A DNA stretch of 64,000 bases from a virus. The notes below the pieces were generated by a model that worked only from the letters and a program-made list of their open reading frames with translations, ran no database searches and had not been told where the DNA came from. The translations under genes were made by a program, and so were the position numbers. The stretch is from the IMG/VR virus record IMGVR_UViG_3300020439_000005, positions 16,698 through 80,697 of that record. The stretch is one strand, 5' to 3'. Each line of letters opens with the position of its first letter. Position 1 is the first letter of the stretch. Of the stretch, positions 1 through 64,000 are shown in pieces.

Positions 1-201
1 ATAACATGTATGTTTTGTGAAATGAATTATGATTATGACCAATATCTTGTACTACATACAGAGTTCTTGTGTGTGTGTGCCTGTAAGGGGTATTGAATTG
101 GTTTTATTTCCGGTAGCCCCGTAGGGGCTAATGATGAGGGCTTTTCTTCGACGTATGACTTTCTAACTATATATCGGTGCAAAACCAATATGAAAAGTCA
201 A

Positions 202-2013
202 TCAATTCAGACTCGAATTAGTCGCCATTCTGATAGTCGATGCTATGTCCGGCGGTGCCCTTCCAACTGTTATCGTCATAACAGAATCCATGACTCCGAA
301 GTCCCAACCGATTGAGAATATCTCCTGTCGTCCGGCGAGACCACCATCAACAGATGCAAAGTCGATTATATCTCCGACTCTCATATCGAATCTCTCGGGC
401 AAGCCCTCAACTATCCATTGACTGTATGCGATACCCTGTCGCATCAATATCTGTCGTGCTAGAGTCTCGGCATGTGCTTGAGTTGAGACGTTCTCATCCT
501 TGAAGTATTTAGAGACCGCTCGACCTTGGTGGTTCAGAGATACTGTGGCCGTTATCGTTCCGTCTTTATTCTCGACAGTCACCGTGTTAAAGAAATCACT
601 ATCATTGGTCACACGTTCTACCATGGTTGGGTAGAAATCCTGTGGTACTGATGTTCTCGGTATTCGACCTGCAACATAAGGAGTCAAAGTCGAATCGTGG
701 AGTTCCCGCTTTTCTGCCACGTTGATGTACCCGTACGCATCTGCGTAGATTTGATATTGCCTCGGTGCTGAGTTTACGTAATTCAAAACACTTTGAATTG
801 CTTGTAGTCTAGTCTTGCCTTTGTACTTCAAACCGACAGGAATAGTGAACGGAAGTTCGGCCATCATTCTACCTATTGGTGGTTTGTAGGATGAGTCGGC
901 TACTATCTCTTTGATTAGTGAGGCTATGTTGCCTACACCTGCTGAAAGTTCCTCTGTAATGTATTCGTTCGCCAAGAATCCTAGGGCGTCCATGCAAGTC
1001 AGTTTGATTTCATCAGACGTCTCCTCGATGCCCGATACAAAGCCGGTGAATATCAATGGAGGGTTCGACCACATTCTCGGGGCCAAGTAAACTTGGATTG
1101 TTTCACCTAACGATGCTACGCCGCTCCTTCGACCTGCAACAGAAGATACAGTTATCGACAAAGTTCGAGGTGAGTTCATTTCCTCCTTTGAGGTGATTTT
1201 CCTAACTCCATGTAAGGGCCTACTTCCATTCAGCATTACAGTTGGTTGCCTTGGTGTTGCTTCATCTTCGGCTATTTGACCGTAGATTGTACGACCCATT
1301 ACCTGTCGTGAACGTACGAAGAATACCTTGTGAGGCCAATTATTCCTTAGATTGCCTAGTTGGAATTGTCTAGGTCTGTTCATCCATTGGAGACCCTCGG
1401 GGTTCCAACCACCATTCGAGTACCCTAACTTGCCTAGGTTGAAGGTCGGGTTTGGAAGGACGCTCGTAGGATAGTTCCCTTCGGTGGGTCCGGTGGTGAA
1501 TGCAAAACCCCCACGTGGACCACCACCACGACGAGAAGTCAAATCGTATTGGTCGGGGAAGATGCTAGCCGTTGTATAGAGATAGCCGAACCCATCGTCT
1601 GCTCCTGTGTACCCATCATGTAGGTGCGGGTCGAATGGCTTAGGTGATGCTAGGTTAGTGTAGCAGTACGTCTTAGGTCCGGTGGTTCTCCATATATCAG
1701 TCCCTTGGTTGGGGTGGAGAATCAACCCTAGACCGAAGTCATTTGGATAGTGTGCGGGTCGGTTGATGTCTTCCTTATCTTGAGGGGTCATAGCGTGTTC
1801 GACTTCTGCATCTTTACTGCGGAAGTTCATCCATTGTACTTCGGCCCACGTCCTAGATACAAAACGTGCTATTGCGGTCCTAGGACGACGTGGGTCCTCG
1901 GATAATTCGTCAACATAAGATGCTAAACTCTCGGGTGGCGTGATGACGTATTCATCGTCGTTAGGGTGCCTAACAATGCGAGTATATCGCTCATTCTCGT
2001 CGCTCACGTCCAA
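202..2013 (-). CDS. Tail tip / baseplate-hub-like protein
   Basis: C-terminal half has a hub-like pattern (LIFTGFVSGIEETSDEIKLTCMDALGFLA ... MRVGDIIDF ... TITVG); lies at the distal end of the tail gene block. Confidence 0.6.
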   Translation of the reverse strand: MDVSDENERYTRIVRHPNDDEYVITPPESLASYVDELSEDPRRPRTAIARFVSRTWAEVQWMNFRSKDAEVEHAMTPQDKEDINRPAHYPNDFGLGLILHPNQGTDIWRTTGPKTYCYTNLASPKPFDPHLHDGYTGADDGFGYLYTTASIFPDQYDLTSRRGGGPRGGFAFTTGPTEGNYPTSVLPNPTFNLGKLGYSNGGWNPEGLQWMNRPRQFQLGNLRNNWPHKVFFVRSRQVMGRTIYGQIAEDEATPRQPTVMLNGSRPLHGVRKITSKEEMNSPRTLSITVSSVAGRRSGVASLGETIQVYLAPRMWSNPPLIFTGFVSGIEETSDEIKLTCMDALGFLANEYITEELSAGVGNIASLIKEIVADSSYKPPIGRMMAELPFTIPVGLKYKGKTRLQAIQSVLNYVNSAPRQYQIYADAYGYINVAEKRELHDSTLTPYVAGRIPRTSVPQDFYPTMVERVTNDSDFFNTVTVENKDGTITATVSLNHQGRAVSKYFKDENVSTQAHAETLARQILMRQGIAYSQWIVEGLPERFDMRVGDIIDFASVDGGLAGRQEIFSIGWDFGVMDSVMTITVGRAPPDIASTIRMATNSSLN

Positions 2014-2075
2014 TCCACGTCATTAACAGGCTATTGACCGTATGCTTCATAGGGCGTGTCGGTATCGAACCGTTT

Positions 2076-2348
2076 GTGAGAGTTCTCAAGCCGGAGAAGG
2101 GATATTGCTTAGTTAGACGATGGGTACCCGAACAGACTACTACATCGGGTGTGATAATACAGGATGACGCCGCCTCATACGGCTTCGGTGTTATTGATGC
2201 AATTAACCCCGATGGAGGCCGAGAATACGACGTAGGCACCATTGTTTTGATAGCAAGTGATAAAGGAACTCCCGTTCAATGGAACGGTAATGTATGTCTC
2301 ATGGTTAAGATATACGACATAATAGGAACCGTGGAGGAATCAGAATGA
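2076..2348 (+). CDS. groES: Co-chaperonin GroES (Cpn10)
   Basis: LKPEKGYCLVRR...TTTSGVII mobile loop...VGTIVL...GTPV...DIIGTV aligns to GroES by eye; likely GTG start at 2076; ATGA overlap with groEL. Confidence 0.85.
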   Translation: MRVLKPEKGYCLVRRWVPEQTTTSGVIIQDDAASYGFGVIDAINPDGGREYDVGTIVLIASDKGTPVQWNGNVCLMVKIYDIIGTVEESE

Positions 2349-3919
2349 AGCGTTCGATATTTGGAGAAGAAGCAAGAGAAGCATTGATGCGAGGAATAGA
2401 CGAAGTCGCTAACTCAGTAAAACCAACACTAGGACCTGCGGCTCGTACTGTTATACTAGAGAGGCAGTATGGTTCTCCTATCGTCATCAACGACGGTGTG
2501 ACTATTGCCAAGGACATAGATATGAAAGAGGACCCGTATGCTAATCTCGGTGTTCGCTTGATTCAAGAAGCCGCAAGCAAGGCTCAAGATAACGCAGGTG
2601 ATGGTACTACTACTGCGTCGATACTAACTCAGTCTCTATGTACGAAGGGGTTAGCCGAGATGAAGACAGGTAGGAATCCAATCCATATCAAAAAGGGATT
2701 CGATAAGGCGGTCGAAATTGCAGTAAAGGCGATTGAAGACGCATCTCAAGATGTCGACGACGAATCTTTGGTACACGTTGCTACTATCGCCGCCAACAAT
2801 GATGAGATGATTGGTGGTTTGATTGCCGAGGCTTTCGGCAAGGTCGGTCGAGATGGAATCGTCTCGATTGAAGAATCGAACGGTCTCGATACGACGCTCG
2901 AAGTTGTAGATGGTTTGGAGTTTACTAAGGGTCTCCTTAGCCCACACTTCCTCACCGATGAGGAAAAACAAATCTCGATTTTGAAGAATCCGTTGATTTT
3001 GATTACAGATGAACACATCAAACACGCTCAAGAGATTGTTGATGTTCTGAATTATTCTGCTGAGATGAAAAGACCATTACTCATCGTAGCGGCTAAACTC
3101 GAAGGAGAAGCACTTGCTACACTCGCTTTGAATGCCACACGTGGCGTCCTTGAAGTCGCCGCAGTTGAGGCTCCTTCCTTTGGTAATTCACGTGAAGAAA
3201 TCCTCACCGATATTGCTACGGTCGTTGGTGCAGTTCCTATTTTTGCTAGCAAGGGAATGTCGACACAACGGAACGGCATAGAGTCGCTAGGTCGTGCTAG
3301 TACGGTCAAATGCTCCATGAAGCGAACTACAATAGTCGGTGGAGCAGGTGTTGATTCTGATATTAAGAAAAGACAGGAGGCTTTGATTGCTCAGTCGAAA
3401 GAGGCTGAGACTGATTGGGAAGCCGAGGCTCTGCGAGCAAGAGCGGGCAAGATTTCCGGTGGAGTAGCGGTACTACATATCGGTGGTAAAACAGAAGCCG
3501 AGATGAGGGAGCGTGTGGCACGTGTCGACGATTCTCTGAATGCTACTAGAGCGGCCCTGCAAGAGGGAATAGTGCCGGGTGGTTCTATCATGTACCTACG
3601 TGCTAGGGATGAGATTCTTGATGCCTCAGATGATGCCGAAGGGGACGTTTGGTTGGGTATGATGATGGTTCACGATGCCTTGAGCGAACCGTTCCATCAG
3701 TTATGCTACAATGCAGGTGTCGACGGCTCAGAGGCTTTGGATAAGGTCGTCGAGATGAACGACCCTACATACGGTCTGAATGCTAAGACGCTAGAGTACG
3801 GAGACCTGCTAGAACAGGGAGTCATAGACCCTGCGAAGGTCGTCAAGAACTCACTAGAGACTGCGGCGTCAATAGCGGGTCTCGTATTGACCACCGAAGT
3901 TCTAGTCGCTGAGGACTAG
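2345..3919 (+). CDS. groEL: Group I chaperonin GroEL (Cpn60)
   Basis: VKPTLGP, NDGVTIAK, AGDGTTTA, GGVAV, EGIVPGG and GVIDPAKV motifs; no C-terminal GGM tail. Confidence 0.97.
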   Translation: MKRSIFGEEAREALMRGIDEVANSVKPTLGPAARTVILERQYGSPIVINDGVTIAKDIDMKEDPYANLGVRLIQEAASKAQDNAGDGTTTASILTQSLCTKGLAEMKTGRNPIHIKKGFDKAVEIAVKAIEDASQDVDDESLVHVATIAANNDEMIGGLIAEAFGKVGRDGIVSIEESNGLDTTLEVVDGLEFTKGLLSPHFLTDEEKQISILKNPLILITDEHIKHAQEIVDVLNYSAEMKRPLLIVAAKLEGEALATLALNATRGVLEVAAVEAPSFGNSREEILTDIATVVGAVPIFASKGMSTQRNGIESLGRASTVKCSMKRTTIVGGAGVDSDIKKRQEALIAQSKEAETDWEAEALRARAGKISGGVAVLHIGGKTEAEMRERVARVDDSLNATRAALQEGIVPGGSIMYLRARDEILDASDDAEGDVWLGMMMVHDALSEPFHQLCYNAGVDGSEALDKVVEMNDPTYGLNAKTLEYGDLLEQGVIDPAKVVKNSLETAASIAGLVLTTEVLVAED

Positions 3920-4327
3920 CCAACTGTACCAATTCTCTCGGTGCCATGAAGTCGGATTTCCGTTGAAGACCCATGCTCCTTCGTTTCGGTAGTCTCCGGT
4001 CCAAGGAACATTCTCCTTAGTGCAGAGTGTACTGACTACAAAGTTAGCCCACTTGTTTACACTACCGGACCACTTCTCGCCTTCGTGTGAGGGGTGTTGG
4101 GTGACGACAGTCTCGTTTGGGTTGTTGTGGTCGGTGCATACCCACGCCCAAGGACGCTCGTCGTCGTATGCCGGTGCAGTATAACGTCCATAGACAACCG
4201 TAAAGCCCTCAAAATATAGTGCCCCGTCTCGCATTTCCATGCGTTCGGACCGGCCTACTTCTTCAAGAAGGCCGTTTATTTCAGTCATGATTTCTTCCCG
4301 AGTTGTCGCAAATAACTGTCTGCTCAT
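3902..4327 (-). CDS. Hypothetical protein
   Basis: 141-aa ORF with CACAAAAC-N7-TTATATAC promoter 22 nt upstream. Confidence 0.7.
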   Translation of the reverse strand: MSRQLFATTREEIMTEINGLLEEVGRSERMEMRDGALYFEGFTVVYGRYTAPAYDDERPWAWVCTDHNNPNETVVTQHPSHEGEKWSGSVNKWANFVVSTLCTKENVPWTGDYRNEGAWVFNGNPTSWHRENWYSWLVLSD

Positions 4328-4348
4328 GTTTAACCGTAGGGGGTTGGG

Positions 4349-4371
4349 GTATATAACATGTATGTTTTGTG
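4349..4371 (-). promoter_or_regulatory. Class A promoter CACAAAAC-N7-T(T/C)ATATA(G/C) (representative)
   Basis: Also at 1-19 (partial), 19431, 23713, 28034, 31823, 35531 and 40090, all with the same spacing. Confidence 0.8.
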
Positions 4372-4373
4372 AA

Positions 4374-7300
4374 TCAGAACCCGAACCTGTTGCTCGAACC
4401 TGCTAGAGCGTCTTGGTCTCCTATCCTTGTGATTAGGGCACCCGACCACGGCCAATACAATGTCGAGCCTCCGTGTGGTGTTCTATACCAACATAGAGGA
4501 TTGGCCGACCACGCTAGGTCTAGGTCCGAAGCATTACTGCCCCAAAATCTCTGATACCTTAACTGCGGTTGGTCGTGACTGAAATCCTCTGACCCCGCCA
4601 TTGTCTCGGCGGCACCCATTATGTCGAACTTACTTGTGCTAGCGTTCCATTTTATCGACGGAACAGACAACCAACGGACGTTCATAGAACGGATAACATT
4701 CTCAGATGCAGTAGCGGCGTCAAACTCGAACGAAGGAATCCACACTTCCATGAAGTGAGAGCGAGCAGTCCATATTCCGGTAGCGTCTCCGTATGAGAAC
4801 CCAACCGATGAAAGAGTCGCACTATCCGGCACACCGGGCCATGCTAGAGGGTATGGGTCATCGTCTTCGGGTGTAGGCACCGTACTAAACTCGGATGCAC
4901 TTCTCCATCTTGCTACAATATGCAATTGACCCTTTCCATTCGTAGTCATTGTTAGGGCTGAGATGTCGAATGGATTTCCTGTTATTGGATGGAATATGTG
5001 TTTGGTTGTTTTGTTGGCTTCTGCTAAGTCACGCTTCGCATCCATGGCTACTATCTTAACGTCATAGACTGTGGTTGAGTAAACGAGCATCAGTCTATCT
5101 TCCTCATTGATTAAAGCATCCCAATAGATTACATTATCAGAAGCCGTACTAATTATGATTGGTGAGTTAAACGAATGAGCGGTGCCACTTGAGAATACAC
5201 CTTGGGCTACGAAGATGTCTGAGTCTGCCTCGCTGTTATCAGACTCACGATACAAAATGTACGGCAGGTCATCTCCTCTAAGGCATATCTTAGGTAGGTC
5301 AATATCATGGTCAGATGTAGCAGTTCTGACGACTACCCAACGGCCATCATCCCAAGTTCCGGTCTGACCACTAGGCATAGCAACCCATGATTGATTTACT
5401 TCTTTCATAGTATATACTACTGAATATTCATCTGCTGAATCTACGTAGTGTATCGCCGCTAGGTGAAGCCTGTCCTTCGAGTCACAAACCAAAGACGGTT
5501 GCATTAGATTGTCTCCGGTGCTGAACGGATTGAGAGAACCCGAGATGTTGACGGGCGTCACGGCTGACCAATCCCACTTGTAAACGTGGTCGGGACTACT
5601 TGCCACCATGACTCTATGTGCGTACGTATAGAACAGGCGTCGGTTAGGAACTCCGCTAACCGAAGCGTCACCATCTCTAGCCACTTCGATGACTGCATGA
5701 ATGGTTCCGAAAGAGTCGGATGCGAATGCGGCACCGTATATTTTATCGTTAGAATCGAGGGACTGCGAGCCTATTTCACTAATTAACAATACTTCGTCGA
5801 GTCCACTACCCCCACCATTGTTCTCAGAATGTCTGTTCCAAAACAAATCACTTCCCGGTGGCTTGGTATAATGGACGTACGTAGGTTGGTTCCCACGTGA
5901 TGTTTTCGTCGAAGGTCCCAAATTGAAATGATGAAGTGTTCCATCTTCGGTTCTCAAGATTCTCTGACCTTTGCCAAGGTACCCACTATGAGCAGAAGTA
6001 GCATTTGCAGTCGAGTTAGATTCGTCAGTATTAGAAGTTGCATTACTAGCAGTTGGTTTTATGCCACGTGCGTTAACTATGCTTCCACTATCCCAATACG
6101 GACGAACATGATTGGAGACATGTACTTCAACAGAAGACTTGAGTTGCTCTCCGACTGCTACCCAATCTTTCTTGCTTAGTTCTTGTGTTCTTGCCAACGT
6201 CACATGTGGATAACCTGCCGTGTAGACCTTATCCCAATCATAGTCAGACCCCGTCATAATAGGTACTGCACCTGCATGAAAGTGGTCGGTGGGGTGGTTG
6301 ACCCAAAAGGCGGATAATGAGTTGCCGCTAACGAATGGTCCACCTATGAGTTCGTCGTCTAGTAGAATGTCGTTGTAAAGCACGTTCCCCGAGTTCGTGG
6401 CCCTTCTTGTAGAACCATCCTTCCATAAGTTAGTCCGTAGGTACGACTGTCCTATGGTGTTTCCATCACCTGCTAAATCAAATCCGCTCAACAAATCAGA
6501 TGCTCCCTCAAGATGCAAAGTATCTGTTCGTGAGAATGGAGTTTCTAATTCTAGGTCAAGTGAGCCTTTACCACCTGCTCTAGCCCTCACATGAACTTGC
6601 CCCGGTGCTAAGAGATGCAACGGAATGTCGTAGCCTAGACCACCGTGTACCATCTTCCAAGTTCTGTCTGTTCTGTATGGATGAGTGTTGGTAGACAGCC
6701 CAAAGTGCAAAGGCCCGAAGTGAGAAAACCCACCGAGAGGTCCGACCAATTGTCGACCAACATGTGCCCCACCAACTAAAGAAGCGAATGGTGCGTCAAT
6801 TGACCCTTCGCTATACGAAGTGGTGTCGTAGGAACGTGTGTTGTACAAAGATTCGGGGAAGGCCCATCCCGACCATCCATATTCACAAAACGGACTTGCC
6901 GAAGAACCGAAGTCAGCAAACCCAACCGTAGTCGGTATGAACCTAGTCTTGCGTAGGTGTTGGTATCTATCCACAGCCCATGCGTCTACACCTGCCTTCT
7001 CAGTTGTAATATCATCATAACCATGGTAGTCGACCCTGTCGCACATTTGACGGTATGGGTAGCCATAAAGAATCGTACCATCACTTAGAATATGAGGTAG
7101 GCACTTTGGTAGTACGGCATGAGAGCAACGTCCTTCGGGGTATGAGCCATAGGTTATCGGTATCGCCCTCTGAGCGGATTCGGGGTACCAATAAGCGATA
7201 CGTGAACCGCTCCACCACGTATCTTCTTCAACCCAATTCTGAGTTCCCTTGCTTGCTCCATCAATGGTTGAGTAAGTTATCTCAAACTTGGCTTTGCCCT

Positions 7301-9842
7301 CTCTAACCCTGCCGTTTCTTGCGGGTGTATCGGACCAAAGAAGGACTAGACTTCTTGCACTAGAGTTGGCTACCATCTGACTCCATGTTGGTACATCTCC
7401 AAAGTTAGAACCACCGAATGCGTTGGTAGGGTCGAAGTAATCGTCGTAATTCAGAGCCGTTGGAACTTGGAAATGCCCCGCCGTCTCTGTGCCACTAAGA
7501 GGGTCAGAAGGTGGGGTCTCTCCTTCCCCTTGGTCTATTGCTACACATACTTTCGTAGTAGCGTTGTAATAATATCCCGGAGGACATGGATTAGAGAACC
7601 CGTCGGGGTTGAACGGCCATGCGTTAATGTCGGGTGTTGGATAGTCACCCGAGTTGCTAATCATATCTCGGTGAATAGCGGCCATCATCATTTTTCCATC
7701 TTCCATGATTCGTAGAGATGAACAATGAATAGTTGGATGAAGTAAAGATTCTGCGTAGGAAGTGTGGTCGGGGTGTCTTGCTCTGTCCTTCCTCTCTTGA
7801 CCTATGTATCTCATTAGTTCGACTTGCGGGAATACCCAATCGTGGATAGTCCATTGATACGCTGAATTGGAGATTGTTATTCCTGTTCGGGAGTCAAGGC
7901 TCTCGCTTTTTCCTACTAACAGATTGTACAATGGGTTGTCTGTTGGTGTTGTACTGTCCGTCGTGTACAGAGCGTCATTGTTAGCGGTCCACTTGAAGAT
8001 GAGTAGTTCACTCCCTCTCGGATTACCTGCCGCTCCGCTTCCACCATCGGGCCACACCTGCCCTGTGCCCCAAACTTCTGAGTTGAAGTCGCTCGCATCT
8101 ATCGCATCTGCTCCAACTAATAATTCTCCACCGTACGCATCTGCGTCCCAAAGGTGACTGATTCCTCCTCTTTGGTAGAATCCTCCCGACTCTACGGTGC
8201 CGCATAGTTTGGGTATGCGAGTCCAATTTGGATTAGCAAGAGGTCTGAATGGTGTTATCTGATGTAGACCCCATGAGGTCTGACTGACTGCGAAAGTCTG
8301 AGCGGTCGTTCCCAACTTCACACCTGTTAGCGTTGGGTCTAGTCTGAATACTGCATGATAGATAGTCACGCTGTCTTGTGAGTAGTCTGCGTCGATAAAT
8401 GGTTCATCCAAAGTGGGGTCATTACGGCTTGTGTAGTCTGCGGTTCCTCCTTCCGATACCGTCTTTGGTGTTGGTACTACGGAGACTAATACGTGATAGT
8501 CTACTATCGGCTTTCTGAATGATACTCCCTCTACTGTGACGTTCTCATATCGAATCAAAGATGGGACGACTCGAACTCGGGTCGGCACCTTGTCTGCTAG
8601 GAAAGTGGAGGAGATTGCAGTCGTACCATTCCACGCTCCCGTACCCGTAGTATCTCCATAGATACGTCCACCTGCTAGTGAGTAGGTTGACTTCAAACTG
8701 TTAGTGGTGGTGGTGCCTGTATTGTATGATGCCGAAGTATCGACATTTCTTCCGGTTATGAATCTAGTTTGGTTGTCGTTCGTATCTCCTGTGTACCCCG
8801 ACCTACGAGCCGCCGTACCTAGAGAATCTTGTAGAGGATGTATTGCACTTCCGTTTGTGTAGTTGTATCGAGAACCTGTGGCTAAGGTATGGTCTGCATA
8901 CCACTTGCCATTTCTCAAAAGGCTTTGACCGGAATGAACCTGTACGTTCAGCCCCGAGTATGTTCCTTTAGTCTCGTCCGTAGGTACGTTGTGAAATGCT
9001 GATACTACGAATACGCCATCGTAGCCAATCAAACCACAGGTGTCTAGTACCATGTGGTTTCCCTGTTCAACTCTACCTAGGTCATAAGTTGAGGAACCGT
9101 CTACAACTAGAGGAACTTGTATCGTCTCATAGTTGGTTAGAATGTTAGAAGTCTCAGTAGCACTCTCTGTACTCAGAGGAGAACCTAATGTTGTACCGGA
9201 CGCCAATACAGTTTGACGTGCCCCTAGATTGATTCCCCAAAGAGATGAGCATGCTGTTCCTTGGTTAGTCCTGTTAGTAAGTCCTGTTGTTGTGATGTCG
9301 GACTTATCCGACACGAATCCTACTGTTGAATATGCGGTGTTGTGAAAAGAACCGAACGATATTCCGAGTCCGTTGGAAGCAATATCAGTAGAAGTGTAGA
9401 ATGCTATATTCAACGGAGACCCGTTGGTTGAGGTTCTGCCGAGAGTGAGTTGGTTATCTTGTGCGGGGATTTCAGTTGTGTCTCTCTTGACTGAGAATGT
9501 ATGATTCGCAGGTACGTTGCCTGTGTCTGTTCTTCTCTTGTGTGCCCCGAACCTACCCGGTTCTGTGATGGTCATTACTGTCCCCGATACTGATACCGAG
9601 GTAGCAGATGATGAATGCAGAGAACCTACGACGCTCGCACTTTCTATTTGGCTAGTCTCCAACCAACCGAGGTCGCTGTTCAGACGTGGTGGGGACACGT
9701 TGAGAAGAAGGTCGTATGCGGTGGGGTTTGTTGTTGGGTTCCAAGCATACCGATAAGTCGCTTCGTCATTTACAATAGAGGTTAGAGGAAGACCCGCTTC
9801 TGCACCCACAGGTGGCTTCATATCAACGGGTGTTCGAGGCAT
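4374..9842 (-). CDS. Large virion tail / receptor-binding protein, probably with a C-terminal beta-propeller
   Basis: 1822 aa, S/T/G/D rich; repeated 'D..G.(I/L)H' blade-like motifs in the C-terminal third; downstream of tape measure. Confidence 0.6.
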   Translation of the reverse strand: MPRTPVDMKPPVGAEAGLPLTSIVNDEATYRYAWNPTTNPTAYDLLLNVSPPRLNSDLGWLETSQIESASVVGSLHSSSATSVSVSGTVMTITEPGRFGAHKRRTDTGNVPANHTFSVKRDTTEIPAQDNQLTLGRTSTNGSPLNIAFYTSTDIASNGLGISFGSFHNTAYSTVGFVSDKSDITTTGLTNRTNQGTACSSLWGINLGARQTVLASGTTLGSPLSTESATETSNILTNYETIQVPLVVDGSSTYDLGRVEQGNHMVLDTCGLIGYDGVFVVSAFHNVPTDETKGTYSGLNVQVHSGQSLLRNGKWYADHTLATGSRYNYTNGSAIHPLQDSLGTAARRSGYTGDTNDNQTRFITGRNVDTSASYNTGTTTTNSLKSTYSLAGGRIYGDTTGTGAWNGTTAISSTFLADKVPTRVRVVPSLIRYENVTVEGVSFRKPIVDYHVLVSVVPTPKTVSEGGTADYTSRNDPTLDEPFIDADYSQDSVTIYHAVFRLDPTLTGVKLGTTAQTFAVSQTSWGLHQITPFRPLANPNWTRIPKLCGTVESGGFYQRGGISHLWDADAYGGELLVGADAIDASDFNSEVWGTGQVWPDGGSGAAGNPRGSELLIFKWTANNDALYTTDSTTPTDNPLYNLLVGKSESLDSRTGITISNSAYQWTIHDWVFPQVELMRYIGQERKDRARHPDHTSYAESLLHPTIHCSSLRIMEDGKMMMAAIHRDMISNSGDYPTPDINAWPFNPDGFSNPCPPGYYYNATTKVCVAIDQGEGETPPSDPLSGTETAGHFQVPTALNYDDYFDPTNAFGGSNFGDVPTWSQMVANSSARSLVLLWSDTPARNGRVREGKAKFEITYSTIDGASKGTQNWVEEDTWWSGSRIAYWYPESAQRAIPITYGSYPEGRCSHAVLPKCLPHILSDGTILYGYPYRQMCDRVDYHGYDDITTEKAGVDAWAVDRYQHLRKTRFIPTTVGFADFGSSASPFCEYGWSGWAFPESLYNTRSYDTTSYSEGSIDAPFASLVGGAHVGRQLVGPLGGFSHFGPLHFGLSTNTHPYRTDRTWKMVHGGLGYDIPLHLLAPGQVHVRARAGGKGSLDLELETPFSRTDTLHLEGASDLLSGFDLAGDGNTIGQSYLRTNLWKDGSTRRATNSGNVLYNDILLDDELIGGPFVSGNSLSAFWVNHPTDHFHAGAVPIMTGSDYDWDKVYTAGYPHVTLARTQELSKKDWVAVGEQLKSSVEVHVSNHVRPYWDSGSIVNARGIKPTASNATSNTDESNSTANATSAHSGYLGKGQRILRTEDGTLHHFNLGPSTKTSRGNQPTYVHYTKPPGSDLFWNRHSENNGGGSGLDEVLLISEIGSQSLDSNDKIYGAAFASDSFGTIHAVIEVARDGDASVSGVPNRRLFYTYAHRVMVASSPDHVYKWDWSAVTPVNISGSLNPFSTGDNLMQPSLVCDSKDRLHLAAIHYVDSADEYSVVYTMKEVNQSWVAMPSGQTGTWDDGRWVVVRTATSDHDIDLPKICLRGDDLPYILYRESDNSEADSDIFVAQGVFSSGTAHSFNSPIIISTASDNVIYWDALINEEDRLMLVYSTTVYDVKIVAMDAKRDLAEANKTTKHIFHPITGNPFDISALTMTTNGKGQLHIVARWRSASEFSTVPTPEDDDPYPLAWPGVPDSATLSSVGFSYGDATGIWTARSHFMEVWIPSFEFDAATASENVIRSMNVRWLSVPSIKWNASTSKFDIMGAAETMAGSEDFSHDQPQLRYQRFWGSNASDLDLAWSANPLCWYRTPHGGSTLYWPWSGALITRIGDQDALAGSSNRFGF

Positions 9843-9845
9843 GTA

Positions 9846-12800
9846 TCAAGCCCCCAACCCCGCCTCTCGGACGAAGACTGCGGTGTATGGGGTCTGTCCG
9901 ACTTCCCCACCTTGTCTCTGATAGTTGAAAGAAATCATACGGCCTACGAAGGTCTTGTTTGTTGCAGTACCCGAGTAGTTCACGGCCTCGTACTCGAACT
10001 CAACCAATGCTCCGCTCTGCAACAACTCCTCCATGAACTCAATGTCTGTGTTCTCAGTCTCCTTTAGGAATATACCCGCCATCTCGAACTCATCAGTTCT
10101 CTGACCCTTGTCTGTGACTTCGGGATATACTGCATCGAGTACAGGAGTCTGAGTGAAGTTTGCTGACCTTCTCCTGTTGAAAGACGAAGGTCTAGTGTTC
10201 AGAGTCAGAGGTACAATAAGCGTCGCAGGTAGAACCTTGACTACAACCTTAACGGTAGGCGACGCAGTTCCGTTAGAATCGGTCACTATCAGAGTGGCTT
10301 GGTACTCTCCGGCTTCTGCATAGGTGTGGTCATTGTATGCAGTTGAACCGCTAACGTCGGAAGACCCGTCACCAAACGAGAATGCGTAGGTACTCAGAGA
10401 TGCTGAGGTATTGATGCTGTAAGATGAGGTACCATCGAATCTGATTGCTTGACCTGCTCTAACCATAGTTGGTATCGCACGTAGTACGGCGACAGGAGCG
10501 GCGTTCGTGATAGTGTATGTGATAGTGGGGTCTGATGCAACAGACTCAACGTCGTTATCATCTTTGACGTAAGCCTTGACGTTCCTAGTCCCCGACGTTG
10601 TACTATACACGTGCGAGATGTCTTGAGTTATCGAATTAGCCGGTGTCTTGACTTCGACCCAACCACTATCTGTACCGTCTCCATACTCGACCTTGATTTC
10701 CTTAATCTTCCTGTCTGCGTCGGTGCTAGAGCCTGTGACTCTGAAGGTCACTACATGCCCTACCTTGGTTGTGAATGATGTATCACTTGAGCCTACGCTT
10801 GTTGCCGTACTAGCGTCGTATGAGTTGCTAACCACGGCTACATCAGCGTCCGGCTTGACGTTGTATTCTATGTCCCATTGTGTTATGGTTGGAATAGCGG
10901 ACCAATCAATCGGATGATGCAGGGTATCAGAGACGGAGGGGATGTAGAAAAGATACCTAATGACGAATCCGTCTGTTATGGCTGTCGTGTCGAGGTCTGT
11001 TAGGTCTAGGGTACCAAACCCACCTGTGAATGTAATAGTCCTCTCCTCGTAGCCCGGAATGACCGTAGAAGCCTCTTGGTCTATGGTGGCTACCGTTGGT
11101 GGTCGTAGTAGTGTGACTCTCAAGTCCATTCCCCTAGATGTATCGACGTTTTCTGCATAGATGTTGAGCGACGTGTACTTCCCGACGTTTGTTGCGGGTT
11201 GTTGTTTGATTGTATCTACGGTGAAAGGTAGCATGTTTGCGGTAGGCAACTGACGGAGAGTCATAGAGTCGATTTGTAAGTCTTGGTTAGACTTCTGCAA
11301 AGTTGGGTTAGTCAATCGAGTTATCTCGCCCTTCGAGTCAAGGTGTTCCGTAGGTGAAGCGGGTACATGTGCAAGAGTTCTTGCCGGATAGTAAAACCAA
11401 TCTCGGTTTCCGTCGCTACCATCATACCCGCCGAGTACGCTCGTCTCTATCGCATCTCGATAGATTGGTTCACTTTCCATGGCTACTAGAACATGGAATG
11501 TGTCTCCATTATTTGATGAAGAAAGCGAAGGGGTGAAGTTTGCATCAATCCATGTGAAGTTTGAAATTATTAACTGATTACTTGTGACTGAGAATGTTCC
11601 TTTTCCAATATACACATTACTTGTCTTGAGGTTCGCTAGTGATGTTGCTACAACAAAATACTGATTGTTTGCCTCGTCCAACCCCGTTATCTTAGTCCAA
11701 TCTGCACTTGCGTCTGTTGATGAATTGAAGTTGATTATTGTTGGACTTGTAGTGTGGGTGTAAGTCATAGGACCTACGTAGTAATTGTAGCGGGCACCCT
11801 CATACGAGCCATGACTTAGTCTATCATCTCGATTGTAGTCTCTTAGCCCTGTGTTCATTACTGCGGGGTCTCCTTCCAACCAAAAGTCCGCCCATTCTTC
11901 AGTACCGGCTGATGGATATGCAATAGGGGTTCTAATTGGGAATGTTGCTATGTCGCACATCTTGATGCTCATAGCCCAAACGGGGATTCGACATGACCTG
12001 TCGGTACCGACTACTTCGCCGTTCCACATGAACGTCATTCCTTTCTCATTGAAGATTGTCCGTAGGGTGTTGGTTCCTTGAGCGAATGAAAAATAGTTGG
12101 AGGTTCCAAATCCACTTCCTAATTTTCCGAATCCTCCTGTGCCGGGTATGTCGAACTTGTCGTTGCCGTCGACGTCGACAAAGCCCGTCCATGTCCCATC
12201 AGTTGTAAGGTGTGGTGCCCCACCCGTCATCCATACTGCGGGTCTGTTGAAGGTCGAGAGTGGAGGGAATGATACTGTGCTTTTGCTGTTGGCTAGTGGG
12301 TTGTAGGCATTAGTAGTAATAACGGTGTTCTGAGCGTTAGGCGTATGATTCCAAAACAACCTACGCATGTTGTGTAAACCGGGTACCTGCCTGTAAGTAC
12401 CCGAAGTAATATCGGTATTGTCTGCGGTTGGTGTTGTACCAAAGAATCCGCCCCTCCTATAACCGAGATTGGTTCCGCTATGTTGGAAGGAACTCATAGC
12501 AAGTGAGAATACTCCGACTTCTCCATCTGTGCCTATTGTGCTAGACCCAAACTTCGAGTCTCCGAAGAACTCAAGGTCATTCGATGTACCACCCAATGAA
12601 GTTCCACTAACTGATAGTGGTGCCCTGTATTGAGTCACACCATCTATGTCTACACCATCCCATATCGGCTCTATTCCCATGCCGTAGTTCTGAGCCGGTG
12701 TGTCTACGACCATAGAGTGTCGACCGAATACAGGATGGGATTCGTTGCCGTCGAACTCGATTAATACCATGCGGTTCGCTTGGCTCGGGAAGTGTGCGGT

Positions 12801-15452
12801 CAATTCCATATCGAGATAGATTGGCGAGCAAGCCATCTCTGAAAGTCCGTACTTAGTAGTGGATTCTCTAGCCGTGACTTGGTTTCCACTTGCGGAGGAA
12901 GTCCACGTTGAGGAATGGTCGGTGCTACGGAGTAGCGTAGGAGACATGGAAAGTCTAGTTCCTAATCGCTCATGTCCGGGCCAAGGTCTGTTCCTTCCAT
13001 AGGTCCATGTTCCACTAACTCCGGTTGGTTTGATGTAGTCCCATGCTCGACGACCTGTGTTGGTGTCGGTGAAAGACCAAAACGGCGTACTAACACCACG
13101 GAATAACCACTTATCATGACCGTACTCACCATTCATTCTAGGGAAGCCACTATCGGCTCTAAGGACTATTTCACCATCTGATGTTGCTATGTATCTATCA
13201 CATAGGTCGTAGCCTAATGGCGGTGGTATTCGTAATGCACCTTCACCTTCTCCGTAGATGTTAGGAGATAAGTAGTTGTTATCTGTGCCATCAATTGATA
13301 CTATCGAGATGCCCCGAAGGACGACTTTACCATCACGATGTTTACCATCAACCGAAGGTAAGGAGCGTTCACCAATCGTAGGTCTACCGGGATAAGTTGC
13401 GTCTGCTGACGAACGAGCCGGTACGTTGCTATCCATCTGAGATACTCCGGCTTGGAAGCCTGTTCCGAGTTGGTCGTGAGATGGGTCGCCCTGTGCGTTG
13501 GCGTCCCTCTTTGATACTGAGAATATGGAGTTGCTTGCGGCGGTGCTACTAGCGTCGGCAGTATGATAGTAGCCCTGTTCAGACCCACCAATCATACCTA
13601 TTCTGAAATAAACTGTTCCACGTGAATAATGATAAAACCCTTCATCACCTGTAAGGCCATTCTCGAATATGCTACCATGACTGAGTGTTAACTTGCATAC
13701 TGTTCTATCAGAGCCACTTTGACCACTATTGCCATAGGCTGTCGTACCTGCACTTGGATTACCTAGTGCGGTGCCCCAAGCCGTAGCGTTTCCTGTGGTA
13801 GTGACTGAATCCGAAGACAATAACCACCATCCATTCCAATTTCTACCTACGACGGATGAGTCCTCTGCTTCTTCATTAGTACCGTCTGTGTTCCCTCTAA
13901 GACCCCATCTGTCCGGCCATAGCCTGTGTACGTTGGATGGGAATGTTGCGTCTTTACCTGTTCCTATAACTCCTGTAATACCTTCAAGATATATCGGCGT
14001 ACCTGCGGGCAGTTCTTGTATCTCGGTGGTAGTCATACAGTCAACGTATATTCGTAGACCACCACTACTATTCTTTTCGATAGCAAGAACGGCTCCCCTG
14101 TGAGGCGGGGGAGCAAGTGCATACTTATGCACACCACCGTTGGTCTGAGAGTCTGTGGTATGCCTATCCGTCATTTGCTCGTTGAGCCAATTGTTGCTCT
14201 GAGCCGAAGGTGCAAGTGGACCCTGTGTGAAGTCAAAGAATGGGAATACTTGAGCGGAACAGTCTTTGGTCTCGTCATAATTGGTTGAGACATAGGTACT
14301 GTCGTCTTCACTACCATATCCTTGTAGTCCATCCCATATTGAGTATAGAGTCGATGTGACCGTACCGCCGATGTGTCTTGTTTGGTCGTAGACGTATGGT
14401 ATGATTACACCGTCGTTAAGGCTGTACGTACCATCTTTCAAAAAGCAAGCAAGAGCCATCTTCATTCTATACTTGGGTCCTTGGACTGCTGTGCTGTCGA
14501 AGGACATGTGGAAGTTGCTCATTGGTAAAGCGTCAACTGTGTTAGCGTGAAGAAGGCCGGTTAGGTGGTCTCCCGATTTACCGAATATCTTGTACTTGAT
14601 AGTAGCCGAGTCTGCACCTTCGGGGTCCGGCTCGTATCTCGTTATTCCATTGGCATAGTAGGCCGATGCGGGATAGCCCTTTGCTATCTTAGTCGTGGCA
14701 CTTGTTATCTCCTTGTGAAATTGATTTACGTCAAGGAGCATAGGATGGAAGACAGTCGCTCTGTAAGGAGAATCGTTAGGTAGTGCGTCATATCCAAAGT
14801 CACTCTCGCTGTTGGTATCGACCATCCATGTTATTCTTGTATCTGCGGTGTGAGTCGGAAGTGCAGTTGACGAAGACGCTTCTCTACCTTGTACGCCGTG
14901 AGGCAACCATGCGGGTTTGTCTGCGTTGGATTCTCCGACGTGTCGATAGTCGTCGATGAACTCGGCGAGTTCCTGTATGGTCATGAAGACAGGGTATGGA
15001 CCGTTATCACGAACTGACTCGGTCACTTCTGTTTGTAAGGGGCTACTTCGCTTCGCAGGTTCGTAGGTGGCAGAATACTCAGAGAATGAATCGGCGGTCT
15101 GTGCCGTTGGAGCGATAAGGAATACCGACGTCTTAGAAGAAGCCGAATGATTCAAAGTGCAAATTGGCTTGAAGCCACCCGACCCCGAGATAGTGATGGT
15201 TCGCTCGGTTCCGGTGGGTGTAGTACCGTCGTCCATTATCGCCTCGACTCTGATACCGGGCGTACGTGCGACGTCGTCCACGCCTCCTAAATCTGCGGCG
15301 GTGTTAGGTCCGAAAGTAGAACGAAATACTTGAGGGTCGACAGTTAGACCACCCTCACCTTTGACGTAAGCGGGCCACATTGGTTGGAGTTCAGCGAGAC
15401 CATTCTTCACACGTGAGAACGGCTTGTCTATGTTCTGTGTACTCCTCGCCAT
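9846..15452 (-). CDS. Large tail protein with tandem PKD/Ig-like domains and a C-terminal distal-tail-like domain
   Basis: EYGDGT...SHVY and FSFGDGS...HTYAEAGEYQATLIVTD are PKD signatures; directly after tape measure. Confidence 0.7.
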   Translation of the reverse strand: MARSTQNIDKPFSRVKNGLAELQPMWPAYVKGEGGLTVDPQVFRSTFGPNTAADLGGVDDVARTPGIRVEAIMDDGTTPTGTERTITISGSGGFKPICTLNHSASSKTSVFLIAPTAQTADSFSEYSATYEPAKRSSPLQTEVTESVRDNGPYPVFMTIQELAEFIDDYRHVGESNADKPAWLPHGVQGREASSSTALPTHTADTRITWMVDTNSESDFGYDALPNDSPYRATVFHPMLLDVNQFHKEITSATTKIAKGYPASAYYANGITRYEPDPEGADSATIKYKIFGKSGDHLTGLLHANTVDALPMSNFHMSFDSTAVQGPKYRMKMALACFLKDGTYSLNDGVIIPYVYDQTRHIGGTVTSTLYSIWDGLQGYGSEDDSTYVSTNYDETKDCSAQVFPFFDFTQGPLAPSAQSNNWLNEQMTDRHTTDSQTNGGVHKYALAPPPHRGAVLAIEKNSSGGLRIYVDCMTTTEIQELPAGTPIYLEGITGVIGTGKDATFPSNVHRLWPDRWGLRGNTDGTNEEAEDSSVVGRNWNGWWLLSSDSVTTTGNATAWGTALGNPSAGTTAYGNSGQSGSDRTVCKLTLSHGSIFENGLTGDEGFYHYSRGTVYFRIGMIGGSEQGYYHTADASSTAASNSIFSVSKRDANAQGDPSHDQLGTGFQAGVSQMDSNVPARSSADATYPGRPTIGERSLPSVDGKHRDGKVVLRGISIVSIDGTDNNYLSPNIYGEGEGALRIPPPLGYDLCDRYIATSDGEIVLRADSGFPRMNGEYGHDKWLFRGVSTPFWSFTDTNTGRRAWDYIKPTGVSGTWTYGRNRPWPGHERLGTRLSMSPTLLRSTDHSSTWTSSASGNQVTARESTTKYGLSEMACSPIYLDMELTAHFPSQANRMVLIEFDGNESHPVFGRHSMVVDTPAQNYGMGIEPIWDGVDIDGVTQYRAPLSVSGTSLGGTSNDLEFFGDSKFGSSTIGTDGEVGVFSLAMSSFQHSGTNLGYRRGGFFGTTPTADNTDITSGTYRQVPGLHNMRRLFWNHTPNAQNTVITTNAYNPLANSKSTVSFPPLSTFNRPAVWMTGGAPHLTTDGTWTGFVDVDGNDKFDIPGTGGFGKLGSGFGTSNYFSFAQGTNTLRTIFNEKGMTFMWNGEVVGTDRSCRIPVWAMSIKMCDIATFPIRTPIAYPSAGTEEWADFWLEGDPAVMNTGLRDYNRDDRLSHGSYEGARYNYYVGPMTYTHTTSPTIINFNSSTDASADWTKITGLDEANNQYFVVATSLANLKTSNVYIGKGTFSVTSNQLIISNFTWIDANFTPSLSSSNNGDTFHVLVAMESEPIYRDAIETSVLGGYDGSDGNRDWFYYPARTLAHVPASPTEHLDSKGEITRLTNPTLQKSNQDLQIDSMTLRQLPTANMLPFTVDTIKQQPATNVGKYTSLNIYAENVDTSRGMDLRVTLLRPPTVATIDQEASTVIPGYEERTITFTGGFGTLDLTDLDTTAITDGFVIRYLFYIPSVSDTLHHPIDWSAIPTITQWDIEYNVKPDADVAVVSNSYDASTATSVGSSDTSFTTKVGHVVTFRVTGSSTDADRKIKEIKVEYGDGTDSGWVEVKTPANSITQDISHVYSTTSGTRNVKAYVKDDNDVESVASDPTITYTITNAAPVAVLRAIPTMVRAGQAIRFDGTSSYSINTSASLSTYAFSFGDGSSDVSGSTAYNDHTYAEAGEYQATLIVTDSNGTASPTVKVVVKVLPATLIVPLTLNTRPSSFNRRRSANFTQTPVLDAVYPEVTDKGQRTDEFEMAGIFLKETENTDIEFMEELLQSGALVEFEYEAVNYSGTATNKTFVGRMISFNYQRQGGEVGQTPYTAVFVREAGLGA

Positions 15453-18049
15453 TATATCGTCCCCGATGCTCCACTTCTAACCGACCTTGAGATTATCCTT
15501 GGTAATTCTCTCTCCATCATTCTCTTGATTGAGGCTGAATCTTGATTATCTCCTGTTATATTGATGTCTCCTAAGTTGACGTTAATTACGGTGTCTGAAC
15601 TCTTAGCCCTATTATCCGGTTGATTGATTGTTATTCCTTCTCCTATTCTATTGAGTACAGTTGAAGTCAAAGGTATGACTGCCTCTGCCCCTGCCTCACC
15701 AACCAAAGAAAAGGTTGGAGACGTCACCACACCACCCTTAGCCAATTTTGTTATTGGTCCACCTTCTATGCCTGTGATTCTTCCGAACTCATCTCTCGGT
15801 GCGTCACGCATTCTCCTTGCTCTTTCGTTTGCTAGTTTTATCTGTTGACTGCTACGTGGGTCCTTCAGTTTGTCTCTAAAGCCTCGTAGTTGTTTGATGA
15901 TTGGAAGATTCCTTAGTGCGTCCTTTACTCGGTCGGCGGTTCGTATTATGCCCTTCAATGCGTCATCGAATAACTTAGTTGCCTTTTGTACTATCTTTAG
16001 TTCGCCAACCATCCTTCTCAAACCGGGGAATCTTGTGAATGCCTTGCTTATACCTTTACCTAATCCAACGACTATCTTCGTTAGACCCTTTGCGATACCT
16101 GCGAAGTCGGCTACGGTATGGAAAAGGTTGCTGAGTTTTTCGTTTGTGCCTTCAAAGTAAACACCTAGCACACGGAATATGTACCCTACACCGGAGAATA
16201 CAACCATGGCTTCCAATACTAGATTTATGAACGTCGAGAAGATGTTTACTAGACTGCCAAAACTACCATCGAAGTCTGCAATTGCTTGAGCGAACTCAAT
16301 GAATAAACCGAACAGTCTAACAAACGGAGTCACTAATGCAACCATTACTTTTCCTACTTTAGCAAGTGCAGGGAGTATGTTTGCTATCGCCGTAAGGACT
16401 TCAATGAATAGAGGTATGGTAGTCACTAGAGTGTCTATGGCTTGTGGTAGGTTTTCTTTCAGAGTCTTAGCCAACTGAATTACTTGCGGAGTCAACTGTT
16501 CGACTAAGCCGCCGGGTTCGTTGAGAGTTTTACCAAAGTCGCTTATGACTCCGTTAGTTTTCTCTCCTTGATACTCCATATCGAATAAGGCTCGGACGAA
16601 GTGAACCCCTAGTGCTAGGGACGCTTCTTCGACCTGTGATTTGAAAACACGCATGGCCTCGAAGGACGATTTTTGCAGAGTCTCAGCGAATCGTATAGTT
16701 CGGCCCTCGGCTTGGAAATTAGCGGCGGCTAATTTATCGAAAGCGTCCACTTGCGACATTAGGCTAAGGACAGCCGTACCACCACGCACACCGAATATCT
16801 CCAACGCTTGTGCCGCCGTGATATTCGCATCTCGCATCTGATGAAGTAAGTCCGTAAGTGAAGTGAGACCGGTCGTTTGCATCTCTACTGTTTTCAATAA
16901 TTCATCTCCCGATGATTTCAGTTCTGATTGTCTAGCCTCTGCTCTTTTCATGGCAGTTGTTGTCTCCATCAATTCGATATTACGCTTCTGCGTAGTTATG
17001 TTGAGGTTCTCATTCGCAAGTTCTAGTCTTCGTATTTGGTCTAACTCCGATTCATTCAACTCTCTATTTTGTTGAGCGGCTCGGAACCTAATCTCAGAGA
17101 TTGCTAGGCTGTTTTTCCTTTCTTGTATGGCGAGGTCGTTGAGTTCACTCTGTAAGCCTTTGACTTCCATGCTAAGGCGTTCCGTAATACGAGTAGTAAT
17201 TGCCATCTGATTCATTGTTGCTTTCAATGCTTGATTCGCAGACATACCTGCGTCTGAAAGTACGAAAACGTCGAGATTTAGGTCATTGATTACTTTCCTT
17301 GCATCGAATGTCGGCTTCAACAACTTGTTGATAGCCATACGCAGACCTGTACCTGCTACGGTACCCCTTAGACCCGCATTACCTAATGCACCAATCGCCG
17401 CCGCCGTCTCCTCAATGCCAACACCTGCGGCGGCGGCAACCGGAGCAACGAACTTCATGGCTTCTCCAAGTGTGACGATGTCGACGTTAGCACTCGTAAA
17501 CGTCTGAACGAGAACGTCAGTCGCCTTGTCTAAGTCTCCTATCTCCATACGGAATGCCTTAACTGACGCTACACCAATTGTAGTAGCAGTTTGAATATCG
17601 ACACCACCTGCGATAGCGAACTTAACCAACTTGTCGATTACTTCGTCATCAACCATCTCATTGAAGGACACACCTGCGATAGCCAATACTTCGGCGGCTT
17701 GAGCGGCTTGAGTCGCAGTAAATCTTGTGTTGGCTCCAATGTCCCTAATGGTCTTCTCAAGAACCATAGCCTCACCTGCGGTAGTATTCATAACCGCTTG
17801 AGTACGCACTAGCGTATCGTTAAACTCAATGAATAGTTCAGAAGATTGTTTGAGGAACCCTGCGGTTAAACCTGCTCCTACTGCTGAAGCACCAAGGGTT
17901 ATCGCTCGGAAGTTTGCGTTCATGGCTGTACCGAACCGAGATACCTTCCCACCGGCCATCAAAAGCGACCGACCAACGTCGGACATTCCCTTCTTGAATC
18001 CCCGTGTATCGGCTGTGACTCGGGTCATTATTTCCGTAGTCTCAGCCAT
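15452..18049 (-). CDS. Tail tape measure protein (TP901 family)
   Basis: TRFTATQAAQA, LGEAMKFVAPVA, LGNAGLRGTVAGTGLR, C-terminal LAKGGVV...GEAGAEAVIPL. Confidence 0.95.
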   Translation of the reverse strand: MAETTEIMTRVTADTRGFKKGMSDVGRSLLMAGGKVSRFGTAMNANFRAITLGASAVGAGLTAGFLKQSSELFIEFNDTLVRTQAVMNTTAGEAMVLEKTIRDIGANTRFTATQAAQAAEVLAIAGVSFNEMVDDEVIDKLVKFAIAGGVDIQTATTIGVASVKAFRMEIGDLDKATDVLVQTFTSANVDIVTLGEAMKFVAPVAAAAGVGIEETAAAIGALGNAGLRGTVAGTGLRMAINKLLKPTFDARKVINDLNLDVFVLSDAGMSANQALKATMNQMAITTRITERLSMEVKGLQSELNDLAIQERKNSLAISEIRFRAAQQNRELNESELDQIRRLELANENLNITTQKRNIELMETTTAMKRAEARQSELKSSGDELLKTVEMQTTGLTSLTDLLHQMRDANITAAQALEIFGVRGGTAVLSLMSQVDAFDKLAAANFQAEGRTIRFAETLQKSSFEAMRVFKSQVEEASLALGVHFVRALFDMEYQGEKTNGVISDFGKTLNEPGGLVEQLTPQVIQLAKTLKENLPQAIDTLVTTIPLFIEVLTAIANILPALAKVGKVMVALVTPFVRLFGLFIEFAQAIADFDGSFGSLVNIFSTFINLVLEAMVVFSGVGYIFRVLGVYFEGTNEKLSNLFHTVADFAGIAKGLTKIVVGLGKGISKAFTRFPGLRRMVGELKIVQKATKLFDDALKGIIRTADRVKDALRNLPIIKQLRGFRDKLKDPRSSQQIKLANERARRMRDAPRDEFGRITGIEGGPITKLAKGGVVTSPTFSLVGEAGAEAVIPLTSTVLNRIGEGITINQPDNRAKSSDTVINVNLGDINITGDNQDSASIKRMMERELPRIISRSVRSGASGTI

Positions 18050-18050
18050 T

Positions 18051-18260
18051 TTATCTCCTCACCATTTGGTTCGCTCTCGCTTTCTGCTCCGCTCGCCTAT
18101 GTTGCTCTGCTTCCCTACGGTTTTTCACGGAGAAGGCTGTTGCGAGGAAATGAGCCTCTCTAGGGTCTAATTCTAACCATTGAGGGAGGCCCATGCCAAG
18201 ATAGGCGAGCAACTCGAATAAGAACTGACCTTCGTCCGAGGAGGCGTACTCGGACATCAC
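18051..18260 (-). CDS. Tail assembly chaperone, frameshift extension (T-like)
   Basis: Lies in the -1 frame after CCCTTTA, between tail tube and tape measure genes. Confidence 0.8.
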   Translation of the reverse strand: MMSEYASSDEGQFLFELLAYLGMGLPQWLELDPREAHFLATAFSVKNRREAEQHRRAEQKARANQMVRR

Positions 18261-18574
18261 TCTAAAGGGGTGTTAACTGCATCCATTATCGCTGATGTTA
18301 ACTCGGCTATCAAAGAGAGAGGTAGTTGTTGGAACTTGCCCCATGTGAGCGTTCCGTCGCATTTCTGCATCATCTCGAAGACCATGAGCATACCTAGTTT
18401 CTCAGCCTTGTCTTCTTCGCTTAGTCCCGTTAGTTCGGGGTTCGATTTGAGACCGTTGTACTCTCTCATTGAAAGAGGTAAAACTTGAATCTCATCGACA
18501 CCCATTTTCAAGGGTTTTACATCTACTGTTATGGGTTCTGAAGCCCGTTCTATTGCTGTATCAAGCCAACTCAT
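18257..18574 (-). CDS. Tail assembly chaperone (G-like)
   Basis: Position between tail tube and tape measure; ends ...ACC CCT TTA GAG TGA. Confidence 0.8.
   Translation of the reverse strand: MSWLDTAIERASEPITVDVKPLKMGVDEIQVLPLSMREYNGLKSNPELTGLSEEDKAEKLGMLMVFEMMQKCDGTLTWGKFQQLPLSLIAELTSAIMDAVNTPLE
18263..18269 (-). other. -1 programmed ribosomal frameshift site C CCU UUA
   Basis: X XXY YYZ heptamer in the correct frame, one sense codon before the stop; the -1 frame continues into 18051..18260. Confidence 0.8.
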
Positions 18575-18586
18575 TTTTTATCACCA

Positions 18587-19024
18587 TCAGGAGTCAGTAG
18601 CGGTGTAGGTCCATGTTAACGCTTCAAAAGATGCGTTTATCATTAACGGTCCCTCTCCTCCCGCTTCTAGTCCTTCGATTGCTAAATCGGTAAAGACGCA
18701 ATTACTCAATTTGAAAACTTTGGTACCTGTCGTGGTACCTACTGCCTGTGTTCCGGCGGCGGCGAATCGAATCTCAAACTCCTCATCGTTAGTGAACATG
18801 TCGTGAAGTTCCGAGGATTTGATACCCCATGAAGCGGTAAGAGAACCCGATGCGGATTTTAGTCCACGGGTGTTAGCAGTTGCATAGGACGAGCCTAGTT
18901 CGACGTATTTTCCGGTAGCGGCGGCAAGGGTAAAATCACCTTGCACATAGCCTACTAAGGCACTTGTTGAAGTACCGCTAGTGCGGATAGAACCCGTGAC
19001 TCCTGTAAACTCATGTAAAGCCAT
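18587..19024 (-). CDS. Major tail tube protein
   Basis: 145 aa, beta-rich (SGSLTASW ... INASFEAL); position before chaperones and tape measure. Confidence 0.75.
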   Translation of the reverse strand: MALHEFTGVTGSIRTSGTSTSALVGYVQGDFTLAAATGKYVELGSSYATANTRGLKSASGSLTASWGIKSSELHDMFTNDEEFEIRFAAAGTQAVGTTTGTKVFKLSNCVFTDLAIEGLEAGGEGPLMINASFEALTWTYTATDS

Positions 19025-19064
19025 TAAGCAAAACGGAGTCAGAGGAGGGTATTAACTGACTCGG

Positions 19065-19409
19065 TTAGGCTTCAACCACTTCTGCGTCCTGTTCGGGCAT
19101 AGCGGTTGCGTCTAAGGCCAACCGTACGGCCCTTTCGAGGCAGTCAGAGCAGTTGTCTCTGTCGGTCACGTATGACCAAAGGGAAGTGGATTCTTCGGTG
19201 TTAGGGGTACCCCACCAATGGTCTCTACCGATGCAGGTTAAGGCTCCCTTGAATGAGTTGTTTTGGTCCACGATTTGCTCACCGCATAGGGTCAAGCGAT
19301 AGCCGTAGGAGTCAGTACCCCTTCGGACGATATGCGTCTTGCGAGACGTCATGTCGTAGTCGGAACAATAGTGGGTCGTGTGCTGTTGTACATATTCAAT
19401 GTCTTCCAT
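19065..19409 (-). CDS. Hypothetical Cys/His-containing protein
   Basis: ORF with CACAAAAC-class promoter 22 nt upstream. Confidence 0.65.
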   Translation of the reverse strand: MEDIEYVQQHTTHYCSDYDMTSRKTHIVRRGTDSYGYRLTLCGEQIVDQNNSFKGALTCIGRDHWWGTPNTEESTSLWSYVTDRDNCSDCLERAVRLALDATAMPEQDAEVVEA

Positions 19410-19455
19410 GTTTAAGCGGAAGGGGTTGGCCTATATAATATGTTCGTTTTGTGAA

Positions 19456-19740
19456 TTAGTAGTATCTTCTATTATCCCAACGCCGAGATACTTGATTAGA
19501 CAACACCTTGCGTGGTTTTATCTTACCATCGAACGGGTCGATACAGTACCAACCCGGTTCCCTGTCCTCATCCCTTTCTTTGATGCACAGGTCGCACATG
19601 TGCTTGGAGTATTTGTTGTGCTTGTCTGCTTCCGGTACTAACTTTCTAAGCCTCTCAATCGTCTCGTCTCGGGAGTCACCAAACTTCAATTGAATGTCGC
19701 AGGTTCGCCCGTGAACTTTGCATCTATGTTTGCACTTCAC
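19456..19740 (-). CDS. Small Zn-binding protein
   Basis: CxHxC, HxCxxC motifs; coupled to the glycosyltransferase stop. Confidence 0.55.
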   Translation of the reverse strand: MKCKHRCKVHGRTCDIQLKFGDSRDETIERLRKLVPEADKHNKYSKHMCDLCIKERDEDREPGWYCIDPFDGKIKPRKVLSNQVSRRWDNRRYY

Positions 19741-21071
19741 AGTCCAACCCTCGAATTATTACCTAGAGGATGAGGAGACTTTGAGGCGTCCCTTAGTATT
19801 CCCTCGACTTGAGTTGTTATGTCGTTCCAATCGAAGTTTTCGAGTGCAAACTCTCTTGCGTTCTTGCTCATGGTCTGACGCAGTTCCGTATCTAGCGAGA
19901 TGTCTAACATGGCTTGTGCCTGTTTCACAACGTCGACCAAACCCATGTTTACTCCCCACTTTGGTCCTGTGATGAATGTCGAACATGGAATTAGGAATCC
20001 TCTTTCGTTATCGCCAATCAATTCCGGTCCTGTCGAGTTATCGGGTAGGATGCAAGGTAGGCCGCAAGCCATGGCTTCGGCAGTTGGAATGCCAAATCCT
20101 TCTCCACCTGTTGCTAGTATGTGTACGTCCGATAATTGGTACAATGCGGCCATTTGCTCGGTCGATAACCCATGTAAAGGATTAGCAGAGGAGTCACTAA
20201 ACATGACGTTCTCTCGTAGTCCTAGTTGCTCGACTAGGACAGGCAAGTCCCAACCACCCATGCCGTAGGAATCAGTTGGGTCTCCACAATGAATAATCAG
20301 ACCCACCGATGATGGGTCGGGATGACGGTCTAGCATAAGTCGGAACGATTCTAACAATCGAGGTTGCTGTTTCCTATTTGTGTTCTTACCTACGGATAGG
20401 AATACAAACTCCCAAGGTATGTTCATTTGCTGTCGCATCAAAAGTTTGTCTGCAACTGAAATAGGTTTGAATGTCTTGAGTTCAACACCATGATACAATA
20501 CGTCTCCATAGTTCTCATTGTATCTGTCTAACATAGGGTCTCTGAGAGATTCGGGAGCGGTTCCTTCGCTACCTAGCCAATTGATGTATGACTCGAATTG
20601 CTCACGACCATAGTTAGCCATCCATAGGGGCGTGTGTAGCAGTTTGAATATGTCCTTCCACTTGTATGATAGGGGATAGCCGTCAACGGGCATATACGCA
20701 ACGTATGGGGTGCCTCTGAGGTTAGTTGCTATTACGTTCTTACCTATGAACCAAGGGTCGATTAGGCTAATCACAACGTCCGGCTTTAGGCGGTCAATCG
20801 TGGCACCAATAACAGTCTCTCCGTCTTGATTGAGTTTCTCTCCTCCGAACTCACCTATTCCGGCGTGTACCATAGTCCAACCTTCGGGGTGTTTGAAGTC
20901 CTCTCCGTTGTAGTCCCACCCCATGACGTACACTTCATGGCCTCTCTTGACTAATCTCTTGCAGATGGCTCTAGTGACTACGGCGTACCCTGTCGGTCGT
21001 GTGGGTTGCTCACTCATCCATAGAATCTTCAATCGCTTGCCCTTGGGTTTTGACTTTCGCTTCTTCCCCAT
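19737..21071 (-). CDS. Glycosyltransferase, GT4 (GT-B fold)
   Basis: PTGYAVV, VGKNTNRKQ, EGFGIPTAEAMACGLP signature. Confidence 0.92.
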   Translation of the reverse strand: MGKKRKSKPKGKRLKILWMSEQPTRPTGYAVVTRAICKRLVKRGHEVYVMGWDYNGEDFKHPEGWTMVHAGIGEFGGEKLNQDGETVIGATIDRLKPDVVISLIDPWFIGKNVIATNLRGTPYVAYMPVDGYPLSYKWKDIFKLLHTPLWMANYGREQFESYINWLGSEGTAPESLRDPMLDRYNENYGDVLYHGVELKTFKPISVADKLLMRQQMNIPWEFVFLSVGKNTNRKQQPRLLESFRLMLDRHPDPSSVGLIIHCGDPTDSYGMGGWDLPVLVEQLGLRENVMFSDSSANPLHGLSTEQMAALYQLSDVHILATGGEGFGIPTAEAMACGLPCILPDNSTGPELIGDNERGFLIPCSTFITGPKWGVNMGLVDVVKQAQAMLDISLDTELRQTMSKNAREFALENFDWNDITTQVEGILRDASKSPHPLGNNSRVGL

Positions 21072-21127
21072 GAGTTAATGCGGGAAGTGACGGGTTTTGA
21101 ACCAATCGCTCGAACTTAAGATTCGGC

Positions 21128-21517
21128 TTAGATAACAAAACGAGACCTAAGCGTCGCCGTAGGTCGAGAGTCTAGCCCGTGTTGCAGAGTTCCCGAGCCA
21201 CCGAATGTCTTGTACTTCTCATCATCAAGCAAAAGTCGATTTCCACTTGTAGTTAGTTTGGGTGTTATCGAGTCACTTTGGTCAGTCGACCAACCGGCTC
21301 TAATTACACCAACCAAGCCCGGTCTAGTCGATAGCACGTTTGTACCACTAATTGCATACTTAGCAGTAGGTGTGCCAACTCCTGTGCCGTCTAGGAAGTC
21401 AGAGAGGCTGTCGATTAGAGTCTCGGCAGTCGAGGTCTCTGAGGACCACGTAGCGAGACCATACCATACGGGATTACGGAATATCAGTCGAATAGTCTCG
21501 TACCGTTGACGTTCCAT
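21128..21517 (-). CDS. Hypothetical protein
   Basis: Closely packed ORF in the minus-strand operon. Confidence 0.55.
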   Translation of the reverse strand: MERQRYETIRLIFRNPVWYGLATWSSETSTAETLIDSLSDFLDGTGVGTPTAKYAISGTNVLSTRPGLVGVIRAGWSTDQSDSITPKLTTSGNRLLLDDEKYKTFGGSGTLQHGLDSRPTATLRSRFVI

Positions 21518-21520
21518 GTG

Positions 21521-21859
21521 CTATGAATAGCGATTCGGTTTAATTGAATAGTCCTTGAGAAAGATTGACTTAGGTTTACTCTGAGATGGTTTACGTTGTG
21601 TTTGAGAGTCAACTAGATTCGTTCTTATGAAGATGCGATACCACTTGTCGTAATTATTCCAAGCGTCTCCATACTTCTCTTTGAGATACTCGTCCCACCC
21701 TTTGAGAGTCGGGTCTAACTTCTTGCACTTAGGACAGGCTTTGATTTCATGTAAATGCCTTTCAGTAGCAACGTACTTCTCGGGCCAACCTTTCTTTTCA
21801 GTACCGCATAGGTACTTGTATTGACTACTGTCTCTATGCAACAAAGGAGCCTTCGGCAT
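21521..21859 (-). CDS. Hypothetical Zn-binding protein
   Basis: H...LCG...CPKC; coupled to upstream ORF. Confidence 0.55.
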   Translation of the reverse strand: MPKAPLLHRDSSQYKYLCGTEKKGWPEKYVATERHLHEIKACPKCKKLDPTLKGWDEYLKEKYGDAWNNYDKWYRIFIRTNLVDSQTQRKPSQSKPKSIFLKDYSIKPNRYS

Positions 21860-22203
21860 TACAACGCCTCATGTCCTTCGGGAAGATGCTTGACCCTGCG
21901 GTCTTGCATGTTCTCTAGTAGTTTGCATATTTGGGCTGATGCTTTGTCGAAGCGGTCTTGACTATGCTTGTCTGTGACTAAGTCACGCTTCACGTCTGTT
22001 AGGTCTATTGAAGTGAGAATGTGTTGTAGTATTTCCCACTCGGCATGTTTGATACTTGCGGCTCTCATACACCTAAGAGGGGCTTTGTGTATTTCAACCT
22101 TTAGTACATTTTTCTTCTGCCTTGTTGCTTCGCAGTCTCCATTCTGTGATGATTGGCACAGAGAGGGCGGCACTTGGCTACTTCTTCCATGATGCGCTTC
22201 CAA
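21859..22203 (-). CDS. Hypothetical protein (true start probably near 22100)
   Basis: ORF overlaps the HNH gene at its annotated N-terminus. Confidence 0.45.
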   Translation of the reverse strand: MEAHHGRSSQVPPSLCQSSQNGDCEATRQKKNVLKVEIHKAPLRCMRAASIKHAEWEILQHILTSIDLTDVKRDLVTDKHSQDRFDKASAQICKLLENMQDRRVKHLPEGHEAL

Positions 22204-22463
22204 CTGTACCCATTAGCCACCATCTCAGAGATTGCGAACTCCTTTGTATTGGGGTCTAAATGATGGAAGTCGATGACGTCGGGGTCTCCCTTGAACCCAC
22301 ATACGTCACACGCTACTTGTGACTTGTACTGTGCCCATTTGTACCTAATTTGGGCCTTCCTTTCCTTCACACGTTTACGGTGATAATCTCGGTTCCTATG
22401 GTAGTATGCCTTCTGATACTCCCTATTGTATGCCCTGCGTTTAGCGGGGTCCTTGTAAGGCAT
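22101..22463 (-). CDS. HNH endonuclease
   Basis: CDVCG...DFHH...CRPLCANHH; GTTAATACCC promoter upstream. Confidence 0.85.
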   Translation of the reverse strand: MPYKDPAKRRAYNREYQKAYYHRNRDYHRKRVKERKAQIRYKWAQYKSQVACDVCGFKGDPDVIDFHHLDPNTKEFAISEMVANGYSWKRIMEEVAKCRPLCANHHRMETAKQQGRRKMY

Positions 22464-22489
22464 TGAACCGTCAGTCGAATAGGAGGGTA

Positions 22490-22867
22490 TTAACTGTGCT
22501 TTTCTTTGTACTCATCAGAGGCTAGTAATGTGTCTAGCATTCCTTGGCGAGTAAGACTACCTAGAGGGTTGATTGCTCGTAGGTAGTGCTTCCTACCACC
22601 TATGTCCGCCTCTCTGCCTAGGATGGCTTGATAAGCGGCTTCTACGAAGTCCTCTGCGGACATAGCCATTGGGTCTGTGTTGGGGAGATTCATGTTGCCT
22701 TTCGAGACTTTGACTTTCTCCTCAACAACTTCTTCGGTAGTCTCCTCAGAATATAGGTGGTCATTGATTCTTTCAATCAAGACGGACTTAGTACCGTTAG
22801 TCTTCAGACCATGCTCCTCGCATAGTGATATTAGTTCGGCTTTCAATAGAGACGAAAGGTCATCCAT
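22490..22867 (-). CDS. SAP-domain protein with C-terminal DUF4214-like helical domain
   Basis: LKAELISLCEEHGLKTNGTKSVLIERI (SAP); FVEAAYQAILGREADIGG...LLASDEY. Confidence 0.75.
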   Translation of the reverse strand: MDDLSSLLKAELISLCEEHGLKTNGTKSVLIERINDHLYSEETTEEVVEEKVKVSKGNMNLPNTDPMAMSAEDFVEAAYQAILGREADIGGRKHYLRAINPLGSLTRQGMLDTLLASDEYKEKHS

Positions 22868-22900
22868 ACAAAAGCCTCGGTGATTCGTGGTTTATGACTA

Positions 22901-23293
22901 TCACGGTTCAAGACCGCCGTAGTTCAGTAGTTTTACCGTACCGTTTGCTAAGGCGTCCCGTAGAGTTATACTATCGCAGACTTCAGACTCGTAGTAGGTC
23001 CCATTCGGAATTGTGAGATACATTAGACGGGAACCTGCGATTTCTGCTAAGTATGGTGTTTCATTATCGACCGTTCCATTGATTAGAAATAGATAATAGA
23101 AATCATCTCCTTCAATGTATATCCGTTTGTCTTCAACTGTACCACCAACCCAATAGCATTCTCCATCGAGCCATGGGAAGTGAGCGGTTGGGTATGTGGC
23201 AGGGGACGTTATCACGAATCCCATAGAAAAGGTACTAACGAATACCATTAGCACTACGGCAAGGGGCATCCCTCGACCCACCTTTTCAGACAC
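22901..23293 (-). CDS. Membrane-anchored hypothetical protein
   Basis: N-terminal hydrophobic helix; NGT sequons. Confidence 0.55.
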   Translation of the reverse strand: MSEKVGRGMPLAVVLMVFVSTFSMGFVITSPATYPTAHFPWLDGECYWVGGTVEDKRIYIEGDDFYYLFLINGTVDNETPYLAEIAGSRLMYLTIPNGTYYESEVCDSITLRDALANGTVKLLNYGGLEP

Positions 23294-23339
23294 AAACCGC
23301 CGAGTGTTTGGTGGTTTATGCCTGTGAGTTTTGAACCGC

Positions 23340-23678
23340 TCAAACTGCTTCGACTTCGGTTATACCGTGAACGGCTCTGTAAACCCACTCTGATACGCAG
23401 ATTGCGTCGCAACCACTTCCGATTCCTTGGTGAACGATTATGTTCTCCTGTCCGTATGTGTCGTGCAATTCGTCAGCAGTAAGTCCGACTCCTAGGCCAT
23501 ATACCCCATAGAAGCCTCTAGGTCCTACTCCGTTCTCGTCGTTTAGGTCGTGGCGGTTGCCATTGTATGAACCCAATAGAGGGACTGTAATGTGGTCAAA
23601 CCACCCTAGGAATACGAATGATTCCGAATAGTTGTGTCCGATTGAGCGTAGTATTTGGTCTGTCGTTAGTGTGGTCAT
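23340..23678 (-). CDS. Hypothetical protein
   Basis: ORF with CACAAAAC-class promoter at 23713-23735. Confidence 0.6.
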   Translation of the reverse strand: MTTLTTDQILRSIGHNYSESFVFLGWFDHITVPLLGSYNGNRHDLNDENGVGPRGFYGVYGLGVGLTADELHDTYGQENIIVHQGIGSGCDAICVSEWVYRAVHGITEVEAV

Positions 23679-23737
23679 GTTGGTTGTCTCCGCTTTATGG
23701 GAGCAAGCATGACTATATGAATGTATTGTTTTGTGAA

Positions 23738-24248
23738 CTACTCATTCCAACGAACCATTACGGTGTGCTGAGATTGGTAGCCGATGCAATCACCCTCTGC
23801 ATCTCCACCCATTCCTTTCTTCGGCGACATCATATCGACGGCTTTCGTTTCTTCAGAACGAACCACTTTGATGAAATGGTAAGGAGTTCCGTCAACTCCC
23901 TCACCTGTTAAGTCCGGTCGGGTGAGTGACCCTTTGTTCATGAGAGCGGTAAACACACGATACAACTTCCAATGCTTCGCTCGGGTATCGGCATAAAGTG
24001 TGACTATCATGAATTGAGTTCCTCGCCTAGGCATAGTATCGCTATCACCTGCAAGATGAGTGTCTTCGGCCATACCATAACCCGGCATGATTGAGATTTG
24101 GAATGTCTTTTGTTGCTTGAAGTTGAGCCACCCTGTATTGACTACGACAGTCCATGAGCCGTCGGGTGAATCCATGTGGTCCGTGATTAGGGTCGAGAGC
24201 ATTGTATGAGGGTCCGTAGTTGGTACTCCTGTATCAGCAATCGCCATT
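23738..24248 (-). CDS. Tail terminator / completion protein (putative)
   Basis: Position after the adaptor; size and alternating helix/strand pattern; start taken at MAIADTG. Confidence 0.5.
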
Positions 24249-24324
24249 GAATATGTCCTCCAAACATTTAGTGAACATTCGACACGTACTGTAAGCACGT
24301 GGAGTCTCTATGACTCGTATCGTC

Positions 24325-24972
24325 TTAATAGTAGTAGTGCGGTCTTTTGGCTTTGTATTGACCATACGACGCTACCTCCACTAATCCCATTTGTTTGACC
24401 CGCTCAAGCATCTCCATGTACTCCTTTTCAGTAGTAGCGAGAAGGGGTCTCCAAAACTCCTTCATTCGCTCGGTGCAGTTCTCGTCGTTGAGAGCCGCTC
24501 TCGCACATTGACGGACGACTAACATAATAGTTGCCATCTTAGCCTCGATAGGAGCCGAAGTCTCTCCATAGGTATATGTGACCTTTACATATTGCCTCAG
24601 AGATTCAGCCCACGGAGCGTGGAAGCGAATAATACCTGCCTCTGCATCTTCAAGCCACCAATCATGGCTAGCCCGATTACGTCCTTCATTTAATGTGGTT
24701 TCATTACCGGAACTATCGAGTGTGACTACTGATGATACAGATACGACAGGACGTTTACTGAGGCTAAGATGGTTAAGTGCGTAGTCAACGTCAAAATGTT
24801 CTGTTGCCGACGTAGTACCGGCTAACTGCCGACCTGCGTACGCATCAATCATTCTTGACGCATTGGTTATCATCGTCGCTATCTGAGCGTCGGTTGGACC
24901 GATACCGTCAGAGAAGTTTACCCCTGCGTATATCTCCACGTCTTCTAGTGTACAGTAGTCTACTGCGGCCAT
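24325..24972 (-). CDS. Head-tail adaptor (HK97 gp6-like, extended)
   Basis: YCTLEDV...ASRMIDAYAGR...RPVVSVSSV...VKVTYTYG...P..AKMA; follows the capsid gene. Confidence 0.85.
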   Translation of the reverse strand: MAAVDYCTLEDVEIYAGVNFSDGIGPTDAQIATMITNASRMIDAYAGRQLAGTTSATEHFDVDYALNHLSLSKRPVVSVSSVVTLDSSGNETTLNEGRNRASHDWWLEDAEAGIIRFHAPWAESLRQYVKVTYTYGETSAPIEAKMATIMLVVRQCARAALNDENCTERMKEFWRPLLATTEKEYMEMLERVKQMGLVEVASYGQYKAKRPHYYY

Positions 24973-24991
24973 AGAGATACCTCACGCTAAG

Positions 24992-25003
24992 TGGGTATTA
25001 ACG
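24992..25003 (-). promoter_or_regulatory. Class B (late) promoter GTNAWWAMCC-like (representative)
   Basis: Similar words ~20-27 nt upstream of the tail tube, GT4, HNH, SAP, adaptor, protease, portal and terminase starts. Confidence 0.65.
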
Positions 25004-25008
25004 GAGTC

Positions 25009-25041
25009 GTAGGGAAGGGGCGTTAGCCCCTATCCCCTGCG
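25009..25041 (-). terminator. GC-rich hairpin after the major capsid gene
   Basis: gtagggaagggg-cgttag-cccctatcccctgc imperfect inverted repeat. Confidence 0.45.
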
Positions 25042-25056
25042 TCCCACCGTTCAGTC

Positions 25057-26124
25057 TCAGACTGTGTTTATACCAACAAGTTCGCAGATTGCTTCGCCGT
25101 ATCGGACTGCAAATGCTACGTCTTGCTTTGGTATTAGTACGAATCTGTCCTTGGTAGGTTCATCGTAGAATCCGATGGAGAACCTTCTCTCAGCCACAGT
25201 TGAGTTGCCGACTAATGGGCTTCTCACGTGTGTTAGAATTGCTGATGTGTAGGTGTCGCTTGAACCTGCGTCGGATGTACCGTCTACTGCTTGATTAACA
25301 GGGATAACTCCTGTTGCGTAAACTCTGATACCGTAGATTCTACCGATTTCTCCGTTTAGGATAGTAGCGGCAGGTCCGTACTTGTCGACGGTCTGCAACT
25401 CAGTTAGACCGAGTAGTTGAACCTCAAGGTTTCGTGGAACGATGAATGCTAGGTCTTCCCTGTTGTCTGCGTAGACACCTAGGTTAGAGATAGCAGTTCG
25501 GAGATTGCTTAGAGCGAATGTTCCGCTAACAGTCACGTCAGATGCGGCGGCAGACTTTCTGATACCATCAAAGGATAGAAGGTAGTCGTTCTTTTCTGAA
25601 CCGCTAGTGGTTGAAATACCACCTGTGTTAGTTGAAGCGTTGTAAGCACCCATGATGTTGTCGGCAAGAGTTGATTCTGTGTCTGCGTTAAGGAACAAGT
25701 TTGCCTCATTGAAGGCTAGTCTGCTTGCTATGTCTTCACGTAGAACAGACAACAATCCTTCCACACCGTATGCTACTAGGTAGTTTCCGATTGGAATGTT
25801 TGCCATCATGGTCTTTAGTTCCAAACTAATTTCGTTTGTAGTCTGTCGGCTCTCGGTTGGAGAGTCGCCGGACTCTGTGTTGGTCAAAGTTTGGCGGTGG
25901 AAATCAATGCTACCTGTTAACTTTGGAACCTTTACGATTCTTCGGCTCATAGGCATGGCAGGGAGAAGACTTCGCATGAAGTTTCTCTCGTAAACCAATT
26001 CAATGATTTCTTCGGCGGTCTCGGTTGGTAGGAACGTCGCACCTGTGGAGGAAGCGGCACCTGCTAGTGCGGCTTTCACACGCTCGACGACGTCCGTAAA
26101 CTCTATTGTATCACTATCAGTCAT
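25057..26124 (-). CDS. Major capsid protein (HK97 fold)
   Basis: FLPTETAEEII, FLNAD, FDGIRK, GEIGRIYGIRV; follows the protease/scaffold gene. Confidence 0.92.
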   Translation of the reverse strand: MTDSDTIEFTDVVERVKAALAGAASSTGATFLPTETAEEIIELVYERNFMRSLLPAMPMSRRIVKVPKLTGSIDFHRQTLTNTESGDSPTESRQTTNEISLELKTMMANIPIGNYLVAYGVEGLLSVLREDIASRLAFNEANLFLNADTESTLADNIMGAYNASTNTGGISTTSGSEKNDYLLSFDGIRKSAAASDVTVSGTFALSNLRTAISNLGVYADNREDLAFIVPRNLEVQLLGLTELQTVDKYGPAATILNGEIGRIYGIRVYATGVIPVNQAVDGTSDAGSSDTYTSAILTHVRSPLVGNSTVAERRFSIGFYDEPTKDRFVLIPKQDVAFAVRYGEAICELVGINTV

Positions 26125-26150
26125 TTTCTTTCACTTCCATTTTTTAGGTC

Positions 26151-26825
26151 TCAGACCCCTTTCCTCTCAGACAAACGGGCTTCAAGCCAACCTGCTAGGC
26201 CAGCCATCCCATCAGTCACCTGTGGTTGTGGGTCGAGTTTGGTCACTCCCGTTTTCACTTTGGGGGTGGTTGATGCGGCGGAGAGTGATTTTCTCTCTGC
26301 CTTTGGTGTAGCGATAGGTGCATCACCTACACGCTCTGCGATTCTCTTAGCGACTTCAGCCTCAATCTCCGCTTCTTGCTCTGCGGCGGCTTTCTCCTCG
26401 GTAAGAGATTGAATGGTTGCGTCTCTCTCATTGAGAGCGGCTTTGAGTTCTTCTGTCTCATCTATACGTGCGGACATAGACTGAATGGATGCGTCCATGT
26501 CTGTTAGAGACTTTACGACCTGCATTAGAACTTCAACAGTTGAAGGAAGGGCGTCTTTTTCTTCGACTTCTTCCTCAGCGTCGTCTTCGACTGCTTCGTC
26601 TTCGACTTCTTCTTCGACTTCTTCCTCGGCTTCTTCCTCAACTAATTCGTCTTCGGCTTCTTCCTCAGCGTCGTCTTCGAGTGCTTCTTCGTCTTCTGCT
26701 TCATCCTCAGACTTGACTTGCACGTCTTCCATAACAGGAGTAGTCTCAGGAACCTCATCTGCTTCCTCAAGGAGTGTCTTCTCCTCGATTTCTTCGGTGG
26801 TGTTCTCAATGTCCTCGGTGGTCAT
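26151..26825 (-). CDS. Putative separately expressed scaffold protein (in-frame internal start MTTEDIE)
   Basis: Late-type promoter CCGTTAATACCC at 26849-26860 sits ~24 nt upstream of an in-frame ATG. Confidence 0.6.
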   Translation of the reverse strand: MTTEDIENTTEEIEEKTLLEEADEVPETTPVMEDVQVKSEDEAEDEEALEDDAEEEAEDELVEEEAEEEVEEEVEDEAVEDDAEEEVEEKDALPSTVEVLMQVVKSLTDMDASIQSMSARIDETEELKAALNERDATIQSLTEEKAAAEQEAEIEAEVAKRIAERVGDAPIATPKAERKSLSAASTTPKVKTGVTKLDPQPQVTDGMAGLAGWLEARLSERKGV

Positions 26826-27815
26826 TGTCTTCTCCGATGACGAGAGGGGGGTATTAACGGATTCGCTTAGGTTGCCCTTTTGTTCGAGAGCCTCGAATGT
26901 TGCTTCAATCAAACTTAATCTATCCAAAATCTGCGATAGTGCGTCCCTCATCTTCTCATCTTCCTCATCATGATAACCCATGTCTTCGTGCTTTGCGAAG
27001 GTCAAGTAGTAATTCTCCTCATCTTCCTCGATTGCTGAAATGTGCTTCTCCTCAACTTCGACAGTTTTCTTATCACCGCAAGTGCAACTCGAACCACCGT
27101 CACATGACTTCTCCTCACTACGTAGCACCGTAGCATGGACCTTGGGTTCTACCTCGAAGTTTCCGTATCGGTTTGAGTCGTAAACTTCGTCGATGCTGAA
27201 ATCGACATTGGCTATGTCGGATGATAGCAAAGACTTCTCGACGGAGAATAATGCTCCGGGCGACGCAGGTACGTCAACTACCGAAGTCTCTAGCCACTCA
27301 ATCTCTGTGAACTTCATGTAGCATGAATCTTCATCCTTGCATTCTTTCACGGCGGCTTTTGCTATGAATCCAATTGAGAATGCCCTTAGCATTCCCTTCT
27401 GTATCTTGCGAGTTATGTCCTTCTCGCCACTATCAATACGTGCGACGCCTATGGGTACAGAGACAGTTGAGCCATCGGGCTTCTTGAACGAACCCATGCT
27501 AACATCTTCCATCACACCTATGACTCCGTATGTCTTAGAGTGGTTGTACAAAATTACAGGGTTCTTTCTGTACCCTTCCCATGCTTCTATGATTGCGTCG
27601 TTATCCACCAACTCATTATGTCTGTCTAGCATGTCGTCGTCTCCGACGTAGACAGGACCTTTGATTCGTACATCGGAGTCTTCGTCCTTTGTTGCTGACT
27701 TCATAGTCACGAATGGAGTCTCGACTCTGTACAGAATAACGGCTTCTGATTCGTCGCCCTCTAGTGAATCAAACAGTCGATGGTCACGGATGAGCGTTGC
27801 TGATAGCGTGTCCAT
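26151..27815 (-). CDS. Prohead protease fused to acidic scaffold domain
   Basis: NPVILYNH, GMLRAFSIGF, LETSVVDVPASP (HK97 protease); E/D-rich coiled-coil C-terminus. Confidence 0.92.
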   Translation of the reverse strand: MDTLSATLIRDHRLFDSLEGDESEAVILYRVETPFVTMKSATKDEDSDVRIKGPVYVGDDDMLDRHNELVDNDAIIEAWEGYRKNPVILYNHSKTYGVIGVMEDVSMGSFKKPDGSTVSVPIGVARIDSGEKDITRKIQKGMLRAFSIGFIAKAAVKECKDEDSCYMKFTEIEWLETSVVDVPASPGALFSVEKSLLSSDIANVDFSIDEVYDSNRYGNFEVEPKVHATVLRSEEKSCDGGSSCTCGDKKTVEVEEKHISAIEEDEENYYLTFAKHEDMGYHDEEDEKMRDALSQILDRLSLIEATFEALEQKGNLSESVNTPLSSSEKTMTTEDIENTTEEIEEKTLLEEADEVPETTPVMEDVQVKSEDEAEDEEALEDDAEEEAEDELVEEEAEEEVEEEVEDEAVEDDAEEEVEEKDALPSTVEVLMQVVKSLTDMDASIQSMSARIDETEELKAALNERDATIQSLTEEKAAAEQEAEIEAEVAKRIAERVGDAPIATPKAERKSLSAASTTPKVKTGVTKLDPQPQVTDGMAGLAGWLEARLSERKGV

Positions 27816-27854
27816 ATCAGCCCACTTCGTAAGATGTGGTTAATGACTGTTAAG

Positions 27855-28013
27855 TTAGCCGATGAAACCATTAGAGAAGCAGTCTTCGCAGACTAAGACC
27901 CCAAACCAACGTCCATTAACAAGTGATTTCTTTCTGAAAATTGCTAGTCTATTGGAGCCGCATGTACATGACGCTTCTCCGTTTTCATTCCACGTGATTT
28001 CGTTTTCGCCCAT
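27855..28013 (-). CDS. 52-aa Zn-ribbon microprotein (not in ORF track)
   Basis: MGENEITWNENGEASCTCGS...LVCEDCF; CACAAAAC-class promoter 21 nt upstream. Confidence 0.65.
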   Translation of the reverse strand: MGENEITWNENGEASCTCGSNRLAIFRKKSLVNGRWFGVLVCEDCFSNGFIG

Positions 28014-28042
28014 GACCTTCCGAAGAAGTTGTACTATATGAA

Positions 28043-29161
28043 TTATTCGTTTTGTGATTTACGAAGTCTTGCTTTCTCGTCGGAGATTACTTTTCTCATG
28101 TGCGATAGTCCACGGCTACCGACCATGAGCCACTTAACCTGTGCAACCACACCTGCTAGCCTATGGTCTCGATAGTGTCGGGCCGACCACGCTTCTCTGA
28201 GACGAACTGCCTTCTCATCTGTTGGAGTTTTGACTTCTCCCATTTGCCTATGAACTTTCGATAATCGAGTAAATTGTGTATTACCTAGAATGTTCCCACC
28301 CTTTCTCCATATCTGAGGCCATTCCTCTTTCAACTTCTCAGCCTCGGCAAGAGGGAATTGGTCATACTCAGAATTACGTAGACTGACTTTTTTATTGTCT
28401 CCTCTCTTTGGGAAGTTAGTCACATGGCTAGACTTTTCTTTGTCTGCACATGAAGTCTCACACATCGAGCGAGCGACTGCTATTGCTTGGTCTCTTTCGT
28501 ACCCATCTTCGTCAATGAGTTCACCTATCTTACGACTGACGCATTCATCATAGGTCTCTGTTGCCTGTCTACATTTTGGACCCTTCTCAACTTTCTTCGA
28601 CTTACTAGACTGAGGGTGTCCGGCAGGTAGTAGGTCGGTGTCGTGCTTACCACCACGGAACCTTCCGTTCCTTAGAGCATAGAGAAAACTGTTTACCCTA
28701 GCGTAGGCCCATTGTTCAGCCGAAGTGACGGTTGGTCGGACACTACCCGGATTCGTCTGATACGCCCCAACTCCCCGGTCGAAGACGGCACTCAACGTAC
28801 GTACGTTGGTTCTCTTGCTCGCCACGTTGCCGACATCGGCGTTATGTTTCTCCGCTTTCTCCTTGAGGACTTTCTTTACTGCGGCACTTGCTTTCTCCTC
28901 ACCTTTAGTCTCGGGCTTCTTGATTTTCCGTAGCATCTTCCTCCTCACCGCTACGTTCCTATCGCTACGGGTGTACGTACCATCTTCGTTATTGATGTAA
29001 ACACGAACGATACCAACCTGTTCTGTTTGAGAAGCCTCGATAGTTTCGGTACCACCACTAGAAGTCACGACTTGGTGTTTACCTGCATTATTCATGCTGA
29101 CTAATGAGCCAACGTAGCGTCCTTTTCTCGTCGCCCAACTTACGAAGTCACCTGCATTCAT
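28043..29161 (-). CDS. Multidomain basic protein in the head operon
   Basis: N-terminal SH3/KOW-like (GDFVSW), central RGVGAY...RP....QWAYARVNSF domain that recurs in viral head modules. Confidence 0.55.
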   Translation of the reverse strand: MNAGDFVSWATRKGRYVGSLVSMNNAGKHQVVTSSGGTETIEASQTEQVGIVRVYINNEDGTYTRSDRNVAVRRKMLRKIKKPETKGEEKASAAVKKVLKEKAEKHNADVGNVASKRTNVRTLSAVFDRGVGAYQTNPGSVRPTVTSAEQWAYARVNSFLYALRNGRFRGGKHDTDLLPAGHPQSSKSKKVEKGPKCRQATETYDECVSRKIGELIDEDGYERDQAIAVARSMCETSCADKEKSSHVTNFPKRGDNKKVSLRNSEYDQFPLAEAEKLKEEWPQIWRKGGNILGNTQFTRLSKVHRQMGEVKTPTDEKAVRLREAWSARHYRDHRLAGVVAQVKWLMVGSRGLSHMRKVISDEKARLRKSQNE

Positions 29162-29589
29162 GGTATGTACACCTTCCTTATTCTTTTTCTTAATGCTAGA
29201 GTCATCTGTCCTTTGCCCGAGAGTGCTTTTGTTTTCATTCTCAAATGAGTTTGGAATACGGCAGTACGTAGGTACGCTCTAGGAGGGAAGGGAGCGAAGT
29301 CAGTTCGACCATACTCCACGACACCTGCATACTGAACATTGAGATTACCATATCGGACTTCTTTTGCTCGACGGTATTTGCTGATTGCCCGTCTCGACAT
29401 AACGATGCGGCCCGACGCCTTTAGTGCCCCTGTCTGTACAGGCACTAGATGTTGAGAGCGTTTGAGAATCTCCTTTGCTATCTTATCGGTAAAAGGTTCG
29501 CTAAAGTCTTCATTGATAGAAGCCGAGAGCATCTCGAAGTCTTTGGCGGCCTTCCACATTCCGGTTTCGACTTTTGCATACTTTCTCAT
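29158..29589 (-). CDS. HK97 gp10-like tail completion/neck protein
   Basis: LVPVQTGALKAS...YAGVVEYG...PRAYLR signature. Confidence 0.8.
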   Translation of the reverse strand: MRKYAKVETGMWKAAKDFEMLSASINEDFSEPFTDKIAKEILKRSQHLVPVQTGALKASGRIVMSRRAISKYRRAKEVRYGNLNVQYAGVVEYGRTDFAPFPPRAYLRTAVFQTHLRMKTKALSGKGQMTLALRKRIRKVYIP

Positions 29590-31079
29590 GCTAAGTCCTC
29601 GCCATTCTCAATACCGAGAAGGCGGTAGTCGACTAATTCTTCCATGTCGAAAATAATACCTTCTTCTATCATATCTTGAGCCGCTTCTTCTGTTGACTGT
29701 TCTTCGGGTGCTTCACCGCCTCCGTCTTCAACACGTCCTTTGTTGATAGCCAACTTCGGGCTGAGATAGAATGGGTCGCTTGCATCATCATTGTCTAGTA
29801 ATGGCTCAAGACCTAACACTTCTCTAGCCTCATTGATACTGATTGCTGATTCCTGTCTTAGGTTCGATATAGCCTGTGAGCGTAGGCGGAATGTGTCTGC
29901 TCTCTCACTCTCACGTGAAGGTCGTATTGTGTTGAACTTGACTCTCCAATCTGTGATACCTAGTAGGGGGAGTAGTTTGTTATTGATTGCTGAGGATAAC
30001 CTGTGGTGATAAGATTCGACTACGTCATACCATGCGTCTAACTGTTGCTCGGGGTTAGCCAACTTGCCCGTCTGAACCCATCCTAGTTTCATTGGTGGAA
30101 TACCAAAGACTGCACAAATCTCCTCTCGGTAGTAGTATAGTAGGTCTAACTGTTGACCTTCTTTGGTCGAGTCGATAAGACGGTGCATATTGAATCCCGA
30201 GCCACCGTTGATTGCTACTAGGCCAAATGGTGATTTGCCCGAAGTCAATTGTTGCTCAAGAAGTGAAAGCATGGCTTTCATTTCGCTATTTGATATGTCG
30301 CCTACGTTAAGGATTGTCTTAGGTAGGGTGCCTGTATAGAGTTCGTTTAGGTAGTTGCTCAAGTTCATTTGACCTGCGATTGTATTCAATAACGGGATGA
30401 GTGGGGAAGTTCCGTAGCCACGACCATGTTTGAACTTCGAGATGTGCAGAATCTTATTGCTAGCGAACCTACGCTTCTCCTTTCGTATCTCTTGTATGTA
30501 GGCCATGGCCGGTGGGTCGGGTCGCTGATTGCCCGGTAGTAGTTTGATTGTCTCAGCAGGTACAGGCCATACGCTCACTAGGTCGCCGCCGAATATCCAA
30601 TCTTGACCATTCGCTCTGCTTTTGTCTTCGCTACCATCTAACTCAAGGTATGCGTCTCCGAATAATGCTAGGTCATAGACTAGAGCCTCTAGCCATTCGT
30701 CGCCCATGTCGTCGGGATTAGGTTCTCTAAAGAACTCTTGAAGTCTCCTTAGTTGACCCTCATCTCCTTGCTCGATGCCGGAGGCTAGTCCGAACTCGTA
30801 GCCATTTGCTAGAACGTCATCAACGGTCCTACGTAGGATTGCATTTACCACTTCGGACTTCATCGAAATGTCTCGAATCAAATGATATGATACATTGGTA
30901 TCTGCACCGGAAGAAGCCGCTCTCTTTGCTGAGACTGTTGCTATCCGAGATAGAGATGCGAGGGTTTTACCGTCCCACGGCATGTCTGTCTTAGATGTTG
31001 GAGTTGCTACTGCCTCGGCCTTCACATCACGGCTCCGGCGGAAGAATGGAAATCGCCTACGCTCGTCAGCCATGACCAT
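29586..31079 (-). CDS. Portal protein (HK97 family)
   Basis: FGDAYLE, GYGTSPL, EICAVFGIPPMKLG, SINEAREVLGLEP. Confidence 0.93.
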   Translation of the reverse strand: MVMADERRRFPFFRRSRDVKAEAVATPTSKTDMPWDGKTLASLSRIATVSAKRAASSGADTNVSYHLIRDISMKSEVVNAILRRTVDDVLANGYEFGLASGIEQGDEGQLRRLQEFFREPNPDDMGDEWLEALVYDLALFGDAYLELDGSEDKSRANGQDWIFGGDLVSVWPVPAETIKLLPGNQRPDPPAMAYIQEIRKEKRRFASNKILHISKFKHGRGYGTSPLIPLLNTIAGQMNLSNYLNELYTGTLPKTILNVGDISNSEMKAMLSLLEQQLTSGKSPFGLVAINGGSGFNMHRLIDSTKEGQQLDLLYYYREEICAVFGIPPMKLGWVQTGKLANPEQQLDAWYDVVESYHHRLSSAINNKLLPLLGITDWRVKFNTIRPSRESERADTFRLRSQAISNLRQESAISINEAREVLGLEPLLDNDDASDPFYLSPKLAINKGRVEDGGGEAPEEQSTEEAAQDMIEEGIIFDMEELVDYRLLGIENGEDLA

Positions 31080-31099
31080 TCCTCATGGGTCGTGGGTTT

Positions 31100-31234
31100 T
31101 CACTTTGTCGCTTTAACAGTAATGGCGTCTATCTTACAACAGACGCACCATTCGGGGTGGGGTTCACCCAACGAAGCGCAAGAATCCACAGGTCCATTTA
31201 AGCAATACTTGAAGTGATTACTCTTTGCCGTCAT
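31100..31234 (-). CDS. 44-aa Cys-rich microprotein (not in ORF track)
   Basis: MTAKSNHFKYCLNGPVDSCASLGEPHPEWCVCCK...; overlaps the end of the upstream ORF. Confidence 0.4.
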   Translation of the reverse strand: MTAKSNHFKYCLNGPVDSCASLGEPHPEWCVCCKIDAITVKATK

Positions 31235-31469
31235 CTTTCTCAGATTCCTTTTTCGCCTTTCGCTCGTCGATGAGTTCGTCTATCTCATCCTTAGCGTCTT
31301 CGACTTTGTCGACGGCTTCTTCGACTGCATCAAGAACTTCTCCGAGTTCTAATTTGCCGTCTGCTTTGAGTTGTTGGTACTTACGGGCACCCCATATTCC
31401 AAGGGGTACGAGTACGGCCAAAATACCTAGGACTAGAATCGCATCGTCGGTTGTTAGACCCTCAAGCAT
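31218..31469 (-). CDS. Small membrane protein
   Basis: N-terminal TM helix then acidic coiled coil; GTCAAATACC promoter. Confidence 0.65.
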   Translation of the reverse strand: MLEGLTTDDAILVLGILAVLVPLGIWGARKYQQLKADGKLELGEVLDAVEEAVDKVEDAKDEIDELIDERKAKKESEKDDGKE

Positions 31470-31509
31470 GTTAGTACCGTAGCGGTAGGTGGTATTTGAC
31501 GATGTTCCT

Positions 31510-31803
31510 TATGAGAAATTGAGAAGATACCGACCAATCTCACCCCGAACAGGAGTGGACTTAGGGGCCTCCGCCCCCAACGAGGCACCCGAGGTCATCG
31601 GGCGTGTAGACCCTCGCAGGTCGGGTAAGTGCCACGTGCTTATTCCAAATAGGGACGACCCTTTGTCGAATGGTACTAACTACAACATTAGTCCTTCACA
31701 CTAGGCTCAGAGAGGGATTTTCGTTATTTTGACCCCCGCATTTCAAGAGCAGGGACTCCGGCCTTCATGGTGGTGTGTGTTCAGTACACCACCGCACTTA
31801 CAT
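31510..31803 (-). ncRNA. Putative ~290-nt structured non-coding RNA of unknown family
   Basis: Own CACAAAAC-N7-TCATATAG promoter; ATG followed at once by TAA; multiple nested helices with GCGA and GGAG tetraloops. Confidence 0.65.
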
Positions 31804-31846
31804 TTGAGCGGACAGGGTGTACCTATATGAAGTTATCGTTTTGTGT

Positions 31847-32197
31847 TTATCTCTTTCCACCGAAGTATTCGGTAGCGTGTCCTTCGTCAATCAGAACCTT
31901 GTTGATATTACGACCGCTAGTAGTTTTGAGTTCGCCTAAGCATCTCCCGTACTTTCCTACCCCGTGTGACTTAACGATGATACGTCCGTCCTTACATAGT
32001 TCTTCCAATCTTTCCTTTGCGGCAAGACCACGGATTTTTTCTTCCTTGTCTCTAGTCCGAGATTCGGGAGCGTTGAGTCCGTACAAACGAACTCTCACGT
32101 TGAAGTGTACTTTGAATCCTAAGTCAACCCTTACGTCGACTGTGTCTCCGTCTACGACTCGCAATACGTCTGCGTAGTATTCCCACATGGAAATCAC
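31847..32197 (-). CDS. Thermonuclease (SNase family)
   Basis: RVVDGDTV, RVRLYGLNAPE, GKYGRCLG, INKVLIDEGHA. Confidence 0.9.
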   Translation of the reverse strand: MISMWEYYADVLRVVDGDTVDVRVDLGFKVHFNVRVRLYGLNAPESRTRDKEEKIRGLAAKERLEELCKDGRIIVKSHGVGKYGRCLGELKTTSGRNINKVLIDEGHATEYFGGKR

Positions 32198-32901
32198 TTG
32201 TCGGATTTCTTCTTTGGTGGAGTTGCAGTTGGATTCGCTTTCGCTCCTGTTGCTACTGAGTTAGTTCCGGTCACACCAAACGCTTCCATGTTTAGTTCGT
32301 GAGCCTTAGCCATCTCCTCCATCTTTAGGTCATGCTCTAACTTAATCTTCTCAAGCATTCGGGAGTGTTCCTCGATTGCCTCAGCAGACTTTACATCTGA
32401 GTTTAATTGGTCGGGTAGAATGTTGATTTTAGCAGATTCTTTTCCTTTGAACAGGTCGAGTACAGAAGTTATGATTAGAAGGGCCGGACCACCTAGGAGA
32501 CCAATAACAGTCAACTGACTGTCTGTTATGTCCCTCTCTTGTACAATAGAGAAGTAGGAAGCGAGAGCCGCTATCATAACCCACATGATTACAACCATGA
32601 ATCCGAATATCAACATCAATTTCTCATTCGGGTTGGTCATTTTAACGGATGCCATGCCTTTGAACCGAAAAAGCAGGTTCTTTACGGATTGGGTGCAAAA
32701 GTATATAGTCGTCCATCCCATATAGAAGGCCGCAGTCCCCAAACCGGCGAGGAATAAAACCGTCATCCATGTCCCTACGAATCCTTCCGTTTCAACCACC
32801 TCTGAAATCTGTAATTCAATCGGTAGACCAATTCGTTCAATCCTCCGAGAATGGCAATCCCACTTAGACAAAATAAAGTGGTCATTAGACCCATACCGCA
32901 A
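32194..32901 (-). CDS. Multi-TM membrane protein (holin-like candidate); start likely downstream of annotated
   Basis: Three hydrophobic segments and a charged C-terminus. Confidence 0.5.
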   Translation of the reverse strand: MRYGSNDHFILSKWDCHSRRIERIGLPIELQISEVVETEGFVGTWMTVLFLAGLGTAAFYMGWTTIYFCTQSVKNLLFRFKGMASVKMTNPNEKLMLIFGFMVVIMWVMIAALASYFSIVQERDITDSQLTVIGLLGGPALLIITSVLDLFKGKESAKINILPDQLNSDVKSAEAIEEHSRMLEKIKLEHDLKMEEMAKAHELNMEAFGVTGTNSVATGAKANPTATPPKKKSDK

Positions 32902-32922
32902 GCATCGAAAATATCAGACATA

Positions 32923-33163
32923 CTACATCATCATTGGAAGACCCATTGAAGCAACAATGAGACCCATGATGTAAAGTCCGTATTTCTTAAGGACGTCCTT
33001 AATTTCAGATACAAAGGATTCTACATTTGAAAGCCGTTGGTCAATTGATTGCATCTCTAATTTCATTGTCGACATGTCTTTTTCGACATGGAAAAGGTGG
33101 TTATCTCGGAGCGTCTTCACGTCGTCCACTAACACCTGCAACAAATCGGGGTCCTCACCCATG
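32923..33163 (-). CDS. Coiled-coil protein with C-terminal TM anchor
   Basis: Heptad pattern then YGLYIMGLIVASMG; GTCAATAACC promoter supports start at MGEDP. Confidence 0.55.
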
Positions 33164-33194
33164 GAGACCACGAATGTTCTATGGTTATTGACTA

Positions 33195-34706
33195 TCATGC
33201 TCCGAAGACTCGAACCTCGGGCATGCCTATATCCTCGACTAACTCTGCCGCTAACCTTGCATAGAGCAAGGCGTGGAATGCGTGGTCATCTCCGTCACGT
33301 CCATACTTAGTCAACTTCTGACCCCGAATCGGTCGAGTGTCTTTCTCATCTGTTTCTGCTGACGAGTTCAAACTGCACCACTCATGTAGGACCCACTCTA
33401 GTGAAGTATCTCCGTAGGGAAGTCGTATCTCGTTATTCTTGATTGCCTCAATCGTTTCTTCGACATAGGTCGTTCTGTCGACCACTAACATGTAAATCAG
33501 ATTTCGATTATTGTCTCGTCTCTTGTACTCGAACGGAGTCATGGGCCGAGATGAATAGTAGCACGAACGGACACGCTCGCCGAACTCCTGTTGTAGTTCC
33601 TTGACCTGCCTCGCTCCATATCCTATATCTGCGACCACCTGTGTACAGTTGTAGCGTAGCATTAGGTCTTTGATGACCGCTACCTCATCTGAGTCGTGGT
33701 CGGCCCTAGAATCGAGTTTCAGAGCGTTTAGAATAGTACCATCTTTCTTCATGATAACTACTGTCGTCTCGTTCCCCCAATCAATACCCATCACTGATTC
33801 ATCCGGCGGGGTCAAACCTTTCTCGTTCTTCACCAACGTACCATCTGCGGCTTGTAATGCCACGTCGAATGTAAGGGGCTTCGTAGCACCTGCGAAGAAC
33901 TCACCCAAAACTTCGTTTGCGAATCTTCGTGGAGTGTATGTGTTCCTCTTGTATTCAATTTCCTCATCGTCAATATCGGGGTGCATGGCTTGGCTGATGT
34001 GATAGCCGATTATGTCCGACTCTCCGTGAACCCACTTCTCACCATCCCACTCTCCCTTAGTTGACTTCTCCCATAGTTTCCAAAACTCTGAACCCTGCTC
34101 ACGTGCAGTACCCGATACAACCACCCACTTATACTCGGACTGAGCAAGCATCTCAATCAACATCGGCAAAACATCAGCGTCGGAGTCTTGGTATTCGTCA
34201 ATGCAACATAGGTCCGCTTCGACACCAAGCAACGCATGTGCGTCACCCCAATTGGAATAGGCATAGAAGTGATTGAGATTTCTTGCTCCAATATCGAATG
34301 TTTGGTGACTGACCGAAGTCTTGATTCTCGGCTTCATCAGACACCCATTATTGATTGACGACATTAAGGCTCCATTGAATCTCTCATCAACAAACCTAGT
34401 CACCTGTGGTTGTCTAGGAGCGGTGTAAACTGCGTTGAAGTATGGTATGTTCATAAGGCCGTACATCAATAGATTACAGATAGTCTCAGTCTTCTCGACT
34501 TTACGACTACACTTGAGAACGACCATCTTCGTTTTCTTAGATTTCTGAGTCGCTCCGAAATGTCGGTATATCTCAATCAGATAAGGACGCTCATGCAGTA
34601 GGAATGGACCGCCGTTAATGGTACGGAAGTATTGCGACCACCTGTCGGGATAGAGAGCAATTTCTCTAGCCTGTTCCGGTGTGAGACGGGCGTCACCCTC
34701 GGCCAT
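33195..34706 (-). CDS. Terminase large subunit
   Basis: SRKVEKTE Walker A variant, CCIDEYQD Walker B, VSGT motif III, MGIDWG nuclease motif, DDHAFHAL. Confidence 0.9.
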   Translation of the reverse strand: MAEGDARLTPEQAREIALYPDRWSQYFRTINGGPFLLHERPYLIEIYRHFGATQKSKKTKMVVLKCSRKVEKTETICNLLMYGLMNIPYFNAVYTAPRQPQVTRFVDERFNGALMSSINNGCLMKPRIKTSVSHQTFDIGARNLNHFYAYSNWGDAHALLGVEADLCCIDEYQDSDADVLPMLIEMLAQSEYKWVVVSGTAREQGSEFWKLWEKSTKGEWDGEKWVHGESDIIGYHISQAMHPDIDDEEIEYKRNTYTPRRFANEVLGEFFAGATKPLTFDVALQAADGTLVKNEKGLTPPDESVMGIDWGNETTVVIMKKDGTILNALKLDSRADHDSDEVAVIKDLMLRYNCTQVVADIGYGARQVKELQQEFGERVRSCYYSSRPMTPFEYKRRDNNRNLIYMLVVDRTTYVEETIEAIKNNEIRLPYGDTSLEWVLHEWCSLNSSAETDEKDTRPIRGQKLTKYGRDGDDHAFHALLYARLAAELVEDIGMPEVRVFGA

Positions 34707-34741
34707 GAGGGGGACTACGCCCCGTCATGGTATTTCACGGT

Positions 34742-35509
34742 TCAAGCCCTTTCAATGGTGCTGTATTGGTCAACCCACTCCTCGGCAGTCCTTCGGTCAG
34801 AGACGGTCATGATGATGCCTCCTGTGTCCCTGTCGACGATGTTCCACCTGCCGCCGACCGCTTCATGAATGTCGACTCGTACGTTTTCGTACTGCTCCTC
34901 TTGAACCGCCCGTCCGGTCTTTGTCGACCATGGTAGTCCCCAATTCTTAGCACAGGTTGGACCGTAGCCATGTGCGGTGCTACGCTCGTCCTTCAATGGT
35001 AGGTGGCAGAAGCAACAGCGACCTGTCTTCGCTCCATAGTTAATGGCGGCATTTACAGGGTCGGCGTTTAGGTCGTCGATTAGTTGGGTGTACTGTGCAT
35101 TCGTCGCTTCGTCCAATGAGCGAAGAAGTTGTAGCGAACCTCGGGATGATACTTTACCTACGTAGTCCCCTAGGTTGGCCTTGAGATAGATTGCTCCGGG
35201 ATTGCGTCCTGTTGCAGGTGCTAGAGAGATTTGAAGTTCGGAAAAGTCGTTCATGAAAGTGACCTTTGGCTTCTTGAGATTTTCACCGGCTCGGGTCAAC
35301 AGAGATACTAGAGGCATGTATGGGCCTTCGTCTAGGTTGGACTTATTGGTCGCCCCGTACTGAACGATTCGGTCAAGGATTGCTATTTGCCTGTCCGATA
35401 GGTGTTTGCCATTGGCTAACTGCTTCTCGATTGACTCGACGAAGCCCTTTTCCCACTCGTTCTTAGCGTTCTGCTTTGCGGTCTCTATGGTTGTTGCACT
35501 GTTGTTCAT
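34742..35509 (-). CDS. DUF6011-like Zn-finger protein
   Basis: GRCCFCHLPLKDERSTAHGYGPTCA. Confidence 0.7.
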   Translation of the reverse strand: MNNSATTIETAKQNAKNEWEKGFVESIEKQLANGKHLSDRQIAILDRIVQYGATNKSNLDEGPYMPLVSLLTRAGENLKKPKVTFMNDFSELQISLAPATGRNPGAIYLKANLGDYVGKVSSRGSLQLLRSLDEATNAQYTQLIDDLNADPVNAAINYGAKTGRCCFCHLPLKDERSTAHGYGPTCAKNWGLPWSTKTGRAVQEEQYENVRVDIHEAVGGRWNIVDRDTGGIIMTVSDRRTAEEWVDQYSTIERA

Positions 35510-35542
35510 GTACCGTGGGACAGGCTACGCCTATATAACAAC

Positions 35543-35998
35543 TTAGTTTTGTGAGTCTGTTTCTTGCTTGATTAGTCGTCTGAATACTGCACCCGGAGAT
35601 TCCCCGTAGTCTTCTCTCATTTTTTGGAGATAGTTGAGTTCAGATTCTCCAACGATAACTGATAGCGTCTTACGGACGGGCTTAGGTTCGATAATGTCGG
35701 GGTCTTCGATTGCCTCGTTCATGGAAATTGAATAGCCGAGTTTTACTCTCGGGTTGCCGTGATGATTTACTCCGTTCTTCGATACAACTACGGTCTCGAT
35801 TCCCGAGTTTTCGTCACGTGCTAGTTTCTTCAAGTCGAATGTTAACTGTCGTGCTGTCCTCTGCATGTTGTGAGGCAGGTCGGGGTCTGCGTTGAACCTC
35901 TCTGCTATTTCTGCCGACGTCAGTACGTCGTGACCCTGTCTCTTTGCAGTCAGTAGTGCTTTGCGTATTATTTTCTTCTGTGTCTTTTTCAAACTCAT
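35543..35998 (-). CDS. Putative DNA-binding protein (wHTH plus C-terminal ribbon-helix-helix-like)
   Basis: LTSAEIAERF...TARQLTFDLKK; C-terminal KTLSVIV..SELNYL...SPGAVFRRLI. Confidence 0.5.
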   Translation of the reverse strand: MSLKKTQKKIIRKALLTAKRQGHDVLTSAEIAERFNADPDLPHNMQRTARQLTFDLKKLARDENSGIETVVVSKNGVNHHGNPRVKLGYSISMNEAIEDPDIIEPKPVRKTLSVIVGESELNYLQKMREDYGESPGAVFRRLIKQETDSQN

Positions 35999-37773
35999 GA
36001 TTTAACCTCCTTAATTTGGATTTCTCCTTCGGCACAGTGAGGACACGGGCATACCTCTTGAGACCAACCTCTAGGCATGGTCAAGATAACTCGACCGTTG
36101 CATGTCGTACACCGAGATTCACGGTGGTTGAAGCCTAGGGGAGGGGCACCGCCTAGGTTGACGGTGATAGGTGGCCTAGCGTCCTTCCATGAAGCGACGA
36201 ATGTTGATTTGTGGGTCGGTCGTGGAACCGCCGACCCGTCTGTACCTGCTCGGGCCATTTCACTCCACATAGGAGCGGACGTTTTGGCTTGATAAAGCAC
36301 TCGGAGCGGAGCGTGGTATTTCACTTCGGAAGGAAGCGAGTTCGTAGTCGAGTCCCATAAAGCCAACAACCCGTCTGTTTTGTATTTTCTACCCACTCGG
36401 TCCATGCTACGGGTTGGAATAACTGCGTCTGCTACGGTTAGTTTACTTAGGACGGTGTGTTGTTTTAACTCAACAACCAAACCAACACAAATGCCGTATT
36501 TGAGTCTCGTAGCGAGAGTAAAGTCTTGAGCATTTTTACTACTGATTGGCACCGGCAAACGCCCGCTTCTAATTTCATGCTCTAAGGTGTTCATAGAACC
36601 TTTGTCGTCCGATTGCCACTTCACAATTTTAGGTTGGACTGCTCGCTCCCCATAATGCGGTCCTCTTTTGATTGTCTTCGGCAATTGTTCTATTGGAGAT
36701 TCGATAAGTTCGATTCTCTCGAATGGTAGTTGCTTTCGGAACATTTCTTTGAAATTATGCGTCCCCTTACCTAATGGCATTTCCACGTCAGCCTCCTTCC
36801 ATATTCGATTGAGACTCCTCATTTGGAAGAAGCCCAATTTCCGATGTATGAATAGCACCATTTCCCTACTGACTATTAGTGGGATTATGTCTGCATTACC
36901 GAATACAGTACGACAGTCGTGGTACAACGGAATGTTGTCGTCGTCGTTCACATAGTAGTCTATGGTGGTGAAATATGGAGTGTATAGGTCATTGGATAAT
37001 TTCTCCTTGACTGCGTCAGTAGCGAAGTATGTCGTCATAAGGTCGTAGGGTCTACCCTCGCCTGTGACTAATGGGACGACACTCCAAGGTCTGATTTCAT
37101 GTCTGTTGATTACTCCGCATTTTTCGTGCTTGTATGGTCTGACGGGGTGTTGTGCGAAGTACCCGCTTAGGTACCCATTGGGTGTTCTGTCGGCTCCCGC
37201 TTGATTCGACGCCATGGATTGAAAGAAATTGAAAACGTCGTTTGCCGGTACGAGTTGTCTCATTGTCTTAGCCATGACGTTCCCTAATTTGTCTCCCCAC
37301 CACCTGTGGCCCTTTCTAGCCGACTCATAGAGGCTGTATAGAGCCGTCTGAGCCTTCGCTAGGTCTTCGACCCTCGCTATTGGTTCTTCGTCGCTTGAGA
37401 CGGCTCTAATGGCCCTTCTTGAGTCTGATAGGTTTCCGGTCGGATGGTACCGCCCGATTGGTTCGTTTGATACTTCTTTCATGTACAACCTACCGATTTC
37501 GGCTACGCCCTCTGCAAACTTCTGTTCGTTGGGGTCTAGTTCACTAGAAGATGAGTGAGGATGGCATAATTGATAGAAAGCGGCGGCGGCATTCGCCGAT
37601 GACTCGAATGCGTGAGCGGGCTTGAAGTCGCCGACCTTGAAGTCGCCGAGGATTTGGTCGAAGTATGGCATTTCCATGAGTTCGTGGACCTCTGCCATTT
37701 CGACGAATAAGTTGTTCAACATTGATGCCGCCGTGTTTTCGCCCATTGTGCTTCTCTTTGGTGCCGCCTTCAT
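35995..37773 (-). CDS. Hypothetical protein with C-terminal Zn ribbon
   Basis: 592 aa, CTTC...CPCPHC; coupled to the vWA gene. Confidence 0.6.
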   Translation of the reverse strand: MKAAPKRSTMGENTAASMLNNLFVEMAEVHELMEMPYFDQILGDFKVGDFKPAHAFESSANAAAAFYQLCHPHSSSSELDPNEQKFAEGVAEIGRLYMKEVSNEPIGRYHPTGNLSDSRRAIRAVSSDEEPIARVEDLAKAQTALYSLYESARKGHRWWGDKLGNVMAKTMRQLVPANDVFNFFQSMASNQAGADRTPNGYLSGYFAQHPVRPYKHEKCGVINRHEIRPWSVVPLVTGEGRPYDLMTTYFATDAVKEKLSNDLYTPYFTTIDYYVNDDDNIPLYHDCRTVFGNADIIPLIVSREMVLFIHRKLGFFQMRSLNRIWKEADVEMPLGKGTHNFKEMFRKQLPFERIELIESPIEQLPKTIKRGPHYGERAVQPKIVKWQSDDKGSMNTLEHEIRSGRLPVPISSKNAQDFTLATRLKYGICVGLVVELKQHTVLSKLTVADAVIPTRSMDRVGRKYKTDGLLALWDSTTNSLPSEVKYHAPLRVLYQAKTSAPMWSEMARAGTDGSAVPRPTHKSTFVASWKDARPPITVNLGGAPPLGFNHRESRCTTCNGRVILTMPRGWSQEVCPCPHCAEGEIQIKEVKS

Positions 37774-40067
37774 TGTACCACCCTGTTAGTTCTAACTCGG
37801 TCTAGCATGTCCTCGATGAGGAACAGACCTTTGTCGACGATTTGGTCGATGCCCGAGATTGATAGAGAATGTTCGTAGTACCTGTCGACCGGAGAACCGC
37901 AAACGCCGAGAGCGAATACTTCGACTCCCCTTGGTGGGTTGGCGGCTACGTTCTTCAAGTCTTGACTGACTGATACGTTGGTTGGTGCAGGTCCGGCAGG
38001 TGCCCCGTCTGAGATAGTGAAGACCATGTTAGCCGCTACTTCTTTCGGCATTTCGGCTAGCCTGTTGTAGCACCAATTCAACGCACGTCCGTCAGAGTTC
38101 TCTGAGCCTGTGGAAGGCAGAGCGATTGCCGCTTTGGTTCGGTCGCATAGTGGGTTCGAGTAAAGTTTGTTGACTGCAATTTGAGTACCGCCGACGGTGC
38201 CTATGTCGTAGTGGGATGAGAAGTCAACCACTTCGACGTTGAAGCCGAGCCTGTGGAAAACTTCGTGGAATACGATTGAAGCGTTAGCGGCGTGGTGTGC
38301 CCTAGAGCCACCTGTGACTCCCTCAGAATGACCACCCATGGAACCGGATGCGTCGACTAGAAGAATGACGTTAGCCGATGGGTCGTCCTGTATGTTCCTC
38401 TTTCTGAATAGGTTGCGAGAAGTGCCGTAGCGGGATAGTCTGCGTGTGTCTAGTCTGCCTCTGCGTAGGTGGGTGTTCCAACGGGTGTCTAGCCCTAGAA
38501 GTCGGCGTGTGTAAAGGTCGACTAGAGTCTGTATTGTGTCCTCGTATTTCTCGACGGTTGCTTCGTAGTGTTCGGCGGCGGCTTCGATGTTGTCGACCCT
38601 GCCGTCTAGCCTGTACCCGCTTCGGGTTTGGCGTGTGTCGAAGAAGTCAACCACTTTCATGTAGTGGCCTGTGTCGTCCGGTCCGTTGGTGACTAGGTCG
38701 ATACCTGCGTATGCCTCGGTTGCTTCGTACTCGTAGTCGGCTTCGTCGTTAAGAGCCTCGTAGTCCTCAACCTCCATGCACTCGATTGCTTCTCTCATGA
38801 TGGTCTCCATGTCGAACATTTCTCCATTGGAAGTTATGATTGTGTTTTGACCGATTCCACCGTACCCTGCTAGGCCGTCGTCGTCAGCCTCAGTATTACC
38901 TGCGTCACCGGAGATTTCTGTCTCGTCGTATTCGCCGATGGTGCCGTCTAGTTCTCCACCTGCTACACCTTCGCCGACTTCTCCGTCTGCGTCTGCGTCG
39001 CCTGTGGTACTACCCATACCGTCTTCACCCTCTCCTGTACCCTCTGCGTCGCTCTCAGAGCCGTCTTCGGCGTCACCTAGGCCCAAACTACCTGTTGACT
39101 CTCCTTCGCCCTCAGATTCGCTCTCTGAGAGTTTGGATGCTTCTTCGGCGTCTTCTTTGGTTGGTGTGGTTCTCTCGTCGAAGCGAGTTGGACTAACGTC
39201 CTCGGCTTCTTCGCCGGTTTCGGCTTGATTCTTTGCTGACTCTGTGATTTCTCCTTTTGTGTGTGAGTCCATGGAGTCCATTGAGAAGCCCTCCATGCCC
39301 TCCATAGGCAAACCTGCCTCGGACATGTCTCGGTCCATTTCACCCAATGGGAAATGTCGGCGGATTACTTCGATAACTCGGCGAGCCTGTCTAATGACCT
39401 CCATAGTGTTAGGTTGATTGATTGCGTTTTGGTAAAGTGGGCGAGCCTCGTCGATACATGCTACTACTCCTTCGTCGTCGAAGAAGTGAGGGGTGTTGTT
39501 GATGGTCTCGCACATGATAGCGGTCATGACTGCGGATAGTCTGTTTGACTCGTCAATGTCCTGTGTAGCCCAACGTGCCCTGTGCATGTTGGTGTAGTGG
39601 TTGTTGGTGAATGAGACCCTTTTACCGGAACCGGGGAAGTCCTGTCCGAGAAGATGGTTAATTCGAGTGTCCTCTAGTATGTTGACCATGTGGTGAATTA
39701 GTGGGTCGTCTTTGCCGTTCGCAACAGTCCTTCGTAGTGAGTCCCATGAACCAAAGTCTGTGTAGCGAAGGTGCCCTGCCGCTTCGTGGGCTAGGATTGC
39801 TTCTTGAGCCAAAAGGTTCGCCGCTTCGTCTCCCTCGATTGCAGTCTGAGGAACCCACACGGTTTTGCCGTCTGTGCATGCTCGACCGGATGGGTCGAGT
39901 ACAACCTTAGTTGCTGATGCTCCACCCTGTCCGTACTCGCCGGATAGAACCCTAGCGACCTGTGCTAGTCTGCGTTGTCTCGCTCTAAAGCGGAAGGCGT
40001 CGTCTTTTGGCTTGTTGATTATTCCCGCCATGGGGTTGTCGAAGTTGGCGTCGGCTAGCATGTCCAT
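37770..40067 (-). CDS. vWA-domain protein (CobT/MoxR partner type) with N-terminal HEAAGH motif
   Basis: HEAAGHLRYTDF, NILEDTRI, acidic linker, GRLDTRRL, LLVDASGSM (MIDAS), ISDGAP. Confidence 0.85.
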   Translation of the reverse strand: MDMLADANFDNPMAGIINKPKDDAFRFRARQRRLAQVARVLSGEYGQGGASATKVVLDPSGRACTDGKTVWVPQTAIEGDEAANLLAQEAILAHEAAGHLRYTDFGSWDSLRRTVANGKDDPLIHHMVNILEDTRINHLLGQDFPGSGKRVSFTNNHYTNMHRARWATQDIDESNRLSAVMTAIMCETINNTPHFFDDEGVVACIDEARPLYQNAINQPNTMEVIRQARRVIEVIRRHFPLGEMDRDMSEAGLPMEGMEGFSMDSMDSHTKGEITESAKNQAETGEEAEDVSPTRFDERTTPTKEDAEEASKLSESESEGEGESTGSLGLGDAEDGSESDAEGTGEGEDGMGSTTGDADADGEVGEGVAGGELDGTIGEYDETEISGDAGNTEADDDGLAGYGGIGQNTIITSNGEMFDMETIMREAIECMEVEDYEALNDEADYEYEATEAYAGIDLVTNGPDDTGHYMKVVDFFDTRQTRSGYRLDGRVDNIEAAAEHYEATVEKYEDTIQTLVDLYTRRLLGLDTRWNTHLRRGRLDTRRLSRYGTSRNLFRKRNIQDDPSANVILLVDASGSMGGHSEGVTGGSRAHHAANASIVFHEVFHRLGFNVEVVDFSSHYDIGTVGGTQIAVNKLYSNPLCDRTKAAIALPSTGSENSDGRALNWCYNRLAEMPKEVAANMVFTISDGAPAGPAPTNVSVSQDLKNVAANPPRGVEVFALGVCGSPVDRYYEHSLSISGIDQIVDKGLFLIEDMLDRVRTNRVVQ

Positions 40068-40076
40068 CAGTCCCGC

Positions 40077-40823
40077 TCACCTAGTATGCCTATATGAACC
40101 TAGCGTTTTGTGGTACTGTGGTTTTCGGTATTGCTGAGTTCTGCTTCGTAGCAGTTTCACATTGTCCCATGATACCATGCTAAGGTCCTCCGTAGTCCAT
40201 GCTCGACTGTGTAGTTCGTGAGCCTCCTGTACTCGGATTGGATTTTCGTTATTGTAAAGTGCAGATTTCAAAACTGCGATTGGATGGGTTGTTTGAGATG
40301 GATGAGCAACTCCTGTGAGGATTGCCTTAGTCACGTCGGGTTCTGTGATTCCGTCTATTGTGTAGCCGTCTCCAAAAGTAATGAGTGAATTGTATGCCGT
40401 ATTCCACGATTTGCATTGAGCCGCAACCTCTCTGATAATGTCCTCGTCCTCGTTGATGCCGAGATGGTGTGATAGGCTTAACAGATATTCAGTCAACTCC
40501 GCTTTAGATGGTGCGGGGTTGTATGTCGATTTTGCTACTCTGCGTATTGCGTATGGGACCGTTTCTAGGTGTTGGACCTCGATTACCATTTGAGGCGGCG
40601 AAGCCGTCAGAGCGGCTCTAACGGCATTCCATTCAGACTTCGTGAAATGCTCTGCCTCAAGCAGAGCGATTCGACCTTGACCAAAGAAGGACGGATGCCT
40701 AGAGTCCTGTATGATTTTCTTCGGGTTGTCTCCACGTACCACTTCAAGACCTAGGACCTCGGCCCTGTCTAGGATGGCAGTCGTTTTACCCGAGCCTGTT
40801 GGACCGTGTATGATTTCAAGCAT
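40077..40823 (-). CDS. Divergent RFC large-subunit-like AAA+ protein
   Basis: IIHGPTGSGKTT...LGLEVV; degenerate Walker B (LLEAEH); start taken at MLEIIHG. Confidence 0.55.
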   Translation of the reverse strand: MLEIIHGPTGSGKTTAILDRAEVLGLEVVRGDNPKKIIQDSRHPSFFGQGRIALLEAEHFTKSEWNAVRAALTASPPQMVIEVQHLETVPYAIRRVAKSTYNPAPSKAELTEYLLSLSHHLGINEDEDIIREVAAQCKSWNTAYNSLITFGDGYTIDGITEPDVTKAILTGVAHPSQTTHPIAVLKSALYNNENPIRVQEAHELHSRAWTTEDLSMVSWDNVKLLRSRTQQYRKPQYHKTLGSYRHTR

Positions 40824-40986
40824 GCTCAGAAGGGACGAAGGAGTCGATTGTCGTTTGACCCTCAGAGGGAGTCCATGCGGGTCTCCCTGCTTGAAGGATT
40901 GTGTCGACGATTCGCTCAAGATTCATCACCCTCTCATTCAACTCAATAATTCTCGCTTCTAGTTGTTCTCTAGTCTGTTCAACCAT
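40816..40986 (-). CDS. 56-aa coiled-coil microprotein with PIP-box-like motif
   Basis: MVEQTREQLEARIIELNERV...QTTIDSFV; promoter at ~41003-41018. Confidence 0.6.
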   Translation of the reverse strand: MVEQTREQLEARIIELNERVMNLERIVDTILQAGRPAWTPSEGQTTIDSFVPSEHA

Positions 40987-41101
40987 GCTCCTATTCGACA
41001 GTCCCACCTTTATGAAAGGTCGACTCTGAGGGGTGGTGGAGAAGGGGATGATTACAACAACCAATTGAGGGGGTTGCCGCCCCTTCTCCGTGGCTCCCCC
41101 C

Positions 41102-42307
41102 TCAGTAGTCAGACAACCTCGCTCGGGCAGTCATTTTGACTGTCTCGATTTCTCTAGGGGTAAATTTCCCTAGGAATGATTCGTCGATTGCTTCTTGAAT
41201 TGAGAAGCCGTCTCTTAGGTCCATGAGTATGTGGATGATAGAACGTGTTGAGACGTCCGATGTGATACCCTTTCGGTTGGCCTTGAGAGTACGAAGGTCG
41301 TTCGCTAGATTGACCAACTCTTGAGCAACTCTGTTATTCATGAAGCCGGATTGTTGTTGTACAACCTGCAACTCCTTCTCAGCAGGGAGATAGTCGACCG
41401 CAAAGGAGCGGCTGAACCTGTTGCGGAACGCTTCGTTCTGTTCGTTGGTTCCGGCATAACCCGGATTGTATGTACCAATGACCATGAAGCCCTCCTTTGC
41501 TCTAACTACTCTGTTAGCGTCGTCCGGCAATACTACGAAGCCGGAGTCCATAGCCGAGAACATAGCAATTTGAGTGTTGTCTCGCATGGCGTTGATTTCG
41601 TCGCAGATTAGAGGGATTCCGTTCTCCATAGCGTTTACTAGGATTCCGTCGATGTAGCGAGTCTCGCCGTCCGCTAGGTCTAGTCGACCGAGCAGAGTTT
41701 CTTCACTAACACCGTCGCTCATGTTGATTCTGAGTACGGGTGTGTTTAGGTGTGCGAAAAACTCTCTAGCCATTAGCGATTTACCGGAGCCTGTTGGTCC
41801 GAATGCCGCTACGTGGCAGTTGACCGTGTCTCCGCCTAGAGAACGCCTTAGCATGGCACCTAAGTGCCTAAACTCATTTCTTGAAGATTCCATGTAGCCA
41901 ACTACGGATGGGATTTGTTGTTGAAGGTCCTCGGACCAACTCTCAGCGTCGCTTCTAGCGATACCATAGAATGTACCGTGGGGAGCGTCTTCGTCTGATA
42001 CTGTGTTAGCGACCTTTACTTCGTACGAACCGATGCCGCCTAGTTCTCCGTTAGCCAATGACTCTGCCATTTCTGCTAGCCATATTTGCTTGTCTGTTCC
42101 GATAGTGACTCTTTCGACACCTGCACCCGCTAGTCTTGAGCGAGTAAAGGCATTCTTCTTCAAGGAGTCTATGGATGCGGCGTTTTCTTCTCCCACGTTA
42201 GAGACAATAATTTCTCTAACGGCTTCAATAAAGGTAGCCTCGTCTACCTTCCCGCCGTGTCGTTCGCATGCTTCTCTCATAGCCAATTGTGTGCTGTTTC
42301 GTGCCAT
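41102..42307 (-). CDS. MoxR/CbbQ-family AAA+ ATPase
   Basis: GPTGSGKS, LICDEIN, GTYNPGYAG...NEAFRNRF, STR. Confidence 0.9.
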   Translation of the reverse strand: MARNSTQLAMREACERHGGKVDEATFIEAVREIIVSNVGEENAASIDSLKKNAFTRSRLAGAGVERVTIGTDKQIWLAEMAESLANGELGGIGSYEVKVANTVSDEDAPHGTFYGIARSDAESWSEDLQQQIPSVVGYMESSRNEFRHLGAMLRRSLGGDTVNCHVAAFGPTGSGKSLMAREFFAHLNTPVLRINMSDGVSEETLLGRLDLADGETRYIDGILVNAMENGIPLICDEINAMRDNTQIAMFSAMDSGFVVLPDDANRVVRAKEGFMVIGTYNPGYAGTNEQNEAFRNRFSRSFAVDYLPAEKELQVVQQQSGFMNNRVAQELVNLANDLRTLKANRKGITSDVSTRSIIHILMDLRDGFSIQEAIDESFLGKFTPREIETVKMTARARLSDY

Positions 42308-42377
42308 TTTTTATTCCTCATTGGTTGTTCATTTGTTGGGTCCCGCTATCATGTCGGGCAGGTCGTCGTAGAAGATT

Positions 42378-42530
42378 CTACTTATCAATGTTTGCACGTA
42401 TAGTGGTTCTCGGGTATATCCTACAACACTTTGCACAAGCCTTGATGTCTTTTCCATTCGTTCTCGGTATGACCTTCTTACACATAACACACACATACGT
42501 GGGTTTAGTGTGGTCCTTCCGCTTCGCCAT
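42378..42530 (-). CDS. 50-aa Zn-finger microprotein (different frame from the track ORF)
   Basis: MAKRKDHTKPTYVCVMCKK...ACAKCC; TTCATAAGGGTGGG promoter ~20 nt upstream. Confidence 0.6.
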   Translation of the reverse strand: MAKRKDHTKPTYVCVMCKKVIPRTNGKDIKACAKCCRIYPRTTIRANIDK

Positions 42531-42548
42531 ACAACGAAAGAGCAGAGT

Positions 42549-42563
42549 CCCACCCTTATGAAG
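42549..42563 (-). promoter_or_regulatory. Class C (replication-region) promoter TTCATA(A/T)(A/G)GGTGGG (representative)
   Basis: Also ~41003, 48540, 49733, 50423 (variant) and 51527 (variant). Confidence 0.7.
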
Positions 42564-42569
42564 AACGAC

Positions 42570-43034
42570 CTATGATACCATAGTTAGGTACGTTGCTATG
42601 TGACGTTCTTTGTATTCCCGTTTGGCTCTTGAGTTTTCAAATCTGAGAATCTTCTTCGGCTTGTACCAAAGTTTCTGCTTGTCTTTTGACTCAACGATAC
42701 GGAGTGCCTTAGCAACCTTTCTTGTTGCATGGCTCGCTACGATGTACGGCAGTATCGGTCCTATGTCTCGGTCGGGATAATCCGGCCAACATGCGTTGAA
42801 GATTCGGAGACTTGCTTCTTCGGGTGTTGGTGCCGAGACTGCTAGTGCTACTATTGCATCTATCTCCTCGGCGAAAGCCTCAGCCTCCTTTACTCCCTCA
42901 TCATGTAGAACGTCCTTGAAGTGATTGAACGAACCATAGTGGTCCAACATGATACGCCTAGCCTCATGGTGGGTGAACCCACACTTGAGTCTCAGAGTAT
43001 TGTATAGTTGATTTTTCCACGTCATGTAAACCAC
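42570..43034 (-). CDS. Hypothetical protein
   Basis: ORF coupled to the PolB stop. Confidence 0.55.
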   Translation of the reverse strand: MVYMTWKNQLYNTLRLKCGFTHHEARRIMLDHYGSFNHFKDVLHDEGVKEAEAFAEEIDAIVALAVSAPTPEEASLRIFNACWPDYPDRDIGPILPYIVASHATRKVAKALRIVESKDKQKLWYKPKKILRFENSRAKREYKERHIATYLTMVS

Positions 43035-45643
43035 GTATCAAACGATTCGGTTCCTGTCCTGTTGATTGCTCTATCCCATGATGTACCCATGGCTCCTAGG
43101 ATTTGCTCAAAGGAGTTTGACTCTCCTATGTATTTGGCTAGGCTCGCCTCCCTATCGACTACAATATCGAAGTCGTCGGGGTTCTCTCCCCATTCAACCG
43201 CAACCCACCTGTTCTCCGGTAGTGGGTGCTTCGACTTTCTAGCAAGGTACAGACATGGCTTGTCTCCAATATCAAACTCGGTTCCCAAATATCGGTTCGA
43301 CCACATCGAAGCCTTGTGTGCCTGTGTTCCTTCTTTCTTCATACCCGACGGCTTTCCGTAGTGTGAGGAGGGAGTCTTGCTTTCATCGAGCAAGTTCTCG
43401 TTCCATGTTCTCAACAAATCATTCAACTTACTAGCGTCGCCTCCTTCTAAGATGCAAGCAAAGATAGCCTTCTGAATATCCTTGACTACCTGTGGAGTTG
43501 ATGACCTTCTAATCTCAACTCCTCTGAATCCGAAGTTATCATCGAAGTCAACGTATGCGTATCGCTTCTTTACTCCCCATTGGAAATATCGAGCGTAGTA
43601 CGCATCGGGCTTGATTCTGAAAAACTCATTCTTGTCGACATTCAGAGTTTCTTTCACGAAATCGTCGAAGGAATCATTCAACTCGTCGCAGAGTTGTAGA
43701 GCGAACGATTCGACGTCGCTCCGTAGGACGGGTGCTACTTTCCGTAAATCGGCAAGATTCGTGATACCAACTTTGCATGAATCAGTATCTTGATACAGAG
43801 TCTTGAATTGAACCTCCATTCCATTCCATTCTAGTGTTCGATTGTTAATGTAATTCTTATTCCAATCATTGTGTAGCCGAGCAACCTCTGTAATGTCTGA
43901 GCCTATTTCGGGGTCAGCCAAACGGAACGGGCGTCTCTTTGTCTTCTCAGTCATACCCGAGCCTAGTACGCCGTACCAACTATTCATGTTCTCTTTCATT
44001 ACACGCTGACGTCTATCCAAAGATAGGTATTCATCTGAACCATACTCAACGTCCTTCATGGCCCCACGTGTCGCCTCTCTCCCCTCTGCGAGGGTTCTGA
44101 GAACCCGAGGCATGATACCCTCCACGTCACGTCGATAGTATCGACCACTCGGAGTTATGGTCACGGGGAACGGGAATCCGTCGGGATAGTCCTTCGGGTC
44201 AATCTTAGTGTCCGGTGAGAAGTTGCCTGTTATCATAGCCGATGGGTATTCCATTGAGTTATCCACTTCAAAGGCACACTCGAATACACCTGTTGGTGCA
44301 TCCATCACGAAGCCTCCCGCTTCTATCGACCCTTCTATCTTAGAAGCAGTCAGAGATGCTGACGGCATGACCATGTTATCAGCCATGAGAAGGTGCCCCA
44401 TCATGTCCTCCACTAGCAACATATTGCTATGGCTATGGTGGAGAGTTGAGTTGTGATAAGCGGTCTTAGTGATATAGAACCGAAGGAGATTGAGTTTACT
44501 CATACAACGAGCGGCGCACACATTATCCCATGCGTTGTAAACTGCTAGCATTACGGGGTCACGTACCATTAGGTCTGTTATGCGTGTACGTGGGACTTTA
44601 CCATAGCCCAATGTCTGACCCGCCATCCATGCTAGGCTAGCGGCACCTGTTGTAGCGGCGGCACCTTGTACCTGTTCTGCGTATGCTATCTTCGTGTCGA
44701 AGTATGGCATGTACTTGAGATACCGCATATTCGGCCAAGCGGTGTCGGTTCGTGAAAGAGAAGAAGTGTGATTTTTCACGTTCATTCGTTTGCATCTGTT
44801 GATTACGTACGGGTGGTCGTAGCCTATTATGTTCTGACCGGCGATTACATCGGGGTCGTAATGCTTGATTCTATCATTGAACCACCACATCAACTGACGT
44901 TCTCTTTCTTCCTCGTCCTCGTCATCGAATACCTTGACTACAACCTTTGCAGGGTCGAGCGGGGGTATCGGCTCTGTGTGTTCAACAACTGACTCAAGGG
45001 CCTCCTGTGAGCCAAGGAATCGCTTTACTAGATTAGTAGCGGTAGGTACAGTCGTACCTATCTCATGTGTGTCTGTCTTCTCATCATAGATTGCGATAGA
45101 GACAATTGGTTCCGGTGCGTTCTCCATATCCAAAGAGTCGGCGGTCTCAATATCATAGTACAACAAATCAAGGTCGAAGTCATCGACAGTCGTGACCGAT
45201 GAATGAATGTCTTTGTACGATACTACGTAGGAACCGTCTTCTGCCTTACGCAGATTTCCCAACGGCACTCTGATGACTGCGGTCCACGAATACCACCAAC
45301 GAACCAAAGAACCCCATTTTGCATCTGCACAATAGTGAGGGAAGAAATGGTCTCTCACTTCTCGAATGTGGCTCGGTCGTTCGCATCTTACCTCGTACAA
45401 CTTCTTCCCTTCGATACTACGTATCTCCGTTGGTCGGATAGAAATGTGCTGAGAGATAAGTTCCTTGTCGAAGGTCGAATGTTCAGTCCAAAACTTAGGT
45501 ACGCAGTCGGTGACTTTCAGAATTACAGTTTCACCATCGGTTGTTTTGCCTCTGATTTCAGTCCACCATCTCTTAGGCTCCTCGACGGCTCTAACGCTCA
45601 CAACTAGAAGGTCATGCCATACTCTCACGGACGTACCCTCCAT
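43022..45643 (-). CDS. polB: Family B DNA polymerase
   Basis: Exo I DIETAD, Exo II NIIGYD, Exo III YNAWD; pol motifs DNSMEYPS, KENMNSWYG, YQDTDS, KKRY, RGVEIRR. Confidence 0.95.
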   Translation of the reverse strand: MEGTSVRVWHDLLVVSVRAVEEPKRWWTEIRGKTTDGETVILKVTDCVPKFWTEHSTFDKELISQHISIRPTEIRSIEGKKLYEVRCERPSHIREVRDHFFPHYCADAKWGSLVRWWYSWTAVIRVPLGNLRKAEDGSYVVSYKDIHSSVTTVDDFDLDLLYYDIETADSLDMENAPEPIVSIAIYDEKTDTHEIGTTVPTATNLVKRFLGSQEALESVVEHTEPIPPLDPAKVVVKVFDDEDEEERERQLMWWFNDRIKHYDPDVIAGQNIIGYDHPYVINRCKRMNVKNHTSSLSRTDTAWPNMRYLKYMPYFDTKIAYAEQVQGAAATTGAASLAWMAGQTLGYGKVPRTRITDLMVRDPVMLAVYNAWDNVCAARCMSKLNLLRFYITKTAYHNSTLHHSHSNMLLVEDMMGHLLMADNMVMPSASLTASKIEGSIEAGGFVMDAPTGVFECAFEVDNSMEYPSAMITGNFSPDTKIDPKDYPDGFPFPVTITPSGRYYRRDVEGIMPRVLRTLAEGREATRGAMKDVEYGSDEYLSLDRRQRVMKENMNSWYGVLGSGMTEKTKRRPFRLADPEIGSDITEVARLHNDWNKNYINNRTLEWNGMEVQFKTLYQDTDSCKVGITNLADLRKVAPVLRSDVESFALQLCDELNDSFDDFVKETLNVDKNEFFRIKPDAYYARYFQWGVKKRYAYVDFDDNFGFRGVEIRRSSTPQVVKDIQKAIFACILEGGDASKLNDLLRTWNENLLDESKTPSSHYGKPSGMKKEGTQAHKASMWSNRYLGTEFDIGDKPCLYLARKSKHPLPENRWVAVEWGENPDDFDIVVDREASLAKYIGESNSFEQILGAMGTSWDRAINRTGTESFDTWFT

Positions 45644-45942
45644 ATTGCTCCCCTGCTATTATCCTCCTTATCGAAGTGTCGCCGATGAGACTTTAGTATC
45701 TGAGATAGGGCCAATGGAGACCTAACGTGTAGGTTCTGAGTCACACCCAATCTCGGGCTTTTCCATTCATAGATAGGAGTCCCTTCAATTACCATGTTTT
45801 CCCACATGTTCCTCACCGTTGAGGGTCCGTGTTCTTTCAGCCATTCATAGATTAAGGGGACTAAATACTCGTTGCGTATCGCAGACTTCTGCATCCGAGA
45901 AAGGCCACTAAGCCAACTCTTTCTATTCCTTCGCCTCGTCAT
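45625..45942 (-). CDS. Putative winged-helix protein
   Basis: WLKEHGPSTVRNMWE...LSQILK...W pattern. Confidence 0.5.
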   Translation of the reverse strand: MTRRRNRKSWLSGLSRMQKSAIRNEYLVPLIYEWLKEHGPSTVRNMWENMVIEGTPIYEWKSPRLGVTQNLHVRSPLALSQILKSHRRHFDKEDNSRGAIWRVRP

Positions 45943-46156
45943 CTAATCGCCTTATGATTTGAGCGGACAGATAAATTACTAGGTCTAGGATTTCTTCTAG
46001 TCCCATCTCCGTCCATGAATCCGTTTTGGTTCCGTACTGTGTAGTATCGTCCTGTATTCTCATTCCGTGTCCGTATCTTTCTTGACCCACTATCATTCTC
46101 TCTTTGATAGTATCAAGTATTCTCTGATTGTCGTCTGTAAACTCTATGTCCGTCAT
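45923..46156 (-). CDS. Small MazG-like / nucleotide-modification-associated helical protein
   Basis: ERMIVGQERYG...EEILDLVIYL. Confidence 0.55.
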   Translation of the reverse strand: MTDIEFTDDNQRILDTIKERMIVGQERYGHGMRIQDDTTQYGTKTDSWTEMGLEEILDLVIYLSAQIIRRLDDEAKE

Positions 46157-46157
46157 T

Positions 46158-47075
46158 TCATATCTCTCCGTGTAAATGTGCTAAGTAGCCCTGTTCGTCA
46201 AAGCCTTTCTTATCTAACTCAACTAACGTCATTCCGTAGTTGTCGATTTCTTCTCCTTCCCATTCGGATTTTTTTCCCAATGGAATATCTTTGAATGGTT
46301 TGTAATTAACATGGTGATGATGTCGATTGAATCTCCAAACGACTTTCGCTACATCGGGGTGCATGTCTTCTAACATCTTAGATTTCAGATAGGTTCCATC
46401 CTCAGAATAAAACTGTTCATGATTACCACCACCCATTCTTTGTGTAGTCACTTTGCCCTGTAAGAAGGCGTTGAATTGTAATGTAGCCCAACCGTCTTTC
46501 AAGACTCTCAAGCATAAGTCCGTATCTTCATTGTATCTCCCTCTCCACCGATAAGGAATATCGTTCCGAATGAAAAGGCATGAGTAAATCCGTGTGTTCT
46601 TGACGTACGGAGGCACACCGTCATTCGACTTAACAAATGAATAGTAGTTAGGTCCCGAGATTGCTATGTTGTCGTATCGAAGAACGAAATCCTCCATGGC
46701 TCTAAAGATTGTACCACTTGTGACTTCGGCTTTGATATTCTTATTGACTCTGTGAAAGGCATCCAAATTATCATCCATCACCCAATGATGAGAATATCCT
46801 CTTTCGATAGAATGGTCCCATGCAAAATTGCGAGCCGCTCCCGGTCCTATCCTTGGGTCGTCATCGTCCCAAAATACATCATATTCTTCATTGTATTTTT
46901 TGGGGGTGACTAGAATCTTATCGGGGTCGACCACCTTTGCATATTTTTCATACTCATGTTCTTCGACGATAAGGTGAAATGGAATCCTGTTCAGTTCCAA
47001 AGCCTTCACGGTGAGGCGACGTCGTTCATCCCAACGACCTTTTGAGACGACGTAAATTGGGAAGTTAGGATTCAT
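46158..47075 (-). CDS. GT-A glycosyltransferase of the TET-associated/GREB1-like type
   Basis: PIYVVSKGR, GAARNFAW, HWVMDDN, RIYSCLFI, WRGRYNEDTDL, GGN. Confidence 0.75.
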   Translation of the reverse strand: MNPNFPIYVVSKGRWDERRRLTVKALELNRIPFHLIVEEHEYEKYAKVVDPDKILVTPKKYNEEYDVFWDDDDPRIGPGAARNFAWDHSIERGYSHHWVMDDNLDAFHRVNKNIKAEVTSGTIFRAMEDFVLRYDNIAISGPNYYSFVKSNDGVPPYVKNTRIYSCLFIRNDIPYRWRGRYNEDTDLCLRVLKDGWATLQFNAFLQGKVTTQRMGGGNHEQFYSEDGTYLKSKMLEDMHPDVAKVVWRFNRHHHHVNYKPFKDIPLGKKSEWEGEEIDNYGMTLVELDKKGFDEQGYLAHLHGEI

Positions 47076-47304
47076 CTATCCATCTCCTTACATACGGTTT
47101 GATATGTGGCTTGTATGGGAACCACATACTCTTTGTTTTAGGAGTCAATTTTTGTCCTACTAATTCAGCAAACAACATCAAGTCCTCCTCTGTCTCGAAT
47201 CGAATGTTAATCATAGAGAAAGGCTCTTTTTTGGGTTGGTCAAACTCCGGCATACCTTTCCATTCTTCGCTAGGTGTTCCCTCTGTTATTTCTTCGTCCG
47301 TCAT
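47065..47304 (-). CDS. Small conserved partner of the GT-A gene
   Basis: EWKGMPEF...IRFETEEDL..FAELVGQKLTPKTKSMWFP; overlaps the GT start. Confidence 0.55.
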   Translation of the reverse strand: MTDEEITEGTPSEEWKGMPEFDQPKKEPFSMINIRFETEEDLMLFAELVGQKLTPKTKSMWFPYKPHIKPYVRRWIDES

Positions 47305-47507
47305 TCTAAACTCTCCTTTTGTATTGTTGACCTGTCGGCCCGACAGATGATGTGTTCATCAGAGTCAGTCTTGACTACTGTGATGCCTCCGTATGTCTTG
47401 TCGTCAACGGCGGCGATAAGGACACCCTCAAAGTGTTGGTCCTCGGGCCAATTACTAAGGGTCACTTTCACTCTTTCACCTATCCATTTTCTCATCCAAA
47501 CTGCCAT
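47301..47507 (-). CDS. Sm/Lsm-like protein
   Basis: WIGERVKVTL......FEGVL (Sm1) and IICRAD (Sm2-like); 68 aa. Confidence 0.55.
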   Translation of the reverse strand: MAVWMRKWIGERVKVTLSNWPEDQHFEGVLIAAVDDKTYGGITVVKTDSDEHIICRADRSTIQKESLE

Positions 47508-47511
47508 AATC

Positions 47512-48522
47512 TCACAACGTCAATTCCCTCACAAAGCACTTCAACGCAAGTGTGGGGTCTTGACTGACGGAGACATGGTGTAAAGCGTTGCCTATCCCAA
47601 CCAACAGTCGATGTCGCAATTGCTCGGGCATGCCCGTCTCGGCAGTAGTGAGTCTGTAAAATGAAATCAGAATATCAGAGGCCATCATACCTCTCGCTAT
47701 CTGTTTGTCTATCAAGGCGTCTATCTCTCTATACGCACGTAGCGGGTCAGAAGACTTGCGAGCCTTCGCAACCATGGCTAGGATTTTTCTTGATTCTTTA
47801 GGGGACGTCTGTTGTGATACTTCTTCGACGTCATTTTTGACGACTTTACCCGGCACAAGACAGACGACTTGAAGGAGATTCGTAGCCTTACGTAGTGAAC
47901 CGTTGCTAATCTCGACCAATTTTTCGATTGCATCGTCATCAAACTTCACATCTCTAGCAGTTGCGTAGGTCTTGATTACACCCGAGATTATGTCGGAACT
48001 GATTGGTTGGAATCGAGCCATGCTGAAAGCACATCGGTCTTGAATAGGCTCTATGATTTTGTGAGGATAATTACATGATAGAATGAAGACGGTCGATGTG
48101 TACCTCTCCATGGTTCTCCGAAGTGCCGCCTGTGCATCCGGTGTGAGATTGTCTGCCTCGTCAAGGAAAACAACATTGAATGGTATGGGCCGCTCGGTTC
48201 CATCGTCGGTACTAAAGGAGCCGATGACGCCACGGGATGCAAACTCCTTCACCTTACTACGTATCACCGAGATGCTTCGTTCATCAGAAGCATTGAGTTC
48301 CAACCAATTCTCTTTCCACGATTCACCGAAGGCTGACCGCATTAGTGCTAACGCAGTTGACGTCTTGCCTACTCCCGGTGGACCTGCGAACATCATGTGA
48401 GGCCAATTGTAGTCAGTCCCACTATGAAGTCGAGAGACCATTATTTTCAGACGGTTGACGATGTGGTCTTGACCAACTACTTCGTCTAAGGTCAATGGTC
48501 GTATGTCTTCGCTCCAACCCAT
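47512..48522 (-). CDS. rfcS: Replication factor C small subunit (clamp loader)
   Basis: W....[54 protein letters not shown]. Confidence 0.95.
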
Positions 48523-48546
48523 GTAGAATAGTTCGGTAGCCCACCC

Positions 48547-48834
48547 TTATGAAGGGACTACGTCATAGCATGGTTTGTTGATTAGAGAGTCATGCACTCC
48601 AACTACTCCCCATACACTAGAATTACGCCTCGACAAAACCTGCCTCTGATTGATTACTAGGAAGCGTCCGTCCTTTACTAGAAGATTCGATAACTCGTTT
48701 CTAGTTGGGAAGTTGCGGTACCTTTCTCCTTTGTGATTACGAACCTCAGAGACTAGAGTTGCAGAAGCCTTCGGTCCATGTTGCATGAGATATTTGAAAA
48801 CCGCATTGATTTCATGGCGGTGCTTCTTTCTCAT
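48547..48834 (-). CDS. Putative winged-helix protein
   Basis: YLMQHGPK...PTRNELSNLL..D.RF...W; start at the ATGA overlap. Confidence 0.5.
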   Translation of the reverse strand: MRKKHRHEINAVFKYLMQHGPKASATLVSEVRNHKGERYRNFPTRNELSNLLVKDGRFLVINQRQVLSRRNSSVWGVVGVHDSLINKPCYDVVPS

Positions 48835-48989
48835 AGCCGTCCCTTCTTCGCTCGTTGTACTCTTTTCCATTTCAGATAGCATTTACCACAACGAGGGTTT
48901 GTAGTGTACCCACTCGTACTATGCGAGTTGCGGGTATTGATAACTTCGTTGCAGTCAAGACACAGTAAACCGTCAGCCCTACTCGGCAT
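48831..48989 (-). CDS. 52-aa Zn-finger microprotein (not in ORF track)
   Basis: MPSRADGLLCLDC...RCGKCY; overlaps both neighbours. Confidence 0.5.
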   Translation of the reverse strand: MPSRADGLLCLDCNEVINTRNSHSTSGYTTNPRCGKCYLKWKRVQRAKKGRL

Positions 48990-49251
48990 GGGTCTTCGGG
49001 TCTCCTTCGTCCACTTGAATGTGTTGATGAAGAATGTTCATGAACTCGTCCTGTTCGACTGCACCAATGGTAAAGTCGAATACAACGGGGTTAGGATTTT
49101 CTTCTCCGTCGGTCCCTTCTTTCACGACTATAATGTCGCTTTCGTTCGTGTTAGCCATTAACCATTCTATTACGGACTTTGAAGTCCAAAAGGTCATGGC
49201 ATTTGCGTCTTTCAATGTACTGTCGTCAGTCATAGTATCGACTCCGCTCAA
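48979..49251 (-). CDS. Acidic hypothetical protein
   Basis: Closely packed ORF in operon. Confidence 0.5.
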   Translation of the reverse strand: MSGVDTMTDDSTLKDANAMTFWTSKSVIEWLMANTNESDIIVVKEGTDGEENPNPVVFDFTIGAVEQDEFMNILHQHIQVDEGDPKTHAE

Positions 49252-49715
49252 GCGAACGGGTCTCTCTTGATTGCGTCCATGCGAGCGGCTCTTTCTTCTC
49301 TGCGAGCGTCTCTAGCCTTCTTCGCTTCGTTGCGTACTAGATATGCCTCCCATTTGCCGGTGCCCCATGCAACAGATTCAGCCACGATGGTTTCTATTAG
49401 AGAGTCGTCGGGTCCGTTGATGAAGATTCTCCACTCAAAGCCCCTGTGCGTATATGCGACGTCGTCCACGTCATTACCTGCGCTCTTGACTTTGTCTTTG
49501 ATATTGTCCCAAACCTCGCCCTTGACCCAAATGGTCGCAGGTGTGCCTAGTCCACCATAGATAGCGGCTATGTTCTGATGAGAGTCCTCATTCATGCGTA
49601 CGGCCATATAGTTGACTGCACCTGCGCTCCTCTCATGGACGGTACAACCGTACTCCTCAAACTTCTCGGCAATTTCGTTCTGTGTCTCGGCTTTCATAGC
49701 GTTCATGTCGCTCAT
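49248..49715 (-). CDS. Hypothetical protein
   Basis: TTCATATAGGTGGG promoter supports start at MSDMNAM. Confidence 0.55.
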   Translation of the reverse strand: MSDMNAMKAETQNEIAEKFEEYGCTVHERSAGAVNYMAVRMNEDSHQNIAAIYGGLGTPATIWVKGEVWDNIKDKVKSAGNDVDDVAYTHRGFEWRIFINGPDDSLIETIVAESVAWGTGKWEAYLVRNEAKKARDARREERAARMDAIKRDPFA

Positions 49716-50374
49716 GAGCCTATGACGGAATCCCCACCTATATGAAAGGTGTAGTCTTGTGACCAATTACCGTTATTAAACTCAATACAACATTTACGAC
49801 ATGCTGAGTTGGGCGACGGTCGTCGATTTCGTCGTACAGTACGATTACAATTCTTGCATGTAAGGAGATACTCACCTTCACTTGAGTTGAGATGAGCCGA
49901 GAACAGTTTGGTCTGCTCTTTGTACGACTCGAAGGACGTCCATCCCTGCTCCTCAGCGTCGAAGATTTGGTTATGTGCGTTATGTGGTCCAACCACCCAA
50001 TGAACCAACTCATGATGTATTAGTCCCTTGAGCAACATTGGGTCCTCCCAACCAAAGGCGTACGGGTGTAAATGTATAGTGGAGCGACCACCGTATGCGG
50101 GTGTCTCAATCCTCGCTTGAATAACTTGATTGTCGGCGTCGAGATAGACCCAATCAAACTCGGTTGGGTGTACGGGTGTTTTCCATTCCCGCTCGTTGAT
50201 TACTTCATAGAACAGTTTGTGAACTGAATCCATGTCCTCGCTATTCAATCTGCCGTGATACAAATTGTGTCTCCCCTGCGGTGGATGCGGAATGTTAGAT
50301 TCGGGTTCATTATACAGAGGGTCTGTACAAGACTGCCTATTTCGCTCGGGTTCCCTGTGAGGCTCAGTTCCCAT
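49712..50374 (-). CDS. SprT-like zinc metalloprotease
   Basis: HELVH...H followed by CKNC...CRKC. Confidence 0.7.
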   Translation of the reverse strand: MGTEPHREPERNRQSCTDPLYNEPESNIPHPPQGRHNLYHGRLNSEDMDSVHKLFYEVINEREWKTPVHPTEFDWVYLDADNQVIQARIETPAYGGRSTIHLHPYAFGWEDPMLLKGLIHHELVHWVVGPHNAHNQIFDAEEQGWTSFESYKEQTKLFSAHLNSSEGEYLLTCKNCNRTVRRNRRPSPNSACRKCCIEFNNGNWSQDYTFHIGGDSVIGS

Positions 50375-50449
50375 ATCCTGTTGTCCTCCATGAAGCGTGT
50401 TGTACGCTAGATGGTTCTTTACCCCACCTATCTAAAGGACGGTATGTGA

Positions 50450-51511
50450 CTAATGAGTGTGGAACCTTCTCAGTTGGTCGAAGCCCTTTCGATAATACTT
50501 AGAATACTGAGACCTTCCCGATTTGTGATAGCCCTTCTTAACCCTCGTAGTTGGTCGAGGAAAACTAATACCTTGACTCTCCATGTAGTCTAGCAAGTTG
50601 TTAAACTCATGTCGAGCCTCATTAGCGTCTAGCGTCCATGAGAACTTCGGGTTCGGTGGGTCTCCACGTACCTTCTCCCATTGTCTGAATGCCCTTCGGA
50701 TTGGTGATGAATTAGTCTTGTACTGCAACGGTCGTGTGTTGGCGTGTCGCCTACTTGTCGGTTCGTTAGAGGTTTTCATGTCCTCCGGTACTATTTCGCA
50801 GAATATGTGTAGGTTCTCCCACGCCCACTCAAGCCATAGTTCGACTTGAGCGTCTCGCTCTCTAGCCCATACTGAACTACTCGACGCCGACCAAAACTCA
50901 GCGTCCGTCTCATAGTCCTCTCGGTTGATTACAGTCTCGGGGTCGACTCTGACGTCGGTGGGCTCCGCCAACCAACGGGGACGATGTCGCTTAGTCCATG
51001 TCTTACTAGGCGTGTGTGTAGTATTGTCGACTTTGTGAATGTAGTAGTTGCGATAGGCAGTCAAGGAGTCGGGGTGTTTGCACTCGTCCGGCATGGCTTG
51101 AGCGAAGGGCGTCCGTCCAATGTCGGGGAAGAACTTTGAGAAGCCGCCCTTGAAGATGCGGACCAACTCGTCATGGCATGCGTGTGTTTTGCCGAACCTG
51201 TATTCGTACTCTCTGCATAGTGCTATGCCTAGGTCCACGGTGTACTCGAAGTTCTGCCTTGACTCTCTCGCCCACACGGTACACGGATGGTTGAGATGAG
51301 TCGACTTGTACGGCTTGCCTTCTTTGGTCCATGGTAGCATGGGCTTCAATGCCTCGTCGTCCCATTCTATGCTAGGCCAACGTATAGGGATTTGATGTCT
51401 GAGATTAGTAGCAACGATTTGCGTCAGTTCCAATGGCATTTTGATTACGTGGGCGTCCGAGTGATACTTGGCAGATTTTTCTATGTTGTCGTCTAGCACA
51501 AAGATGTTCAT
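50450..51511 (-). CDS. Pyrimidine-dimer glycosylase/EndoV-like family protein with C-terminal extension
   Basis: MNIFVLD...HVIKMPLELTQ, THLNHPCTVWARES, EYEYRFGKTH, QAMPD, AYRNYY. Confidence 0.7.
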   Translation of the reverse strand: MNIFVLDDNIEKSAKYHSDAHVIKMPLELTQIVATNLRHQIPIRWPSIEWDDEALKPMLPWTKEGKPYKSTHLNHPCTVWARESRQNFEYTVDLGIALCREYEYRFGKTHACHDELVRIFKGGFSKFFPDIGRTPFAQAMPDECKHPDSLTAYRNYYIHKVDNTTHTPSKTWTKRHRPRWLAEPTDVRVDPETVINREDYETDAEFWSASSSSVWARERDAQVELWLEWAWENLHIFCEIVPEDMKTSNEPTSRRHANTRPLQYKTNSSPIRRAFRQWEKVRGDPPNPKFSWTLDANEARHEFNNLLDYMESQGISFPRPTTRVKKGYHKSGRSQYSKYYRKGFDQLRRFHTH

Positions 51512-51559
51512 GACCTTCGGACGAACCCCACCGATATATAACTTTCTTATCATATACCA

Positions 51560-52075
51560 CCCCAATTTAATTCCGCATTAATTCAAAGGAAAAAAATCGA
51601 CTTTTTTTCGGTTCAAAACCCAATCTCACAAAACATGGGGGAGGGGTGTTCCGAGATGGTGAAAGAAATGGTGTGAATTAACGCCGAATTAAATCCGAGT
51701 AAAAACGTGGTACTACGCACTTCCGTATTTAACTGTTGAAATTAATTCCGTTTGCTGAGAGAGCATTACCACACACACACACCTTTTCCCCCTTGTGTGT
51801 GTGTCCCCCCATAACCTTCCAAAATCATTTAATTAATTTCTAAAATAGTAATAATAGTATAGTATATAGTAGTAATATCACAATGGAGATAAGGCAAACT
51901 CGCACGTAGCGTCCGAAAACAGTATGCGGTGAAAATAGGGTCTCAATATGGTGCTGACCAACCATAGGGGAGGGGTTGAGGGGGGTTTTCTTGTGTGGCA
52001 TGGTCAGAATATCGGCTAAACTATCAGAAATAAGGCCTATATGACCGACATGTTATATACTAAAGGCCCCGCGTA
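51560..52075. other. AT-rich intergenic region at a strand switch; candidate replication origin
   Basis: Repeated AATT(A/C) words, ACACACAC/GTGTGTGT inverted repeat, AT-rich tract 51825-51880. Confidence 0.4.
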
Positions 52076-52084
52076 GGTCATTAC

Positions 52085-52531
52085 ATGACCTACGGGACAT
52101 CAAACAACACGCGACAACCACGACTGACCGGCCACGCCATCGAGCGAGCCGGAATCCGGCTTAAGCCGGATGAATTGAAGCGGGCTTTAGCCGTCGCCTC
52201 AATCGAATGGGCTAAACTAGAAGCCCGAGGACATCGAGCCGGAGCAATCGTCTCACTTGACTTGAAGGGCATCCGTAGAACCGACAACTCCGGGTATGAG
52301 TCTAATGGCGACATGGTCGTCCTCATCATCGTTAACGGTTCAATCGTGACCGCATACCTTCGCCGCTCATCACAACCACTTGACGCTAATTGGCGAGCCG
52401 GTATCAACCGCCGACATAATGCAACCATCTCAAAGAAAGGCGTCGTATGGGGTCGAGGTACTGAGACCATCAAGACCCTCAATCAAAAGGCATGTGCTAA
52501 GGCTTCAAAGTACAACAAGAGGAGGTATTGA
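52085..52531 (+). CDS. Basic protein with RelE/BECR-like N-terminus
   Basis: LTGHAIERAGIR...VVLIIVNGSIVTAY; TTATATAC promoter upstream. Confidence 0.45.
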   Translation: MTYGTSNNTRQPRLTGHAIERAGIRLKPDELKRALAVASIEWAKLEARGHRAGAIVSLDLKGIRRTDNSGYESNGDMVVLIIVNGSIVTAYLRRSSQPLDANWRAGINRRHNATISKKGVVWGRGTETIKTLNQKACAKASKYNKRRY

Positions 52532-52532
52532 A

Positions 52533-53060
52533 TTGAAAGGCACTTTCACTTTCACCATGGGCCTCCCTGCCGCCGGTAAATCGTCGGTTATCAAGGACGG
52601 ACGGGCAAAGGTAGACGGAGCGGTTCTCTTAGACTGTGACTCATTCAAAGAGGCTCATCCCGACTATGACCCTCATAATCCTCAAGCCCTTCATTCATGG
52701 TCGAAGGCTAAGGTCAAGGAGGCATTCAATGAGGCACTAGAGACCGGCGGTCAATTCGTTTACGACACAACCGGAACCAATGCGCCGAGAATGCTTAACG
52801 AAATGAACCGAGCAAAGGAGGCAGGGTTCAACGTCCGTCTAGTATTCGTCAAGGTCGACCTAGTGACTTCTATCGGACGCAATCACGACGCCTCAAGGGG
52901 TCGGGTTGTGCCTTTGCCGGTCATCATTGAGAAGGCCGACAAAGTGAACCGAGTATTCGACGAAATCCACCACGTCGCCCACGAAGTAGTAATTATCGAC
53001 AACTCAAGAGACAACACCTTGAACACACCATCGGCATACATGGAGGCTTTCACCCTATGA
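52533..53060 (+). CDS. P-loop kinase (zeta toxin/AAA_33-like)
   Basis: GLPAAGKS, LDCDSFKE, VYDTTG, RN...R.R.VP; GGAGGT then TTG start. Confidence 0.75.
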   Translation: MKGTFTFTMGLPAAGKSSVIKDGRAKVDGAVLLDCDSFKEAHPDYDPHNPQALHSWSKAKVKEAFNEALETGGQFVYDTTGTNAPRMLNEMNRAKEAGFNVRLVFVKVDLVTSIGRNHDASRGRVVPLPVIIEKADKVNRVFDEIHHVAHEVVIIDNSRDNTLNTPSAYMEAFTL

Positions 53061-53247
53061 GTACCAATAGAAGCGTTCTGAGGGCTTCTAATAGGTTCAG
53101 AGGCTCAAAGGTACCTCCGACCTATACGGTGGCCTGTATGGTATCTCTAAACGCCCAAAAACGGCATAGGCTCGCAGTACCACGGTTTTACGGAATCCGA
53201 GCCGAGGCACCCGAGACAGCCCGAAGGGGCACCCCTTGACCCCGTGA

Positions 53248-53343
53248 AGATTTGCACAGGATTTGCAGGGTATCGAGCAACTATCGAGTAAATGTGTGCC
53301 CCGCTCGAATACTATCGAGTAAATGTGCAGTCGGCTCGAACAC
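53248..53343 (+). repeat. Tandem 31-bp repeat with TATCGAG(T/C)AAATGTG core
   Basis: 53281-53311 and 53312-53342, plus GATTTGCA twice upstream. Confidence 0.85.
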
Positions 53344-53349
53344 TAATGG

Positions 53350-53433
53350 CTAAGTGCATACGTGTTCGATAAGTGCCTCCTTAGTTGGGTGCTTGGTGTC
53401 GCAACAGTAGCAGACGAAAGGTCGACTCCTCAT
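53350..53433 (-). CDS. 27-aa C2H2-like Zn-finger microprotein
   Basis: MRSRPFVCYCCDTKHPTKEALIEHVCT. Confidence 0.5.
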   Translation of the reverse strand: MRSRPFVCYCCDTKHPTKEALIEHVCT

Positions 53434-53441
53434 TACTAGCC

Positions 53442-53573
53442 CTAGCAATTCGCAACCCTCCATGCTACGGGGTACCCGTCGTCACCGTCGGCGGTAAACA
53501 TGAACCCCGACCATGTGTCGAAGTCCACGATGTCGACTCGTACAGTCCTACACCACTTCGGTTCGTATTCCAT
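53442..53573 (-). CDS. 43-aa microprotein
   Basis: MEYEPKWC...; starts 2 nt after the upstream stop. Confidence 0.45.
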   Translation of the reverse strand: MEYEPKWCRTVRVDIVDFDTWSGFMFTADGDDGYPVAWRVANC

Positions 53574-53575
53574 TC

Positions 53576-53740
53576 TCAGACCAACCCCTGTCCCGTAGCC
53601 ATAGCAAAGCGAGCGGCTAAGACTTGCACGTGGCAACCCTCACAGGCTCGCCCCTCGGCTAAAGGTTGGGCGTTGTGACCGTAAGGCCACCCGTGTTCGT
53701 TCGATGTTATTTCACCATTACAAAGTACACATGTTAACAT
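53576..53740 (-). CDS. 54-aa Zn-binding microprotein
   Basis: MLTCVLC...YGHNAQPLAEGRACEGC; GGAGGT ribosome-binding site. Confidence 0.6.
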   Translation of the reverse strand: MLTCVLCNGEITSNEHGWPYGHNAQPLAEGRACEGCHVQVLAARFAMATGQGLV

Positions 53741-53767
53741 GATATTACCTCCTATCAGACCTAGGGG

Positions 53768-53899
53768 TCATTTCACCCCGAAAGGTGGTCCACCTGTTAG
53801 ATGAACATACATATTGATGATTTGAACCTTAGCGTGATGTAATTCGGTCACAGGTCCATAAGGTGCGCTCGGTAGTCGGTTGTAGCGTTGTGGTAGCAT
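53768..53899 (-). CDS. 43-aa microprotein
   Basis: GGAGGAG RBS and TATATAA promoter upstream. Confidence 0.4.
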   Translation of the reverse strand: MLPQRYNRLPSAPYGPVTELHHAKVQIINMYVHLTGGPPFGVK

Positions 53900-53962
53900 A
53901 GTGTCTCCTCCAATCTGTCCTAGGTGGGTTCCTGTTATATACCTTCCGAGTTATAGGTCTCC

Positions 53963-54385
53963 TCAGTATGTACTAGGATGCCTCCATTGTGCCCTGCGCT
54001 CGTCCTCTAAGCGGTCAGCCTCGCCGAAGGCTCTAACCTTCGCAAGCATTTCCGTACGTGCCTCATTAGAGACGCAGTTAACCCCGAAAACCGGAGTGTC
54101 CCTGTCGTCAGCGTGAGCGTCAGCAAGTCGGCAAGGCTCGCAGATTCTAACTGTAATATTCTTGAAGACGTTGTGCTGAGGCATTACTTCTCGGATGAGG
54201 GCTTCAACTTCTTCGGAAGTCGATGGCTTGTTTGATGTTGCGCCATAGCGAGCCATTTCATACGAAGTGCGGGCGGTGGTCTCAATTGAGAATTGATGTA
54301 GCATTAAGTCGATGTTGAGCATATTTGCAGGTGCGTCCGGTGCGTCGCAGTAGTCGCAGGGGTAGGTGGTCGGGAGTTGCGTCAT
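53963..54385 (-). CDS. Hypothetical protein with split CxxC pairs
   Basis: CDYC...CEPC; TTTAATA promoter upstream. Confidence 0.6.
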   Translation of the reverse strand: MTQLPTTYPCDYCDAPDAPANMLNIDLMLHQFSIETTARTSYEMARYGATSNKPSTSEEVEALIREVMPQHNVFKNITVRICEPCRLADAHADDRDTPVFGVNCVSNEARTEMLAKVRAFGEADRLEDERRAQWRHPSTY

Positions 54386-54527
54386 GGTTGGTCGTAGGCG
54401 TTCCCCCTATTAAAGATTCTGATAGGTTCGGTTTCACAAAACGGAAACACCCTAAAAGCGAAAGATTATATACCCCCATCCCTTAGCATCACGTGTCGCT
54501 GGCCTCGGCGAGCCGACCTCGGACAAA

Positions 54528-54690
54528 AAAATGGTCGGACGCCCGTTGACTCGTCAGCCAACGGACGCCCATTTTATCCCCTACTATTTTCACTCCCATG
54601 GGGAGCGGACGCTCTTAACGTCGGGTTTTCAAGGATAGTTGGAAAGTCAAATGGTCGGACGCCCGTCAGCCCGAAGGCCAACGGACGCCC
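54528..54690 (-). repeat. Duplicated hairpin AAATGGTCGGACGCCCGT...CCAACGGACGCCC; distal copy followed by U7 (terminator-like)
   Basis: Copies at ~54529-54570 and ~54649-54690. Confidence 0.7.
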
Positions 54691-54704
54691 TTACGTCCAC
54701 CTAC

Positions 54705-55079
54705 TCAGTAGGTGTCGCGGCTTTGGGTCACACCGGTTGTTCCGGTGAAGTCGACCTCAAGTTCGCCGTAGCATGATTGTGCCCTAAAGCGACTGAACAA
54801 CGAGTCAAAGACTACACCGCTCAAGTCGTCTGCCCTAGTCCAAAAACCAACAGGGGTATTGTTTTGGGTGGACGAACCACGTACGGTTGATACGCCATAG
54901 TCAGCAGGGTCAACGTCGACCCTCACTGCCATGCACCCGCAACCCTGCCCGGTGCGGGAGAATGCGTCGGTGAGGGCTTGGTGCCCCACCGCCATAAGTG
55001 CGTTCACGTACGCACTCTCGTTGTCGGTCGTTGCTCTTAGTCTCGGGTTTCCATAGTCGGTCATATTGGTTGCCTCCAA
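54705..55079 (-). CDS. Hypothetical protein
   Basis: ORF with own promoter and GGAGG RBS (likely start MTDYG). Confidence 0.55.
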   Translation of the reverse strand: MEATNMTDYGNPRLRATTDNESAYVNALMAVGHQALTDAFSRTGQGCGCMAVRVDVDPADYGVSTVRGSSTQNNTPVGFWTRADDLSGVVFDSLFSRFRAQSCYGELEVDFTGTTGVTQSRDTY

Positions 55080-55208
55080 ACTGTCCGAGGGGGGTTGTAG
55101 GTATAAAGGTATGGTTCACAAAGGTTGAGAGTAATATAACCAAAAGATTATATACCTACATCCCTTCGTAGACACGTGCCGCTACCGCCCCCGCCGAGGG
55201 TCGGCGAT

Positions 55209-55244
55209 AAAAAAGGGGGACTGAGAGCCTAAGCCCTCAGCCCC
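55209..55244 (-). terminator. Hairpin plus U-tract after ardC-like gene
   Basis: GGGGCTGAGGGC-TTAG-GCTCTCAGTCCCC-TTTTTT on the minus strand. Confidence 0.7.
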
Positions 55245-55251
55245 GTTGCGT

Positions 55252-56244
55252 TCAATGCTCCGTGGTGATACCCTCAAGGGCTTCCATGGTGGCACCGTCC
55301 GTAGTGGTCGCTCCGTCGTGGCTCTCAGGGCGTCCCCCTATAACCCATGAGGCCGCCGCACTAGAGCGAGTCAAGGCTCTGAGAATGGCCTTTCTAGCCT
55401 CCTTCTGAGGCGTCCTAGAAGCCCACCCTGCTAAGTAAGCCGCCGAGCGGTTCATGTTGCTCTCGTAGCCTAGAACCCCACATGCGGCCACGCTAGACAA
55501 TTCAGCGATTAACTCCTCAACTGCATAGTCACCGTCTCGGGCTGAGTAGCCTCCTAGAGGTCTCGCTAGCCTTAGAGGGTGGCCGGTTGCATGACTCGCT
55601 TCGTGAAGTAGTACGCATGCGTAGTCGTCGATTGATTCCCATGCGGTCATGGGTGGCATGGTGATTGTGTCGGTTGAAGGCGTGTAGTACGCCGCCATGC
55701 CGTCAACGATTCGGACGCCGTCAAGGTTGGACTGTACGACGCTCCATAGGTCGGATGCGTCGACCGGGTCTCTCTCCTCAACTCCGAGTCTGTCTAAAGC
55801 CCACTTTGCCGGAATGTTTGTGTTCTCGATATTCCAAACCGGATAACTTCGGAACCCTTGAGCGAAGCGGTCGGGTGCTTCGTCGTCGTCCTTCTCAGTT
55901 TTCTTGATTTTGTACATGATAGGACGGAAATGATAGGTGTCCGCTTTGCCGCCCTTCTTGAAGGCGAATAGGTCTTCGCCGTCGTTCTCGTTATTGTACT
56001 GCTCCATGAGTTTCTTAGCCTGTCCGCTAGCGACAAACAGAGGACTTGAGTATTCTCCTCTCTGCATGGCTAGGATTGACGCCCAAACATTGAGTCCGCT
56101 AAATGCGTTCCCGGTGTGGGCGTTGGTGGGTGTAAACAAGCCGTTCCATGGCTTGACCCATTCCGGCATATTTCCGCTTTGGATAATGCTCAGAACCTCG
56201 TCTGCAATTTCGTTCATTTGGTCAGTTGTTTTTGTGTGCTTCAC
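55252..56244 (-). CDS. ardC: ArdC-like antirestriction protein (ssDNA-binding plus zincin-like domain)
   Basis: PEWVKPW, FSGLN, VWNIENT, AYYTPSTDTITMP, LLHEASHATGHPLRLAR, YAVEELIAEL, SAAYLAGW. Confidence 0.88.
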   Translation of the reverse strand: MKHTKTTDQMNEIADEVLSIIQSGNMPEWVKPWNGLFTPTNAHTGNAFSGLNVWASILAMQRGEYSSPLFVASGQAKKLMEQYNNENDGEDLFAFKKGGKADTYHFRPIMYKIKKTEKDDDEAPDRFAQGFRSYPVWNIENTNIPAKWALDRLGVEERDPVDASDLWSVVQSNLDGVRIVDGMAAYYTPSTDTITMPPMTAWESIDDYACVLLHEASHATGHPLRLARPLGGYSARDGDYAVEELIAELSSVAACGVLGYESNMNRSAAYLAGWASRTPQKEARKAILRALTRSSAAASWVIGGRPESHDGATTTDGATMEALEGITTEH

Positions 56245-56512
56245 GTTGTCTCCTCCTTGAATACATACTGAGCGAAGGGGCTTAGGTACTTAAAGGGTCG
56301 CATGCTCAAAGTCTCAAAGTCATATAAGCGAAAGACTATATACCTCCTGTGGTACGTTGAGTATGATTAGGCGTCGCCGATGTGGGGTCGGGATGAAAAA
56401 AATCGGCTGAATGTGTGGAGGGTCGGAGACCAACCCGACCCCCCGATGGAGGCCACACCGGAAGTCACCCGAAGGCGTCCCGGTGTGGTTTACGATAGTC
56501 TGAATGCCCGAC

Positions 56513-57034
56513 TCAGTCGAAGCGGACGGGCGCGGAGACCGTCCTCTCTGATACTCGGCGCATGTCTGCGAGAACCTGTTGACCGTTGGCTAGTGCCTCG
56601 GGGCTTAGGTTGATTGCGTCCATGATTGCCTGTCCGACTTCGTCGGATGAAGCACCGTCAACGCCGGATTGAATGGCGTCAAGGACTGCGTCTCGTACTG
56701 TGCCTCTGAACATACCTAGAAGGGATGCTGATAGAAGCATGGCGACCGATGTCGGGAACGCCATAGTTTGACTGCGGGTGTAGGATGCTCCAACGATTAG
56801 GTCGCCCTCAAAGGTCGCCGTGTCGCCGGTAGCGTTGTTAGTGACGGTGAAAGAAGTCTCGGTCACAGAGTCCTCCCCGAATGCCTCTCTAGCCTCTGCG
56901 ATTGTGTCGCCTAGGTTAGAGCGGATTACCGCTCCTAGCCCCGCAAAGGGGAACGCGGTCTCAACAGAGCCGGTCGCTCTGTCGATGACTACGTCAGTCG
57001 TCGTTATGCTTTCTGATTCAATGCTTGAAGTCAT
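56513..57034 (-). CDS. Hypothetical protein
   Basis: 173 aa; GGAGG RBS and TTTAAG promoter. Confidence 0.65.
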   Translation of the reverse strand: MTSSIESESITTTDVVIDRATGSVETAFPFAGLGAVIRSNLGDTIAEAREAFGEDSVTETSFTVTNNATGDTATFEGDLIVGASYTRSQTMAFPTSVAMLLSASLLGMFRGTVRDAVLDAIQSGVDGASSDEVGQAIMDAINLSPEALANGQQVLADMRRVSERTVSAPVRFD

Positions 57035-57122
57035 TTCTTACTGCCTCCGAACCTACCGAACAAGACTCCACACTTAAAGGTTTGCTTTCACCAAACTCGC
57101 TAGGCATATATCTAGTAGGGGC

Positions 57123-57314
57123 CTAAGCCCCCACATTTTCGTCCTCAACGAGTACGAAGCCCCCCATGTCGATGACGTTTTGACTAACCATTCGTAGGTC
57201 CGGCGTCAGATGGGACACACTCCAATGGTCGGTGTTCATTCTGTAAAGGAGGCCGTCTATTCTAACATAGATAGCCTCTAGGTTTATGTTTAGGTCATGG
57301 TAGTTTGTGGTCAT
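57123..57314 (-). CDS. 63-aa hypothetical protein
   Basis: GGAGG RBS before MTTNYHD; the longer track ORF runs through promoter DNA. Confidence 0.5.
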   Translation of the reverse strand: MTTNYHDLNINLEAIYVRIDGLLYRMNTDHWSVSHLTPDLRMVSQNVIDMGGFVLVEDENVGA

Positions 57315-57636
57315 TTTTCTATACCCTCCGGTGCAGTCGAACGAAGGCGTACACTTAAACCTTTGCATTCTCAAAGGTTTAGATAGATATAGTGTAAAGA
57401 CTATAAACCCCCATCTCATCGTAGACACGTGCCGCTTACGATGCGAGCCGCCGAGCGGGTCGAGATTTTGACGGCCACCTCCCGCCCCTCCTCCACGGTT
57501 AGCCATTGGATATAAACATTCTGATAGTTTGTGCATCTGATAGTTTACAATCAATATAACCAAAAGACTATAAACCCGCATCTCCTCATAGACACGACTA
57601 CTACTACTGCGGGCGGGGGTGGGTAGGTGCCCGCAA

Positions 57637-57755
57637 AAATGTGGAAAAAATGTGGAAAGTATCGGCTAAGTATCGAGCAAATGTGGAGAAAATGTACAAA
57701 GTATCGGCTAAGTATCGAGCAAATGAGCAGTTTTAATCGGAAGTATCGACTAAAT
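57637..57755 (+). repeat. Tandem 42-bp repeat with AAGTATCGGCTAAGTATCGAGCAAATG core
   Basis: 57637-57678 and 57679-57720 plus a degenerate third copy. Confidence 0.9.
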
Positions 57756-58305
57756 CTTCATCGTCTTCGACTATTGCTTCGATTTCGATTATCTCTTTCT
57801 GCAAGACTTCCCTCATCTGCTCCAACGGGTCGTAGCCTATGTTGACTACTACCTGCGGCTTGGCGTCCTGTGCCCCGCTCATCTTGTCTAGTCCGTCCTG
57901 TTGTTTGATTAGACCACCGACCATGAACGACACTTGACCCAACTTGCTGACTGTGTCTGCCTGTTCCTCTGCTTTGATGATGAGACGCTCCATTCTCTCT
58001 AAACTACGGCGACGCCTAGCATAGGAATCCAACCTAAGCCAATCCGTATCATCGAGTTCTGCTTTCATCACAACCATTTCTCTCATGTTTTCCGCTAAAG
58101 CCGAAGCATCGGACATAAGGGAAGCCCACTCATCGGGGTCGAGTCTCCTCTCCAAACTCGCATCTGAGACTTTTCTTCGTATCTCGGATGGTCGCAAACC
58201 ACGGACTAGCAATTGTGCCGTCCAACGGACTAGCGGGTCATGTTCTCTTTCAGCCGGTAGGGTCTCTCCATCCCACTCGTCCAAATTGTCTTCTTCCATA
58301 CCCAA
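57733..58305 (-). CDS. Putative terminase small subunit
   Basis: N-terminal HTH-like (LLVRGLRPSEIRR), helical core, C-terminal VVVNI strand; adjoins the repeat array. Confidence 0.45.
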   Translation of the reverse strand: MGMEEDNLDEWDGETLPAEREHDPLVRWTAQLLVRGLRPSEIRRKVSDASLERRLDPDEWASLMSDASALAENMREMVVMKAELDDTDWLRLDSYARRRRSLERMERLIIKAEEQADTVSKLGQVSFMVGGLIKQQDGLDKMSGAQDAKPQVVVNIGYDPLEQMREVLQKEIIEIEAIVEDDEDLVDTSD

Positions 58306-58326
58306 AGAATAGTTCGGTGAGATTTT

Positions 58327-58980
58327 TCACGTTTTCGGTCGCACGAACAGGGCATCTCCGAACCAACTATTCACAGGAACCATCTCCTTAACGACGAATC
58401 CATACGGCTCTAGGAAGTCCTTGATGTCGGAGAATAACGGCGTGTCGTGGTACAAACGCTTCGTCTGTACTTCCGAGATGATGTAGTCGATTGAATGAAG
58501 TAAATCCCCCGCTCCTTGGAGTGCTTTGAGTTCAGAACCTTGTAAGTCCATACATAGCAAATCAATGTCGACGGTCTCATTTTCCTTCCACCAATCTTCC
58601 AACCTGACCACTTCTACTTCGACTTCCTCCTGTTTGTACGGAGTCTCGTAGGGATAGTCATGGTTCGCTGTGAATGCTGAAGACGCTCCTGTGTTCCCAT
58701 TGACTACGGGATAGAATGGAATCGTTGTGTTCTCATCCCAAACACCGAGCGGTACGAATCTGATATTCTGTTGAGGCCCGAGTTTACTTTCACATCTCAA
58801 TACTGCTTCGGGGTTGCACTCGAATGATACGACCCGAGCATCGAGCCTATCTCGTAAACGGATTGCATCGTCACCGTCACGACTACCTAACTCAACGATA
58901 GTGCTAATGCTATCGCCATCTAAGTTCTTCTCAAACAACAGATATGCTCCGACCATTATGTTCTCATTATGGCGAGGCAT
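58327..58980 (-). CDS. FkbM-family methyltransferase
   Basis: IVELGSRDG, SFECNP, IDLLCMDLQGSELKALQG, GDALFV. Confidence 0.88.
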   Translation of the reverse strand: MPRHNENIMVGAYLLFEKNLDGDSISTIVELGSRDGDDAIRLRDRLDARVVSFECNPEAVLRCESKLGPQQNIRFVPLGVWDENTTIPFYPVVNGNTGASSAFTANHDYPYETPYKQEEVEVEVVRLEDWWKENETVDIDLLCMDLQGSELKALQGAGDLLHSIDYIISEVQTKRLYHDTPLFSDIKDFLEPYGFVVKEMVPVNSWFGDALFVRPKT

Positions 58981-59126
58981 CGACTACACTTGTAAATTAC
59001 TCTCCCGAAGAATCTTCGTGTTCGAGTTTTGACTAACTCAACTTCTTCTTCGCACCATTCACAATGAGCCATCTTCGGCCAAGGACTTTTCGTGTTGTCT
59101 ACATCGTCCGCTTTGTATCGCTTCAT
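58956..59126 (-). CDS. 56-aa Zn-ribbon microprotein (not in ORF track)
   Basis: CEWC...YKCSRC. Confidence 0.45.
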   Translation of the reverse strand: MKRYKADDVDNTKSPWPKMAHCEWCEEEVELVKTRTRRFFGRVIYKCSRCLAIMRT

Positions 59127-59155
59127 GATAGTCACAACTCATCTCGGTTGGTTAT

Positions 59156-59338
59156 TCAGTTTTGGGACTTGACCCGACTCTGAGTAAATATGGTACCACT
59201 ATTCATGTGTATATCTGAACCACCGTTGTGTACGACAACTGCTGATATATCCGCCGTTCTAATGGTCGCTTGACCACTACGTACTTTGATTGTGATAAAC
59301 TCCTCTGTTGGTATTTGTGTTAGTTGGCGTACAATCAT
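59156..59338 (-). CDS. Small hypothetical protein
   Basis: ATGA-coupled to the upstream ORF. Confidence 0.45.
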   Translation of the reverse strand: MIVRQLTQIPTEEFITIKVRSGQATIRTADISAVVVHNGGSDIHMNSGTIFTQSRVKSQN

Positions 59339-59853
59339 TCTTCTTCGCCTCCTGTTGTGATACCTGCGTCCCAATCCTCGACTGCCTGTTGTGCGGCACG
59401 TGCGTTGCGCTCCGCAAACAACGAACCAAGGAAGACGTCATCGAAGTGGTCAATGCCGTTAATTAATTCTTGAGGACGGTCAGTAGCGATAGTGTTCAAG
59501 CAGTTGTTGATAGTCTCCTCGTCCATTGGACCCATTATTCTCATCAAGCGTTGGAACTGTCGAGTCGTGTTGCCTATGACCTGTATCATGGCTCCGTATG
59601 CGAACGGGTACTCTGCATAGCCACCCATCAAGTGCTTCTCGTATTGGTCGAGCGTACCTAGTAATACGTGCAAGGCGTCAATGTGCGCCTCCATGTACTG
59701 CTTCGCCTTTATCGGGTCGTCTCGCTCCATGGCCTTCAGTCGTGTCTCAAACGAAATCCGAGATGCGAAGTCTTGTTGGGCCTGTTCCCAATTCATCAAT
59801 AGTACCTGTTGGTCTAGCATGGCTTCTTCCATGATACTACCCGATATTCCCAC
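59335..59853 (-). CDS. Helical hypothetical protein
   Basis: 172-aa ORF. Confidence 0.55.
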   Translation of the reverse strand: MGISGSIMEEAMLDQQVLLMNWEQAQQDFASRISFETRLKAMERDDPIKAKQYMEAHIDALHVLLGTLDQYEKHLMGGYAEYPFAYGAMIQVIGNTTRQFQRLMRIMGPMDEETINNCLNTIATDRPQELINGIDHFDDVFLGSLFAERNARAAQQAVEDWDAGITTGGEEE

Positions 59854-59971
59854 CTACATAAGTACGGCTCTCATGGTCTGCGATAAATACCGCTTCTTGC
59901 CCGATACTACTTTTTCTGTCGGGACTTGAAACTATGGAAATGCTTAGTAGCGAGGAAGTATCGAACAAACC

Positions 59972-60196
59972 ATGGCAAAACGCCGAGATGTACTTCGTAG
60001 TCGCATCTTGAAAGCCATGCACATCGGCGTGTGGATGAGTCACCATGAAGTTCAGATGGCTCTAAAACACGGTGGGTACAAACATGTTCCAAGTCCAAAA
60101 GTTATCGCTCAGAATCTAGGTCGTATTGATGATGTGGAAGTAAGGACTGCCTTAGACCAAGGTCGAATTGTAAGATACTACAAACGAAAACGATGA
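59972..60196 (+). CDS. Small winged-helix protein
   Basis: WMSHHEVQMAL...PSPKVIAQNL...YYKR. Confidence 0.55.
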   Translation: MAKRRDVLRSRILKAMHIGVWMSHHEVQMALKHGGYKHVPSPKVIAQNLGRIDDVEVRTALDQGRIVRYYKRKR

Positions 60197-60802
60197 CTAC
60201 CAAAACCAACCATTCATCTTATCAATATACATCGAATACTTGTCTATCATGGATTCCTTGTATTGAGATAACTCTCCATCTCCTATCCATGTGTCGAACC
60301 AACCAACATTCCAATGACTACCGTCGGGAATATCCCATGTGTAAATGTCTGCCTTGACTATTGAAAAACGGTCATCCTTGACGCAGTTATCCCACACTAA
60401 ATCTATCACATCTTGATACTTTTCAATGATAGTGACCGATGTAATCTTTGGGTTGTCTATCAGAACATGATGAGTCATACCGATTCCCAACCCACCAATT
60501 AGAACATCACCTTCGGCATTTTCCCAAAGCCAACTGTGTTCGTTGTATTCTGCTTCTGAGTCTTGCATGATAGGCATACTAAGGCCGTCCTTCAATAGGA
60601 CAGTATGGGTGAGATGTCTTTCCTTTTTGTTGCCGAGATAACTAAGCCAATTGTTATCGGTCGTTTCGTTGGAATAATGGGCTATCTCAAAATCACCCGA
60701 TTTACCAACAGGAATGTTAACATTTATTTTCACATTATCAACCTGTGAAATTGTATTGTATGTATAGGCTGAAAGAAGTAGTGCCGTCGCCGTTAGTTGC
60801 AT
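60197..60802 (-). CDS. Class I SAM-dependent methyltransferase (spermidine-synthase-like fold); start likely ~60735
   Basis: VLIGGLGIG, VTIIEK, ADIY, FDTW. Confidence 0.8.
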   Translation of the reverse strand: MQLTATALLLSAYTYNTISQVDNVKINVNIPVGKSGDFEIAHYSNETTDNNWLSYLGNKKERHLTHTVLLKDGLSMPIMQDSEAEYNEHSWLWENAEGDVLIGGLGIGMTHHVLIDNPKITSVTIIEKYQDVIDLVWDNCVKDDRFSIVKADIYTWDIPDGSHWNVGWFDTWIGDGELSQYKESMIDKYSMYIDKMNGWFW

Positions 60803-61301
60803 TTGCTGTTAATTTGTAAGTCACGGTATCTCCGTTCGCCGCATAAAGAGTGCCGCCCCTGCCCGCCACTCCTTCAAAGACGAACCTTATTCCGCAACCC
60901 CCCGAAGTTGCATCTTGACCGCCGCCACCTGCTCCACTCACAGCCGCATTTGCATAAGTCAAAGATGAAGAATGAACAGAACCGGACCATGAGTAAGAGG
61001 TTGCACCTGTCGCTCTAATGTAGCCGAATGTATTTAACAATGCTGTTCCTTCGTAAGCGTCAAACTCACCCATGTCTCCAATCGAGACAGTTTTACTTAG
61101 CGTGTTAGTGCTTGAATTATAGGAAGACCAATCTGAGTATTCAATATCCATTATATCAATACCATTAGAGTCTGTTGCCTTAAACGCAGGGCTTTGACCT
61201 CCGCTTGTGCCTTCGTCCATAGACACACCCGTTGGTGGACTTCCGGCGTTAGCCGCCTTGAGTTGTTGAGCCGTTCCCGCCGCACCAAAATGAAATACCA
61301 T
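60738..61301 (-). CDS. Beta-rich virion/fibre-associated protein
   Basis: G/S/T-rich; directly after the fibre gene. Confidence 0.5.
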   Translation of the reverse strand: MVFHFGAAGTAQQLKAANAGSPPTGVSMDEGTSGGQSPAFKATDSNGIDIMDIEYSDWSSYNSSTNTLSKTVSIGDMGEFDAYEGTALLNTFGYIRATGATSYSWSGSVHSSSLTYANAAVSGAGGGGQDATSGGCGIRFVFEGVAGRGGTLYAANGDTVTYKLTANATNGDGTTSFSLYIQYNFTG

Positions 61302-61305
61302 TTAA

Positions 61306-64000
<2,695 letters not shown>

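What the first reader, a model, noticed from the sequence alone, without database searches (positions are those of the whole stretch)
31510..31845. Promoter-driven ~290-nt structured non-coding RNA of unknown class between the portal and terminase regions
Seen: a perfect class A promoter (31823-31845), which elsewhere usually sits 21-23 nt before a leaderless ATG, here leads to ATG-TAA, and no credible minus-strand ORF follows. The RNA folds by eye. The 5' GUAAGUGC (31801-31794) pairs with GCACUUAC (31632-31625) and closes a ~170-nt multibranch domain containing GGUGGUGU/ACACCACC, AGGC-CGGAG/CUCUG-A-GCCU and UCCCUGC/GCGGGGG. Then come hairpins GACCU-GCGA-GGGUC (GNRA loop), GCCCGA/UCGGGU, GGGGC-GGAG-GCCCC and CACUCC/GGGGUG, with an alternative CCGACC/GGUCGG pairing. 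Several G-U pairs favour the minus strand. I could not match it to tRNA, RNase P, SRP, tmRNA or group I/II intron cores. Inference: a new archaeal-virus ncRNA (scaffold, decoy, ribozyme or packaging-associated). The thermonuclease gene just upstream and the viral Sm-like protein are possible partners.
Basis: partly seen in the sequence, partly recalled or inferred. Interest (0 to 1): 0.85.

Follow-up and report, generated by a model that had tools for sequence, protein, structure and literature searches.

The report
New folded RNA gene, archaeal virus
The gene-free gap between the nuclease and portal genes of this ocean virus of archaea is a real, separately transcribed gene for a folded RNA of about 275 bases that matches no known RNA family, is passed around between unrelated viruses, and whose job is still unknown.

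Summary
Observation confirmed. Window 31530-31801 (minus strand) encodes a ~275-nt structured non-coding RNA behind its own archaeal TATA box (31822-31831). It has stops in all six frames, no Pfam/PHROG hit, no Rfam hit even at E<=10, and no tRNA. The fold beats all 200 shuffles (z -3.3) and is strand-specific. Homologues exist. An otherwise unrelated 69-kb virus carries a 75%-identical copy standing alone in non-coding DNA and ending in a T7 run. A syntenic lineage (L058, L363, L364) keeps only the promoter and the 5' hairpin, followed by a different folded body. Helices covary: 3 double changes in hairpin 1, whose 9-nt loop is invariant, and 12 in a perfectly stacked 3' four-way junction whose junction-proximal pairs never change. 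Metatranscriptome contigs from one sample cover RNA positions 1-186 at 100% identity and both stop at G31801. Five complete close relatives lack the RNA, so it is an accessory, horizontally exchanged cassette. The links proposed to packaging, the nuclease or an Sm protein are not supported. Function is unknown; my best guess is a trans-acting protein-binding scaffold or decoy. This scan has noted other new RNAs in marine archaeal viruses, but not this family.

The parts
31822..31831 (-). TATA box TTCATATAGG of the RNA gene ('class A' promoter)
   Evidence: The same element 20 nt before a leaderless ORF at 28013. TATA kept in L141 and L058.
31802..31821 (-). Promoter spacer TACACCCTGTCCGCTCAAAT; its core CCCTGTCCGCTNAAAT is identical in all RNA-gene copies but unique within the window
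   Evidence: Possible operator; this is inference.
31530..31801 (-). Structured RNA, positions 1-272 (5' end G31801, possibly A31803)
   Evidence: Fold z -3.31. CM R1 scores 319.7 bits over 31518-31801. RNA-library contigs lie at 31616-31801 and 31635-31801.
31794..31801 (-). P1 5' strand GUAAGUGC
   Evidence: Pairs with 31625-31632. Seven bp are identical in L141. The X4 variant turns U-A into U.G.
31769..31793 (-). Hairpin 1: 8-bp stem and invariant 9-nt loop ACUGAACAC (31777-31785)
   Evidence: 100% of cells paired, 3 pairs changed on both sides, 2 G-C to G-U changes, in 4 distinct sequences.
31704..31763 (-). H2: GGC-CGGAG / CUCUG-A-GCC closing helix with a bulged A, and a variable interior hairpin UCCCUGC/GCGGGGG
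   Evidence: L141 has GAC-CGGAG / CUCCG-A-GUC: one double and one single change. Enforcing this helix in L141 costs 0.4 kcal/mol.
31665..31701 (-). H3, an optional hairpin absent from L141
   Evidence: In the X4 strain, three substitutions (31693-31696) and a 2-nt deletion (31669-31670) lie on its two strands and allow GUCGU/ACGAC.
31633..31664 (-). Conserved, mostly unpaired joining region AAAGGGU..UAUUU..AAG..CGU
   Evidence: Conserved blocks in the window/L141 alignment.
31625..31632 (-). P1 3' strand GCACUUAC
31530..31624 (-). 3' domain: four-way junction. P5 CCGACC/GGUCGG, arm A 31580-31617, arm B 31562-31579, arm C 31536-31561
   Evidence: The same topology is predicted independently in the window and in L141 (z -3.65 and -5.56; the MFE is 45-50% of the ensemble). 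12 double compensatory changes; junction-proximal pairs are invariant.
31513..31529 (-). U-rich tail UAUCUUCUCAAUUUCUC; probable leaky termination zone
   Evidence: L141 has CAAUUUUUUU at the same place. The exact 3' end is not shown.

Best explanation
Window 31530-31801 (minus strand) is a stand-alone gene for a ~275-nt structured non-coding RNA of a family not yet described. It is carried as an accessory, moron-like cassette by magrovirus-like tailed viruses of marine archaea.

Shown:
- It is non-coding.
- It has its own TATA promoter.
- It folds into two coaxially abutting domains. The 5' multi-branch domain is closed by P1 and carries a hairpin with an invariant 9-nt loop. The 3' domain is a perfectly stacked four-way junction.
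- The helices covary.
- It is present in RNA libraries.
- It is absent from close relatives and present in an otherwise unrelated virus.
- At the same locus other strains carry a different folded body behind the same promoter and 5' hairpin.

Inferred:
- It acts in trans as a protein-binding scaffold or decoy. The invariant loop and the invariant junction cores would be the recognition surfaces.
- Its patchy, swappable distribution points to an accessory role in host takeover or in virus-host or virus-virus conflict, not to a core role in packaging.

I put about 0.9 on 'genuine independently transcribed structured ncRNA gene of a new family' and about 0.3 on the scaffold/decoy mechanism.
For: - Fold: z -3.31 with 0/200 shuffles as good, and 19 kcal/mol better than the other strand. 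The 3' domain alone gives z -3.65 (window) and -5.56 (L141) with identical topology.
- Non-coding: stops in all six frames, mismatches to L141 not 3-periodic (44/42/32), no Pfam or PHROG hit for any overlapping ORF.
- No Rfam family at gathering score or at E<=10, no tRNA or tmRNA, no manA.
- Homologues: L141/L146/L366-L368 are 75% identical over the whole RNA, promoter included. L058/L362/L363/L364 share the promoter and hairpin 1.
- Covariation: hairpin 1 is 100% paired with 3 double changes. H2 has one double change. The four-way junction has 12 double changes and invariant junction-proximal pairs, including G.U pairs.
- Strain X4 changes are structure-neutral or compensated in P1, arm A, loops and H3.
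- Expression: two metatranscriptome contigs, 100% identical, both end at 31801. Neither covers the flanking SNase or p83 genes.
- Autonomy: the L141 copy lies in ORF-poor AT-rich DNA and ends in T7. Its 69-kb genome shares only 8 proteins at 30-62% identity with this virus and has no related portal or SNase.
- Accessory status: no match in five 97-100% complete relatives. The closest relatives have 32 nt where the SNase+RNA insert sits.
- Cassette swap: in run X7 the flanks match up to 31511 and from 31822, with another sequence between.
Against: - Only three to five distinct sequences are known, in two deep types, so covariation rests on few independent events.
- One X4 substitution (U31788 to G) breaks a pair in hairpin 1.
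- The whole-RNA folds of the homologues are not exceptional against shuffles (L141 z -1.41, L058 z -0.81).
- RNA evidence is from assembled contigs of one sample. These cannot prove ends, strand or abundance, and DNA carry-over is not excluded.
- The window copy has no clear oligo-T terminator, so it could also be the start of the p83-portal transcript.
- Nothing tested here bears on the scaffold/decoy mechanism. No partner protein or target is shown.
Confidence: 0.6

Rival explanations
1. Cis-acting structured 5' leader of the p83-portal late transcript. It would act as a stabiliser, processing signal, thermometer or riboswitch-like element rather than as a trans-acting RNA.
For: The SNase+RNA insert splits an operon that is contiguous in relatives (p235 stop, 32 nt, p83 ATG). 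The window copy is followed by only a weak U-rich tract and by no good TATA before p83, so transcription from the RNA promoter probably runs into p83-portal.
Against: The L141 copy ends in T7 and has no gene behind it for about 280 nt. That virus's p83 homologue is about 46 kb away. Type-2 copies are followed by a separate TTCATATA box for p83. The RNA-library contigs do not extend into p83 (weak evidence).
Confidence: 0.12
2. Catalytic RNA: a self-cleaving or trans-acting ribozyme, or the RNA subunit of a viral ribonucleoprotein enzyme.
For: Junction cores, G.U pairs and single-stranded joiners are invariant while peripheral stems vary, which is typical of RNAs with a precise 3D core. The RNA-library contigs cover only domain 1 and end near the domain boundary (contig ends are not evidence of cleavage).
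Against: No match to any ribozyme class in Rfam at E<=10. No conserved candidate cleavage site was identified. Type-2 RNAs lack the four-way junction altogether.
Confidence: 0.07
3. RNA inhibitor or antitoxin of the adjacent staphylococcal-nuclease-like enzyme (a type III toxin-antitoxin-like pair), inserted with it as one unit.
For: SNase and the RNA are adjacent, and both are missing from the closest relatives. The same pairing occurs in the L058, L362, L363 and L364 lineage and in X7.
Against: The 69-kb L141 virus has the RNA but no SNase. 79 of the 80 other SNase loci fetched have no such RNA behind the gene. There are no tandem repeats, and the RNA lies downstream of the nuclease gene, not upstream.
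Confidence: 0.05
4. tRNA-like mimic: the 3' four-way junction imitates a tRNA cloverleaf to engage a host tRNA-binding enzyme or RNase P.
For: The 3' domain is a four-way junction with 0-1 nt linkers that abuts P1 directly.
Against: ARAGORN finds nothing. There is no Rfam tRNA or tRNA-like hit. Arm lengths (38, 18 and 26 nt), a tetraloop in place of an anticodon loop, no T-loop motif and no CCA.
Confidence: 0.04
5. Packaging RNA working with portal and terminase, like phi29 pRNA.
For: It lies between the terminase and portal genes in the window and in L058.
Against: Five complete relatives with 64-84% identical portals have no copy; in the closest, G155, the terminase is 92% identical. In the L141 virus the RNA lies among small ORFs, and that virus has no related portal. 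No pRNA hit in Rfam.
Confidence: 0.02
6. Not an RNA gene: a DNA-level element (pac/cos/origin) or a decayed protein gene.
For: It lies in an intergenic position near packaging genes.
Against: Folding is strand-asymmetric and the G.U pairs are strand-specific. A conserved TATA box sits at the right distance, RNA-library contigs end there, and there is no coding signal.
Confidence: 0.03

Closest known systems
Orphan structured RNAs of phages and marine viruses (manA RF01745, GOLLD RF01998, ROOL RF03087)
   Same: Large, intricately folded, non-coding RNAs carried by viral genomes, patchily distributed, with unknown or only partly known function. Marine metagenomes are the main source.
   Different: No sequence or structure match: cmscan finds nothing at gathering score or at E<=10, and RF01745 run alone on the whole genome finds nothing. 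The host is archaeal, the promoter is a TATA box, the RNA is smaller (~275 nt), and the architecture differs (P1-closed multi-branch domain plus a stacked four-way junction).
Phage morons (independently promoted accessory genes inserted between core genes)
   Same: It has its own promoter. It is inserted between two genes that are adjacent in relatives, it is absent from close kin, and it is shared with unrelated viruses.
   Different: The product is an RNA, not a protein, and the cassette body is swapped while the promoter and 5' hairpin stay the same.
phi29 pRNA (RF00044)
   Same: A viral structured RNA encoded next to packaging genes.
   Different: No CM match. It is not linked to the packaging genes across genomes, and it is absent where the same terminase and portal are present.
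tRNA and tRNA-like structures
   Same: Four-way junction with very short linkers in the 3' domain.
   Different: It fails ARAGORN and Rfam. It has no anticodon loop, T loop or CCA end.

Membership tests
Any Rfam 15 family (4227 models, including archaeal SRP RNA, RNase P, GOLLD, ROOL, OLE, pRNA, the IMES and Ocean motifs, and known ribozymes) | Covariance-model score at or above the family's gathering threshold | tested here: not met
   0 matches in the whole window. At E<=10 only noise appears: the best is ncS035 at 18.7 bits against a threshold of 79, on the other strand. Nothing relevant in the homologues.
manA RNA (RF01745) | Match to the manA covariance model | tested here: not met
   No match at E<=10 in the 80.7-kb genome, nor in L141, L058 or L363.
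tRNA / tmRNA | Cloverleaf with an anticodon loop and T loop, detectable by ARAGORN | tested here: not met
   0 genes in the window. The 3' domain is a four-way junction, but its arms are 38, 18 and 26 nt and one ends in a tetraloop.
phi29-type packaging RNA | Obligate co-occurrence with the packaging motor genes | tested here: not met
   Absent from five complete genomes with 64-84% identical portals. Present in a virus with no related portal.
Type III toxin-antitoxin RNA (ToxI-like) | Tandem repeats of the antitoxin unit, upstream of and always linked to the toxin gene | tested here: not met
   No tandem repeat. The RNA lies downstream of SNase. The L141 virus has the RNA without SNase. 79 other SNase loci lack the RNA.
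Cis-regulatory leader / riboswitch | Conserved position directly upstream of the same regulated gene | tested here: not met
   The L141 copy is free-standing and ends in a T7 run. The p83 homologue of that virus is about 46 kb away.
Structured ncRNA gene (generic criteria) | Non-coding, with a fold better than shuffles on one strand | tested here: met
Structured ncRNA gene (generic criteria) | Compensatory base changes in homologues | tested here: met
   The sample is small: 2-4 distinct sequences per helix.
Structured ncRNA gene (generic criteria) | A discrete transcript with defined ends | tested here: inconclusive
   RNA-library contigs from one sample end at 31801. The 3' end and the strand are not shown, because these are contigs rather than raw reads.

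The most novel reading that the evidence does not exclude
This is a mobile RNA-gene cassette system in archaeal viruses. A constant promoter plus 5' hairpin 'handle' (invariant loop ACUGAACAC) is joined to interchangeable folded bodies and exchanged between unrelated magrovirus-like viruses. It would act in virus-host or virus-virus conflict, for example as a decoy for a host defence or RNA-binding factor. Alternatively it could be the RNA subunit of a small viral RNP with the basic zinc-finger-like protein p112, which was seen only in RNA-bearing lineages.
Probability: 0.2. Interest if true: 0.85.

Novelty: new variant of a known kind. Interest (0 to 1): 0.6.

Why it matters
[quoted passage not shown] The magrovirus papers I checked mention no non-coding RNA, although they report tRNAs in one group. 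This RNA has its own promoter and a precisely conserved 3D-looking core. It also shows signs of horizontal exchange and cassette swapping. That suggests these viruses use structured RNAs as accessory tools, as some phages do with GOLLD, ROOL or manA RNAs. The compact four-way junction, whose MFE fold makes up about half of the predicted ensemble, is a good target for structure determination. The invariant 9-nt loop offers a handle for finding the partner.

Tried and rejected
- **Homology in phage records:** blastn of the region against 50,697 phage records found no match.
- **Portal-related loci:** blastn and nhmmer against 56 portal-related loci found no match.
- **IMG/VR pattern scans:** ACTTACCCGACCTG, TAAGTCC..GATTGGTCGG, a loose 5' pattern and ACCGACGNGTGATGGTCGG returned only the copies already known, plus chance hits.
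- **Host copy:** CM R1 found nothing at E<=1 in 151 genomes of the order of the MAG that holds a related terminase. BLAST of the RNA against 401 genomes of that order gave only 20-30-nt chance matches inside coding genes. The model was built from two sequences, so its power is low.
- **Kissing pair:** a pairing between the hairpin-1 loop (GAACA) and the arm-C loop (UGUUC) is present in the window and in L141. However, 5-mer complements are expected by chance (p 0.26-0.67), and L363 has none in the same place. It is not claimed.
- **Antisense targets of the loop in the window:** none beyond chance.
- **Sm-like partner:** Pfam LSM was not found in the genome.
- **Another ncRNA in L030:** an ORF-free stretch after terL folds no better than shuffles (z +0.75).
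- **RNA-library coverage:** no cover over domain 2, SNase or p83. These are contigs, so this is no evidence of absence or of processing.
- **Tools:** One literature search was wasted on too loose a query.

Full report
**What is there.** On the minus strand, the thermonuclease gene (31847-32197; Pfam SNase 3.6e-12, PHROG endonuclease 6.9e-36) is followed after 16 nt by TTCATATAGG (31822-31831). After that comes 378 nt with no credible ORF until p83 (31469-31218) and the portal gene (31079-29586; Pfam Phage_portal 2.1e-33). The stretch 31510-31802 folds at -114.1 kcal/mol on the minus strand (z -3.31, 0 of 200 dinucleotide shuffles as good). The plus strand gives -95.2 kcal/mol (z -1.55).

**Not coding, and not a known RNA.**
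- The window copy has stops in all six frames.
- The 118 mismatches to the closest homologue show no 3-periodicity (44/42/32).
- No overlapping ORF hits Pfam or PHROGs even at E<=1.
- cmscan against Rfam 15 gives nothing at gathering thresholds over the whole window. Only noise appears at E<=10 over the locus and over three homologous loci.
- ARAGORN finds no tRNA or tmRNA.
- Earlier notes of this scan reported distant manA relatives in other archaeal-virus genomes, so I ran RF01745 alone on the whole genome. It found nothing at E<=10.
- There are no tandem repeats.

**Homologues.** Fifty-six loci with related portals (55-84% identical) contain neither SNase nor any match to the gap. Among 80 SNase loci, only L058 (89% identical SNase, same synteny) has a long non-coding stretch behind the gene. 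Pattern scans built on the shared promoter and 5' end then found two groups.
- **Type 1:** L141/L146 in IMG/VR and L366-L368 in metagenomes. These are identical to each other and 75% identical to the window over the whole RNA, promoter included.
- **Type 2:** L058/L139, L362, L363 and L364. These share only the promoter, the first nucleotides and hairpin 1, followed by a different body closed by GUAGUU/AACUAC.

**Structure.** In RNA numbering, position 1 is G31801.
- **P1** (1-8 with 170-177) closes a multi-branch domain.
- **Hairpin 1** (9-33) has an 8-bp stem and the loop ACUGAACAC. The loop is invariant in all lineages. The stem is 100% paired, with three pairs changed on both sides and two G-C to G-U changes.
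- **H2** closes with GGC-CGGAG/CUCUG-A-GCC in the window and GAC-CGGAG/CUCCG-A-GUC in L141. The bulged A is kept, with one double and one single change. Forcing this helix in L141 costs 0.4 kcal/mol.
- **H3** (101-137) is an insertion that L141 lacks.
- **A joiner of about 32 nt** (AAAGGGU..UAUUU..AAG..CGU) is conserved and mostly unpaired.
- **The 3' domain** abuts P1 directly. It consists of P5 (CCGACC/GGUCGG), one U, then three arms with no linker nucleotides.
  - This four-way junction is predicted independently in the window and in L141. The z-scores are -3.65 and -5.56, and the MFE makes up 45-50% of the ensemble. The opposite strands fold 9-13 kcal/mol worse.
  - Between the two sequences, 12 pairs changed on both sides: four in arm A, five of seven in arm B, and three in arm C.
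  - Every junction-proximal pair is unchanged, including G.U pairs at the base of arms A, B and C.
- **Type 2** also looks like a folded RNA. L058 and L364 carry a 133-nt insertion inside the loop closed by CGGAC/GUCCG, relative to L363.

**Strain variation and expression.** The stretch is held in 18 DNA runs from 8 studies and in 2 metatranscriptome runs from one sample.
- A 97.6%-identical DNA contig (X4) has ten substitutions and two deletions in the RNA.
  - One makes U-A into U.G in P1.
  - One makes G.U into A-U in arm A.
  - Several fall in loops; GGAG becomes GGAA.
  - Three substitutions plus a 2-nt deletion fall on the two strands of H3 and allow a new GUCGU/ACGAC pairing.
  - One (U31788 to G) breaks a pair in hairpin 1.
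- The two RNA-library contigs (189 and 170 nt, 100% identical) lie at 31616-31801 and 31635-31801. Both stop at G31801 with three non-matching letters, while the DNA contig runs on.
- G31801 is 20 nt after TTCATATAGG. Another copy of this promoter is followed 20 nt after TTCATATAG by the ATG of a leaderless 52-aa ORF, so the 5' end fits the promoter geometry.
- Because these are contigs from one sample, I treat this as a hint of a discrete RNA, not proof. The 3' end is unknown.
- L141 ends in GGUCGGCAAUUUUUUU, an archaeal-type oligo-T stop. The window has only UAUCUUCUCAAUUUCUC.

**Evolutionary context.**
- The virus encodes a thermosome-type chaperonin and an RFC-like ATPase, and earlier notes on this genome mention a PolB. 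A thermosome subunit is described for magrovirus groups A and D (PMC5434244).
- A 76%-identical terminase lies in a MAG labelled Methanobacteriota archaeon. An archaeal, probably Poseidoniales, host is therefore likely but not shown.
- The closest complete relative, G155, is collinear, with proteins 60-95% identical. It has 32 nt between p235 and p83, where the window has SNase plus the RNA, an insert of about 730 nt.
- Five complete relatives have no match to the RNA model anywhere in their genomes.
- The L141 virus (69 kb, estimated complete) shares only eight proteins with this one at 30-62% identity. It has no detectable related portal or SNase, yet its RNA gene is 75% identical at the nucleotide level.
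- In that virus the RNA stands among small ORFs and repeated GCTACAAATTTGTAGC palindromes.
- In run X7, a related virus matches the flanks up to 31511 and from 31822 but has another, type-2-like sequence between them.
- The 16-nt promoter spacer core CCCTGTCCGCTNAAAT is identical in all copies but occurs nowhere else in the window.
- Together these points describe an accessory, horizontally exchanged cassette with a constant promoter and 5' hairpin and a replaceable body.

**How it most likely works.**
- Shown: it is a non-coding, structured, independently promoted RNA.
- Inferred: it acts in trans, because one copy is free-standing with its own terminator and the downstream gene is not conserved.
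- The conservation pattern is an invariant apical loop on a covarying stem, invariant junction-proximal pairs including wobbles, and conserved unpaired joiners. This is what one expects of surfaces read by a protein or another RNA. I therefore favour a scaffold or decoy role.
- Its absence from close kin with nearly the same terminase and portal argues against a core packaging role.
- Its presence without SNase argues against a nuclease-specific partner.
- I found no host copy, no target for the loop in the viral genome, and no Sm-like gene.
- The cis-leader reading remains possible for the window copy alone, because termination there looks weak.
- I give 0.9 to 'real ncRNA gene of a new family' and about 0.3 to the scaffold/decoy mechanism.

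**Comparison with the known.** As a kind of thing it resembles the orphan structured RNAs of phages (manA, GOLLD, ROOL). In genomic behaviour it resembles phage morons. It is a member of none of the tested families (see the membership table). I found no paper describing non-coding RNAs, other than tRNAs, in magroviruses or Poseidoniales viruses.

**Limits.** There are few distinct sequences. The function is untested.

Noticed in passing
window 21521-21859 (-); L373:115-423 (-); L386:1495-1827 (+): A small basic protein, p112 (pI 9.6, conserved C..H..CPxC motif that looks like a zinc finger), is present in both type-1 RNA-bearing genomes. It is also in a contig from the same sample as the type-2 contig L058. 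It is absent from five complete RNA-less relatives. This is a weak co-occurrence lead for a partner.
   Followed up: partly
window 31798-31803; L141 3399-3404; L058 3381-3386: Every variant of the RNA gene has a start codon followed at once by a stop codon, at the position where this promoter normally places a leaderless ATG. The window and L141 have ATG-TAA, type 2 has ATG-TAG, and the X7 loose end has TTG-TAG. The RNA-library contigs, however, stop 2 nt downstream, at G31801.
   Followed up: no
window 27855-28042 (-): A second copy of the TTCATATAG promoter is followed 20 nt later by a leaderless 52-aa Cys-rich ORF (CTCG...CEDC), wedged between two structural genes.
   Followed up: partly
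window 32194-32901 (-) and G001 59224-59658: The membrane protein p235, next to the SNase-RNA insert, shares a stretch of about 40 residues that is 100% identical with a protein of the otherwise distant L141 virus. This suggests a second recently exchanged module.
   Followed up: no
L141 3270-3940: The free-standing RNA gene of the 69-kb virus is flanked by at least eight copies of a GCTACAAATTTGTAGC-like palindrome, one directly upstream of its TATA box. This may be a regulator-binding array or an origin.
   Followed up: no
window 31512-31821, run X7: A related virus in run X7 has conserved flanks but a different, type-2-like sequence exactly in place of the RNA gene. This delimits the swapped cassette.
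   Followed up: partly
L058 3448-3580 versus L363: Type-2 RNAs differ by a 133-nt module inserted in the loop closed by CGGAC/GUCCG.
   Followed up: partly
window 2345-3919 (+): The virus encodes a thermosome-type group II chaperonin (Pfam Cpn60_TCP1, 7.2e-63), also present in the L141 virus at 33% identity. This fits a magrovirus-like virus.
   Followed up: partly

Follow-up and report, generated by a model that had tools for sequence, protein, structure and literature searches.

The window analyzed here is a stretch of 64,000 nucleotides (IMGVR_UViG_3300020439_000005:16698-80697) from an 80.7-kb viral genome with genes for capsid, portal, terminase and tape-measure proteins. In the region under study, every gene lies on the minus strand, as the original prediction had it and as the gene calls agree. 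The features, in window coordinates, are the following.

53963-54385, minus strand: ORFan gene, 140 aa, without a homologue in the closest relatives
54409-54440, minus strand: putative promoter of 53963-54385; TTTAAT box some 25 nt ahead of the ATG, with TTTGTGAA as upstream block
54446-54495, plus strand: copy 1 of an element of about 50 nt; upstream block, AAAG BRE, TTATATA, CCCATCCC..CACGTG to the predicted start
54496-54524: GC-rich spacer of copy 1, between the predicted plus-strand start and the terminator T-tract; length kept, sequence free
54525-54571, minus strand: terminator of 54705-55064; 16-bp hairpin and T7
54705-55064, minus strand: ORFan gene, 119 aa, without a homologue in the closest relatives
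55102-55122, minus strand: putative promoter of 54705-55064; TTTGTGAA, TTTATA, then GGAGG and ATG
55128-55178, plus strand: copy 2 of the element; top HMM match (E 9e-11)
55179-55208: spacer equivalent to that of copy 1
55209-55244, minus strand: terminator of the ArdC-like gene; 12-bp hairpin and T6
55252-56244, minus strand: ArdC-like anti-restriction protein; ArdcN and zincin-like MPTase-PolyVal domains
56289-56310, minus strand: putative promoter of the ArdC-like gene; TTTGAG.., TTTAAG, GGAGGAG, GTG
56316-56365, plus strand: copy 3; BRE/TATA as in the other copies, downstream class GTTGAGKATGATT differs
56366-56395: spacer equivalent to that of copy 1
56396-56488, minus strand: two hairpins and T7 after 56513-57034
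56513-57034, minus strand: ORFan gene, 173 aa; also found in G001 and L116, where it lies on the opposite side of ArdC
57073-57094, minus strand: putative promoter of 56513-57034, in a spacer without motif or T-tract terminator
57123-57314, minus strand: small gene, 63 aa
57354-57375, minus strand: putative promoter of 57123-57314; TTTGAGAA, TTTAAG, GGAGGG, ATG
57381-57431, plus strand: copy 4; copy 5 follows at 167 nt, and no credible gene intervenes
57548-57598, plus strand: copy 5; HMM match

A 152-aa ORF listed from 57581, which runs through two motif copies, is probably over-extended.

We infer that the virus is a magrovirus-like tailed archaeal virus with an archaeal host. Magroviruses, the viruses of Marine Group II archaea, are of marine origin and have head-tailed genomes of 65 to 100 kb, with a family B polymerase that clusters with those of haloviruses and with archaeal-type replisome genes (PMC5434244). 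In the present genome, the best named matches of PolB were haloviruses (24%), an RFC-like clamp loader, a prim-pol and an XPD-like helicase are encoded, and there are about 80 marine relatives, each of about 80 kb. Among phage records, blastn of the region gave no match and the capsid protein a single weak one; an IMG/VR search by ArdC gave no confirmed relatives.

Five plus-strand motif copies are confined to one module

The motif AAAGAYTATAWACC occurs in five exact copies, only on the plus strand, at 54461, 55143, 56331, 57396 and 57563, the sites originally described. Only 0.03 copies are expected by chance, and none of 100 shuffles reached five. The other 16.7 kb of the genome held no additional copy, and a profile HMM trained on 57 copies from relatives, with the window excluded from training, recovered exactly the five sites from the whole 80.7-kb genome (E<=4e-5; next match, E=3). 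The genome-wide search that had been suggested as a check thus confines the motif to the module, with all copies on one strand and inside 3.2 kb of the 80.7 kb. The extended conservation was likewise found as proposed, with CATCYC after the motif in four copies (1, 2, 4 and 5) and CACGTG(T/C)CGC in three (copies 1, 2 and 4, at 54490, 55173 and 57426); the GTTGAGKATGATT class of copy 3 is common to copies in relatives L089, L105 and L117.

The element resembles a backward-facing archaeal promoter

The box within the motif is (T/C)TATA(T/A)A. TTATATA occurs nine times genome-wide, and six of its seven occurrences outside the motif have the ATG of a 114- to 353-aa ORF at +22 to +25; one of these six boxes, at genome position 68238, is directly preceded by GAAAG, comparable to the AAAGA of the motif. 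The BRE lies upstream of the TATA box and sets the direction of transcription. In all five copies, a purine-rich BRE (AAAGA) is found on the plus side of the box, and GGGGG or similar on the opposite side. The assignment of orientation rests mainly on this BRE, since the TATA core is nearly symmetric and the gene starting at 53899 uses the opposite reading, TATATAA. Across 60 non-PolB copies, information content was high between about -15 and +24 relative to the motif start and moderate as far as about +34, where transcription is predicted to begin; after that it fell to nil, giving an element of about 50 nt. The roughly 20 nt from TATA to start are strongly conserved and include a palindrome, CACGTG in three copies of the window and TCTNAGA in relatives; this is uncommon in a simple archaeal promoter and a hint that a further factor binds there. 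No conserved ORF was found after the motif. The box shared with leaderless ORFs, the plus-side BRE, the conservation ending at the predicted start and the lack of a conserved ORF behind it support the proposal that the motif is a plus-strand BRE/TATA promoter with no gene downstream.

A divergent TATA-like box lies 36 to 52 nt from the motif in all five copies, extending the back-to-back arrangement first claimed for four. The putative forward early promoter of every complete cassette takes the form TTTGWGAA-N8-TTTAAG, with about 23 nt between the element and TTTGWGAA. RNA contigs from four runs of one marine metatranscriptome match the window exactly (54623-54784, 54924-55074, 56458-57048 and 57021-57170; depth, 2 to 8); since none spans any motif or spacer, they are neutral on plus-strand starts. 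Contig ends at 55074, near the promoter of 54705-55064, and at 57048, about 25 nt past the box of the 57073-57094 promoter, correspond weakly to the gene-strand promoters.

The element lies at a preferred distance from minus-strand terminators

The A-tracts at 54525-54531, 55209-55214 and 56396-56402, 50 to 52 nt past copies 1 to 3, are the oligo-T tracts of minus-strand hairpin terminators. That three copies run into such A-tracts had been noted before; the spacing had not, and this promoter-terminator geometry is a new result. The hairpins are far more stable as minus than as plus RNA (-28.1 versus -13.2 kcal/mol for gene 54705-55064, and -28.2 versus -14.6 and -22.8 versus -18.3 kcal/mol for the others). 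All three hairpin/T-tract terminators of the module are paired with a motif, and the spacer at 57035-57122 has neither; copies 4 and 5 are without the spacing of about 50 nt to a T-tract. Among the 27 unique copies with a downstream run of at least six A residues, the run lies 47 to 53 nt past the motif in 17, from seven sources. A second copy of the 54525-54571 hairpin is present at 54650-54690.

The spacer between predicted start and T-tract measures 27 to 33 nt, with a GC fraction of 0.65 to 0.78 in the window versus 0.48 for the genome. The segment had been described as GC-rich, which it is, and as 35 to 45 nt long, which is to be corrected to about 30 nt. The 28 nt preceding the A-tract are unalignable (31% pairwise identity). 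Folding of the spacer on either strand in 17 copies was not above that of shuffles (z, about -2.7 to +1.4, most near 0), and the shared GCCGA..GGTCG-type hairpin that had been proposed was not recovered. A preferred terminator-promoter distance, as expected of a promoter-coupled or roadblock terminator, is present together with a spacer of free sequence.

The element is widespread in related marine viruses and flanks genes that differ between close relatives

The motif was found in 43 IMG/VR stretches. In 596 Gb of prokaryote genomes, seven matches were obtained versus about nine expected by chance (calculated); one is a mis-binned viral contig and six are in bacterial or unrelated contigs. 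G001, the closest complete relative, has seven copies in the corresponding module; they fall within 3.4 kb, share one strand and are all antisense. Relatives G002 to G005 have no motif at all, yet the forward TTTGWGAA promoter is present. Antisense placement is not universal, since in L089 (6320) and L102 (1423) the element precedes the promoter of a gene by about 60 nt, in tandem with it and with the same sense, and in some relatives it lies within coding sequence, either in sense orientation in a PolB loop or antisense over the start of the gene following the large terminase. For PolB, a mobile insertion was considered and rejected: in L107-type polymerases, the motif falls in a stretch of 16 residues missing from the window PolB, and homologous motif-less loops in other relatives identify this stretch as an ancestral variable loop.

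With its G001 counterpart, the major capsid protein shares 95% identity, and ArdC only 67%. ArdC and the 173-aa gene are swapped in order in G001, and three window genes are without a homologue there; genes bounded by the element and its neighboring signals appear to have been swapped, lost or gained. The breakpoints are not at nucleotide resolution, as the module genes are only 67 to 74% identical. Four of the five genes bounded in this way have no Pfam or PHROG match. Neither the wide occurrence in marine viruses nor this gene shuffling was part of the original prediction. The conserved neighbor of the module, gene 57733-58305, whose Atlas neighbors are viral proteins without names, was rejected as a regulator co-occurring with the motif, since it is kept in motif-less relatives.

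DISCUSSION

Along the minus strand, the recurring order is as follows: the hairpin or hairpins and oligo-T of the upstream gene, a GC-rich spacer of about 30 nt, the backward BRE/TATA promoter of about 50 bp, a spacer of about 23 nt, TTTGWGAA-N8-TTTAAG, and a Shine-Dalgarno sequence with start codon. Given this architecture and the observed module confinement, conservation, spacing and shuffling, we interpret the five sites as terminator/divergent-promoter cassettes like the promoter-early stem-loops (PeSLs) of T4-like phages, in which the best-conserved promoter points backward and would counter-transcribe or insulate the early units, a reading to which we give about an even chance. Such cassettes would separate independently transcribed early, ORFan and anti-defense genes. 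Host TBP, TFB and RNAP would assemble at the backward promoter and start about 22 nt beyond the TATA box, some 30 nt before the terminator T-tract. The outcome would be head-on initiation complexes, and noncoding counter-transcripts that traverse the terminator and enter the upstream gene at its 3' end. Neighboring units could thereby be insulated, with termination reinforced and the next promoter shielded from read-through, and/or the early genes could be damped in cis. The function would then reside in the act and place of transcription and not in the RNA sequence, and the conserved cassettes could double as homology patches for the swap, loss and gain of genes. Four functions had been offered for these promoters, and antisense or collision action on early genes fits best, since the promoters are aimed, over a fixed distance, at early-gene 3' ends and terminators; activity of the motif, its direction and its effect are what we infer. 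As a tentative and rather unlikely refinement, the cassettes may be built-in insulators, in which a pre-initiation complex or just-started polymerase would stand head-on about 30 nt past the oligo-T, so that read-through polymerase would be stalled on the weak U:A hybrid and termination enforced.

PeSL cassettes are short intergenic repeats in which a host-type early promoter is joined to a stem-loop terminator (PMC2839356, PMC4122927). The present cassettes share this design and the concentration in a hyperplastic ORFan region; every small gene is thereby a transcription unit by itself in the phages, as it would be here, and differences in gene content between close relatives, by swap, gain or loss, go with the cassettes in both. 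They differ in that the signals here are of archaeal type (BRE/TATA, oligo-T) rather than sigma-70, and in the fixed promoter-to-T-tract distance of this virus. Furthermore, the conserved promoter of a PeSL faces the downstream gene, whereas all five window copies and all seven of G001 face the previous terminator, and a second, weaker promoter class serves the gene. A PeSL-like motif of a TATA-like box and an inverted repeat has been described in one genome arm of the halovirus HGTV-1, by most ORFs there (PMC3950731, citing Sencilo et al. 2013). That archaeal tailed virus likewise has a TATA-like motif recurring by ORFs; as described in PMC3950731, it stands before the ORFs in the sense direction, unlike the element here.

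The strongest alternative, although on the whole unlikely, is that the element is no working promoter but an operator or upstream activating site, at which a viral or host factor, perhaps with TBP, would act on the neighboring forward early promoters, its likeness to a TATA box being secondary. In gene direction, a forward promoter always follows the element, with TTTGWGAA at a constant distance, the L089 and L102 copies precede a gene promoter while turned the other way, as would an upstream element able to act in either orientation, and the conserved, palindrome-bearing stretch from TATA to start would suit a bound factor. Against this, the TTTGWGAA promoter exists without the element at 57073-57094 and in G002 to G005, the core exactly copies the box that serves leaderless genes of the genome, no candidate regulator co-occurs with it (57733-58305 is also in motif-less genomes), and a fixed distance to the previous gene's T-tract is not expected of the next gene's activator site.

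Distinctly improbable is a repeat that is mainly selfish or neutral, spreading and promoting recombination as a patch of homology or a mobile regulatory cassette, with no selected transcriptional role for its backward orientation. It would account for the differing gene order and content between cassettes in the closest relative, for copies 4 and 5, whose closeness resembles a deletion scar between cassettes, for the triple tandem of L117 and the convergent pairs about 70 nt apart in L091, L096, L099 and L115, and for motif-like sequence within coding regions. The uniform orientation in the window (5/5) and G001 (7/7), the motif-to-T-tract distance kept while the spacer sequence is randomized, and the sharp stop of conservation at the predicted start instead indicate selection on function. 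MITE-like features were also looked for, and neither terminal inverted repeats nor target duplications were seen; the PolB "insertion" is the ancestral loop described above. By eye, some copies have a 5-nt TGAGA/TCTCA symmetry.

That the copies encode small viral RNAs, as had been suggested, and that these act in trans, is very unlikely. A promoter-like element without an ORF behind it would fit, and copy 1 could end at TTTT (54572-54575) after the hairpin to give an RNA of about 80 nt. The transcribed part is, however, unconserved and folds at the level of shuffles, and Rfam searches (gathering and E<=1 thresholds) and tRNA searches gave no match. The longest complementarity of the variable segments elsewhere in the viral genome was 12 to 14 nt, the same as in shuffled controls. 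Most copies are without an own-strand run of at least five T residues within 120 nt, and the facing hairpins are weak as plus RNA.

Leaderless micro-ORFs, read from the GTG of CACGTG or an ATG in copy 3, are scarcely credible. Copies 1 to 4 do have GTG or ATG at the predicted start, and a 10-codon frame (MDG...K) with TAA at the A-tract was seen by eye in three relatives; against them, copy 5 has no start codon, the frames range from 10 to 28 or more codons, the sequences diverge after the first 3 to 5 codons without a coding-type conservation pattern, and the lysines stem from the terminator A-tract. Equally remote is T7-like entry, with host RNAP pulling the genome into the cell from several strong promoters of one direction within 3 kb, each gene body entering before its own promoter if entry were plus-directed (a point of geometry only): such promoters are absent from the remaining 77 kb, the element lies near terminase and inside PolB in other lineages, the contig ends overlap imperfectly, within a collagen-like gene, and the direct terminal repeats of two complete relatives lie at very different distances from the conserved gene by the module. 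Ends that are permuted or set by the assembly would look like this, and the finding speaks against a fixed end that enters first.

Backward promoters of the kind we favor have partial counterparts elsewhere. Among temperate phages, lambda has a counter-transcript promoter, p_O, whose product, oop RNA, runs antisense to the cII 3' end and is single, short, terminated and conserved in sequence. Both promoters lie just past the 3' end of a gene and fire, or here would fire, back into it; the present system has five to seven copies, an unconserved transcribed sequence and usually no terminator. Roadblock termination is known in yeast. In bacterial promoter-coupled terminators, a promoter-bound polymerase modulates termination efficiency by its proximity, and terminator and promoter are arranged head-to-tail and overlap within about 35 bp (bioRxiv 10.64898/2026.08.19.745784). 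The preferred short distance from terminator to next promoter is shared; here the arrangement is head-on, the predicted start is about 30 nt from the T-tract and the host is presumably archaeal. Bidirectional promoters arise from symmetry of the TATA or -10 element (Warman et al. 2021, as cited in PMC10268837). As described there, the near-palindromic TATATA core back-to-back with a gene promoter is similar, as would be the antisense, noncoding divergent RNA; in our case, there are two separate boxes about 45 bp apart, and the antisense box is better conserved and has its own BRE.

We found no mention of promoters within the searchable magrovirus papers. For the abundant, uncultivated marine archaeal viruses of this kind, the element is a sharply defined, family-wide promoter-like signal, and its fixed spacing provides a testable promoter-terminator link in Archaea. 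The cassettes are also evidence that the cassette-mediated gene shuffling of T4-like phages shapes the early, anti-defense region of archaeal tailed viruses. If active, the backward promoters would offer a compact example from nature of antisense or head-on transcription programmed to insulate units or to control early genes. Should the insulator reading be true, Archaea would have a naturally occurring promoter-coupled terminator of head-on type, and the recombining cassette that carries it would let early anti-defense genes be plugged in and out without disturbance to their neighbors.

A promoter-like element confined to the early module

The 14-nt motif AAAGAYTATAWACC matches the window exactly at five plus-strand positions, as had been noted from sequence alone, against 0.03 matches expected from shuffles. 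The copies lie among five small minus-strand genes situated between the conserved gene 57733-58305 and two plus-strand genes (52085-53060), in a genome where the minus strand carries nearly every gene. The features of this module are as follows.

53963-54385, minus strand, small gene, no family match
54461, plus strand, motif copy 1
54705-55064, minus strand, small gene, no family match
55143, plus strand, motif copy 2
55252-56244, minus strand, ArdC-like anti-restriction gene (ArdcN and zincin-like peptidase domains)
56331, plus strand, motif copy 3
56513-57034, minus strand, small gene (173 aa), no family match
57123-57314, minus strand, small gene, no family match
57396, plus strand, motif copy 4
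57563, plus strand, motif copy 5

A profile HMM trained on 57 copies from other viral contigs, window copies excluded, recovered exactly these five sites over the genome at E<=4e-5, the next match having E=3. The window represents bases 16698-80697 of one virus record of 80,697 nt, and a search of the 16.7 kb outside it yielded no further copies. The element is thus genuine, well in excess of chance, and confined to 3.2 kb within the module. The continuation CATCYC is present in copies 1, 2, 4 and 5, and copies 1, 2 and 4 reach CACGTG(T/C)CGC, matching the numbers originally described. Copies 4 and 5 are separated by 167 nt without a credible gene between them, a gap resembling a deletion scar between cassettes (units of terminator, spacer, backward BRE/TATA and forward early promoter).

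Forward promoters and terminators of the module genes

A separate TTTAAG- or TTTATA-type box precedes the Shine-Dalgarno or start codon of every module gene by about 25 nt, in most cases with a TTTGWGAA block 8-9 nt upstream of the box. Three of the genes end in strong hairpins followed by T6-T7. These hairpins contain G-U pairs and are far stabler in minus- than in plus-strand RNA (-28.1 versus -13.2, -28.2 versus -14.6 and -22.8 versus -18.3 kcal/mol), which identifies them as terminators acting on the minus-strand genes; the A-tracts first read as terminators of the next minus-strand gene are indeed the T-tracts behind these hairpins. Gene 54705-55064 has two tandem copies of its terminator hairpin (54529-54585 and 54649-54705, 75% identity, 120 nt apart), and T7 follows the distal copy only.

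Contigs from four runs of one marine metatranscriptome match the region exactly. They span 57048 to 56458, covering gene 56513-57034 (592 nt in two runs and shorter pieces in two further runs, one sample), plus parts of gene 54705-55064. These are assembled contigs of depth 2-8 located outside all motif copies, and they are neutral on plus-strand starts. Their right ends (57048 and 55074) coincide with the starts predicted from the TTTAAG/TTTATA boxes, 57048 lying about 25 nt past TTTAAG, which gives a weak hint that these boxes are forward promoters. On the left, the 56458-57048 contigs end within the first hairpin beyond the stop codon, at a point 55 nt before the T7 tract is reached, possibly hinting at a mature 3' end there.

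Short direct-repeat arrays (AAATGTGGA.. and AGTATCGRCTAAGTATCGAGCAA), at 57637-57755 and 53248-53345 and spaced 11 and 20-31 nt, bracket the 4.4-kb module and look like putative iteron-type protein-binding sites. Adjoining the module, about 500 nt of AT-rich noncoding DNA (51565-52080) holds a 21-nt inverted repeat (51565-51585/51674-51694) and a CACACACACA...TGTGTGTGTG palindrome near 51780-51806, and is a candidate replication origin. The plus-strand gene 52085-52531 is served by a plus-strand TTATATA-N25-ATG promoter and precedes another rare plus-strand gene, 52380-53060, whose product is a P-loop kinase of the Zeta-toxin/AAA_33 type (E 1.6e-15).

The element as a putative backward-facing promoter

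TTATATA occurs nine times genome-wide. Of the seven boxes that are not part of the motif, six have the ATG of a 114-353-aa ORF 22-25 nt downstream. One gene-serving box has GAAAG immediately 5' of it; the motif has the same TTATATA box with AAAGA 5' of it and a G-rich opposite flank. This comparison of sequences supports the predicted BRE/TATA promoter. Since the BRE sets promoter direction, the AAAGA on one flank indicates that the motif would face the plus strand. The evidence for this direction is good but falls short of proof, because the box has near-symmetry and the reverse reading serves one gene in this genome.

Across 60 copies from the relatives and the window (non-PolB copies), conservation begins about 15 nt ahead of the motif, reaches about 34 nt past its first base and then drops to nil. 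This endpoint is the predicted transcription start, and the pattern is that of a DNA signal rather than an RNA gene. From the predicted start to the A-tract there are 27-33 nt of GC-rich sequence. The shared hairpin claimed here found no support, as these spacers fold no better than shuffles on either strand. Behind the motif, tRNA and Rfam searches returned no match, ORFs conserved in length or sequence were absent, and complementarity of the downstream segments to viral sequence elsewhere in the genome did not exceed chance. Most copies lack an own-strand T-run within 120 nt. With nothing conserved behind the motif and mostly no such run, a plus-strand transcript would therefore read across the terminator and enter the convergent gene at its 3' end. 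Overall, the original observation was confirmed, the hairpin excepted.

A fixed distance between motif and terminator

Beyond the original prediction, we found a fixed motif-terminator geometry. Among the 27 unique copies followed by a run of at least six A, 17 (from 7 sources) have it 47-53 nt past the motif, and a smaller group at 63-69 nt. The 28 nt preceding the A-tract share 31% pairwise identity, near the level of unrelated sequence; the spacer holds its length but varies freely in sequence. Each of the module's three hairpin/T-tract terminators in the window has a motif as partner at 50-52 nt, and the only spacer lacking such a terminator, 57035-57122, has a forward promoter and no motif. 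A predicted start about 22 nt after the box places the T-tract about 30 nt downstream of the start. Going by typical polymerase footprints, a rough estimate is that an enzyme transcribing the T-tract would come into contact with a complex seated on the backward promoter. Among the functions originally proposed, antisense or collision effects fit best.

The placements among relatives keep alive another reading, that of an operator-like site or a recombining repeat. In two IMG/VR stretches (L089, L102) the element is oriented like the gene and sits about 60 nt ahead of that gene's own promoter. Two copies face each other about 70 nt apart in L091, L096 (9300-9500), L099 and L115, and three stand in tandem within 170 nt in L117 (7453-7623). 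These sense, convergent and tandem placements, together with those within coding sequence, argue against a single rigid role.

As for the coding placements, in one lineage, represented by L082 (8773-8850; also L083, L097, L104, L036 and L038), the motif lies antisense, 10 nt past the large terminase stop codon, and its reverse complement forms the beginning of the next gene, from the ATG through the opening codons (MGVYSLL...); this gene encodes a 256-aa protein with a hydrophobic N-terminus. Differences between contigs in this frame are mostly synonymous in a codon comparison by eye. In another lineage, represented by L107 (8590-8640; also L086, L090, L108, L109, L122 and L151), the full motif and an upstream TATA-like block lie in sense within PolB and encode EKDYIPPS in a variable loop immediately ahead of the YQDTDS motif. 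PolB of the window and of its closest complete relative (G001) is without this loop, and other relatives have a homologous loop bearing CCCATCTCAT only. This copy within PolB may act as an internal promoter or may be coincidental.

A family of tiny trans-acting RNAs fits poorly, given that nothing behind the motif is conserved in sequence, folds better than shuffles, matches Rfam or exceeds chance in complementarity to the rest of the genome. T7-like RNAP-driven entry also fits poorly, because the terminal repeats of two complete relatives sit at different places relative to a conserved neighbour.

Affiliation of the virus and shuffling of the cassettes

The genome encodes terminase, portal, protease, capsid protein, tape measure and tail proteins, a family B polymerase with haloarchaeal viruses as its best named relatives (24% identity), an RFC-like clamp loader, a prim-pol and an XPD-like helicase. 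Metagenomic relatives of the polymerase number 72, one of which is labelled 'archaea type', and capsid relatives at 60-95% identity occur in about 80 marine contigs of IMG/VR, of which several are complete, with lengths of about 80 kb. Gene content, size and marine relatives agree with the description of magroviruses (PMC5434244), and we infer that the virus is magrovirus-like. The contig ends (genome 1-200 and 80498-80697, the latter window 63801-64000) have an imperfect repeat in common inside a collagen-like (Gly-X-Y) gene, and are therefore probably assembly breakpoints rather than virion ends.

A 22-nt extended pattern of the motif is present in 43 IMG/VR stretches; prokaryote genomes (596 Gb) gave seven matches, one a mis-binned viral contig, versus about nine computed by chance. 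In G001, whose capsid protein is 95% identical, the profile finds seven copies, on one strand, all antisense to genes and within 3.4 kb of the same module. A profile search of four complete relatives (62-70% capsid identity) gave no copies; these relatives retain a TTGAGAGAAC-N-TTGATATA type of forward promoter. One of them (G005, stretch L139) repeats the forward block ATTGAGAGAACC-N6-CATTGATATA at 979-1011, 3626-3658 and 5244-5276 without the backward motif, and this block resembles the window's TTTGWGAA-N8-TTTAAG. The forward early promoter class is therefore the older, family-wide component.

The same BRE/TATA occurs with three downstream classes (CCCATCTC..GACACG, YTAACCCATATCACTAACCCC and GTTGAGGATGATT), and the class beside a given gene differs between the window and G001. 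Their structural genes are near-identical; ArdC, at only 67% identity, sits in G001 on the opposite flank of the 173-aa gene, and three window genes are without a counterpart there. Such cassette-associated gene swaps and losses resemble the gene shuffling described for the PeSL cassettes of T4-like phages (PMC2839356, PMC4122927). The same behaviour is proposed for the TATA-plus-inverted-repeat motif of halovirus HGTV-1 (PMC3950731). We classify these elements as putative PeSL-like composite cassettes in an archaeal-type virus, which would differ from PeSL cassettes in that the best-conserved promoter faces backward, at a fixed distance from the terminator.
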